Of a DNA stretch of 64,000 nucleotides, positions 1 through 64,000 are shown piece after piece. Both the position numbers and the translations under genes were made by a program. Source of the DNA: an uncultured Nitrososphaeraceae archaeon. Lineage in GTDB: Archaea; Thermoproteota; Nitrososphaeria; Nitrososphaerales; Nitrososphaeraceae. The stretch covers positions 205,929 to 269,928 of the forward strand of contig CAWGVG010000060.1 of assembly GCA_963825865.1 (NCBI GenBank), given 5' to 3'. How positions within the stretch are numbered: the first letter of the stretch is position 1; every line of letters begins with the position of its first letter. The notes below the pieces were generated by a model. The model had not been told where the DNA came from. It saw only the letters and a program-made list of their open reading frames with translations, and made no database searches.

Positions 1-216
1 AGTGACCTAATATATCATTGTAAAAATATAATAAACTATGAACATCGAGCAGATACCATCTATCGTACAGCCATTGCAGAATTATTTAAAACAAACAATG
101 CTATTGAAATAATAAAGTTAAAAGAAATTTATGAGACCCTCGAGGGTGCCCTTGATCGGTGTGCTGATGTTGCTGATGTTGCAGAAGACATTGCCCTAAA
201 ATATGGCAATGGGTGA
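1..216 (+). CDS. DUF47/PhoU-like phosphate transport regulator, C-terminal part (5' end outside window)
   Basis: Frame 1 translates ...YEHRADTIYRTAIAELF...IEIIKLKEIYETLEGALDRCADVADVAEDIALKYGNG*, the typical DUF47 C-terminus; TGA at 214-216. Confidence 0.85.
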   Translation, partial: SDLIYHCKNIINYEHRADTIYRTAIAELFKTNNAIEIIKLKEIYETLEGALDRCADVADVAEDIALKYGNG

Positions 217-547
217 GCAAATAAGCAAATGGTTTTTTAGTGTTGTTGTTGGATATGTCGTTCGTTATTGCTAACAGCTTGTCATGTTAAGATTTATTAT
301 TTATGTTAAATTTGTAAATATAACAGATAAATAATCGTATCCTGGAAAATTAACAATTGCCTTCAACTTTGGTTTCATATATCTGTTCATCATATCTTAA
401 TATGGAACATTAGTTGCACCACATACTTCATATAATCTTGCCTCTTTCATTTTATAAAGAAGGTAGCTTTCCTTTATTATACGTGCTGAGCTTTTATTTT
501 TATAAAAGAGCATAATTTTTTTACCAGTTAATTCAACCTGATAATCA

Positions 548-1024
548 TTGTCATTGTGGTACTCAGCAGGTATTGGTTTACTTGGTGGTATAATGGCCAC
601 TGTTCTCATGACTATGATAGAGACGCCCTTGTGGAAAAGATGGGGCCTTCACGGAGTGTTTGAATGGCATGAGAATCAGGTTATTACAATGCGTGTATTT
701 CATCTTTCAGATAAAAGTAAGATTCACTTTAAGGGAATCTTTTTCTTTCATTTCCTCAATGGTGCTTTAGCAGGAATAGCTTTTCCATTTATTGCTTCAC
801 CCTTTACAATTGTTTTCCATTACATGATACCCTTGGGAGGCATATATGGTATTATACTATGGATTCTTACTCTTGGACCGATACATAAGCCAATAACTGG
901 ATTTTCACCATGGAATCATCCTTTGGGTAGCCTACCGACACTAGCAAGTCTTGGAGGACATGTATTGTATGGTATTGTACTTGGAATCGTAGTTTCTTCG
1001 TTGATGGGACAAAATGTTGTCTAA
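548..1024 (+). CDS. Four-helix membrane protein (DUF2938/DUF6789-like)
   Basis: 158 aa hydrophobic ORF with G-x-x-AT-x-x-MT start, H-x-x-x-G and GHVLYGIVLG motifs. Confidence 0.65.
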   Translation: MSLWYSAGIGLLGGIMATVLMTMIETPLWKRWGLHGVFEWHENQVITMRVFHLSDKSKIHFKGIFFFHFLNGALAGIAFPFIASPFTIVFHYMIPLGGIYGIILWILTLGPIHKPITGFSPWNHPLGSLPTLASLGGHVLYGIVLGIVVSSLMGQNVV

Positions 1025-1304
1025 TGTCAACCAATTTCTTTGATCATTAGTTATCGGTTGATATAGTTTCTGAAATTTCAATTACAATTTATTAAATCAA
1101 TGCGTTTCAAAAATAGTTGATATATCATTGTTGTTTTTTCTGCTGTTAACTATTACGTTTTTTTATTAATATGTAGTCCGGCCTATATAGAATACCCATC
1201 TTGAGTATATTATCGCTTTCGATAAAAATTATGATCGTATTATGGTAGAGATGAGTTTTGAGTCATAAATTAAAACTTACCAATAGATAGTTACAAGAGA
1301 CCAT

Positions 1305-1523
1305 CTAAGGTAAGGATCTGCAGAATGAGCTGGCTCTTTGTTGTTCCACCCTTACCCAACCCTTACCATCACAACAATTGCATCTTTCTTCACTTCGTCG
1401 TGGCAGTGAAATACAGAAAGAATTTAGACAATCATTACTGTTATTACTGTTATCTTCTTTACACTGTACAGAGCCTGATCCATGGCACACATGACACTTT
1501 ACAACATCACTAAATAAGGTCAA
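1305..1523 (-). CDS. Small DnaJ-type zinc-finger protein
   Basis: Two CxxCxGxG motifs (CHVCHGSG, CNCCDGKG) plus 3 further Cys in 72 aa. Confidence 0.6.
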   Translation of the reverse strand: MTLFSDVVKCHVCHGSGSVQCKEDNSNNSNDCLNSFCISLPRRSEERCNCCDGKGWVRVEQQRASSFCRSLP

Positions 1524-1542
1524 TGGAATAGCTGATCTCCTA

Positions 1543-1728
1543 TCAAAAACGTTCCTCGGTTTTTGATACCTTTAATGGATCTGGAATTTTAATTATATCA
1601 CTATTTTTTCTGTGAATTGTATTTAAAAGCTCACATTCACAATCACTATTTATCCTAACATATCTTCCACAATTCGCACACAAGACATACTGGGGATCGT
1701 ATTCCTTTGCATAGAGAGCAATTATCAT
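1543..1728 (-). CDS. Small Zn-ribbon protein
   Basis: CANCG...CEC motif; AT-rich TATA-like sequence upstream; tandem with 1305..1523. Confidence 0.5.
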   Translation of the reverse strand: MIIALYAKEYDPQYVLCANCGRYVRINSDCECELLNTIHRKNSDIIKIPDPLKVSKTEERF

Positions 1729-2189
1729 AATATTATATTTACTCTGAAATATATAAAATTTACTTATTATCCTATTTAATCGAAATTTACTTATTAAAGT
1801 TAATTGTTTGTTTAATATTTATATGTATTTTAATACAAATGTAAGGATTCTACAAATATGATAAAATGGATTCTGCTTTAATCATTGTTTATTTAATTTT
1901 GGAAAGGACAATAATTTAATTAGTTCTGGATAATTCTCATTGTCGACCGGAACATTATGTTCCTAATAGAATCGTGGCAGCCAGGAGCTTTAACCAAAGT
2001 GGCGTTGAATGTTTTATTTAATCAATATCTACAAACTAAGGATACACAGCTTCAGCAGAATGGCATTATGTTACATCATTCTATCTAACATTCAAAGACT
2101 AAACGTGCAAGAAAAGTAGCGATACCGGTCAAAAGAGAGGAGGAGAAGAAGAAGGAGCACTTAGATATCGTAAAGTACGATATTGAATG

Positions 2190-2573
2190 TTATTCTCTTA
2201 TACCTTCAAGGTTTGATACAACCTGCCATAGCATCGTTCTAATATGCGATTTCATTGCCTTGTCTTGTGTCAGTCTATCTAGCATGCTAACGGCATTTGC
2301 CGCTCTTACAGATAAGCTAAATTTTTGCTCTTTATCTTTCAATAAAACAAGTAATTCATTTATACTACCTTTTATACTTCTATTAACTTCACGATAATGA
2401 TTTCGATTTATATTTTCAAGTGTCACTATTGCAGCATTTAAATTTTCGTGGTTAGTCTTATTCTGTAATAGTTCTTTTTCTTTCTTTGTTGTTCTCTTAT
2501 GGGGTGTGCCAGCTATTGGTGTTGTTTTTTCTATGTCTGTCATAGTGAACTTTTCATTATATGTGCATGCCAT
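2190..2573 (-). CDS. UPF0147 family protein
   Basis: SVRAANAVSMLDRLTQD...SHIRTMLWQVVSNLEGIRE is the archaeal UPF0147 C-terminal signature. Confidence 0.85.
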   Translation of the reverse strand: MACTYNEKFTMTDIEKTTPIAGTPHKRTTKKEKELLQNKTNHENLNAAIVTLENINRNHYREVNRSIKGSINELLVLLKDKEQKFSLSVRAANAVSMLDRLTQDKAMKSHIRTMLWQVVSNLEGIRE

Positions 2574-3821
2574 TATAAATTAATATGTTCATAGTGAATT
2601 ATGAAATATAAATGATATTTGGACTACAAAATCTGGAAAAAGGGAAACAGGTTGGTGGAATGTCGGAGCAGATTTGACTCATATTTACCACGTAAAAGAG
2701 CATTTTTCATAAATCAAAAGATGATGATCATCATTATTATTAGCTCCAACAAAGATATTTTTGCGGTACTTTTGTAAACATCTACTGCTTGTAACATTTC
2801 CAATGTTCATATTGTTTTACCCCGCCTCCTCCTGCTTTATCAACTTCTATCATATCTTTACAATATCTGCACCGAATGGGAGCCTTTTCAATACTCTCCT
2901 GTTTTCTGTTCATTTTTATTATATTTATGTACATATGTTTCTAATATTTTTATAACACAACGATTAGCCATCAATATGATTGGTACTTTCTTTAGAAGTC
3001 TATCAATTGAAATAGCGATTAATACTTCGGATTCTTTTTTCTATTGTTGTCACTAAATGCCAAAAACTCAATTCTATCATATCATCTAGGCTACTGTATT
3101 CATATACTGTTGATGTTTGTCTATTGCAGTTTTTGTTTTTATGGTATTTTGTAATTTGTAGTTTTTCTTTCATTTTTTGTTTCAAACCTCAAGTCCTTCA
3201 TGAAAAACAGTAAGATTTTTTTCTCTTCAATCAAAAGAGTAAGACTTTCTCTCGAAGAAATTATCTACGTAAAAAGTTTAATCAGGATTGAAAGTGATTC
3301 TATGCAATAAATTCATCAGCTTGTAAACCATATGTGATGAGTATCACAAGTACAACAAACCTGAAGCAACAACAACTAAAAAACAACAAATAGCAGGTAA
3401 AAAGAATATAAAACAACTATTCATAGCGCAGTGTGAAAATTGTTATTGACAATTTGAACTACTGTATATGATTATTTAATTTGAAAAATGTGTTAGTCAC
3501 TCTATGCTCCTGACTTAAATAGTGCCCTTCCTGAAACAACAATTAGTAAATTAAAGTCTGGAGAATAAAACTAATATTTTATTACGAAGAATAAAAAGAA
3601 TAGAAACATGGGATTAATTGAATTTTTATTCTACCCAACTATGATTATGAAGTGAACAGATGTTCTATATCTCATCAAGTATGAGGGCTAATAGTAGACA
3701 CAGCTATCATTATGAAACGCTTTGCTAATCATAATCTCTTTATATAAATCATAAGGGATTTTTATTAAATTAGAATAGTAAGTTACAAGATTGCTATAGA
3801 TGTAGGAAACCTGATATTGGT

Positions 3822-4103
3822 ATGAGAGATAGAGACAAACTGAATTAATTGCATCTATTCTAAAAGCCACCAATGAAAGAAATGTAAATGCGAGCACAAA
3901 TAATGTATAAGGCATTTTTATCATATACCCGGATGAAACAATATGTATCAATATTAGTTGATGCGGGCTTAATAAAATATCAAGAAGGAAATCGAAGAGC
4001 TTATAGAATAACTGACATTGGAATGAGGTTTTTACATTTACACAATCAGCTTGGTGAATTGCTTACCAATCCTTCCCACTCAAAAACAGTTATTATACAC
4101 TAA
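3822..4103 (+). CDS. Archaeal winged-helix transcriptional regulator (HTH_45/DUF4364-like), frameshifted
   Basis: ELIASILKAT in an upstream frame continues as QIMYKAFLSYTRMKQYVSILVDAGLI...YRITDIGMRFL. Confidence 0.75.
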
Positions 4104-4153
4104 TAGTTATGAAAGAGTAAAAATCAGAGAATCAGCATATTTTGATTCTTGTT

Positions 4154-4550
4154 CTACACCTTGGCAACACACCTAATCTCGATCATGAGCTCCGGGAACG
4201 CAAGACGCTGAATTTGCACGATGGTGCTTGCCACAACTGGGATGCCGAAAAAGACCTCCTGCCTGCATTTGACTGCCGCGGCGAAGGCCGCCTCCATATC
4301 CGTCACGAAGAGTATCTCATCGGCTATGTTATCCATCGTTGCCCCATACTGTGCGAGCACCTTCCGGATGTTGGCATATGCCTGGCGCATCTGTGCCTCC
4401 ATATCTCCGAGACCGATGATACTGCCACCTGTCGTCATGACTCACCTGCCCAGATAGATAGATGGTGTCCCCAACTTTCACCGCCTGGGCGTAACCGTAC
4501 TCTTTCTCCCAAGGCATACCAAAGCTCTTAGTTTCCTTGTCGATTGTCAT
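4154..4550 (-). CDS. ridA: RidA/YjgF/YER057c/UK114 family protein, one frameshift; bacterial-type gene cassette
   Basis: WEKEYGYAQAVKVGDTIYLSGQV (4329..4550) joins DMEAQMRQAYANI...ASTIVQIQRLAFPELMIEIRCVA (4154..4438); visibly GC-richer than flanks; GGGAG Shine-Dalgarno. Confidence 0.9.
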
Positions 4551-4582
4551 AATGTGTCTCCCTTAATGTTAATTGTGAAACT

Positions 4583-4641
4583 TCCTAACGCATAAGCTAA
4601 CCAGCGCGAATAGCGCATCCGAGTTGAGTTCCATGTTAGGC
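4583..4641 (-). mobile_element. attC: Integron attC recombination site (59-base element)
   Basis: Minus strand reads GCCTAAC-ATGGA-ACTCAAC-TCGGATGCGCTATTCGCGCTG-GTTAGCT-TATGC-GTTAGGA: R'' RYYYAAC, 5-nt spacers, L''/L' boxes, central GCGC hairpin, R' GTTAGG; exactly 59 bp. Confidence 0.85.
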
Positions 4642-4680
4642 ATATCCAAAATCCTTGGGTCTAGGTGCAGCACCCATCAT
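4636..4680 (-). pseudogene. 3' stub of the preceding cassette gene (MMGAAPRPKDFGYA*)
   Basis: Its TAA stop lies within the attC R'' box (GCC TAA C), the standard cassette layout. Confidence 0.65.
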
Positions 4681-5066
4681 GTTTTTTTATGGAGTTAGTT
4701 AATAATAAAGTTATTTGACAAACTTTATACTATATCTAATTAATACTGCCACATTTCTATAACTAACTGTTCGTGGTATATATAAACAAATTGAGTAAAC
4801 GTGGTCATATACGTTGGATCAACAAGATAAGAGAAAATTAAAAATAATAATGGCTATAATAGCTGCGAGTGTAATGGCAAGAATATTAATATTTTATATA
4901 ATTTCTAAATAGATAGCCTCCTGTTCGTCTCTAGCAAATAAAGGTATTGACCTCTCCTATATACGACCAGAATGCTTCTCTTAGATCTGTGGTAACCTAT
5001 TGAATTTCTACAATTCATACAATAGAGTTTAAACCTAGTAGTGAGCTCTCAAAGTGTCATCGTTCT

Positions 5067-5285
5067 ATGGACAATCTAGTTGCAGCTTTCGTTACGTTAG
5101 TGATAATGTTGTTTGTGGGAATGGGAATTCTGATGGTTGGACCTGCTAACGTTCCTGTTATTACATCACATGCTGGATTATTTGCAGTAGTTATGACTTT
5201 AGCATCTGCCTTTCTGGTTATAGGTTTGGTTGGACTTACAGCGATAGGATTTATTATAGTTTCAAAGGAAAAGGAAAAGAAATGA
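5067..5285 (+). CDS. Small two-TM membrane protein
   Basis: Two hydrophobic helices, Lys-rich tail, TTTAAA box ~35 nt upstream. Confidence 0.6.
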   Translation: MDNLVAAFVTLVIMLFVGMGILMVGPANVPVITSHAGLFAVVMTLASAFLVIGLVGLTAIGFIIVSKEKEKK

Positions 5286-5737
5286 CCGATTGAAGGTTAT
5301 GTATATTGCATCGTGATGAGGCTAGTCTAATTCTTTTCCTCATAGCATGTTCTTTGATAGTTTGAACGGTTAGTGACAATACACTAGAGATGTGTCAGAC
5401 GTATTCAAAAATCTATTTGCACCTGTTCCAAACTTATTGAGTAAAATATCAAGAACTCACTTTAATTGTTAGAGTTACTGCAGAGATTTTTTATACTTTT
5501 ATAGTCCGATGCATTATCCCAAAAGTAGATCGATATTATATTATCTTGAGGAGCTTCAGTTTACCGATGCCTTCAAACAACAAACATGCAAACTAAGTGA
5601 CACTATTCGAGAAAACAGTTTATTCCCCTCAGGAGATATGACCCCTTTTAATCTTTGAGTATTTTATATGGTATAAGCATACTTGGAAATAGTTGGATCA
5701 CCTAGATATATTGTAGGGATGTACTGAGCAATTTACT

Positions 5738-5956
5738 TCATGTTCTACTACGTATATTTTCTTCTATTCTATACAAAGCTGTGCCGATATAATCATCAGT
5801 AATTAATGATGGTATATCAATACAACATGTTTTGGGAAGTAGTGAGTTAATTTTGTATAGAATTTGAACCTTCTTATCTATATCTAACTCATTATAGCAA
5901 TCTTCAACTAGTTTTGAGATCATAGCATGGTTGTGTATTGTTGTAGCCGTAGTCAA
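5738..5956 (-). CDS. Hypothetical protein
   Basis: 72 aa ORF with globular composition (IDIPSLITDDYIGTALYRIEE). Confidence 0.5.
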   Translation of the reverse strand: MTTATTIHNHAMISKLVEDCYNELDIDKKVQILYKINSLLPKTCCIDIPSLITDDYIGTALYRIEENIRSRT

Positions 5957-6271
5957 TTTGTTACTATCGACTCCTGATCCTTAGCAAATGTTTATTTTAC
6001 ATGTTTCGCATTTATCTGTTATAGACCTTCTATCCGGTGAAAATTCAGCTTCCATTTTCATATGTGCAAAAAGTAGGCCATATTGCATACATTGGCGAAT
6101 ATGTAAAATTACGTGATTTCTTATGCTCTTGATAGTAGATAATCTTATGTTCATATCTATGTATTGCTTATAAAATATAAAAAGAGTTGCATACTAATGT
6201 ATATGCTTAACTACTTCTTATGTATATACTTATATATTTCTATATTTTAAGGGTATATGTAGCAATTCAAT

Positions 6272-6466
6272 ATGACCTCCCAGACTAAAACAAAATTATA
6301 TAAAGTTGAGTCTAAATCGGCAAAAACAGGAGTAAAAACTTATAGACATTCGATATTTTTAGAAAAGGCTTTTGTAGAGGATAGTTTATTTCCTTTCAAA
6401 CCTGGTGAAAATTTGATGGTAAGGATAGATAAAGATAGACTAATTGTTACAAAGCTCAAAGATTAA
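6272..6466 (+). CDS. AbrB/SpoVT-like swapped-hairpin DNA-binding protein
   Basis: HSIFLEKAFVEDSLFPFKPGENLMVRIDKDRLIVTK fits the AbrB pattern; TTATATAT box upstream. Confidence 0.6.
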   Translation: MTSQTKTKLYKVESKSAKTGVKTYRHSIFLEKAFVEDSLFPFKPGENLMVRIDKDRLIVTKLKD

Positions 6467-7273
6467 ATGGGTTATATCCTTTATTAAATGAGCTCATCGG
6501 ATACTTAACGATCGAATGCTATGCGTTACTTTTTCATAAATCAAAGTCAATTGATGAAGTTAATTGAGCACCCAATATCTTTCGTTTACCCCATCTGCTT
6601 TGATATTTAATTCAATAGCTGCTTGAACCTTCTGAAACGAATTTGAAAGCTTGACTTCGGCGAGGTTTCATGAATATTGTAAATGCAGATAGTCTAGAAT
6701 AAGTTCGATAAAAAAGCAAAATATCAAAACAACCGAACCCCTTTACATGCGAGACTTAATCCAGCGTATAACAGTACAGCTAATAGGATATTTTGAAGTC
6801 ATTGTAACCTTCCTTTTCTATATTAAAAGAATGCTTCATTTATCAAAGAAGGGTTGCAAGCCAACAATAAGGAGACTTTTCGCCATTTTTTAGCTACCAG
6901 AACAATACGAACATTCGCGTATAGTTTTTTGAGCGTAATTCTTGCAATTTATCTGAAACTAATTGAATTTACCGATCTGTATATTTGGCTTTGATGTCAT
7001 TATCAGGAGCAATATTTTTGTAACAAGTAGCTACATAGCATTAATAATATTTGCCGTCATTGGAACAATTAATGTAACTGGAGCTGAAAATGGCTCTTCT
7101 TTCAATAGAACAGGCAATACCATCCCAAACAATCAATTATACCAAAAAAAAGTGCGATGCTATTTGTTACTATTTCTTACAAAAATCACAAAATGACTCG
7201 ATAGCATTCAGTTAAGGTAATCAAAGAGCAACTAGTATTATATATTTTGTAACACTAAAGTGAGAGCCTAGAG

Positions 7274-8602
7274 ATGACAACAACTACTAAAACCACATCA
7301 TTTCAACAGTTAGGACTAAGCGCAGAATTAATTAAAGCATTAAAAACAAATGGATTTGAAGAGCCTTTTCCTATTCAAGAGGCAGCTATACCATTGGTTT
7401 TAAAAGGTGTAGATGTAATAGGTCAGGCACACACAGGCACTGGCAAGACAGCAGCTTTTGCACTACCAATATTGAATAAGATCAAACGTAATGGTCCGAT
7501 ACAAGCACTGATACTTGTTCCGACAAGAGAACTGGCGGTACAAGTTACAACTGAAATTAATAAATTTGCAAGATATACGGGAATAAGAACTCTTAGCATA
7601 TACGGTGGACAAAATATTGGCCTTCAATATAAGCAGTTAAGAAGAGGCATACAAATAATAGTTGCAACCCCCGGTAGATTGATTGATCATGTAAAACAGC
7701 ATTCAATTCATCTTGACAATGTAAAGTATGTGGTACTTGACGAGGCAGATAGGATGCTCGATATGGGCTTTATTGATGATATAAAGTTCATATTATATTA
7801 CATAAATAAAGATAGACAAACATGTCTGTTTTCTGCAACTATGCCAGCTGAGATTTTGAGACTAGCACAGGAATACATGCATGATGCTAAAGAAGTAAGA
7901 CTTAATGAAGAAGAATTGAGTCTTGATACTATAGAGCAATCTTATCTTGTTATTCAGGAAAAAGATAAATTCAAACATCTTTGTAATTTCATTAAGGGGA
8001 GAGATAAAAAACAAACAATTGTTTTTGCTGCTACCAAACAAAGGACACGAAGGCTTGTAGACGAACTAAATCAAGAGGGTTTTGAAGCAATCTCAATTCA
8101 TGGCGACCTTTCTCAAAGGGAGAGAGACAATGCAATGTATCGATTCAAAAATGGAAGGGAAGACATTCTTGTAGCTACTGATATTGCAGCAAGGGGCATT
8201 GATGTTCCAGCAGTAGGTCATGTAATCAATTATGATGTTCCAGCGGAACCGTTGATGTACTTTCATCGAATTGGAAGAACTGCTCGAGCTGGTGCCCCAG
8301 GTAAAGCCATATCGTTAGTATCACAAGATAGGGTTGATGACTTTGGTCGAATTTTGAAGAGAACAAAACAAACAATAAAGAGACTCAATGAAGAGATGGG
8401 GATTACGGTTCCTGTTTTCCAACAGCGCCCGTATGACAGATATCAACGAAGAAGCAGTTATTGGCATAAAAGTCGTGGCCATGGAAGTAAAGGTCATGGA
8501 GGATATAATAGTAGTAGAAATAAACGGAGACATACGGAACAACGAGATGATAAGCGCTACAGTAGATATGGTGGCAGAGAATCGAGCAAAAGATATCGCT
8601 AA
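7274..8602 (+). CDS. deaD: DEAD-box RNA helicase (DeaD/CshA-like)
   Basis: Q motif, AHTGTGKT, PTRELA, TPGRL, DEAD, SAT, ARGID, HRIGRTAR; Arg/Gly-rich tail; intact. Confidence 0.95.
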   Translation: MTTTTKTTSFQQLGLSAELIKALKTNGFEEPFPIQEAAIPLVLKGVDVIGQAHTGTGKTAAFALPILNKIKRNGPIQALILVPTRELAVQVTTEINKFARYTGIRTLSIYGGQNIGLQYKQLRRGIQIIVATPGRLIDHVKQHSIHLDNVKYVVLDEADRMLDMGFIDDIKFILYYINKDRQTCLFSATMPAEILRLAQEYMHDAKEVRLNEEELSLDTIEQSYLVIQEKDKFKHLCNFIKGRDKKQTIVFAATKQRTRRLVDELNQEGFEAISIHGDLSQRERDNAMYRFKNGREDILVATDIAARGIDVPAVGHVINYDVPAEPLMYFHRIGRTARAGAPGKAISLVSQDRVDDFGRILKRTKQTIKRLNEEMGITVPVFQQRPYDRYQRRSSYWHKSRGHGSKGHGGYNSSRNKRRHTEQRDDKRYSRYGGRESSKRYR

Positions 8603-8969
8603 TTGAAGAGATAAAATCAGAAGATATCAGACTAATAGCGGCAGCTCCTATTCCCATTTTCGCAATAGCAATACCAAGAATGTATACAATATTGTCAAAT
8701 CAACTTGTATGCATTAATAATTCTTACCTGCCTTCCGTTGCTTATCGAATTCAGATAGAGATGCTTATCTTAGAAGTTCTTTCCCAGAAAATGCAGTCGT
8801 AGCAGAATTGCATCGAGAATAATGTTGTTGATGACACCTAAAAGAGCAAGGCAGTACCGACTGAGAAGTTGCTATGTACTATCTGCGCAAATATTTTTTT
8901 AATTCCACAATAAAGAAATATAAGAAGTTGATTATTTTGTGCAACATGCTTCAAAGATATATGCTCGTC

Positions 8970-9468
8970 TTATACGTTTTCTCTGGCCAATTTTATACAT
9001 TCTTGTAGATGTTCTTTTTCCTCCTTTAAAATTGATTTTACTTTATTTTTAAATTCTGAATCTTTTACATCATTTACCATTGCATCTAAGACTTCATAGT
9101 GAGCAACTTCTCCACCTTCTGCGATACATAGGGTACTCTAATGCTTCTGATGTGTCGGCATCATTGCCAAGATATGTACTCATCATTTTTGAAGCCTTTT
9201 GTTCAGTTTCAGCTGCGATACTCTTAACATTTTCAAAATCTAAGTTCTGTTCATCTGATGATTTTGATAGTCTCTCACATAATTCTTCAATCTGAGTTAA
9301 ATTACGTCTGGTGGTTTTGAGCTTCTTTCTTTATCTCTTGTACTTGCTGCTTGATATCTGATTTATCTAATAATTCATTTGAAACAAGTTGTTCCACTGC
9401 TTTTTGAGAGCCATTTCTAAACCCAGAACTTCGCCTATCTTTTCTTCAATCATTTCACTGTCTGTCAT
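8970..9468 (-). pseudogene. Ferritin-like four-helix-bundle protein, multiply frameshifted
   Basis: Fragments MIEEKIGEVLGLEMA..., ETEQKASKMMSTYLGNDADTSEALE, GEVAHYEVL and ILKEEKEHLQECIKLA* carry ExxH-type motifs. Confidence 0.6.
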
Positions 9469-9939
9469 AATAATTCTGTCTCTATCTCTAGACTCATATT
9501 GCTAATAAGCGTAACAAATCAACAATATTTGTCATCTTTTTAATATTTTCTTGTACTTATGTCCTTTTGTCCTTTTATTATAACAATCAGCGTAGAAGAT
9601 TGTGTCTGCTGAGGAGGAAATTAGGTATTAGTAGCAATAGATGAAACAACATTACAAACTTGGAAAATGAAAGAAATATAACGGGAATTAAAAATAAAAA
9701 ATGAATACCTTAAGATAACAACTCAACGTCTTATATCAGACAAGCAATTAAAAGTTCTTAACAATATGCAAAAAGAGTTTACCAATATGAAATGAAGACT
9801 CCTATTTAAGCAATCATAGGATATGCATTGTTAAAAGAAGAAGAATCAAAGGCTATTTTCTCATAATCATAAAAATGGTTTTTACATCGTTGTCCTTTTA
9901 ATAACATACATACTGTAACTTTTAAGAACGAAGCCACAT

Positions 9940-10563
9940 ATGACAATATCAATAGACAAATCCATAGAAAAAGAAAAAGAAAACACAATTCAAGCACAAA
10001 GAAGACCATCAACATCCAAGAAGCATTAATCCTAAACAGACGGTCTTCCAGGTCTATGACAGGAGAAGAATTAGATGAGGATACTATAATGAGTCTTTTT
10101 GAAGCTGCAAGGTGGGCACCAACATCCTACAACAATCAACCATGGAGATTTATCTATGCCAAGAGAAATACTGAGAATTGGAATAAACTTTTCAATTTGC
10201 TAGCAGAACCCAACAAAGTGTGGACAAAAAATGCTGCTTTGTTGGTTGTAGTAGTATCAAGGAAAAATTCCGAATACAATGAGAAATACTCTATAACACA
10301 TAAATTTGATGCTGGAGCTGCTTGGGAGAATATAGCTTTAGAAGCGTCATCAAGAGGATTGGTAGCACACGGAATGCAAGGATTTGATTATGAGAAAGCA
10401 AGAGTAGATTTGGAAATCCCAGATAACTTTGATGAAATGGCTATGATTGCAATAGGAAAGAAAGGACCAAAAGAAAATCTCCTAACAATTGCAAAATAAA
10501 GAATTTCCTAACGATAGAAAATCATTGAATGAAATAGTGATGGAAGGCACATTTAGAAAATGA
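9940..10563 (+). CDS. Nitroreductase family protein (frameshifts near both ends)
   Basis: LILNRRSSRSM, EAARWAPTSYNNQPWRF, FDAGAAWENIAL, HGMQGFD; tail FPNDRKSLNEIVMEGTFRK* in a shifted frame. Confidence 0.9.
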
Positions 10564-11122
10564 AGTTTTAATGCCTTTTTTCATATATCTGGTTTAACTT
10601 TTTATTCCTACTTTAAAAGCAGGTTCGCCTCTAATAACAGATTTTACTCCTTTGGAATGTTTTGGTAAATCCATGCTTTGTGCAAAATCAGGATCTATAG
10701 TATTCCAGAAAGTAAGCAAATCCTAACATAACAAGGGGATGATAATTATTATCACTATTATTATTTTTAATGTTACTAGCAATTATTCTTGGTAATGCTT
10801 GAGGATAAACAGTACCATTTGCTTCTCTTATCTGAAGATTTTCCATAGAAGATACGCACGACAGATATTGCGGATCAGAATCTATTGAGAGCATAATTTT
10901 GCAATATCATCAGCACCAACCCTTCCGCCCGAATGCATTAATCAAAAAAATTCATCGACAACACCTCTTTTGGATTTGAAACATTGAACGAGAGTAATCA
11001 GATAGATAGATCAAGATAAAATGCGGATATTTGATTTTAACAGCTGATTTTTCTATCACTGAGTATAATAGGTGTGTTTACCAAGTCTTATAAATTAACA
11101 AAATATATTTTATTTCTAAACA

Positions 11123-11842
11123 TTGTCTTCATTAAGGAAAAAAAACTTTAGTTTGATAACAACAATATGCACAATTGGCATAATAACGATGTTATTGCAC
11201 GCTTCTAATTTAGCACTATCACCATTAGCAAATGCAGCGGGATCCCGTAATAGTTTAGGGATTGGTAGTATGCTACCAATCCCCGATAACTTAATGACAC
11301 CGCCTAACCAAAATTATCCTCTTCCTTCCAATGCAGTTTCAGGCAGCGGTATTCCAAAAAATATGATAGTAGGACCATCGTGTGTAAGTGGTTGTCAAGC
11401 AATAGTTGGCACAAACAAGGATGACATCATTTACGGAGTGCCGGTAACAGACGCCACGATATATGGTCTAAACGGTAACGACTACATAATAGGAGGAGCA
11501 GGTAATACTAAACTATATGGGGGGGATGACAACGACAACATTAATGCAGGTTTTGGAAATGCCCAAATGTATGGTGGAAAAGGAGATGATGTACTCATCG
11601 GTGGAAGTGGAAATAATATCATTGTCGGTGGACCAGGAAACGATCAGCTATTTGCTGGAACTGGTTCTGATACTTTGATAGGTGGGCCTGGTGCAGACAT
11701 TTTTAATTGTGGCTCACAAACCAGTAGCGGTGGCTCACCATCGTCTGCTGTGATACTGGACTTTAACCCAGGAGAGCAAGATACCAAGTCAAGTAACTGT
11801 AAATATGTGTTTACGCAAGGTAGTTATCCAGCAGTTCCATGA
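11123..11842 (+). CDS. Secreted hemolysin-type (RTX) calcium-binding repeat protein
   Basis: Signal peptide; GGxGxDxL nonapeptide repeats; C-terminal PGADIFNCG...DFNPGEQDTKSSNC. Confidence 0.9.
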   Translation: MSSLRKKNFSLITTICTIGIITMLLHASNLALSPLANAAGSRNSLGIGSMLPIPDNLMTPPNQNYPLPSNAVSGSGIPKNMIVGPSCVSGCQAIVGTNKDDIIYGVPVTDATIYGLNGNDYIIGGAGNTKLYGGDDNDNINAGFGNAQMYGGKGDDVLIGGSGNNIIVGGPGNDQLFAGTGSDTLIGGPGADIFNCGSQTSSGGSPSSAVILDFNPGEQDTKSSNCKYVFTQGSYPAVP

Positions 11843-24836: not shown

Positions 24837-24932
24837 CATTACAACCGATCTAGATATACGTGCATTAAGCCCTCATTTATGAGATTCACTCTCCCCCTCT
24901 CCTAACAGTACGTCACATGTTATTAGCAAATT

Positions 24933-25338
24933 TTGCTAAGTTATATGTCCATGTCAACAACTACAACAATTCAAGCGGAAGCATCTAAACCGCAAAAAAA
25001 GATGCAAGAATGTAACAGATGTAAGGCGGCAGGATTTCCTAATCAGCTAATAGGCTTTGAAAAGATAGGAGAAGATCCTGTAACAGGTAAAATCAACTGG
25101 AAATTAATTGACGAGAATGGTGAACAGCATAAACACAAAAGCAATAACCAGGATGATTATTCCTCATCGAATCGAAATGAAAAGCCTGTTTCCCAGCGTA
25201 GACGAGTTGTAGATTTATCGACTGTGACTGATGTAGAAGAGGCAAGGAAGCTGCTTTCATCAGGATGGGAATACAAAACCTCATATGCTGCCAACGATCG
25301 CTAATATACCGCATTATGTACTGGTGAAGAGAGAATAA
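24933..25338 (+). CDS. Small metal-binding protein (CxxC ... HxH)
   Basis: ECNRCKAAGFPNQLIGFEK...GEQHKHK; tail TIANIPHYVLVKRE* after a frameshift. Confidence 0.6.
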
Positions 25339-25683
25339 TTTGTGGTAATACGCCCATTTACATTTTATTATTTTGCTATTAGATGACAAAACTCTTCGTT
25401 ATCCTCTCTTGGAAAAGTAGATGACTTATGTGTGGTGTGGTATGGTGGCTGTCTGGATTGTAAGTAATTATGAAAAGCTATTGATTAAAGGGGCAGAAGC
25501 AAAAATGAACTTTTATAAATGGTTTTTTCATAGAAGAGCATCTGCCGCAATATGATATTTAAGGAAATTATATGAAAATGATAATGTAGTTGCGGTTGGT
25601 GTTGGTGATTAAGTTCTTCATGATTTTACGATGGTTTGACTATCAGTATGTTTTAATATTTTATGGAGCTTTAGTAGTAATGG

Positions 25684-26232
25684 ATGAACGCTGATAGAAA
25701 CCAAAATAGAAATAAGGAGAAGGATGTCTCACTTAATGACAAAGAAAGTAAAGAAAGTGATGAAGAAGAAAAAGAAGGAGCTGTAAAAAGCTCTGCTCAT
25801 ACAGCGGAAAGAAATGTAATGGATACTGCAGATGTATCTAGAGCAAGCATAGCTAAAGGAATAAGAGCTCCAGAAGATGTTTCTGCTGCAGATATAGTTA
25901 AAGGAACATTAAGTTCAGATGACGTAATTTCATATTCTACAGGAATTAGACCTGAAGATGGCAAGGTAATAGATCCCGATAAAGAGGTAAGCATTGCCAA
26001 ACATCTGAATAAAGATATAATAACAAATACAGAAGATGTATCTAAAGTTGCTAGTAGTGGAACTTCATCAACAACAGAATCTGGCGGCATTGATAGAGCA
26101 GGCATATATTCAGATGATGGTACCAGGCATATAGATAGAGCTCAAAATACACCAACAGAAATAGTAGATGATAAACAGACAGGCTCTTGGAAAATCAAAG
26201 AAAAGGATGAGAAGAGAAGAGCAAAAGAGTGA
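25684..26232 (+). CDS. Hydrophilic charged low-complexity protein
   Basis: 182 aa, D/E/K/S/T-rich, no hydrophobic core. Confidence 0.65.
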   Translation: MNADRNQNRNKEKDVSLNDKESKESDEEEKEGAVKSSAHTAERNVMDTADVSRASIAKGIRAPEDVSAADIVKGTLSSDDVISYSTGIRPEDGKVIDPDKEVSIAKHLNKDIITNTEDVSKVASSGTSSTTESGGIDRAGIYSDDGTRHIDRAQNTPTEIVDDKQTGSWKIKEKDEKRRAKE

Positions 26233-26266
26233 GGTATTGGTGTTTCCTAGCATTTCCTCATTCTTA

Positions 26267-26543
26267 TCAAGCCGGCACTTTGACCACTCTCTCAAGGTAG
26301 AAGCGGCTGATGTTACTAGCGAATCTCATCAAGGCAGTCCTCCACAGCAAAGTGTCCTGAATCAAGCCTGTACATCTCGGCATCTCGTAGATCCTTCAGG
26401 TAAGCTTCGCCTCCTTCTCTGGTAAAGAATATGTCGTTCTGTCCCCAGAAAATCAATGACTTTGGCTGTCTGTCCTGTAAGAACTTTGCCATTTCAGGTA
26501 CAGTGCCACGTTAGTACGGTAGTCGTAGAACAAGTCTATCTGC
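26267..26543 (-). pseudogene. Alpha/beta hydrolase C-terminal fragment, bacterial-like
   Basis: QIDLFYDYRTNVALY..WQ..LQDRQPKSLIFWGQNDIFFTREGGEAYLKDL..AEMYRLDSGHFAVEDCLDEI; GC-richer than flanks. Confidence 0.8.
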
Positions 26544-26817
26544 TCGAATAAGCGGTCGAATCCTAGTTTACCTAAATTGTATATGATTGCTGAAGATTCA
26601 AATCGCTTTGATAACATTTGAATTGTTGTAAAGAATATTGGAATGTTTGATTTGCGTGCCAATTCTACAATTGAGTTCAGATTCCTACTAAATTCTTCTT
26701 TATTAAAAATCATTTTTGCCAACGCACGTAGTACATCCCATACCACTAATGCTGTATGCGAAGGAGATAGGATTCTTCAATAGTATTATAGACTATTTTA
26801 TCTCCAATCTTTTGCAT
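26544..26817 (-). pseudogene. Isochorismatase/cysteine hydrolase N-terminal fragment
   Basis: HTALVVWDV..L...IFNKEEF..NLNSIVELARKSNIPIFFT; catalytic C-terminal half absent. Confidence 0.75.
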
Positions 26818-26952
26818 GTTATATTATGTGCACACCATGAAAAAATAGGTAGTCAAAGTATTTATCTAGAGTGCAAGCATGGCTAAAAATATTTTTCCCG
26901 GTTACTTTGCGCTCATCGACTTTAAGGCTGACAACCACTTTGAGCTGCTTTG

Positions 26953-27174
26953 CTAATAAGCCAATTTCAATAGATACTTTGGCCAAGTTATTAAATAACA
27001 TCTGTTATCTTCTAATAGTTCCATGCCAGCAATAATTGGCATAATTGGAGTGCGTAACTCATGAGCTGCTATATTTATGAATTCATCCTTAACACGATCG
27101 GTTAGTTTAAGCTGTTCTACTAAATTGCTTTGCTCGCCAGAGACTATCAAATATAGAAGCAAAAGATAATGCAA
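26953..27174 (-). pseudogene. Sensor histidine kinase HisKA remnant
   Basis: EQLKLTDRVKDEFINIAAHELRTPIMPII H-box; no HATPase domain. Confidence 0.75.
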
Positions 27175-27315
27175 TTGGTTCGCTATTTGAATAAATTGTA
27201 ATATTGCAAAGCTCTAATACAGTAATAATTAAGGTGCTACCAGACCAGAGGTTTCCTGGTCCCTAAAATATCAAAGGTTAAGAATTACAATTTTTGCTTA
27301 AATTTATAACCTTTA

Positions 27316-28254
27316 TTGGTTTTAAAAGCAAAATATCTTAGTAATGGTTTCAATATGCAAATAGCTGCCATACTGTCTGATTATGATGGAACTCTATGCC
27401 CCACTGGCTCTCTTAGATGCCAAGGCAAAAGTGTTATACCAAAAAATTTAGAGGATATCTTATCGGACATTTCAGATAAGATTCCTGTTTGTATTGTGTC
27501 AAGTAAGGATTTTAGTTTTCTACATGCTAGAGCAAAATTTGCCAAAATTATTTCTTGTATTTTAGGTATCGAAACCCTTACTCTGAAAAACCATAAACAG
27601 GGAGCAATGATGAATGTTAGTCGTAGTATTGATAGTTTAAAATGTAGTGAAAATTTAGATTGTATAGAATCCCGTCATCTGTTGTCAAACGATAAAATAT
27701 TGCAGGTTAACTCAAGATTGTTATCTAGCATAGCAAAAGAGATATTGCTGAACTTCAATCAAACAATAACAGTTGAGCGAAAATTTACTAGTGATAAACA
27801 AATCTTGGCAGGACTTACGATAGATTGGAGAAATATAAAAGACTGGAAATCTTTTAAAGTAGAATCGGAACCACACTTAAAAAAACTGATAAGGAAAAAG
27901 CAACAAGAAATATCTCCTAATAATAGATGTAAGATGCATATTCAGACCTATACTACTCATCCTTTCATTGATGTGTATGCTGCGAAATGTGATAAGGGTA
28001 TGGCATTTGATTTTATTACTTCCCAGATTCCAACCTCAATAGAAGGAAAACCACTGAATATAATGTATTTGGGCGATTCAGAGAATGACAATCCTGCATT
28101 TAGAAAGGCGGCGGTTTCAATTGGTGTACATTCTGATATTAGATTAAAACCAAAATTAAGTTGCAAATATAATATTTGCTTTGACGAGCTCCCAATATTG
28201 CTAAAAGACCTTCTGGATAAGGATCTTCAATTCTCAGATACTATAAATACATAA
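27316..28254 (+). CDS. HAD-superfamily hydrolase, subfamily IIB
   Basis: SDYDGTL, CIVSSK, DKG, YLGDSENDNPAF; likely start ATG 27355. Confidence 0.88.
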   Translation: MVLKAKYLSNGFNMQIAAILSDYDGTLCPTGSLRCQGKSVIPKNLEDILSDISDKIPVCIVSSKDFSFLHARAKFAKIISCILGIETLTLKNHKQGAMMNVSRSIDSLKCSENLDCIESRHLLSNDKILQVNSRLLSSIAKEILLNFNQTITVERKFTSDKQILAGLTIDWRNIKDWKSFKVESEPHLKKLIRKKQQEISPNNRCKMHIQTYTTHPFIDVYAAKCDKGMAFDFITSQIPTSIEGKPLNIMYLGDSENDNPAFRKAAVSIGVHSDIRLKPKLSCKYNICFDELPILLKDLLDKDLQFSDTINT

Positions 28255-28645
28255 AAAAAAGGACTTTCTACAATTGGCCTATTACAAAGCTTTGACGCGA
28301 TAGAAAAAGTGTGGTTTCTTCAGAACCATGAATAGATTATATTATGACTTCTAAAGTCTTCCATTGCAGCAGATTATCAACCGGCTATAGCATAAGCAAA
28401 CTCTTTTGTTTCTAATATATTATCTCTCAGTATTATACTCTTTTTTGATACATGTGCTTAATAGATAATATTACTATAATATAATAATGATATATTTAAA
28501 AAAATTCTGAGGGGATTTGTAGACTTGCTATTTCATTTCGACGCAATCAAATAAAATTAAATAGTGCTCCTTCTATAATGCTATTCGTAAAAAGTAAAAT
28601 CTATGAGTTATGCTGCATTTCACTTCTTGGATAAGATCAATAACT

Positions 28646-29036
28646 ATGTCAAAAGACTCTTCGTCTCAGAATAAATTCAGTTCAAGCCAGATTATATCAC
28701 AACAGGCAACATCATCAAAAGACTTATGAAGTTACCGACAGTTAGTGCACGGTATATAGAGTTAAATGAGTTTACTGGCTCTGATGTTCATAGAGGTTAT
28801 TTCTGTTACAACTGTGTATCTTTTTTGAAGCCAAATCATTGCAGTATTGTTACAGATGAGGGAGTGGATATACTAGGATACTAGGACAGTCCTGTGATGT
28901 CATTGCACCCCATGGAATATGCGCTCTATGGACCCCAAACAAGAATGAAATACATGCAAATGACAAATACTATATCAACATACCAAAAGCAATGTGGCCT
29001 GACGTGCAACCGTATTACCAGATCAAGGCGAACTGA
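28646..29036 (+). pseudogene. HiPIP-like (high-potential Fe-S) small protein, disrupted by an 8-bp tandem duplication
   Basis: From ATG 28726: ...GYFCYNCVSFLKPNHCSIVTDEGVDILG; removing one TACTAGGA gives QSCDVIAPHGICALW, i.e. CxxC-x8-C-xn-G-x-C-x2-W. Confidence 0.6.
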
Positions 29037-29220
29037 AGGCAATAGTGGCGTTCCTTAAATGGAGCAACGATTGTCCTTGTTAGGAGGACTACCCCCTTTT
29101 TTTGACATGGTATATTCATAAACGTTAGATTTAACCATTCGTCCGACGAATTGATACAGTTTAGAAAATTAGTTTATCCGACGTTAATGCGACAGAACCA
29201 AAAAAATAGATACACATATA

Positions 29221-29876
29221 CTACAATATTTTAGTACTTCCATCAGGATATCTAATCATTACGTTTTCCTTTTTAGTATTAATATTAATTTTCTTATTTT
29301 CGGTAACTTTATTCTTGCTCATTACTAATTCTCCGAGTTTTACTATTCTTTTGCTAATTACTATTTCCTCACCTAAAATGGGGATTACTTTTTTAGCAGT
29401 TGCTTTATGGTTTATACTATTACTGCTAGTATCATCATTATTCTTTCCATCATCATCAAGTAATGGAACCAATTCTCTTTTAGTTTCATTTTGACTTGTT
29501 ATTGAATATTGCTTCTTTTGACTATCATCCATATCTTCAAAACTCTGAATTATTCGTTTATTCAATTCAGATAATACATTATCGTCTTTCCCACGTGATT
29601 TAATATTTTTATCATTAATGTACACTTCTTCAATAGATACAGGTACATCGATATTTTTAGTTACAATAACCCATTTTTTTCTATTTTTACATTTTCGGTA
29701 ACAGTTTTCTTTGAAATGGAAAACTGTTCTTCTATAACTGGAATGGTGTTAACATCCTGCGATGATTTCTTCTGCTCATTACGTAACTCTTTGGGATAAT
29801 TATTGTCATTAGTTTTGTTCATCTTCTCCTTTTTCTTTCTTTCTAATGCTTTTATTTCATTTAGATTTTTTGCCAT
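29221..29876 (-). CDS. YsnF/AvaK (DUF2382) domain protein, frameshifted, two domains
   Basis: TIPVIEEQFSISKK..VKIEK and VIPILGEEIVISKRIVKLGEL. Confidence 0.75.
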
Positions 29877-29993
29877 TTCTATGAATACTATAGTGATCTA
29901 TTGGTTATAATAGTTGAAAACTATCGGATAAAAAAATACTAGTCTAATAATGGGTACGGATTAATAATTCACAAAAGGTTTTAGTCCTTATCA

Positions 29994-30734
29994 CTACTGC
30001 TTTTTCACTTCGTCTGCTACTACTTCCTCCCCATTAGCGTTTCTAACACTGACTTTTTCACTTGTTACCTGTTCAGTTATTTTTTTAGTCTCAGTAACAG
30101 CTTTTTTCCTTATCACTATTTCTTCTTTTATATATGGTTTCTTTGAAACCACCACATCTTCTCTCTTTAACGGTATATTAATCTCTGTTTTAGATTGCGT
30201 TATTTCGTGAGATGATGATGACGACTTGGCTGGTACTGTTGAAATTGTTGATGATTCCGTCGCCTTGTCTGCTTCTGCTACCGATCTCCTTTCAATAATT
30301 AACTCTTCATGTGTTAACTCTACTTCTACTGTCTTAGTTTCCTTTACTGGTTTCTTTATAACTTTTGCTTGTACTACAGATTCTTTTTTAGACACCTCCA
30401 ACCTTTCCTCAGTTACGGGAATGGGGCTTTCAGGATCTCTTGTTTGAACTTTTGATCTCTCTCCTCCTCCTTCAGCTGCTTGCTGCTGATGTGTTAGCGA
30501 TAAATTTCTCTTTTGCTTCTTCCTCTGTGATTTCAAAAAGTAAAATCCGACCATTATATCCATGTGGAATAGACTTTGGAATGCAAAACTTTTCCTTGCT
30601 TATAGTTCCTTTTTGTGTAAGAACATAATTTTCATTTACCTGTTGTACTTCTCCTAAGTCTGCTAAGACCTCTCAGCTTCTTTCTTCATAACTTCGTTCC
30701 AGTCTGTAACATGACCAAAAGTACTGTTTTCCAT
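29994..30734 (-). CDS. YsnF/AvaK (DUF2382) domain protein with PRC-like N-terminus, frameshifted
   Basis: DWNEVMKKEA..DLGEVQQVNENYVLTQKG; IPVTEERLEVSK, VELTHEELIIERR, IPLKREDVVVSKKPYIKEEIVIRK. Confidence 0.82.
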
Positions 30735-30912
30735 ATTATCGAAGCGATATTATATTCTGTTACATATGATATAATGCTTCTTAATAATTTTCAGTTTAGC
30801 CGATGCAATATAGAGAGTATAATAATAATACGCCACTAATTTATCTACAGGGACTGATAAGAATTTTTAGCATAGTTATTTTAAACTTAAAGAGCAATTA
30901 GACATTGTATCG

Positions 30913-32419
<1,507 letters not shown>

Positions 32420-32728
32420 ATTTATTTTTTTTCTACAAATAAAGGAACAATTGTGTCGTCTGCTGTGTTTATATCATACTTGCTTGCAACATTAATTTCA
32501 GACTAATTTTATGGTCATATAAATAGTGTCCTTTAAGATGATCGTTTATACTTGTAGGACCTTGTTTTTTTGTGATCAAAGATTTCAAAACCTTGGAAAT
32601 AACATATTAAAGTTGACAGCAAGGATAATAAAAAATATAACGCCACTAAATATTGCATTTCGAAAATTAAAATATGTAATCAATACATGCAAGCTTTATG
32701 TATTTTTGTTATCTAATAGTATCATAGT

Positions 32729-33691
32729 ATGTCATTAAGAAAAGAAGATAAAGAACGAAAAGAGAAGATGGCGTCCAATCAACCGTCGCAAGACATTACG
32801 CCAACAGAATCGGTGAACACGGCGACGACCACTACCACAGAGTCCTCACAGTATGCAGAACAACAACAACAGCAGTATGCAGTAAATAGAGCATTAGATG
32901 ATACTAGAGATAACATCAGAAAATCTATAGATGAAGCAAGAAGCCAGATTCCACACTATACCCAATCAGTCAATGATTATCAAGAACAGACTATCCAGGC
33001 CAGTAGAGAAATTGCTGATAATTATATAGAATCGCAAAAAGAGATTATCAATTCGCTACAGGCAGCGTGGGTTCCGTTTGCTGAAAATACGTATAAAATG
33101 AATTATGAGTGGTGGATATCTCCAAGAAAAATGACTCAAATATATGCTAATATGGTTAGCAGTATTGCAGACAATACAATTGCTGCAACCAGACTAGCAA
33201 ATAATATGATATTTGCAAATATGGAAGTATTTAAAAATTCAATGCAGCAAGCAAAGGATAATTCAAAAGAATTATCTAGAATAAGTGTAAATGCTATAAA
33301 GTCTGCTGAACAAATATCAAGGGATACTCCTGCTACTGTTTCCCGATTCTCTGGTAAAAGAGGATATTTTGAAGTAGAAGAAGAACAAGAGCAACAAATT
33401 CCATCAAGAGGAAATGAAGAAGAAACTCAGAGCAATAGAAGCACAAGATCACATTAGTGGGGGAAGGAGAGAGCAAACCATAAGTGATTTTCCTGGGACT
33501 GCAGCAGTTGGGCAAGCTCTAAAGGGCTTAAGATTTCCGGCAGACAAAAATAAGATAGTGCAGTTTGTACAACAACAATCCAAGACCAATCCAGACTGTC
33601 AAAAAATGGTACCTTTACTACAAAGAATTGAAAATAGGCAGTACCAGAGAATGTATCTGATGTTACCAAAACAGCTGGTCTAGTTGAGTAA
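32729..33691 (+). CDS. Helical phasin-like domain fused to DUF2795 domain (two frameshifts)
   Basis: Amphipathic VNRALDDTRDNIRKSIDEARSQIP...; then QQIPSRGNEEETQ, DFPGTAAVGQALKGLRFPADKNKI and NVSDVTKTAGLVE*. Confidence 0.6.
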
Positions 33692-34285
33692 TATACATGC
33701 AAACAATTGTAATATTAATAGCATGGAAGTAGAATTTTTTTATTACTCATGTCCCTTGGTATACTTTATCAAAAAGAATACTGGATAGAGAAAAGACAAA
33801 GATACTTTAAAAATACTGAAAATCTTTCTACCTTTATTTTTCTTACTACAAAAAATGATCAATTAAATGAGCGATAGGATAACAAATATTCTTTTTTATA
33901 GAAAACTATTATTTCCTATAAAAAATATCTGTTTTTTTGTGAACTAGGAACTTAAATCTACAATTGATAAGATAAAACAGTATCAGATTCAACAATAACA
34001 TGAAGTTTAATATAGTTGGCAAAAAATTCAAATGCAATACTAAAAAACATAGACGACAAGAACACTAGGTAAACCGCATAATTATTATTCATTCATTAAA
34101 TGAAGCTTCGATTATGAAACAGGCACCATTTTTATTATATCATAGGCGAACTTTATACTAACAAGTTCAGAATAACATCAATACGATACAGTAAGTGTAA
34201 CCAATAATGTAGAGAAAATATAATTAATTGTTATATAATAATCATATAGATGCGTTAATACACTTAAGAAGATTATACAATAACA

Positions 34286-34703
34286 ATGAGTGGCATTACA
34301 GATAAAGTCAAGAAAAAAGTAACAGACGTCAAAGACAAAGTAGCAGGTACTGCGAATAAGGCAACAAGCAGGTACTAAAGAAAAGGTCTCGTCCTCGACC
34401 TCTCCTTCATCTAGTAGTGATAGCAGTCAAAGTAGAAGATATCAAGAAGGTGCTGCTGCTGACACTAGGAGTGAGAGAACAAAAGACTCTACTCAAGAAT
34501 ATGATGAAAAAGAACCAATGTCTCCAGCTAAAATAAAACAACATGAACCAACTGCCGTACGCAGAGATCCAAATGATCAAAAGATTGTAGAAAGAACACA
34601 GAAATCAGAAGCAAGCGCTGAAGATGCTAAAGAAAAAGCCAGAAGAAGTGGCATGACAAAAGGAACTGCAGGTGCTGCCGAAACTGATAGTGAACACGAA
34701 TAA
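34286..34703 (+). CDS. Hydrophilin/CsbD-like stress protein, frameshifted
   Basis: MSGITDKVKKKVTDVKDKVAG...EPMSPAKIKQHEPTAVRRD; very hydrophilic. Confidence 0.55.
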
Positions 34704-35054
34704 GGTGCTGCTGGATCCAATAAGTATTAGTATTAGCAGCATATAGATAGCAATCACAAATAAAAGAAAGATCCTGTGATCTTCTTTTTTTACTATAGCA
34801 TGTAGCTAAGTAAAAAATAATTGATGTTTGATATTAGTTTTTGAAGTATTGATCAGGGGAGAACTGAATTGACTCAGTTTTCCTATAATGTTTTCTGGAT
34901 ATTATTAACGAAATGTACTAACTAACGGTTTTGCCTTTTTTTCTTAACTTGCTTATTCTCTTTTTTAGAGTAAAAAATTATTCGCTCTCGTTTCCAATTG
35001 GGGAGGCAAGAGCTTCTGTTGTTTTTCTTGATGGTCTAATCTATTGTATCACTG

Positions 35055-35651
35055 CTATTTACCACCGAAAATCTTTCCTATTATTGGAATCTTGGCTAGT
35101 GGATTTCCTGTATTGTTTCCAGTCTGACTAGCTGGTTGCGACGGTTGTTGTTGTTTGGCTGCTGCAGTTGTTTGATTAGCTGCTGGCGATGGTGAGGCTG
35201 GTTGTTTGGTTGCATTACCTGTTGAAGTTGTTGACACATTAACTGGCGCGGTTGTTTGATTAATTACTGTAGTCGTTGCTTTTCCAGCAGGTGTGACGCT
35301 TGTTTGATTGCTGCTCACAGGCGGTAATTTCGCTTGACTGCTCGTCAAAGATGATAGATTTTTTGTTTGATTAACAGAAAGAGGTGTTTTTTCAACTGGC
35401 TTGGCTGTTTTTTCAATTGTAGTACTCGTCTGATTTGCTGGTATAGTTGTTTGGTTAATTATTTTTGTTGCTTGTTTTCCAGCAGGTGTTACTGTTGTCT
35501 GGTTGCTATTAGAAGAGGAGGAGGTGGATGCTTGGGTTTGATTTTTTTGTGCAAATGCGACTATTGCTGGTCCTACAGAGCCGCTCGACGCCAATATGAC
35601 ACCAAAAGCAAGTGTTAAAACAATGACCAAGGATGTTATTTTTTTTTCCAT
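35055..35651 (-). CDS. Secreted mucin-like S/T/Q-rich protein
   Basis: Signal peptide ending AFA; repeated NQT sequons; C-terminal NPLAKIPIIGKIFGGK. Confidence 0.85.
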   Translation of the reverse strand: MEKKITSLVIVLTLAFGVILASSGSVGPAIVAFAQKNQTQASTSSSSNSNQTTVTPAGKQATKIINQTTIPANQTSTTIEKTAKPVEKTPLSVNQTKNLSSLTSSQAKLPPVSSNQTSVTPAGKATTTVINQTTAPVNVSTTSTGNATKQPASPSPAANQTTAAAKQQQPSQPASQTGNNTGNPLAKIPIIGKIFGGK

Positions 35652-36169
35652 AAAGTATTAGGTACAAAAAAGCATTTTAACAGTTGCATCTCTAGGACTT
35701 TGCTTATGCTTTAGAAACTGGAGTCACAGAAGCAGGAAGAACAACAACATGCAGTCCATGCTGGAGAAGCTGATTGCAGGCGTAAGTAAGGACCTTATGC
35801 TTGTTCATTTCACATTGGTTTTTATCATATAATCCATTTACGTTGAAAACATGGAATACATACTTATTTAACAAACAGTAGATAATAATACTCAGTACAA
35901 AGCGAAGTTCCATATAAATACATAATTTACAACAGTTTTTCGAATGAAACGAAATACTTTTGCGTTATTTCGATTTCGTTATAGTAGTAGAGGCAGGTTG
36001 CAACAGTAATCTTGTATTTTATATCTATATTTTACCATTTTTTATCTGCATTCAGATCAGTTGTTGCGAAGGATGTCACTTACCAAAATTCAAGAGAATA
36101 CGGAAGGCATCTAGATTAAAATGTTTTACATTTTCTCGCAACAGCGAGCTAAAATTTGGATGACAAATT

Positions 36170-38207
36170 ATGTCTAGGCTAATAAAACAGCTTTCTACCT
36201 TTTTTACAATTGCGCTGCTTTTAACATCTATTATTGTTATTTCTGGTGGCACTGATGGTAATGGTCGTAGGTTTGCATCTGCTCAGACGACTTCTGTGAA
36301 TCATCCGCCTTCACCTGATCCCAAGGCTGTTACAACAAACGAAAATACTCCAATCGAGATCACTTTAACAGGCACTTACCCCGACCCTGGAGATACTGTG
36401 ACATTTACTATTCTGGACAGGCCACTGCATGGAGCTCTATCAGTCGGTTCTAGCCATAACAGCGTCACATATACTCCGATGGCAGGATATGTTGGACTTG
36501 ATGCTTTTACATACACGGCAACAGATAACCATGGATTTGCTCGTACCAAGGCACTGGTGAGTATAACTGTCAGTGGGCCTACTACAAATCCTCCACCCCC
36601 GACTGTTAATGCTGGTCCGGATCAAATAGTTAATGAAAGCTTACCTGTTACACTTGATGGAAGTAAAAGTACTGACCCACGTGGTGGTACGCTAACGTAT
36701 TCGTGGAAACAGACTGCTGGTCCTGTTGTGACGTTAAGTAGTAACAACTTCTCCCATAACTACATTTACAGCTCCTACTATTTCGACTAATTCTGCAGTA
36801 CTTGCGTTTGAATTGACAGTTAAAAATGGAGATGGTTTAACTGGCAGTGCCACAGTCCATATTACGGTAAATCATGTAACTCAACCGCTCTGTCAAAAGA
36901 TTCCAATAAGTAATGTTGCAGCCATTGATGATGATGGTATTAATCACCCTACTAATGCCATAGACAATAATCTTAATACACGCTGGTCAAATTTGGGTGT
37001 AGGTTCATGGATACAAGCAGATCTAGGATCACAGATGACTACTTGTATTATAGATATTACATGGTATAATGGTAATCAGCGGCAGAATAATTTTGTTATA
37101 TCTGTTTCAAGTGATGGAAGTACTTTTACTCCTGTATTTACAGGAAAAAGCACTGGAACAACTTTATCATCACCTGAGAGGTATAACTTGCCTGCAAATA
37201 CTGTCGGTAGATTTGTAAAAATTACAGTCAATGGAAATACACAGAATAATTGGGCATCCATAACAGAAATTGCTGTTAATGGACTTGCAGGTAACACTCC
37301 AGCACCGCCACCGCCTCCACCCACACATTCCAATGGTATAATCCACGGCGCTATGACTGATGAGGCAGGCCACGAGGATGGTAATGCAAATTTGGTAAAC
37401 GCGTTTAACAATCTGGCTGGAAAAAAGATAGGTGTTGCATTTTTTAGCGATAACTGGTTTAATGGGATACATTTTCCACTTGATAAATGCATTTCCATCA
37501 GGACTACCGGCGCTGTTCCTTTTATCAGAATACAGAATTGGGTTAGGGAAGGAGATACACTTTCCGATGCCGGGCCATATACCCATAAAAATATCATAGC
37601 AGGGATGTTCGATACTCAGTTAAGAGCATATGCGCAAGCAGCCAAAAGTTTTGGAACGACATTGATAATAGAATATGGGGTAGAAGTAAATGGTAATTGG
37701 TTCCCTTGGAGCCAGGAAGGACCAGAGCCTTACAAGGCAGCATACAGACATATTGTAAACCTTTTCAGAGAACAGGGTGTTACAAATGTAAGATGGGCGT
37801 TCCATGTTGACGCTACAGACAACAATAATGGCTACAAATGGTACCCTGGGGATGATATCATAGATTGGATAGGAACCAGTTGTTACGGGGCTGAATCAAA
37901 GAAAGGCTGTATTAGAACTTTACAAAATACCTATGATTCATTTGCCAGTATTTCAACAACAAAACCGCTAGGCATCTTTGAATGGGGCATAGGTGATGCA
38001 ACAGATACAACAAATACACTTCATGCCTTAGCTACAGACCCTAGATATTCGAGGATAAAATTACTACAGGTTTGGAATGAGGGCGTTGTGCCAGGCCACC
38101 CCGAGGACAAAGTTCCTGACGGAAGGATCAACGTAACTCCACAAAACCTTCAAGCCTATCGCCAAGGCATTGCAAATCAAGCCTATGTATCGACATATCA
38201 TGATTAA
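36170..38207 (+). CDS. Secreted multidomain glycoside hydrolase: Ig-like + PKD + F5/8C discoidin (CBM32) + GH26-like (one frameshift near 36750)
   Basis: YTP..GYVGLDAFTY; VNAGPDQ...LDGSKSTD..LTYSWKQ; NAIDNNLNTRWS...WASITEI; EVNGNWFPW, WYPGDDIIDWIG, KPLGIFEWG. Confidence 0.88.
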
Positions 38208-39102
38208 CTAGCTGTTGTACTTGCTGCCTAAGAAAAGCATAAGTTTAATTAAAGAAAGAACAAACTTTTTTCTTTAAACAATAATAATATTCTGTAATCT
38301 TTTCTTTCATTCGTGAACTATCTTTGTATGATTTTAGCAGTAAATGAATATTTTAACATATCGACCTATCTCTAAGAGAAGCAGTTGCGATGATATCAAT
38401 ATAACTGACATGTTTGCAGATAATGGATTTGGTAATTTACTATTTCTTAGATCTTTGAATCTCTCTCCTTTAATAGATCGATTAAAATTGGTCGCTTCCC
38501 TTCTTTTTTCATTTTTATATATTAACTTTTATTATTAATCTTGGCGACAACCTCATTTAAGCGCAGATTCATAGTGGTAAGTTTTTGAAAGATGCAAAAT
38601 AAGCATTCCAACATCATCATTAAAATACCAGGAGAAATTCTAACATCAAAAAACTCAAAGCCTTCTTCCTTTGAATGTCTTTTGATAGATTCTAATAGTC
38701 CTCGTTATTGATTCAAAAAGACTAAGAAATCATAAGCAGGTGTATTATTATTTTAAACTTTTTTAACTGCTTTTTTTACTCCACTTTAAGATATTTGCAG
38801 CCTCTGAACAAGGTAATTGGTCTTGTCTATTGCTGTCAGTCGTACAGGTTATAGATAACTTTAATGCAATCTGTTGACCATAGAAATATATATTCTAAGA
38901 TATATAATAATACGCATAGTCATGACAGTGTGAAGTGGTTCGATACCGCCAAATATGCTCAAGGATACAAGAAATACAAAAAAAATTTGATGACTGAATG
39001 ATGATTAGAGCAAAATATTTGATTAGTAAAATGTTCTACTCCTCTATAATTATATCTGGGGCTAGTTCGTTATTATTATAATTATTATCACCTAGTGATT
39101 GC

Positions 39103-39115
39103 TTAACATAGTTAA
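39103..39115. promoter_or_regulatory. Palindromic operator TTAACATAGTTAA
   Basis: Perfect TTAAC-N3-GTTAA just upstream of a TTTATTA box and ATG 39152; recurs at 45969, 46003 and 50423. Confidence 0.6.
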
Positions 39116-39151
39116 TTCAAGTTTATTAGTCATGCATTAAAAACGCAGATA

Positions 39152-39769
39152 ATGTACTTAATAGTAGTGTCAGTAATAGCATTGTCTCTTACTTTGGCTC
39201 TTGTTTTAGGTGCAGTCTTGCCATTTTTTAAATATGGATATGTTTTTGCTCAAAGTGACCAGAACACGTCGTCAGAACCGCAAAGGCTAGGAACAAACAC
39301 TATTCTATCCTTTCCAGATGTAAATATGACAGATATCAATGGTCAATCCATCACTTCACTTGATGAAGAATTTATACTGACGCAGAATCCTGGAAACAAT
39401 AGTCAAATCAGTGCGGCAATAAAGAATCCTAATTATTCATTATCTATACCCATTCCTAAACTGATTGTAGGACAAAATTTTAAAATAAATTCAACTTCTG
39501 ATCAAGATATCAGATATATCACGGGTAGTGTAAAAATGGCGCCAATACTATTTACTCCCAGCAATGTGTCTCTATCAGATATTGATCCTGAGGATGATAT
39601 GCAAATAGGCCAACCAATCGATCTTGGAAATTATAATAATGATACGAGTGGTACTTTTGTTATACCGCAAAGTACACCAGCCTGGAAATTATATTCTATA
39701 TGTATACCTATACTATCCAAACGGTGTCATAGGAGTATTCAGTAATGAAGTGACCGTAGCTAAGCAGTA
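39152..39769 (+). CDS. Secreted/membrane-anchored hypothetical protein
   Basis: N-terminal hydrophobic helix; tail GNYILYVYL...GVFSNEVTVAKQ* after a frameshift. Confidence 0.65.
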
Positions 39770-39797
39770 AAAATCATTAATAAGACAAGGTGATCAT

Positions 39798-40990
39798 ATG
39801 ACAAAAAACTCATTTGATTTGGGATCTAACGAAGTTTTCAATGATAATATCCGGTGGTTACTTTACTCTGGCATTAGAATAAAAAATGGTCCTCGAAAAG
39901 GAGCTGTTTACGGTTGGAAAAATCTAAATCCACCGTATCCTTTTATATATACTGAGATCACAGGGTATGCATTAACATCATTGATATACATTTACTCAGA
40001 ATTGTCACAGCCTGAAGCATGCTGCCAAGGATTCTGCAAATTGGTTAATCCAAAATTTAAATAATTCAGCATCACAGTCATCATTACTACTGCCAGCAGG
40101 GATCATAGAGGCAGATAAGTTCGATCAAAAAGGAGATTTATCAAGCAAATTTACGCATTCGATAACGGAATGGTAATAATAGGGTTGTTAAGCGTTTATA
40201 AAATTACAAAGGATCGAAATCTTTTAACAGCTGCAGAGAATATGGCAAAATCATTAATTAGAAGATTTTTCGATGGATCGAAATTAGTTGCTGTTTTAGA
40301 TAATTTATTTAACCCTATAACTCGCAATAATTTTGGAAGTATTGGTATTAAATGGTCAACTGTTTCTGGCGCATATCATTCTAAATTATCATTGTGTTTA
40401 TTAGAGCTGTCACGCTTAACTAATAATGACAGTTATACAAAAGTATCCGATTCGATTTGCAGATTTGCCCTAAAATTCCAGAAGGATGATGGTCGATTTA
40501 TAACCAATCCTGATCAGGAAAATATAACATATATTCATCCCCATTTGTATGCCTGTGAAGGTCTCATTTATGGAGGGACCAGCCAGTTACAATGAACGAT
40601 ATCTTTCAGCAGGCATAAAAGGTGTTATATGGGCAATGAAACAAATCGATCCGTCAACCGGCGGGTTGCCAAGAAGTACCAGCAGAAAAGTCGATAGAGC
40701 AATCGGATTGTATGGCTCAACTGCTGCGTCTGTTAATTTTATGTCGTTCACAAATACAAGGATTCGTGAAAAATTCTTATGGCTTCATAGATAATCTTAT
40801 CAATAGACTACAGCTAAGACTTTTGGACTTTTATATCGCTGAAGGGGCGGATCGAGGAGGAATAAGGTATCATCTTTCTTTGGATACCGCGTGTAGCTGG
40901 TGCACTATGTTCACGACGCAAGCTTTAAGACTTTGGATAAACAGGAAAGAATTCGAAAAGGAAAATAAATGGATAGACTACTATGTCTAA
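39798..40990 (+). CDS. (alpha/alpha)6-barrel carbohydrate-active protein, split in four frames
   Basis: YPFIYTEITGYAL, FDNGMV, WSTVSGAYHSK, QKDDGRFITN, HPHLYACEGL, SWCTMFTTQAL; resembles six-hairpin glycosidase-like proteins of glycan loci. Confidence 0.6.
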
Positions 40991-41158
40991 TCAAACAAAA
41001 CTCTTGCTCTCTAAATAAATATAACAAAAAACAACGTTTTTCATCAATGGGAGGCGGTTCTAAATGCTATCAAATAGACACTGAAAAACTGCATGAAATT
41101 ACATTTAAAATATCGGGCCAGATCCATAGAAATAACGAATCTATATTCATACAGTCGA

Positions 41159-44066
41159 TTATTTGCTATTATTGTTGTTTTTGTCCAATGCAAATGTAGG
41201 CTCTATTTTATATATTACTCCATCTGTATCAGGTGGAGGCTGAAATTGTTTATTTTGATGATAACTTTTGAGTGAAAGAATATAAAAATAACCATCAGGT
41301 CCTACCTCGATGTCAGTAATATTGCCAAATCCTGCACCAAAGACCAATGGTTTAATCTCCTGCACATCATCTGCAACCTTGTCTGCAAGCGGTCCACTAA
41401 GCAGAAATTCTGTTCTATTTTGATTTAGTTTAAAGTCATAAATATCTCCATTGTTAAAATCTCCAACAAACATGTCATTTTCATACTTTTTTCCCAACTT
41501 ATCAGAGCTGAAGAACTTCAGAGCTGTAGGCATAATTGGCTTGTACCATATAAATTCGGGGACCCTGTATTTTCCTTTTCCATCAAAATCTACCAAATTA
41601 TCTGGAATTAATGTGGTGCCTCCTGGTCTAGTATAATTTATTGTCTTCCAAATACCCTGTACCTGGTTCCATCCGCTATTAAATCCAGGTTCGACCAAGT
41701 TAACCTCGTCGCCATAGGTTGGGCCAATTTCTGTATCCCATAGATTTTTGTTTAGGGGATCAAAGTCCATACCAAAAATATTTCGTATTCCATAAGCATA
41801 GTAGTATTTATTCATAACTTGTTTGTTGTCACAAAGTATGCTGTTAACTACCTGACCATCTTGTGTTATTCTAAGTATTCCACTAGTACCATCAGGTGCC
41901 TGTCCGCCCTTTACATTTTGAGCTTGAGTTTTGTGACCGTCAACATCTCCAATAGTAATATATACATTGTCATCGGGTCCGATAAGTACTCTCCCACCAT
42001 TATTATTTGGGCCAGGAGAAGCAGGAAGATTTATCAAGAGTTTAGGGTTTACAAGTTTGTTGTTAAGTATTTCATATCTATAAAGACGATTGTTCAATAT
42101 ATTTTGTGCATTTTCTATAGTGTTGTTCTTACTGCCTTTTGATAGATACTCAGTATAGTATAGAAAGACATATGTTTTTCCGTTTTCTTTATGATTTGCT
42201 ACAGCGATTCCTAGCAATCCCCTTTCACCTTTGTTTGAAATATTAACGTGAAGAAGAGGTTCTTGCAAGACTGTGCCATTTATTATCCTTCTTACATTAC
42301 CTTCATTTTTCTCCAAAACAAGAAGGTCGTTTGGGCCTACAAATGCCATCCCTATAGGGAACTTGATGCCGCCGCCGACTACCGGTTTTGCAATAAAGTC
42401 GCCTCTTTTCAAAATATCGTATTGTTCATTTTCGTAAATAACATGATATGATTGCCTCAAAACTCCATTTCCAACAGACTGCCACCTCGCAAGTAGATCA
42501 TCTATTTTTGATTGCCACTGTCCCCACATGTGATAAGTAGGTTCTGCTCTGTCTTCCTGTGTAGATGACCTATCCAAAACAATATAGTCTGCATATACCC
42601 AAGGATTTGCTTGGGAGGTATTCCAGTATTTTCCACTTCCTATATCAATGAAATTCCTAAGAGGTATACCACTTTCAAACATTATTTCCTGACCATGCTG
42701 TGTTCCAACGAAGAGTAAGATATCACCTTCAGTATACAATTTCTTCAGATCCCTACCAGTATTAAGCGCAACTTGATCACTCCTTAAGAAAGGTATCATA
42801 GAGTCAGCATCGTGTAAAGCAACAACTTTCCCTATATCGAAAATCTGGGTTCCTGCCGTAAATCCCCATAATACCATCACAAATATTATAGCCGGTATAG
42901 TTAAAGGAAACCGAAGTAAATGCAAAGAATGGTGCCATAAATACAAGGTATCGACCATTAGACCATCCGCCGTTTTTATCTGGAAATATCTCTTGGTAAC
43001 CCAGCAGAATAGAAGCAAAGTCGCTTAGCGTTGGAATGATTAACATAATCGGCAATAAGAAGGTGAATGGAAGGATCTTTTTTCCTCTATACATATATAA
43101 ATATAACGAGAATCCCACAACGGAAAGAATTAACACCGGCATACCGTACATTGATTTAGATACATCAAATATTATTGATAACAAACCTGTAGGATTAAGA
43201 TATAGATAGTTGCTAAATGGCATAAATGAGGTTTGTACTTTAGCAGAATAAGGACCGGTCGCAAAGTACAAAGGATCTTTTTGTACTAAAAAATTCCATA
43301 TAGTCCACATAAATATGCCAGCAAAACTATATGGAATAGCAGCTGCTATAATTGCTCGAATTCTGTATATCACGGCCTTCCTGCGTGACGTCAATAGAAT
43401 AGCTAATAATATGAATACAAGAGCAAAAGGTAGGAACCAGCCATCATAGCCTGTCAAAGTAGGCAGCAGATATAGCAAATGCAGATTTAATAATAATTCT
43501 ATATTGTTTCCAAATATCGGTATCGTTCGTAGCATAAGTATGATACCATTTGTGAATATAATAAACAGAGAGTATAAAAAACATCATAAATGGAGATTCC
43601 ATCATGGGGACCACTCCCATATACATGACAGAAGGATTGATAAGATAAATACAAGAAGCCAAAATACCTGCTAACGCACAATCAAATTGTAGTCTTACTA
43701 TCCTGAATAATAATACAGCCGTTACTACTGTAGACATTGTGCTTACGACAGTGCCTGCCAGTCCACTATGAAATAGAAAATTGTTGGTAACAAATGGCAA
43801 GAGCAAAAGGTGAGTTAGAGGTGGCCATACTGATCCAAGCTGCCCAAGACCAGGAGTTAGTGAGTCAAGAATCTCCCTAGATATTACCAAATGTGATATG
43901 GCATCGCTGTAATATATTATAGAATTCGGATCATATCCCAATATGAAAATAGGAAAATAGTACATTGGTCAGTATTGCTCCACAAATAATGAATATTTCT
44001 GAATGTACGTTTTGTATAATCATGGTGACTTGAAAATATTTTCCGAATTTTTGTAATACTTGCCAT
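41159..44066 (-). CDS. GT-C (PMT/ArnT-like) membrane glycosyltransferase fused to PQQ-dependent aldose sugar dehydrogenase (GSDH); frameshifts in the GT part
   Basis: YYSDAISHL..SR..DSLTPG..QLGSVWPPL, INPSVMYM, YDGWF, NGRY; then in one frame YENEQYDILKR-GDF..PIGMAF..ERGLLGIA..NGG..GPD..YAYGIRN.FG..FDP..DEVN..PGFNSGW. Confidence 0.8.
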
Positions 44067-44076
44067 TCTATTATGT

Positions 44077-44686
44077 CTAATTTTTCGTTTCAATAGAGAA
44101 TCCGTGGTATGTCTTGCGCCAAACTTTTGGTCTAAAAAATAATTCAAAAATTGCGATTGTAGAAGGAATGCTTTGTAAGAATAGATAGAATGGCATCAAA
44201 AAAGCAAACTTTACTTTCTTTAGAGCATCTTGATCACCTTGTCTAAATAATGCTTCTTGCGCCATAATTGGAGTATAGAATATACTAAAAATAAAGGCCA
44301 ACAATGACCCATAAAAGATAAGGGTTTACTAAATTTGGAAGGGTTAACTCCTCTCTATAGACTGGTAGCAGTATAGATATTACGGGGAGTCTAAAATCTG
44401 GTATTTCATTTGTTTCGATATCCTGTACCTCAGTTATCTTGGTATTTTTCCAAAAAACTTTGATTGATAGATATATCAATAACAGGTCTGTGAAAATAAA
44501 TATTCCCATAGCAAAACTAGCATAAACTAATATGACAATACTGGCAGGATTCAAAAGGATCCACTGTTACCTATGTCATAGATGCCTACTGTGCCTGCTT
44601 GGTATATCATTTTATCTCGAATCGCAGCAAATACCGACCATAATAATAATGATGATAAGGATAACAACATGATTTAAGCTTGCCAT
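44077..44686 (-). pseudogene. GT2 processive glycosyltransferase with the catalytic core deleted
   Basis: LPVISILLPVYREE..LPNLV runs straight into C-terminal TM helices ending PKVWRKTYHG; no DxD or QxxRW region. Confidence 0.7.
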
Positions 44687-45833
44687 TATCTTTTTTGTAT
44701 TTAGAGGCAAAAGAGGCTCTTCCTTTCCAAGTATCTCAACTATTTTCTCTGCTGAATTCCCGATACCGTAAGGACTACCAACTTTTTTTTCTGGAAGTTC
44801 CCCTAATTCGATTTTCTTAATTGACAGCTTAATTTTATAATAGTCAACCTCACACATTACAGTATGGCCAGATAGGACGGACTCTGGTCTCTCTGTAGAA
44901 CTGCGCAGGATCAAAGCATGCTTATTTATATGTGGAGAAGTCACTTCTTCCTGTACCTCCACCCGAGTCGCTGATTACAAATTTACATATTTTAAGAAGA
45001 GTTAAAAAATCAAAATAGCCAACTGGTTCAATTACTTTAATCGTCTTCGAAATGAGATCTTCAAGTCCAAATTCGTGAATCCTTTTGACAGTGCGAGGAT
45101 GCATAGGACAGATACAATAAAGAGCTGAATCAGACAACGCATTAAGTATTTGTTTTAAAGAATCGCGATTGTCTACATTCTCTTCTCTATGAAGAGTTAA
45201 AAGTACACAATTTGCAGGATCCATTTTTAATTTAATTTTGCTTAGAATATTCTCTCTATTATTATGGTTATGACCATATCTAATACTGTCCGACTGCAAA
45301 CATAATTCCACAGCATCTATGACTGTATTTCCTACCATGAATATACTTCCTTGAACTTGTTCATTTTTTAGATTTCTTGCCGATTGGACAGTGGGAGCAA
45401 GAAGAACATTTGACACATGGTCCACCATGATCCGATTATACTCTTCAGGTGTTCTCCAGTCATAGCTTCTTAATCCCGCTTCAAGATGAATTAGTGGAAT
45501 TTTAGATTTTATGGCAGCTAATGCAGCAGCAACTACACTGTTGGTGTCCCCTTGAACTATAACCGATGATGGCTGAATTTCTTTTAGAAGACTGCCAACC
45601 TTTGGCATTATTTCAGAAAACTGTTCTATTGAACCAGAGCCTGGTGTTAAATTGATACTATGGTCAGGTTTTCGAATGTTAAAGTCTTCGATAAATTTGA
45701 GGAACAGTTCATAGTCATGATGCTGACCTGTATGGATAAATTTATAATCGATCCCCTTTAAATCGAATAATCTCATAAGAGGATACATTTTTATTATTTC
45801 AGGCCTCGTGCCTGTTATTAAAGCAAATGTCAT
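44686..45833 (-). CDS. wecB: UDP-N-acetylglucosamine 2-epimerase (non-hydrolysing), one frameshift
   Basis: GTRPEIIKM, HTGQH, VQGDTNS, HLEAGLRS, PEEYNR, TLHREEN, SDSGG/VQEE, TERPE, PYGIGNSAEKI. Confidence 0.93.
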
Positions 45834-45968
45834 TTTGTATCCTTTAAATTTTTTTTGCTATGATGAATTTCGCGTTCTCTTCACTGTTATGATTGTTTAC
45901 AATGTTTTTGCCGATGGTTCTTATATCCATTTCACATTGTAAAATAAATTTTTTTTATTAAAGATTGA

Positions 45969-46015
45969 TTAACATAGTTAAAGTTGTGATTAACCATGTC
46001 AATTAACATAGTTAG
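45969..46015. promoter_or_regulatory. Three TTAAC-N3-GTTAA operator copies in the divergent wecB/GH26 promoter region
   Basis: TTAACATAGTTAA (45969), TTAACCATGTCAA (45990), TTAACATAGTTAG (46003). Confidence 0.65.
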
Positions 46016-46056
46016 CTAAACTTGAATAAATCCTAACCTCTCCCCTGATCTAAATA

Positions 46057-47301
46057 TTGTCCAGAGAATATAGGATGACGATAAATGCTGCTGTTACTAC
46101 TTTATCATTATTATTATTGTTATCTGCGATAGTGATGCCTGTGACGAATATACGGGCAGACAGTATAAACATAGAGCATAAAAATAACACTGTTCCTGTG
46201 CGCACTAGCATGAAAGACGGGATTAGTACCTCTCAAAATATATCAGCTTTGTCTATAAAGGTTGGTCCACCAAGTAAGGGAGTATATCAGAGCGCTCTTA
46301 CGGATTTTGGAGGCGCTGAAGATGAAGTTACTTCACAAAAAATTATTGATTATGAAAAGTTGATAGGCAAAAAAATTGTATGGGCATATTTTTCTAATAA
46401 CTGGGGATCAGGAATAAAATTTCCAGAGACAGCCGTCAGGGCCATTCACAGTGTTGGTGTTATACCCTTTATTAGAATGATGCCCCGTACTGCTTATACA
46501 GATGGCGTAGCGGATCCAATATATACTCTACAGGGTTTTATTGAAGGGAAATTCGATATTGATTTGAAAAGGTGGGCTCAAGACGCAAAAAGAGTTGGTA
46601 TCCCGATAATGGTAGAGTTTGGAACAGAAGTTAATGGTGGGTGGTTTCCATGGAGTGGAATACTTAATGGTGGAGGAAAAACAGATGCGTACGGAAACAC
46701 TAATTATCCTGATGGTCCAGAAAGATTTAGAGACGCTTATAGACACATAATAGATTTATTCAGAAAAGAAGGTGTGAATAACATTACATGGTGTTTCCAT
46801 GTTTATCCACCACAAGAAACAGGAGAAATAAAGGAGCTCCATCAATCTTGGAATAACTTAATAAATTATTATCCTGGTGATGATTATATTGACTGGATAG
46901 GAATCAGCATATACGGAGCCTTCGATCGAGGAACAACATGGAATTCTTTTACAGATATACTTGACCGCGTGTATCCGGAACTTTCAGCAATTTCCCTTAA
47001 AAAACCGCTTGCTGTTTTTGAATTTGGTGTTCTGGAGGATCCCACTCAGGGAAACAAGAGTGCATGGATCCAAGATGCATTACAGTCGATTGAAAATGGA
47101 AGATATCCACGCATTAAAGCTATAAGTTACTGGAATGAACAGTGGAATGACTGTACTGTTGTATGTTTACCTGGATTAAATGGCGTCATCAATCTAAAAT
47201 TAGATTCCTCGACTAAAACCGCAGAAGTATATAAAAAAATGATCGCTTCCCCATTCTTCGTAACAGAACCTAACTACTCTTACGGCAAAGGCAATAGATG
47301 A
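46057..47301 (+). CDS. Secreted GH26-like glycoside hydrolase
   Basis: Signal peptide; FSNNW..GIKFP, IPFIRMMP, EVNGGWFPW, YYPGDDYIDWIG, KPLAVFEFG; intact. Confidence 0.88.
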   Translation: MSREYRMTINAAVTTLSLLLLLSAIVMPVTNIRADSINIEHKNNTVPVRTSMKDGISTSQNISALSIKVGPPSKGVYQSALTDFGGAEDEVTSQKIIDYEKLIGKKIVWAYFSNNWGSGIKFPETAVRAIHSVGVIPFIRMMPRTAYTDGVADPIYTLQGFIEGKFDIDLKRWAQDAKRVGIPIMVEFGTEVNGGWFPWSGILNGGGKTDAYGNTNYPDGPERFRDAYRHIIDLFRKEGVNNITWCFHVYPPQETGEIKELHQSWNNLINYYPGDDYIDWIGISIYGAFDRGTTWNSFTDILDRVYPELSAISLKKPLAVFEFGVLEDPTQGNKSAWIQDALQSIENGRYPRIKAISYWNEQWNDCTVVCLPGLNGVINLKLDSSTKTAEVYKKMIASPFFVTEPNYSYGKGNR

Positions 47302-47416
47302 AAAATAGTTTGATTGAGGCTTATTGCTCATCGTGATATATGTTATGTTACACTTTACTTTTTTGTTATATCATCATTGTTTCTAGAATTAATTAATACC
47401 GAATTTGGAGTAATTA

Positions 47417-48544
47417 TCACAATACTTTTCTTTTTAGGTGTTGCTGCAATAGAGCTAGATCCTGAATAGAAATTGTGTTCAAACTATTCTTTAACGATCC
47501 AGAGACTTTAGGTGTAATTTTTAATGATCCTTCAATATCTGAAATAAGATGACTTTTATCTGTTATAAGCCCCATTTTTTTTTCTGTAGGTCTATGAGTG
47601 GCATTATTGCAGTCGGCCGATTCAGTATCACCTTTTCGGGGATCAAAGCCTATAATTGTGTCAAAACCTCCAGGTCCGCATATGAAGTGTTGAGGACCTG
47701 GGCCTCCTATCAGAGTATCATCGCCAGCACCTCCATTTAATGTATCATTTCCTGGACCGCCAATGAGTACATCATTGCCATTACCGGCTATTAACAGGTT
47801 ATCTCCACCACCACCAACTATAAAGTCATTATCATCGTTACCTTGAAGTACATCGTTTCCTGGACCGCCAACTATTACATCGTCTCCTGGACCGCCTTGA
47901 ACATTGGCACCACTTTTTGATAGAGCGAATATTTTATCCTCTCCAAGCCCGCCTTGAATTGTGTTGTTGGTACCATTAAACGCAAATATCATGTCATCTC
48001 CAAGCCCGCCTTGAATTGTGTTGTTGGTACCATTAAACTCAAATATCATGTCATCTCCAGGACCACCATCTATTTTGTTGGTGCCGAACATGGCAAACAT
48101 AGTATCATTTCCCTCACCACCATTGACTACATTCCTACTACTACTGCTGCTAACAGTCATTATTGTGTCATCTCCGGGACCACCATCAATAAAGAAATTG
48201 CCAGATAAACCAAATATTGTGTCATCCCCCAGACCCCCGTCAATATGGGAACTGCCAGCTCCACCAAATATTGTGTCATCTCCTAAAGCACCAATAAGTG
48301 TGTCATTACCACCGTTACCAAATATTGTGTCATCTCCAGGTCCACCATATATAGTGTCACTCCTATCAGTACCTATAAGAAAGTCATCCTGTTCTGTACC
48401 ATTTATCTTATCTCCTTGCGCATGTGATACTGGTAGAGATAATGAAAGGAGTAATGATGATAGAGCAATTAATCCGGATATTAAGAAAATCGCATACATA
48501 TTTCTTCCTTTGCTTGTCGCGGTGATATATTTTATTTGATTCAA
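47417..48544 (-). CDS. Secreted RTX calcium-binding repeat protein
   Basis: Signal peptide; many GGPGDD/GGLGDD repeats; GPGPQHFICG..DTIIGFDPRKGDTESADC. Confidence 0.9.
   Translation of the reverse strand: MNQIKYITATSKGRNMYAIFLISGLIALSSLLLSLSLPVSHAQGDKINGTEQDDFLIGTDRSDTIYGGPGDDTIFGNGGNDTLIGALGDDTIFGGAGSSHIDGGLGDDTIFGLSGNFFIDGGPGDDTIMTVSSSSSRNVVNGGEGNDTMFAMFGTNKIDGGPGDDMIFEFNGTNNTIQGGLGDDMIFAFNGTNNTIQGGLGEDKIFALSKSGANVQGGPGDDVIVGGPGNDVLQGNDDNDFIVGGGGDNLLIAGNGNDVLIGGPGNDTLNGGAGDDTLIGGPGPQHFICGPGGFDTIIGFDPRKGDTESADCNNATHRPTEKKMGLITDKSHLISDIEGSLKITPKVSGSLKNSLNTISIQDLALLQQHLKRKVL
47941..48054. repeat. Near-perfect 57-bp tandem duplication inside the RTX gene
   Basis: ctccaagcccgccttgaattgtgttgttggtaccattaaac(g/t)caaatatcatgtcat twice, one mismatch. 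Confidence 0.9.
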
Positions 48545-48624
48545 TATGGTCTATTTTTATTAGTATTACTGCTGCCTGCAGTAATATCGTTAATGAAACT
48601 CTTGCTTCCTATGACTTTTTTAAC

Positions 48625-49205
48625 TTATCCAGCATACCTTAATAGCAAATCATCAAAGTATAGTTATCGTATGCAGCGGCTGTAAATGAAGGTTTGATAA
48701 ATGCAATATTGATTTTTTTATTAATCCCTCCACCATGAATACCTTTTTCAAAAGTTGACGGTATTATTCCCTTACTTCTGAGGGAGTTGTGCGGAAGGAT
48801 ATGATTTTTAGGCAGGGAAATAGAATGTGCCTTTAAATAGTCACCATTCTTATTATCTACATTATTATTTATGTTGTCTCTTTTTATTTCGTTTATAATT
48901 GAAGGTAAAGATCTTGTAACTGCTCATAATGTTGACTTTAAATGTGAGGAAGATGAGGAGGTTGCTGTTATTTCTGTTGTAGGTGTTACCTTATTTGTCG
49001 ATCTAACTGATGTTGTGGCATATAGAGGCTTTTCATTTACTTTGGCCGGATAACTAATTTCGGCTGCATAAGCGCAAGATTTGTTATTTAATAAAAACCA
49101 TGCTATAGATGAAGCTATAAGTACGTCAAGAACTAAAATTACAAGTATTGAAAATATGCATCTTGGCCGTGCTTTAATATTCCATTTTTTTAACAATAGC
49201 AACAC
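48625..49205 (-). pseudogene. Internally deleted paralog of the 18599..19861 gene
   Basis: KVNEKPLYATTSVRSTNK and KINIAFIKPSFTAAAYDN match its N-part, followed immediately by YFDDLLLRYAG* matching its last residues YFYTLLLRYAKD*. Confidence 0.8.
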
Positions 49206-49403
49206 CTATTTTGCTAATATGCATTTTTTCAGAATAACCGCAGAATGTTTAATATATTGATTAACACTAGGGTATTCCTGGAATTCGTGGTAGTCCAGAT
49301 GATGTAATAGCAGTTGTTGCATCATCAGAACTATTGTTTTTTTCTAATGTTCCTGACTGTTGTTGTTGTAGCTTCTGTGGTTGTTGTATTGTTGCCGCAG
49401 AAG

Positions 49404-49910
49404 TCACAGCCGGTGGTATCCGGTAACATTTACACTATTATATGAGACTACAGAAGGATCGTTTATACAACTATATTTAGATGTAATCCTGTTATTTGGT
49501 CCCGGTGCAATTGCAGCATATTTGGGGGTTAGGATAAAGTTCCATTTTGAGTAATCTTTAATCCCCCCTAATCCAGTGGCAGTAGCTGATTGATACGGCT
49601 TGACATGATTTACAATAACAGAAACCTGGCAATTGGAACTTGCGTTGGCTAGAGAAGTACCAGTGATTGTAAGGTCTTTTCCAATTGGTACTTGTTGACT
49701 TTTGATAGGTGAAGCTATTTTTACAGCATGGATCTTAGAGGATAATGGCGATGGAGTTGGCGATAGCGATGGTGGTGGTTTTGATTGAGCGGGTTGTTGT
49801 GGCTTGATTGGCTGTGCTTGGGATGTATTTATCAAAACAGACGGAGTCAGCATCATAAATAGTGCAAAAGAGACAAGCATGAATGCTTTTGAATTCAATT
49901 CAAAATTCAA
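49404..49910 (-). CDS. Secreted Ig-like domain protein
   Basis: Signal peptide, Pro-rich linker, VKIASP...ITGTS..CQVSV...PYQ.A...DYSKW...NRITSKYSC. Confidence 0.7.
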   Translation of the reverse strand: MNFELNSKAFMLVSFALFMMLTPSVLINTSQAQPIKPQQPAQSKPPPSLSPTPSPLSSKIHAVKIASPIKSQQVPIGKDLTITGTSLANASSNCQVSVIVNHVKPYQSATATGLGGIKDYSKWNFILTPKYAAIAPGPNNRITSKYSCINDPSVVSYNSVNVTGYHRL

Positions 49911-50422
49911 TTACAGCATAGCCTTTGTCATAATACAATTATAAAAAAATTCCTTAACTAAGTTCTGTCTGTTCATTTGAAGACATGTCTATCTTGGGAC
50001 GTGCCTATCTATCTATATATCTATGTCACTTTACTGAGATTACATTCTATATGAAATTATATGCAACTCTATATTATAAACCAGAGAAATTATTACAAAT
50101 AGAAAAATATCTAAAAATAGATGAAACTGTGATTAAAGCAATGGCGATAAGTGAGTGTTTCTGTTCATGCAAGTGGATCTACCGAAAAAATAATTTTGAT
50201 CTTTGTATTCTAGAAAAGAAATATGCTTATTTCTCAAGTCCAATCATGCTATTGAACTGTATTGATTTCAAAGTCTACGTAAAATTAACTCCATATTTTG
50301 AGTATAGCTATATCAGCTCCTAATCCTGTCGTTCATGCTTAGTAGAGAGTGAATAGAAGGGCTCGCTATAGTATAATCTTATGTCAGATATATTTTCTGC
50401 CATTCGCTGTAATATTTAATAG

Positions 50423-50435
50423 TTAACTAAGTTAA
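50423..50435. promoter_or_regulatory. Palindromic operator TTAACTAAGTTAA
   Basis: Same palindrome, upstream of a degraded secreted-protein gene starting near 50473. Confidence 0.5.
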
Positions 50436-51108
50436 GCAATACTAAAAGAATTGTCTGATGATCTTTGTTTCTATGTCATGTAAGACAAACTCTCCTGCTA
50501 TTTATCTGGCAATAGGCAGCAATAACTTTAGCACTCGTAACAGCGGCTAGCTTTACACATTATTCAGCATTAGCGGTTTCAAAGAAAGGTAGCAGTAGCA
50601 GCAATACCAAGGGGACTTCTAGGTACTAGCACTAATCCCAAGTCCGTATCTTCAAAGGAGTTAAAATCTTTTATAAGTTGTATAACTACAGCAAATAACT
50701 CACAAGGACTTACCCATAAGATAGTCACAGGCTGTCTTGATACAGCTAAGGGTATTCCTCCTGCTGCTCCAGGGTACTACAGCAGGAGCTGCAACTTCTG
50801 GCAGCAGTGCTAGTTCTACTACTGGCTAAACAACAATATCATATAAACAAGGGAATTGATTTTCATATAAGTTCCCTGGATCTATCTTTTCAACCTGCTT
50901 ATACTACGTTACAGTCATTACTAATACAAAAAACTAACGATACTACTATTGTTAAATCCGTTAATTATTATTTTTCTGGGATTCGATCAGCCTGATTGAC
51001 GAAAATGGTTACGCCTGATAAAAAGCTAAAAACGGTATTCAAAATAAAGACACAATAAGAGTTATTCGAAAAGCTGAATTAGGCTGACCTAACAAAAATA
51101 GAGAGCTA

Positions 51109-51444
51109 TTAAAACATAGTAACGAATGAAAGGAAATCTGGTTGCAGAAGCATATAGAGAAGGATTACTTTTTGAGAAAAATATTGGTAATTGGCAAAAA
51201 CACTTTTTATCAAGGATGGAAAACCAGAAATCATATTATCCAATATCCGAGATACCTGGCCTGGCGGTGGAGAAGTATAATTATGAATTTGAGGATAAAA
51301 AGTTGTATTGGTGATTGTTTTATTATATGATGATTCAATAGTATTTTCTTGAGCAAATACATATTGTTGCAGTGATGCGTGTCCTATAGGATTAATCGTA
51401 GGAAATATTACCAACACAGTTGATGCCACAAATGCAAAGAGCAT
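51109..51444 (-). CDS. Secreted hypothetical protein, probably truncated
   Basis: Signal peptide ending VFA-Q. Confidence 0.4.
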   Translation of the reverse strand: MLFAFVASTVLVIFPTINPIGHASLQQYVFAQENTIESSYNKTITNTTFYPQIHNYTSPPPGQVSRILDNMISGFPSLIKSVFANYQYFSQKVILLYMLLQPDFLSFVTMF

Positions 51445-52501
51445 TATCAGACTCCCCCCTCATCGTAAGTTACTGATTTTGTGAATAATGCAACAGTAGT
51501 AGAGTTCAGTTGGTCGGTTGCAAAACCAAAGCAGTAAGTCAGTCAGTCGACATTAACGTAATGAAATTGGTGGCGACAAATCCGGAAAATAAAAAATAGA
51601 TATTGTTTTCTCTATTTATTTCATTTTGCTGTAACCGACAGACTAGCGACACGACAAAAGTCGGTGCAGATAAGGCTGTCATAGCACAGTGTGAAGCAAT
51701 GTCGTATCATTCAAACTGGTATTCGCAGAGTCATAGAGTCAAGTACGAAAAGGATAGTAGACATACAGGCGGCTTGCATTACCTTTCAAGCGTAGAAATT
51801 GAATGCCATTACGAGATGAGCATGGTGAAATTGAACACTTGAGCTTGCAAATTGAACATAAATAAAAACAAGAAAAAGAAGAAAAAGGAGGCAGCAGAAT
51901 TGACTGGGAGGAATAAAGTCCAGGAGCTAAGCAGCCAGGGATCCGGCCAGAGAGGGTTAGGCTTTGGGCGGGATGACTCTTCAAATCTCTGAAATATATA
52001 TCTGTAATATGCTGTCCACAATTCAGATTTATCGTAAAATCGTAGAAGACGTTGCGGAATTTTTCTAAAGAGAACTACGTTCCTATTATAATGCAGCATA
52101 TTATGCTAGACATTATTACGAAGCTCATGTTTTTGATTGAAACCACATTAGTCCAGTCCTAATAGGTACTTAAGGTGTACATGCAAATGATTTTACATAT
52201 ACACCTTCTCTTTTTAGCATCACAGCTACCTGTCGAATTAGATCAAATTCGGAACCATCGTCGGCAGCATATTCTTGTTGCTTTTGTTCTTTACATTGCT
52301 TAATGACCCGTCTTCTTATTATGTTGAGTATTTTTCCTCTCATTGGTATTAATTATATAATCAGGACATAAAAATAACGTGTATTACTGATCAATTCTTT
52401 TGTTTGAAGTCTCAAATATCAGGTCGAAATTTCAGTTAGCCCAATGAATCGTTCTAAAATACTGCAGCAGAAGTTACTGTCTGTCTATCGTTCTGTAGTT
52501 G

Positions 52502-55433
52502 TTAATATTCTAGAATGGGTCTGCGTATTACTTCTAATCTCTTCTCATAATCTTCTTTCTTTCTTTTTCTTTTTATTGCCATTGCTTCATATCCTCTCTT
52601 TTCTTCCTCTTTTTCTCGCATTTTTACATCTATTTTTTGTGGTTTTTCTGCCCACTCTTTAATCCATTCTTTGATAATATTCAGGCTATCTTCTGCTGGC
52701 CTTCTTACAAAACCATCCAAATCATGTCCAGCAACCCATGATAGTTGATTGATGGAATCTATCATCCTAGCATTAGACTCTGACTGCTGTGCATCAGGAT
52801 CTGCAAGTGCTGTACATGCATTAACTTTTACTCTTTGACGTTTATCTTTTAGCAGACGTTTTAAACAATCAAATACTCTTTGATTTGTTTGTTCACTTTT
52901 TGTAACTAAGAACTTACCTAAAGCAGAAGTTGAAGTCAGCCTTATATAGTATTCATTCTCATCCCCAGTCTTTTCAATCAGAAAGTTTGCAATTTTATCT
53001 ATATCGGCAACACTCATGTAGTTATCTTTGGAAAATTCCTTCAACCCGTTGATTGCTCCCTGAGCAAGGAGATTTTGAAATGTTTTTGTATTGTCAACAA
53101 GGTTTTTCAATCTATCAACAATTTCCATTTTCTTCTTTGAGTTTTCAGATGGAGGAAGATCCCTACCACACTTTCCAATTGCAGTTGCTGCTTCTCTTTC
53201 AACAAAATAGCTTTCATCTTGCAATAGCTCTATCAGCATATCAAGTGATTCTTGTCTTCCAAATGCTCCTATGTTGGTCACTACTGCACGTCTAACTTGT
53301 GGAGCTAGTCTAGACAAAGTCTGTTTATCAAAGCACTTTTTCAAAGATTGGTATGCCTTATCACTGTTGCTATAGTCGCTTTTATCACTATATGATCCAA
53401 TAGTATTTGCAGCTTCTGCAGATACAGCATAAAAGTTATCATATTTTAAAACTACCTCTTGCAATGTAGAAATTATACTATCGTCTACATAATTCTTGTC
53501 TTTAAGAATACGCGCGGCTTGTATTCTTTCAAATATTGTTTTGCCGTATTTTAATTGGTTTGCAAGCATATCCTTTAAACTAAAATTCTCATTTTCCTCT
53601 GTTATCTTCAAAGACTTTATTTCATTTAATACCTTAAACTCTGGATCTATTGATATCCACTTTATATGTACATCTTTTGGGATATCTTCGTGTATGGTGT
53701 ATTCTGTTACTTTTTGTGATATTTGAATAGTCTCTGGTGTTTTATCGTTATTGTCATTTGACAACACCACTCTCACTCCTAATGGAAATTCAAATGCAAT
53801 ATTGTTGCTACCTTCTTCTTGTTGTTGTATCCGTGTTATTTTTATTTTTAATTCTTGTTTGTTATGACCTGATTCTTCTTTTTCCAATAAAGAATATTCT
53901 ATCTCAAGCTCAGGATGTCCTGCTCTGTATAGCCATTGATTAAAAAATTGTTGTAAGCTTTCTCCTGATACTTCCTCAAAGACTTTGCGAAGGTCATCAG
54001 TCTCAACTGCTTTATATGAGTGTCTCTCAAGGTAAAGTTTTAAAGCTCTTTTAAAATTCTGATTACCAACGTGTTGTCTAAGCATATGTAAGACACATCC
54101 ACCTTTTCGATATGAATGATTATCAAATAGTTCTTCTGGGCTTTTATAGACATTAGTTACAATTGGTCGTTTGTATTTGTTCTTAGCTTCATCAAAATAC
54201 AGGTCTGATGTTTGTAATATTTTATATTGGAATTCATCATCTCTTCTTCTCTTATCTCTTCTTTCCCAGTAATTTTCCCAATACAATGCCTCACAAAAAG
54301 TTGCAAAGCCTTCATTGAGCCAAATATGTGACCATTCCTTACAAGTTACCAAGTCACCAAACCACTGATGGGAAAGTTCATGGGATACATCGAATAGATC
54401 AAATGTATAATCAAGCATGGCTCGCTTATCGTGTAAAATATTTCTTGTTAAAGTAGTGCAACTTGCGTTTTCCATACCACCAAATTCAAAGTCGTCTACC
54501 GCAAGTTGAGAGTACTTTTCGTATGGATATGCTGTACCGAAATATTCTATAAAGAATCTCATTACATGAGGCGTGTCTCTAAAAGTCAACATTGCATCAT
54601 AACCAAACCTTTCAATGTCCTTGGGCCAGTAATAATCCAATGGAACATTATCATCATCGCCATCATTATTATGCTCGCTTCCAACATTCTTACAACCTTC
54701 TTTATGATGTGAAAAATTGCTTAAAACGGCTACTGATGTAAGATAAGTAGATATCGGCCTTTGTTCAATCCAAGTCCACGTAGTTGTTGTTGTAGTATTT
54801 TCTTTATTCGTTGATTCCTTACTACACTTGCCGTTAGATATTACAGTATATCCTTCAGGAACTGTAACTTGAATTTCTCTTGGGAATTTGACTTGAGGAT
54901 CATCAAGACATGGAAACCAATACCTTGATTCTATCATTTCACCTTGCGTCCAAGCCTGCTTTGATGATGAATTCTCATCATTATTTGCTATGAAATGAAA
55001 TCCACTTCTAGGCGTTCTAATATCAATATTATTACCATGTCTATTAGGATTATGATGATTATAATAATAACCAGCTGTATATTTGATATAGAGGTCAATG
55101 GTAGCATGTTTTGGTAATTTTTTATCTAGTCTGATAACTATCTTATCTTCTTCTGTTTTATCATCAGGTACTATAAACATGATGGCTATTAGAAAGACAA
55201 ACAACTTCTCTTGTATCTAATTCAGCAATATCTAGCTTAATTTCATTTAGATCCTGTTGTGCGGTAATTCGTAATTGCTCTTCACAATCCTTGAGAATTT
55301 TTGAATTGAAATCAGGTTTTATTTTAAGTAGCATGTGGTCTATTTTAAATGGTAAGAATGGCGGATAGTGTAGCGTACTGCCTTCCAATTCAAATTTTTG
55401 TGATGTGATATCTGTACTAGATTGTATATTCAA
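52502..55433 (-). CDS. pepN: M1 family aminopeptidase N with C-terminal HEAT repeats (frameshift near 55200)
   Basis: WTQGE..SRYWFPC.D.P, GGMEN, HELSHQWFGDLVT..W..IWLNEGFA, YRKG..VLHMLR; HEAT repeats. Confidence 0.93.
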
Positions 55434-55871
55434 TTATACGATTTGCTTATTAAGGAAAGCTATAAAAGATTTGTCCCTTAATTGGTAGGTTAACAACATA
55501 AAGTCAGCAATGGTCAAGTAAGATCGGGTAATAAATTGGCTATACCACTTTTTGAGTATAGTTAGAACATTCAAAATTAGCCATAAATGTCTGATCCTTT
55601 AATATATGATGGAAAAATATTTCATAGTTACTACAGTTTTATATTATAAACCAACAAACATAACCTTACTATGAACACTAATCAGGCAACAGTTCCTTAG
55701 TGTATTACACGCAATATTATTACCAGTGTCTTTGTGTTTTACATTCTTGATGGGAAATTTGTTTGTCATGGATCCAGAAGTCAACGTGATTGAGATCGTA
55801 GCCAAAAATATACTGAGCCTATCCCAAAAATGGCAGATAGACATATAGCTTGAAGGATTCTTTCTATAGAT

Positions 55872-56045
55872 GTGCCTTATAGACCAATCAAACATCTTCC
55901 ATCAATTAGAAAAATTCCAGATGAATTATGGGATGAAATTAAGATAATACTTCCAACTGAGAAAGCAAATAATACCACAGGACGTCCTGTTATTTCATTT
56001 AGAAAAGTTCTGGATGGCATTCTATATATTTTAAGAACTGGGTGC
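55872..56045 (+). mobile_element. IS5-family transposase N-terminal stub (DUF4096)
   Basis: IPDELWDEIKIILP...GRP....RKVLDGILYILRTGC, cut off where QW normally follows. Confidence 0.85.
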
Positions 56046-56106
56046 TTCTCCTCGCGCTGATCGCTTCTTGGCTCTGTTGGAAGCTTGGCTGCGTGGTTCC
56101 GTCATC

Positions 56107-57797
56107 CTAATATGGCGTTCGATTGAAGCGCCGACGGTATGGGGCATAGTATGGACTGCTGATCGCCTCGGTGCGGCTCGCTAGCTCGGCGGTAATGGCG
56201 GCAGAATGAGCCCGTAGTATCTCGTCGTAGAATGCGCCAAGGTCCTCCTTCATTATTGACCTCGACGAGCGATGATCCTTTGAATCATTGTCCAGATAAA
56301 TCATATGTCCCGACGGATAGGTGCGAAAGACAAGGTTTGCCATCACAGGCTCTTGGTTCCTTGGGTTGCCTAGCGGCATATTTTCTAAATCCAACATAGT
56401 TTGGAAGAACGGTGTGACAGCATCAAAATATCCATCTGCACAAAAGACTTTGAGGTATGGGTTTAGCTCCATAGAGGCGGCGAGATCGCCGGCCGTGTAT
56501 AGAGTTCCTGGCCCACCCTTTGGCGCTCCGGTTGGATCGACATGGTCAAAATCCCAGTTCTTGAACGCTAGATCGTTAAGGTCCATGAACGGAGACGTCG
56601 ACGTATACTTAAGCTCTTCATTCAGATACACGTTCCACATGGTGGTATAAACACCACCTACAGCAGTTAGGGTAGGATCATTTCCCCCAGAATTCGGATC
56701 CACTGATCCGGCGATTCCTGCGTCATTTGCAGTGACACGGCCATCGTACGCACCCACTGCTAGGTCCTTGTCCTTCAAAAGTCTGATCAGATAAATCCGT
56801 GCCGTTACCAGGCGGGATCGAGTTTCCAATGCATAAGTACATCTGGTTGGGATCCCGAGAATCTGGCTCAGAAATTGAAGTGTGGCTGGATCGACGTTTG
56901 GATAGGTCGCCTTTGCTGAACTGCTCACACGCGAATTCCTCAACCTGCTTCATAAAACTGGCCAGTTTCTCTAAGGTTGGGGGAGGCGACACTGTCACCT
57001 TGTTGTGAAACAAAGCATCCGCGGCAAAAGTTGGAAGTATACCAACAGAACCGTTTGGTTGAGAGTAGTCGAGAATTGAAGACTGCAGAATTATCCCGTT
57101 CAGATCCACACCATCTTCATGAAGCAACCAAGTCAACACACAGGTTCGCGGTGTCCCATATGATTCTCCGAATAGGAATTTTGGTGAGTTCCAGCGACCG
57201 TACACGGTCAGATAACGCTTTATAAATTGCCTAATCGATTTTGCGTCCTGATCTACGCCCCAGAAATCCTTGTTTTTCCCAGGAGAAGATTGCCGTTGAA
57301 TACCCGGTCCCCACAGGATTAATGAAAACAAGGTCCGTGCGGTCGAGCAGACTGTCGGCATTGTCTTCCAGCGCGTAAGGCGCGGGAGGGGTAAAATTAG
57401 GCATGCTGGTCTTGATGCGTCGTGGCCCAAATGACCCCAGCAATAGAAACACCGAAGATGATCCCGGGCCCCCGTTATAAAAGAAAGTCACAGGACGGCT
57501 CGACGCCTCGACGTCGTTCGCGGTGAATGATACATAAAAAATCTTGGCGGAAGGTCGCGCGCTATATTGATCATATGTCACAAGATGACCAGCGCGCGCG
57601 GTATATGAGATGGTTGCCCCATTGATCGTGATGCTTTGCTGCGTAACTGCAGCGTTCTCAGTCGCATCACTTATTGAATCGTCTGGGCCCGATCCATATA
57701 GTGTAGTATCGAGAAGGGGTTGGTCCGACCCCTTCTCCGCCCGATCCATAACTGATTCATTCATGTTTGGTTCTCCCGAGGTTAGATAACGTGACAT
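56107..57797 (-). CDS. Serine carboxypeptidase S10 family, bacterial-like, two frameshifts
   Basis: RPVTFFYNGGPGSSS, DLVFINPVGTGYS, FLFGESYGTPR, GYFDAVTPF, YPSGHMIY; GC-rich. Confidence 0.9.
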
Positions 57798-58178
57798 AAC
57801 GCCTCACCTGGATTTGGAAATTTTCACCATTTGTTGAATGTTCGTGAGTATATGTTCGATTAAAACATTTATCTGCAGCTTGCCTTGGGGATTTGCTGGC
57901 ATAATGATGAAGACTCATAGGAGCCTGGTCCTACAGTAAGTTTGTGTTACCATGGATTTAAGTGTCAATCTGGTGTTATTAAGGAATTTGGTAAAAGAGA
58001 TATTTATAATCAGCAGTAGGTATGTGCTAAGTAAGTAAGGCTTATCATACCTTGTCCTAGACTGATACAAGTCGTAAGGACTGAGCTAAGCTGAGGTTAT
58101 CATATTAATAGTAACTGAATGACAAACTTACTTCTTTTAAATACGACGGCAAGAAATCAAAATGTGTGGCAACAATAA

Positions 58179-58500
58179 TCAAAAAACTTGATTTCTTGTT
58201 GTTATTTCCCCAATTTGCTGTTCTTGTTTTCCTTCACCTTCCTTATCGGACTTTTCATCATCATAATCATAATCTGGCCCCATAGATTCTTTGTTGTTGT
58301 CTTCATTGCCGCTGCTATCTGAAGAAGGAGAAGAAGAAGCTGAACTTTTTACCTGCTCTTCTTTATCTTTGGACTTTTCAGATTCTGATACAAACCTAAT
58401 GGCATCGTCAACTACAATAGCATTAGTTAATAGTTCAAGCTTCATAGAATAACACCCTTTAGCCAAAGACAATGCCTTGCATCTTTTTTTATCCATATGA
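58179..58500 (-). pseudogene. C-terminal remnant of a recurrent Nitrososphaeraceae HTH protein family
   Basis: ALSLAKGCYSMKLELLTNAIVVDDAIRFVS...TTRNQVF*. Confidence 0.55.
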
Positions 58501-58501
58501 A

Positions 58502-58780
58502 TGGTATGGAATAAGCCCATTGCCACCATCTAGCAGTCCATTCTCCATATGTCAAATTGTATGGTTTAGAGTTTGCTGAAAATACCTGTACTTCCATTGC
58601 TAGTGCTACCAGTCAAGGGAATACTAAGATTTGCCATTGTAGTGGATGTTATTGGTGAGATGAGTTGCAGCAGTTGCAGTTGAGTTTGCCTAAAATAGCT
58701 TGAATTGGCCTGCTGAGACTCTAAATACAAAAGAGCGGAAAAATACTCCTGCTATTACAGGCAGTATTTTCATTATTCAT
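58502..58780 (-). pseudogene. N-terminal remnant of a secreted protein
   Basis: VFSANSKPYNLTYGEWTARWWQWAYSIP, then an abrupt switch to the unrelated remnant downstream. Confidence 0.6.
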
Positions 58781-59324
58781 TTCAAAGCGAAACCAACCAA
58801 AAAATCTGCTATACTGCCAAAACCAATAATACTTATGATATTATGGTAAAAGTAGTTTCACACTATATACGTCCATATCTAATTTTGTTACTACTCCAAA
58901 AATCATATATTATATCATCAGTTGATAATAATGATTGATAACGATTATCTTCAAATCTCTTCTTCAGGTTTATGTGAAGACAATTCATTTTCTAACTGTA
59001 ACCTATTAACCTAGAGAAAATAAACAATCAGATTACTCGTGCATATATAAGTGAAAAGATAAATGAATCTCAATATAAAATTGTAGATAAAATGATTTCA
59101 GAATACTATAATAAAATAAAAGATAAGGACAAAATAAGTCACAGTAATAATTCTGCTAATCAACATGAGTCCCATCTGGTGGATATATAGCTGGTATCTA
59201 TTAGACTGGTATATATATATATAGCTGGTAATATTTATCAGTGAGCAATACGGATAACCCTTTGTCAAAAAAATAAGGGGGATAGGATATTTCCTGTTAT
59301 AAACAGGACATTTCCGATACTAGC

Positions 59325-59535
59325 CAGAACAATTTGAAAGCTTGAGTATCTTTAGATATTAAGGCGATGGGGTCCTTTTCTTGTGATTTATTATCGTCAT
59401 CCACTCTTGTAAATTTCCTTATGATAGACCCTATATCTGCAAATGACATATGTACCTCTTGTGCAATTTCCCTAATGGTTTTACCTTGTTGGGTTCAATA
59501 ACGCGTTGTTCTTTCTCTGTTCTATTTAGCATCAT
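59325..59535 (-). pseudogene. N-terminal HTH remnant
   Basis: MMLNRTEKEQRVIE..QQGKTIREIAQEVHMSFADIGSIIRK...SKDTQAFKLF. Confidence 0.7.
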
Positions 59536-59692
59536 TCTATATTATAGCACCATATAGTTTCTCATCGTATCCAGCTAGACTTTTTGTTACTAAATCAATT
59601 ATCTTTCTGTCCGCGACTTATCATCCAACTTTATCATTATGTCATTATTTATGTCAACTAATCAACACCGGTTTTTATAGTTGGATAAAGTT

Positions 59693-59701
59693 TTATCCAC
59701 A
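59693..59701 (+). promoter_or_regulatory. DnaA box TTATCCACA overlapping the palindrome GGATAAAGTTTTATCC
   Basis: Perfect consensus 9-mer about 170 nt upstream of the gcrA-like gene. Confidence 0.4.
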
Positions 59702-59872
59702 TTGCCGGTTCGGGGATGGATGGCGGCGGAGCGGGCCTGACAGTGATCCGTGGCCGCAGTAACGGCCTGAGTTCCTCGCCGCTGGCCGGTGGCAGATCGT
59801 CGAGAAACCGGGACCGCCAAAATGGTGCCTCGAAAGGCGGGCATTCGACGAGTGCTGGGGTGGAGGCTCGCT

Positions 59873-60295
59873 ATGCTCTGGACCGAAGATGAAATCCGCG
59901 AACTGATTGCGTTGTGGCCGACGAACTCGGCGACGCAGATCGCCAGCCAATTGCAGCGCCCGGCCGCCGCGATCACCGGCAAGGTGAAGCGGCTGCGCGA
60001 CGAGGGCCTACTGCCGGCCGAGACGATCAAGCATTACGATTTGGCGCCGGTGCAGACGCGGCCGAAACGCGCTTCTGCGGCATCGAACGATTTGCTCCAC
60101 GGTGGAGCAAATCCGACGAACGCCTTCTCCACGAGGGGGGAAGCGCCCTGCTCGATCCTCGATCTCGACGACAACCGCTGCCACTGGCCGCTCGGCGAGG
60201 TGCACGAGGTCGCTGCGCTGTTCTGCGGCGGGGCCACCGAGCCGGGCCGGCGCTACTGCACCCACCATCTGCGGCTAGCGCGCGGCCGGGCCTAG
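59873..60295 (+). CDS. gcrA: GcrA cell-cycle regulator family protein
   Basis: WTEDEIRELIALW...SATQIASQL....AAITGKVKRL and SILDLDDNRCHWPLGE...FCG...GRRYCTHH; GGAGG RBS at 59862. Confidence 0.9.
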   Translation: MLWTEDEIRELIALWPTNSATQIASQLQRPAAAITGKVKRLRDEGLLPAETIKHYDLAPVQTRPKRASAASNDLLHGGANPTNAFSTRGEAPCSILDLDDNRCHWPLGEVHEVAALFCGGATEPGRRYCTHHLRLARGRA

Positions 60296-60440
60296 ACCGG
60301 CCCAAAGATTGGCAGCGCGAGTCACTGGGGCGTTTATTTTGCCGGGCCGTTAGGACGGCCCTCAGAAAAAACTCACCCGACGGGCTCCCCTGCCCGCCCC
60401 CTCGCGGTCACGATCAGGAAGGCGACGGCGTGCCAGGTTT

Positions 60441-60641
60441 TCATCGGCGCCGCTCCGGGTAAAAGGCGGCGCCGGCCAGCACGCCGACGATGCCGGCCGC
60501 CCCTACTTCCCACAAATCGCGCGGCACGATATTGATCGGCTCGCCGATGGCCTGAGACAGGTTTGCGGCGAAGTTTTCATCGAACATAAAAACGCTTATC
60601 AGGGCCGTGGCTGTGGCCACGTAGAGCAGACGGTTGATCAT
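60441..60641 (-). CDS. Small two-TM membrane protein
   Basis: ATGA overlap with the upstream gene; two hydrophobic segments. Confidence 0.55.
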   Translation of the reverse strand: MINRLLYVATATALISVFMFDENFAANLSQAIGEPINIVPRDLWEVGAAGIVGVLAGAAFYPERRR

Positions 60642-61045
60642 TTCACCGGCTCGTTCTTCGGAGACTTTCCTTCACCGGTGCGCGCAGCCTTTGCGTCCGC
60701 GATAAAGCGCTTGGCGTGCCGCTCCGACAGCGCGATGTAGTAACCAGGCTGCGTGCTACAGGCGTCGAGCAGGCGGCGCCAGTTCTGATCGACCTTGCCC
60801 TCCCCGCCCTTGCGCTTGCCGACCGGTGGCTGTGGGCCGACGTCGGCCTCGATGATCTCGCGCGCCCGCATGAGCAGCTCGCCGAGTGCGGCACGGGGGT
60901 AGAAGCCGTCGTCCTCGTGCTGCCAATCGTTGCGCTTCAGCAAGGCCCGAATCTCGTTCTTCAGCTGGTCGAGCGGGGGTGTGTCGACTGGCGGGGCGTC
61001 AGCAACAGGATGTACGGGCGGCCGTGGGCTGCGCATTTCAGCCAT
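60638..61045 (-). CDS. DUF3102-like phage-associated protein
   Basis: LGELLMRAREII...NWRRLL...LSERHAKRFI resembles the DUF3102 pattern; start overlaps the antitoxin stop. Confidence 0.45.
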   Translation of the reverse strand: MAEMRSPRPPVHPVADAPPVDTPPLDQLKNEIRALLKRNDWQHEDDGFYPRAALGELLMRAREIIEADVGPQPPVGKRKGGEGKVDQNWRRLLDACSTQPGYYIALSERHAKRFIADAKAARTGEGKSPKNEPVK

Positions 61046-61445
61046 GCGGGCGAACTTCGGCGGCAATCCGCTTGCCGCTTTTCGTCTGCGCCTTCGATCC
61101 GATCTTTCTGGCTTTCTTTGATTTGAACGCCAGTTCGAGTCCGAGTGCATCGATGACACGCAGGATGGTGCCGAAGTTTGCGTTGTTCTCCGCCGACAGC
61201 GAGCGATAGAGATTTTCGCGGGACAGGCCGGTGGCTTTCGCCACTTTGGTCATACCGTGTGCGCGGGCGACAGCGCCAAGGGCGTGCTGGATGATGGCAG
61301 CTTCGCCCGGATCGCCGGGATTGCCGGTTGCGATGACTTCGTTAAGGTAGCCGATGATCCTGGCAGGGCTTGTGAGGTAGTCGGCCTCGTCGAATGGCTC
61401 GATTTTGAGATCGGCTTTAGTGAACAGCCTTTTGGTTTTTGGCAT
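61038..61445 (-). CDS. Addiction-module antidote protein (HI1420/HigA-like HTH)
   Basis: PFDEADYL....I.GYLN...ALGAVARAHGMTKVAKATGLSRENLYRSLS...N.NFGTILRVIDALGL. Confidence 0.92.
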   Translation of the reverse strand: MPKTKRLFTKADLKIEPFDEADYLTSPARIIGYLNEVIATGNPGDPGEAAIIQHALGAVARAHGMTKVAKATGLSRENLYRSLSAENNANFGTILRVIDALGLELAFKSKKARKIGSKAQTKSGKRIAAEVRPHG

Positions 61446-61448
61446 TGG

Positions 61449-61493
61449 TTACAACTCCTCGATCATGGTTCGCGCTCTGGCGATGTCGAGTCG
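61449..61493 (-). pseudogene. C-terminal stub of the cognate RelE-like killer toxin (HI1419 type)
   Basis: RLDIARARTMIEEL* ends 3 nt before the antitoxin ATG; upstream toxin body (GGDK motif) absent. Confidence 0.55.
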
Positions 61494-61646
61494 TGGCTCA
61501 CGGCCGCGAGATTCCCCCGACAACTTCAGCCCCGGTCATGCTGGGGCTGCTCTTTGTCCCTCTTTGTCCGCCTATCGACCCACCTCATCGCCGCGCATGC
61601 AATCGAAAGAACGCAGTATTCGGTTAGTGCCGAGGGAGGAAGCGTC

Positions 61647-62114
61647 TCAGTATCGAGCCCGATAGTCGCCGCGCCGCTGGTGCGCGAACAAGTACTGGGG
61701 ATTGATCCCGCAATAGGAAGCAGTACCGCTCGCGGTGGCCATGCATTGGGCGTAGCTGGAGAATTGGCAATTGCCGGGATAGCCCCATGGGCGCCCTTGC
61801 AAGCAGTACGTATCCTGTACGGTCCCAGCAGGCGCGGGCGATATTGATCCGACCTGGCGATAACGCCGACTGTTTCGTCTCACCGACGCCGTCGGACCCG
61901 CATAAAATGGGTTGGGGTTGCACTGCAATCCGCGGCCGGAAGCCGACGCCGCGCATTGGGCCATCGTATAGTAGGTGCAATCCTGGTAGGTACCTCCTCT
62001 CGGGGACACGACGTGCATGCAAACAGGGAAAGCCGGGTCATATGTCTGAGCCCAGGCGTTCCCTGCTGCTAAAACGACAGCTGCCGTCAAAATCGTCAAA
62101 GCCAAAGTGCGCAT
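61647..62114 (-). CDS. DUF3551 tandem-domain secreted Cys-rich protein (Bradyrhizobiaceae type)
   Basis: AQTYDPAFPVCM..DCTYYTMAQCAASASGRGLQCNPNPF and YCLQGRPWGYPGNCQFSSYAQCMATASGT..YCGINP. Confidence 0.88.
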   Translation of the reverse strand: MRTLALTILTAAVVLAAGNAWAQTYDPAFPVCMHVVSPRGGTYQDCTYYTMAQCAASASGRGLQCNPNPFYAGPTASVRRNSRRYRQVGSISPAPAGTVQDTYCLQGRPWGYPGNCQFSSYAQCMATASGTASYCGINPQYLFAHQRRGDYRARY

Positions 62115-62313
62115 TGGATCGTTCTCGAAGTCCGCACAACACCAATGCACCGCAGGCAATACTGTTTCAAGTCGGAATAGGTTCATGCGCGCGCATCCGG
62201 CGTTCAGCCGGGTGCAGGATCAGTTCGGCTGAGCCGTAGAGCACCGGTCGCCATTGATCGGCGAGCCAGTCAGTTTACGAGTAGCAAATCCAATCGATCC
62301 GGGGAGTGGCACG

Positions 62314-62871
62314 ATGAAAACAGAACAGCTGAAGATGTTGGCTGGCGAGCTTTACGATCCAATGGATCCCGAGCTAGTTGCGGCGCGAACACATGCGCGA
62401 GACCTATGTCAGGCGCTGAACGCAACGCAAGAAGTGGAACACGAGAAACGGCGGCAAATCCTGCACGAGCTGTTCGGCGCCGGTGGCGACACCGTGTGGA
62501 TGCAGCCGCCCTTCTTCTGCGACTATGGCTCTAACATCAAGCTCGGAGAGCGGGTTTTCTTCAACTTCAACTGCGTCGTGCTCGACGTTTGTCCAGTGCA
62601 GATCGGCAGCTTCACCCTCTTTGGCCCGGCGGTGCAGGTCTACACTCCGATGCATCCATTCAACGCCGAGCAGCGCCGTCGAGAAGAGTTCGGTAGACCG
62701 GTAGTCATCGGGTCGGACGTTTGGGTGGGCGGCGGAGCGATCATTTTGCCGGGCGTGCGTATTGGGAACCGAGCGGTGATTGGGGCTGGAAGCGTGGTGA
62801 CACGTGATATTCCAGAGCGCGTGTTTGCCGCAGGAAACCCGTGCCGCGTAGTCCGCGAAATCACAGAATAA
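62314..62871 (+). CDS. maa: Maltose/galactoside O-acetyltransferase
   Basis: KMLAGELYDP.DPEL, PPFFCDYGSNI, hexapeptide repeats, GAGSVVTRDIP, AGNPCRVVR. Confidence 0.93.
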   Translation: MKTEQLKMLAGELYDPMDPELVAARTHARDLCQALNATQEVEHEKRRQILHELFGAGGDTVWMQPPFFCDYGSNIKLGERVFFNFNCVVLDVCPVQIGSFTLFGPAVQVYTPMHPFNAEQRRREEFGRPVVIGSDVWVGGGAIILPGVRIGNRAVIGAGSVVTRDIPERVFAAGNPCRVVREITE

Positions 62872-62979
62872 ACGTTATCGCCCTTGAGGCGCTGTGGTAT
62901 AATACCCGGCGGGTCTCTGCCCCTTCACCCGCCGGGCTTAGTTGAAAGCGAACGAGACATCGGGTTCAGAAATCAGAAC

Positions 62980-63966
62980 TCAGGTCGGGATCGGAATGAG
63001 TGTCATCCCTTCTGGATAGTAGCGGAAACCATCACCCTGCTTTGCCACATGACCGATCCCTGGCCACGCGAAGTGATAGGCCAGCAGGAGTGTCTTATTC
63101 TCCGCCAGCGTGTTCAGTATTCGCACCCGACTTTTCGCCGACTGCTTGGGATCGGTATCGTACATGAACTCGGTCAGCGGCTTCTCCAGCAGTATGACCG
63201 GATGATGAGCAAGGTCGCCGACATAGCAAAGTGACTCCTTGCCGGAATTGATCATGAATACCGTGTGCCCGACCGTGTGGCCCGGCGCTAAGATCGCATG
63301 AACGCCAGGCAGGATCTCTTCGCCATCTTTGATGAAATGCATTCGGTCCTTATTCGGCGAGAGGTTTTTGCGCGCCGTCTCGAGAAAGACTTTGAATTCG
63401 GACGGTACTTTGGTTTCGTCAGTCCAGAAATCGTAGTCAGCCTGGGTGATGAAGTACTCGGCATTCGGGAAGTGACGCGATCCATCGTCGGCCATGCAAC
63501 CGCCACAGTGGTCGATGTGCGCGTGCGTCATCACGACCGCATCGATGTCCTTCGGATCGAACCCTGCGGTCTTGAGGCTGCTCATGAGCTTGCCGGTTGT
63601 CGGGCCGAACAGCGTTAGGCTTCCCATCCCAGTGTCGAAGAGTATGAGTTTGTCACCCGTGTTGACCACCAATGCATTCTGCTCAAGCACCGCGTTTGAG
63701 AGGGGCAGGAAGTTGTCGGTGAGCTGCCTGTCCATCTCCGCCGGAGTGAGGCCGAGGAAGTTCTTGTGCGGGTCGCCGAGCGGAAGCGGCCCATCGGAAA
63801 CTATCGTCGCTTGAAAGGCGCCTATGTTAAAGCGATAGAATGGCGGTGCCTGGCTATCGAGTTTGGGCGCCTTAGCGAAGCTTGGGTTTATGGACGCGAG
63901 CGTCCCGGCTGCGGAGGCTCCGATCAACAAGTTCCGACGGGATAGCATCGTAGTGCTTTTTGTCAT
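62980..63966 (-). CDS. Tat-exported MBL-fold metallo-hydrolase (lactonase/phosphotriesterase-like)
   Basis: SRRNLL Tat motif; THAHIDHCGG, PGHTVGH, GDL, YHFAWPG. Confidence 0.92.
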   Translation of the reverse strand: MTKSTTMLSRRNLLIGASAAGTLASINPSFAKAPKLDSQAPPFYRFNIGAFQATIVSDGPLPLGDPHKNFLGLTPAEMDRQLTDNFLPLSNAVLEQNALVVNTGDKLILFDTGMGSLTLFGPTTGKLMSSLKTAGFDPKDIDAVVMTHAHIDHCGGCMADDGSRHFPNAEYFITQADYDFWTDETKVPSEFKVFLETARKNLSPNKDRMHFIKDGEEILPGVHAILAPGHTVGHTVFMINSGKESLCYVGDLAHHPVILLEKPLTEFMYDTDPKQSAKSRVRILNTLAENKTLLLAYHFAWPGIGHVAKQGDGFRYYPEGMTLIPIPT

Positions 63967-64000
63967 TTGTTACTCCCTTCTTTGGCGCTTATGCGCCGCG

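What the first reader, a model, noticed from the sequence alone, without database searches (positions are those of the whole stretch)
4154..4680. Fragment of a bacterial integron cassette array (gene stub + 59-bp attC + ridA) embedded in a thaumarchaeal chromosome
Seen: a 59-bp attC with R'', L'', L' and R' boxes and 5-nt spacers. The upstream stub MMGAAPRPKDFGYA* stops inside R''. A promoterless ridA with a bacterial SD starts 32 nt after R'. The ~530 bp block is GC-richer than both AT-rich flanks. Known: this is the canonical cassette-array layout; integrons have been reported from some archaea but are not a recognised feature of ammonia-oxidising archaea to my knowledge. No intI and no second attC are visible (only GTAGAAC at the ridA stop). 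Inference: a slice of an array was captured by illegitimate recombination rather than by IntI insertion, giving cross-domain transfer of cassette cargo.
Basis: partly seen in the sequence, partly recalled or inferred. Interest (0 to 1): 0.85.

Follow-up and report, generated by a model that had tools for sequence, protein, structure and literature searches.

The report
Relic integron attC beside archaeal ridA
A small GC-rich block in the chromosome of a soil ammonia-oxidising archaeon looks like a piece cut from a bacterial integron cassette array, a decayed recombination site followed by a Rid-family gene, and many related archaea carry the same piece, so the capture was old.

Summary

My first comparisons pointed to a chance palindrome. 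The decisive test reversed that. I built attC covariance models from genuine integron attCs.
- The 59-nt site (4583-4641, minus strand) scores 30.1 bits, E 6e-5. The next best match in the window scores 11 bits.
- About 345 kb of control DNA gave at most 17 bits.
- Untrained attCs next to an annotated cyanobacterial integron integrase score 18-28 bits.

Two bacterial homologues of the gene lie beside attC matches. One scores 45.6 bits and sits in a genome with cassette arrays. The other has matches on both sides of the gene. Archaeal and bacterial copies also share the R' core plus the 5' UTR, with homology starting at the cassette boundary.

The capture is not private to this genome. 31 of 120 Nitrososphaeraceae genomes carry the gene. 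The site shows no covariation and folds weakly. I found no integron integrase and no second attC.

The frameshift in ridA is probably an assembly indel. Independent contigs bridge both junctions, so the block is not a chimera.

Verdict: a domesticated slice of a cassette array, with about 0.7 confidence.

The parts
4583..4641 (-). 59-nt attC-like site (relic). R'' 4641-4635, L'' 4629-4623, L' 4601-4595, R' 4589-4583.
   Evidence: Model R1 gives 28.9 bits, E 8.6e-5. Model R2 gives 30.1 bits, E 6.3e-5, over the full model 1-60. The sequence-only model R3 gives no match. The bottom strand folds at -7.5 kcal/mol, z -0.78.
4636..4680 (-). 14-codon 'stub' ORF ending in R''. It may be the tail of the preceding cassette, and it marks the left end of the GC-rich block.
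   Evidence: Read directly. The frame is open only in close relatives. Too short to test.
4551..4582 (-). 5' UTR of the ridA cassette, with a Shine-Dalgarno-like GGGAG at 4562-4558.
   Evidence: Together with the R' core it is homologous to the sequence upstream of ridA in bacterial loci L057 and L052 (A6). AAGGRG is kept in most of the leaders aligned.
4154..4550 (-). Rid-family (YjgF/YER057c/UK114) gene. It is split in this assembly by one extra base at 4428.
   Evidence: Pfam PF01042 matches both halves. The gene is intact in L107 and in contigs of 3 runs. GC3 is 0.67 against a host median of 0.30.
4428..4428 (.). Extra C (a G on the coding strand) that breaks the ridA frame. Probably an assembly indel.
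   Evidence: 'Left out 1' at this place in X2, X3 and X6. L107 has a gap here. All 6 relatives lack the base.
4701..4710 (-). TATA-like box CTTTATTATT, the inferred archaeal promoter of the module. Homology with relatives ends near 4722.
   Evidence: It is the best-conserved motif of the leader, seen in 13 of the 17 aligned rows.

Best explanation
Window 4154-4680 descends from a slice of a bacterial integron cassette array. The slice holds about 40 nt of the tail of one cassette, that cassette's attC, and then the next cassette (5' UTR plus a Rid-family gene) without its own attC.

An ancestor within the Nitrososphaeraceae captured the slice without an integron integrase. It then passed on vertically and between genera as a module of about 570 bp. 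That module now carries an archaeal TATA-like box upstream.

In the archaea the attC has no role and is decaying. The gene is kept under purifying selection and is probably translated from its Shine-Dalgarno sequence. This genome holds the least ameliorated copy (GC3 0.67) and the best-preserved attC.

Shown: the likeness to attC, bacterial homologues that lie beside attC matches, the shared cassette boundary, the family-wide spread, and the GC excess. Inferred: the direction of transfer, a single capture, the capture mechanism, and the promoter.
For: Models and their controls
- The attC models came from genuine attCs in plasmid integrons. RNAalifold recovered the R and L boxes from the training alignment, and 7 of 17 pairs covary.
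- R1 placed 16 of 16 matches inside cassette arrays, including attCs not used in training: GES-7 62 bits, OXA-1 43, dfrA17 22, arr-3 18.5.
- The Kovacikia plasmid, with an annotated integron integrase, gave four untrained attC matches of 18-28 bits.

The window
- The site scores 30.1 bits, E 6.3e-5.
- Control DNA searched with filters off scored far lower: the rest of the window at most 11.0 bits; two sets of bacterial ridA loci (96.5 and 92 kb) at most 17.0; 92 kb of other archaeal loci at most 11.8.
- The sequence-only model scores nothing at the site, so base pairing carries the score. The same holds for L071 (45.6 against 20.3 bits).

Bacterial homologues
- L071 has an attC of 45.6 bits about 114 nt after ridA. 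Its genome, G143, has 10 attC matches, and two or more lie on the same contig.
- L058 has matches on both sides of ridA, 19.8 and 27.0 bits.

Shared boundary
- Archaeal GTTAGGAAGTTTCACAATTAAC aligns with L057 GTTAGGCTGTTTCACATGTATAAC at the same distance from the start codon. The sequences upstream of GTT are unrelated.

Foreign composition
- ridA GC exceeds flank GC in all 47 archaeal loci (+0.04 to +0.20). In the 33 bacterial loci the difference is -0.08 to +0.05.
- The two other Rid genes of this genome have GC3 of 0.21 and 0.24.
- The best bacterial nucleotide identity is 81%, to Nitrospiraceae.

Decay
- The orthologous sites in relatives score 28.7, 23.1, 21.4, 17.3, 12.8 and 11.4 bits.
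Against: - The models are home-made from 6 and 16 attCs, mostly of class 1 integrons, and their E-values are rough. IntegronFinder's own model could not be run.
- The bottom strand folds at only -7.5 kcal/mol, and 41 of 200 shuffles fold as well. Genuine attCs of 57-60 nt fold at -14 to -17.5.
- R' misses the consensus at one base.
- The site shows no covariation across 8 leaders: 73.8% of cells are paired against a shuffle mean of 75.4%.
- The crude R-box count is at chance level.
- Only 2 of 34 bacterial loci have attC matches next to ridA.
- The protein tree is poorly resolved and unrooted, so it does not show direction.
- Scores of relatives at the same position are not independent evidence.
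Confidence: 0.7

Rival explanations
1. The site is a chance palindrome inside a native, family-wide ridA leader. It only resembles an attC, and the gene reached the archaea by ordinary horizontal transfer that had nothing to do with integrons.
For: - The fold is no better than shuffles.
- The pairs do not covary and break in relatives.
- The R-box count is at chance.
- Leader identity tracks the third codon positions of ridA, as neutral DNA would.
- No strict R-box pair lies next to ridA in any of the 80 loci.
Against: - The site scores 30 bits while about 345 kb of control DNA scores at most 17.
- It lies exactly where a preceding attC would lie, beside a gene that in bacteria lies beside attC matches.
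- The cassette boundary is shared with bacterial loci.
Confidence: 0.12
2. The transfer ran the other way. An archaeal ridA was recruited into bacterial integrons, and the archaeal upstream site is the original form.
For: Ghaly et al. [quoted passage not shown] The tree gives no root.
Against: - The archaeal copies are GC-rich outliers in all 47 loci, while the bacterial copies match their flanks.
- The bacterial copies span more than 10 phyla at 53-82% identity. The archaeal copies found all come from the Nitrososphaeraceae or close relatives (Nitrososphaerales or unplaced Thermoproteota MAGs by record title).
Confidence: 0.08
3. The site is a working attC of an archaeal integron or attC cluster, and the integrase or neighbouring attCs are simply missing from the assembly.
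For: The genome is only 81.8% complete. Archaeal integrons exist, including in Thermoproteota. 15 of 17 model pairs form in the alignment to the model.
Against: - The best TIGR02249 match in the genome is 38 bits against a cut-off of 265.
- No second attC appears in the 64-kb window with filters off.
- The site is not conserved as a structure.
- The gene lacks an attC of its own downstream.
Confidence: 0.05
4. The block is an assembly chimera or bacterial contamination.
For: The GC jump is sharp. The far end of the same contig carries alphaproteobacterial-type genes at 56-66% GC.
Against: Contigs from X2, X3 and X6, which come from three studies, bridge both junctions. Metagenome contig L107 covers 3939-4988 at 97.7% identity. 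20 runs from 9 studies hold the stretch or part of it.
Confidence: 0.02

Closest known systems
Single attC sites and attC clusters without an integrase (CALIN), as defined for IntegronFinder
   Same: An attC-like site next to a cassette-type gene, with no integron integrase in the genome.
   Different: A CALIN needs at least two attCs (passages of PMC9024848; Ghaly et al. use at least 2 within 4 kb and drop singletons). Here there is one site. It is decaying, it sits in an archaeon, and a whole family shares it.
Archaeal integrons (Ghaly et al. 2022, Sci Adv, PMC9668308)
   Same: Integron parts in archaeal genomes, and cross-domain movement of cassettes.
   Different: That paper reports integrases and attC clusters in 75 MAGs of nine phyla. 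'Thaumarchaeota' and 'Nitrososphaer' do not occur in its main text, and I could not see its supplements. The case here is a captured slice that has been domesticated, not an integron.
Short attCs of mobile integrons (the aadA, catB3 and dfrB3 type, 57-60 nt)
   Same: The length (59 nt), GCCTAAC ... GCGTTAGG, 5-nt spacers, a bulged base in L'', and 32 nt from R' to the start codon.
   Different: The stem is much weaker, -7.5 against -14 to -17.5 kcal/mol.
Rid (YjgF/YER057c/UK114) family; nearest solved structure 5v4f
   Same: The Pfam PF01042 fold family. 5v4f is the best match among solved structures, E 1.9e-13.
   Different: The protein scores below the cut-off of TIGR00004 (56 against 106 bits). 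In HMMER's alignment to 1x25, a Ser aligns with the Arg that canonical RidA needs (the role of that Arg is recalled, not looked up). Imine deaminase activity is therefore uncertain.

Membership tests
attC recombination site | Match to an attC covariance model | tested here: met
   R1 gives 28.9 bits and R2 gives 30.1 bits, with the controls. These are home-made models. IntegronFinder's model was not available.
attC recombination site | R'' RYYYAAC and R' GTTRRRY, complementary to each other | tested here: inconclusive
   R'' fits. R' (GTTAGGA) fails at the last base. Six bases pair.
attC recombination site | Stable hairpin of the bottom strand with extrahelical bases | tested here: not met
   -7.5 kcal/mol with z -0.78, against -14 to -36 for 11 genuine attCs. 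A bulge does sit at the model's bulge position.
attC recombination site | Recombined by an integron integrase | not testable with these tools
   This needs a recombination assay.
Integron / CALIN | Integron integrase (TIGR02249) | tested here: not met
   The best match in the genome is 38.2 bits against a cut-off of 265. The genome is 81.8% complete.
Integron / CALIN | At least two attCs within 4 kb | tested here: not met
   There is one match in the 64-kb window with filters off.
Integron gene cassette | An ORF followed by its own attC | tested here: not met
   Nothing follows the ridA stop in the window. The feature is met in bacterial L071 and L058.
Rid family (PF01042) | Pfam match above the gathering score | tested here: met
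   The C-terminal half scores 52.7 bits against 27.3.
RidA subfamily (TIGR00004) | Score above the curated cut-off | tested here: not met
   56 against 106.25 bits, tested on the intact orthologue from G016.

The most novel reading that the evidence does not exclude
The roughly 570-bp promoter-attC-ridA module may still be mobile among soil nitrifiers. Its attC in this lineage, with 15 of 17 model pairs intact, could still be cut by a foreign integron integrase. In that case chromosomes of ammonia-oxidising archaea would both receive integron cassettes from bacteria and hand them back.
Probability: 0.1. Interest if true: 0.8.

Novelty: new member of a known kind. Interest (0 to 1): 0.6.

Why it matters
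This looks like a concrete trace of an integron cassette array feeding a gene into an archaeal lineage in which no integron was found. The recombination site is still recognisable, and the gene is kept across many genera of soil ammonia oxidisers. Its close bacterial relatives include Nitrospira, which share the habitat. It would extend integron-linked cross-domain transfer to the bacteria-to-archaea direction. It also shows what such a capture looks like after domestication: an archaeal promoter, a decaying attC, and GC content drifting towards the host's.

Tried and rejected
- Rfam: 0 matches at gathering thresholds, and only weak chance matches by E-value.
- Structured leader RNA: RNAalifold gave -0.68, z 0.10, on 12 leaders. 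Rejected.
- Small upstream ORF (4673-4569): the frame is open in several relatives and has in-frame indels, but there is no consistent start codon and the region evolves at a neutral rate. Not supported.
- Crude R-box scans suggested chance. The covariance models superseded them.
- Empty site or synteny: the flanks match no relative, and synteny exists only within sub-clades of a genus.
- Trees: the protein tree is unresolved. The DNA tree is mostly congruent with genus (11 changes against a minimum of 9) but has exceptions. Neither gives a direction.
- Plasmids: the leader has no match, and the protein matches at under 50% identity.
- The Binatia genome G140 has a split integrase-like gene but no array beside it.
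- Whole-genome and family-wide searches with the model through the genome search missed the window's own site, because only part of the candidates are scored. They say nothing about absence. One match lay in an unpublished genome and was not used.
- Run X1 covered only 4814-5000.

Full report
**What is there.** On the minus strand the window reads, in order:
- a 14-codon ORF (4680-4636) whose TAA stop lies in GCCTAAC;
- 32 nt containing GGGAG;
- a Rid-family gene that runs to the TAG at 4154.

GC is 0.475-0.56 in the 200-nt windows starting 4101-4301 and 0.42-0.46 in those starting 4401 and 4501, against about 0.30 in the flanks. In this assembly the gene is split into two ORFs that match the N- and C-terminal parts of Pfam PF01042.

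The host is an ammonia-oxidising archaeon of the Nitrososphaeraceae. It carries archaeal amoA at 383 bits. It is also in the same family as G016, whose RidA protein carries the NCBI name 'Nitrososphaeraceae archaeon'.

**Not an artefact.** 20 sequencing runs from 9 studies hold the stretch or part of it. Contigs from X2, X3 and X6 bridge both junctions of the block. Metagenome contig L107 covers 3939-4988 at 97.7% identity.

All three covering runs, and L107, lack one C at 4428, which restores the ridA frame. The three runs also agree on single-base indels at 3836 and 3892. The window therefore probably carries assembly indels, and ridA is intact in nature.

**The gene is family-wide.**
- The protein has 2581 relatives. 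The best 120 are at least 88% identical to the G016 orthologue used as the query, and those that carry a name are from Nitrososphaeraceae.
- 31 of 120 other family genomes carry it: g17 7 of 7, g14 4 of 5, g18 3 of 4, g13 6 of 13, g9 5 of 14, g12 3 of 10, g2 0 of 14, g16 0 of 11. Two of the 31 are unpublished genomes, G092 and G114. Without them the count is 29 of 118.
- The DNA tree of 27 family copies plus the window is largely congruent with genus, needing 11 label changes against a minimum of 9 (shuffled mean 19). There are starred exceptions. I left out the two unpublished genomes, partial copies and second copies.
- Synteny exists only within sub-clades of a genus. Between genera, homology ends within a few bases of the stop codon and 5 to about 220 nt upstream of the start.
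- A subset of loci shares a leader of about 170 nt that contains the site.

**Foreign composition.**
- ridA GC exceeds flank GC in all 47 archaeal loci, by +0.04 to +0.20. In the 33 bacterial loci the difference is -0.08 to +0.05.
- The window's copy has GC3 of 0.67, the highest of all archaeal copies. The median GC3 of 20 long ORFs in the window is 0.30.
- The two other Rid genes of this genome have GC3 of 0.21 and 0.24 and are only distantly related.
- Bacterial homologues span more than ten phyla at 53-82% amino-acid identity. The best nucleotide identity to the window's copy is 81%, to Nitrospiraceae and Nitrospira moscoviensis.

**First reading, later overturned.** Several results suggested a chance palindrome:
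- The site folds no better than shuffles, with z -0.78 and -0.11.
- Its pairs do not covary across 8 leaders.
- R-box pairs occur at the chance rate.
- The leader has no conserved RNA structure.
- The leader diverges at the same rate as the third codon positions of ridA.

**The attC model test.** No attC model was on hand, so I built one.
- An integrase fragment from a Binatia genome served as a query to find plasmid integrons.
- From six annotated arrays I delineated 11 attCs. A truncated site, duplicates, and one site with unclear ends were dropped.
- Six short attCs gave alignment A4. RNAalifold recovered the R and L boxes from it, and 7 of 17 pairs covary.
- Model R1 placed 16 of 16 matches inside arrays, including untrained attCs at 62, 43, 22, 18.5, 16 and 15 bits. 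It missed one (dfrA37).
- Model R2 was built from those 16 matches.

Results with these models:
- The window's site scores 28.9 bits with R1 and 30.1 bits with R2 (E 6.3e-5), over the full model. The next best match is 10.6 to 11 bits.
- Control DNA searched with filters off scored at most 17.0, 12.2 and 11.8 bits in 96.5, 92 and 92 kb.
- Four untrained attCs beside an annotated integron integrase on a Kovacikia plasmid score 18-28 bits.
- A sequence-only model gives no match at the site, so complementarity carries the score. The same is true of the environmental attC in L071 (45.6 against 20.3 bits).

**Bacterial copies beside attC matches.**
- In L071, ridA is followed after about 114 nt by an attC of 45.6 bits. 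Its genome has 10 attC matches of 26-46 bits, and two or more lie on the same contig.
- In L058 (Hassallia), matches lie on both sides of ridA at 19.8 and 27.0 bits.
- The other 32 bacterial loci have no match next to the gene.

**Shared cassette boundary.** Archaeal GTTAGGAAGTTTCACAATTAAC aligns with L057 GTTAGGCTGTTTCACATGTATAAC and with L052 ATTAGGCGGTCTCACAT, at the same distance from the start codon. The sequence upstream of GTT is unrelated. This is what the cassette model predicts, because everything after G|TT belongs to the ridA cassette and everything before it belongs to its neighbour.

**A relic in the archaea.**
- The orthologous sites in relatives score 28.7, 23.1, 21.4, 17.3, 12.8 and 11.4 bits, and the rest score nothing.
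- Genuine attCs of 57-60 nt fold at -14 to -17.5 kcal/mol. This site folds at -7.5.
- I found no integron integrase (best 38 bits against a cut-off of 265).
- There is no second attC in the window.
- A second archaeal locus type has replaced everything upstream of about -23 with an AT-rich stretch.

**Synthesis.** A slice of a bacterial cassette array entered the Nitrososphaeraceae once. It held the tail of one cassette, that cassette's attC, and the ridA cassette without its own attC. It gained an archaeal promoter; a conserved CTTTATTATT lies at 4701-4710. It then spread and began to ameliorate. I put confidence in this at about 0.7.

The direction of transfer, the single capture and the capture mechanism are inferred. 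The models are small and their E-values are rough.

**The protein.** It is a Rid-family member that scores below the RidA subfamily cut-off. Its nearest solved structure is 5v4f.

**Literature.**
- Ghaly et al. 2022: I saw the abstract and passages.
- IntegronFinder 2.0: I saw passages.
- A search for Nitrososphaera, RidA and horizontal gene transfer together found 2 papers, both unrelated by title.

Noticed in passing
window 59700-64000 (the end of contig C60): GC is 0.56-0.66 here, and the genes include a GcrA cell-cycle regulator and DUF3551, which are alphaproteobacterial types. The region is either a chimeric contig end or a large foreign island.
   Followed up: partly
window 56000-58000: A second island with GC of 0.47-0.50. 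It has overlapping ORFs, and one matches only a fragment of Peptidase_S10.
   Followed up: no
window 3836, 3892, 4428 (and 4112): Single-base or two-base indels relative to independent contigs. Three of them are seen in all 3 covering runs. The HTH_45 ORF at 3888-4103 starts at profile position 23 and is probably truncated by these indels.
   Followed up: partly
window 2127-2543: The region of the UPF0147 gene has a 99% identical second copy on contig C14 of the same genome.
   Followed up: no
G000:C13:51044-51080 (L169): A weak 37-nt attC-like match of 20.6 bits, E about 1 for the whole genome.
   Followed up: no
L072 (genome G140) compared with L071: A Binatia genome carries a nearly identical ridA. 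It shares about 70 nt downstream of the gene with L071, whose copy is followed by an attC, but it has no attC. This may be a second, bacterial case of a cassette slice that moved without its attC.
   Followed up: partly
G140:C4:148772-151187 (L152, L157): An integron-integrase-like gene in two pieces (233 and 124 bits) separated by about 1.65 kb. No cassette array lies beside it.
   Followed up: partly
window 11123-11842 and 15346-15861: Proteins with RTX calcium-binding repeats in an archaeal chromosome.
   Followed up: no
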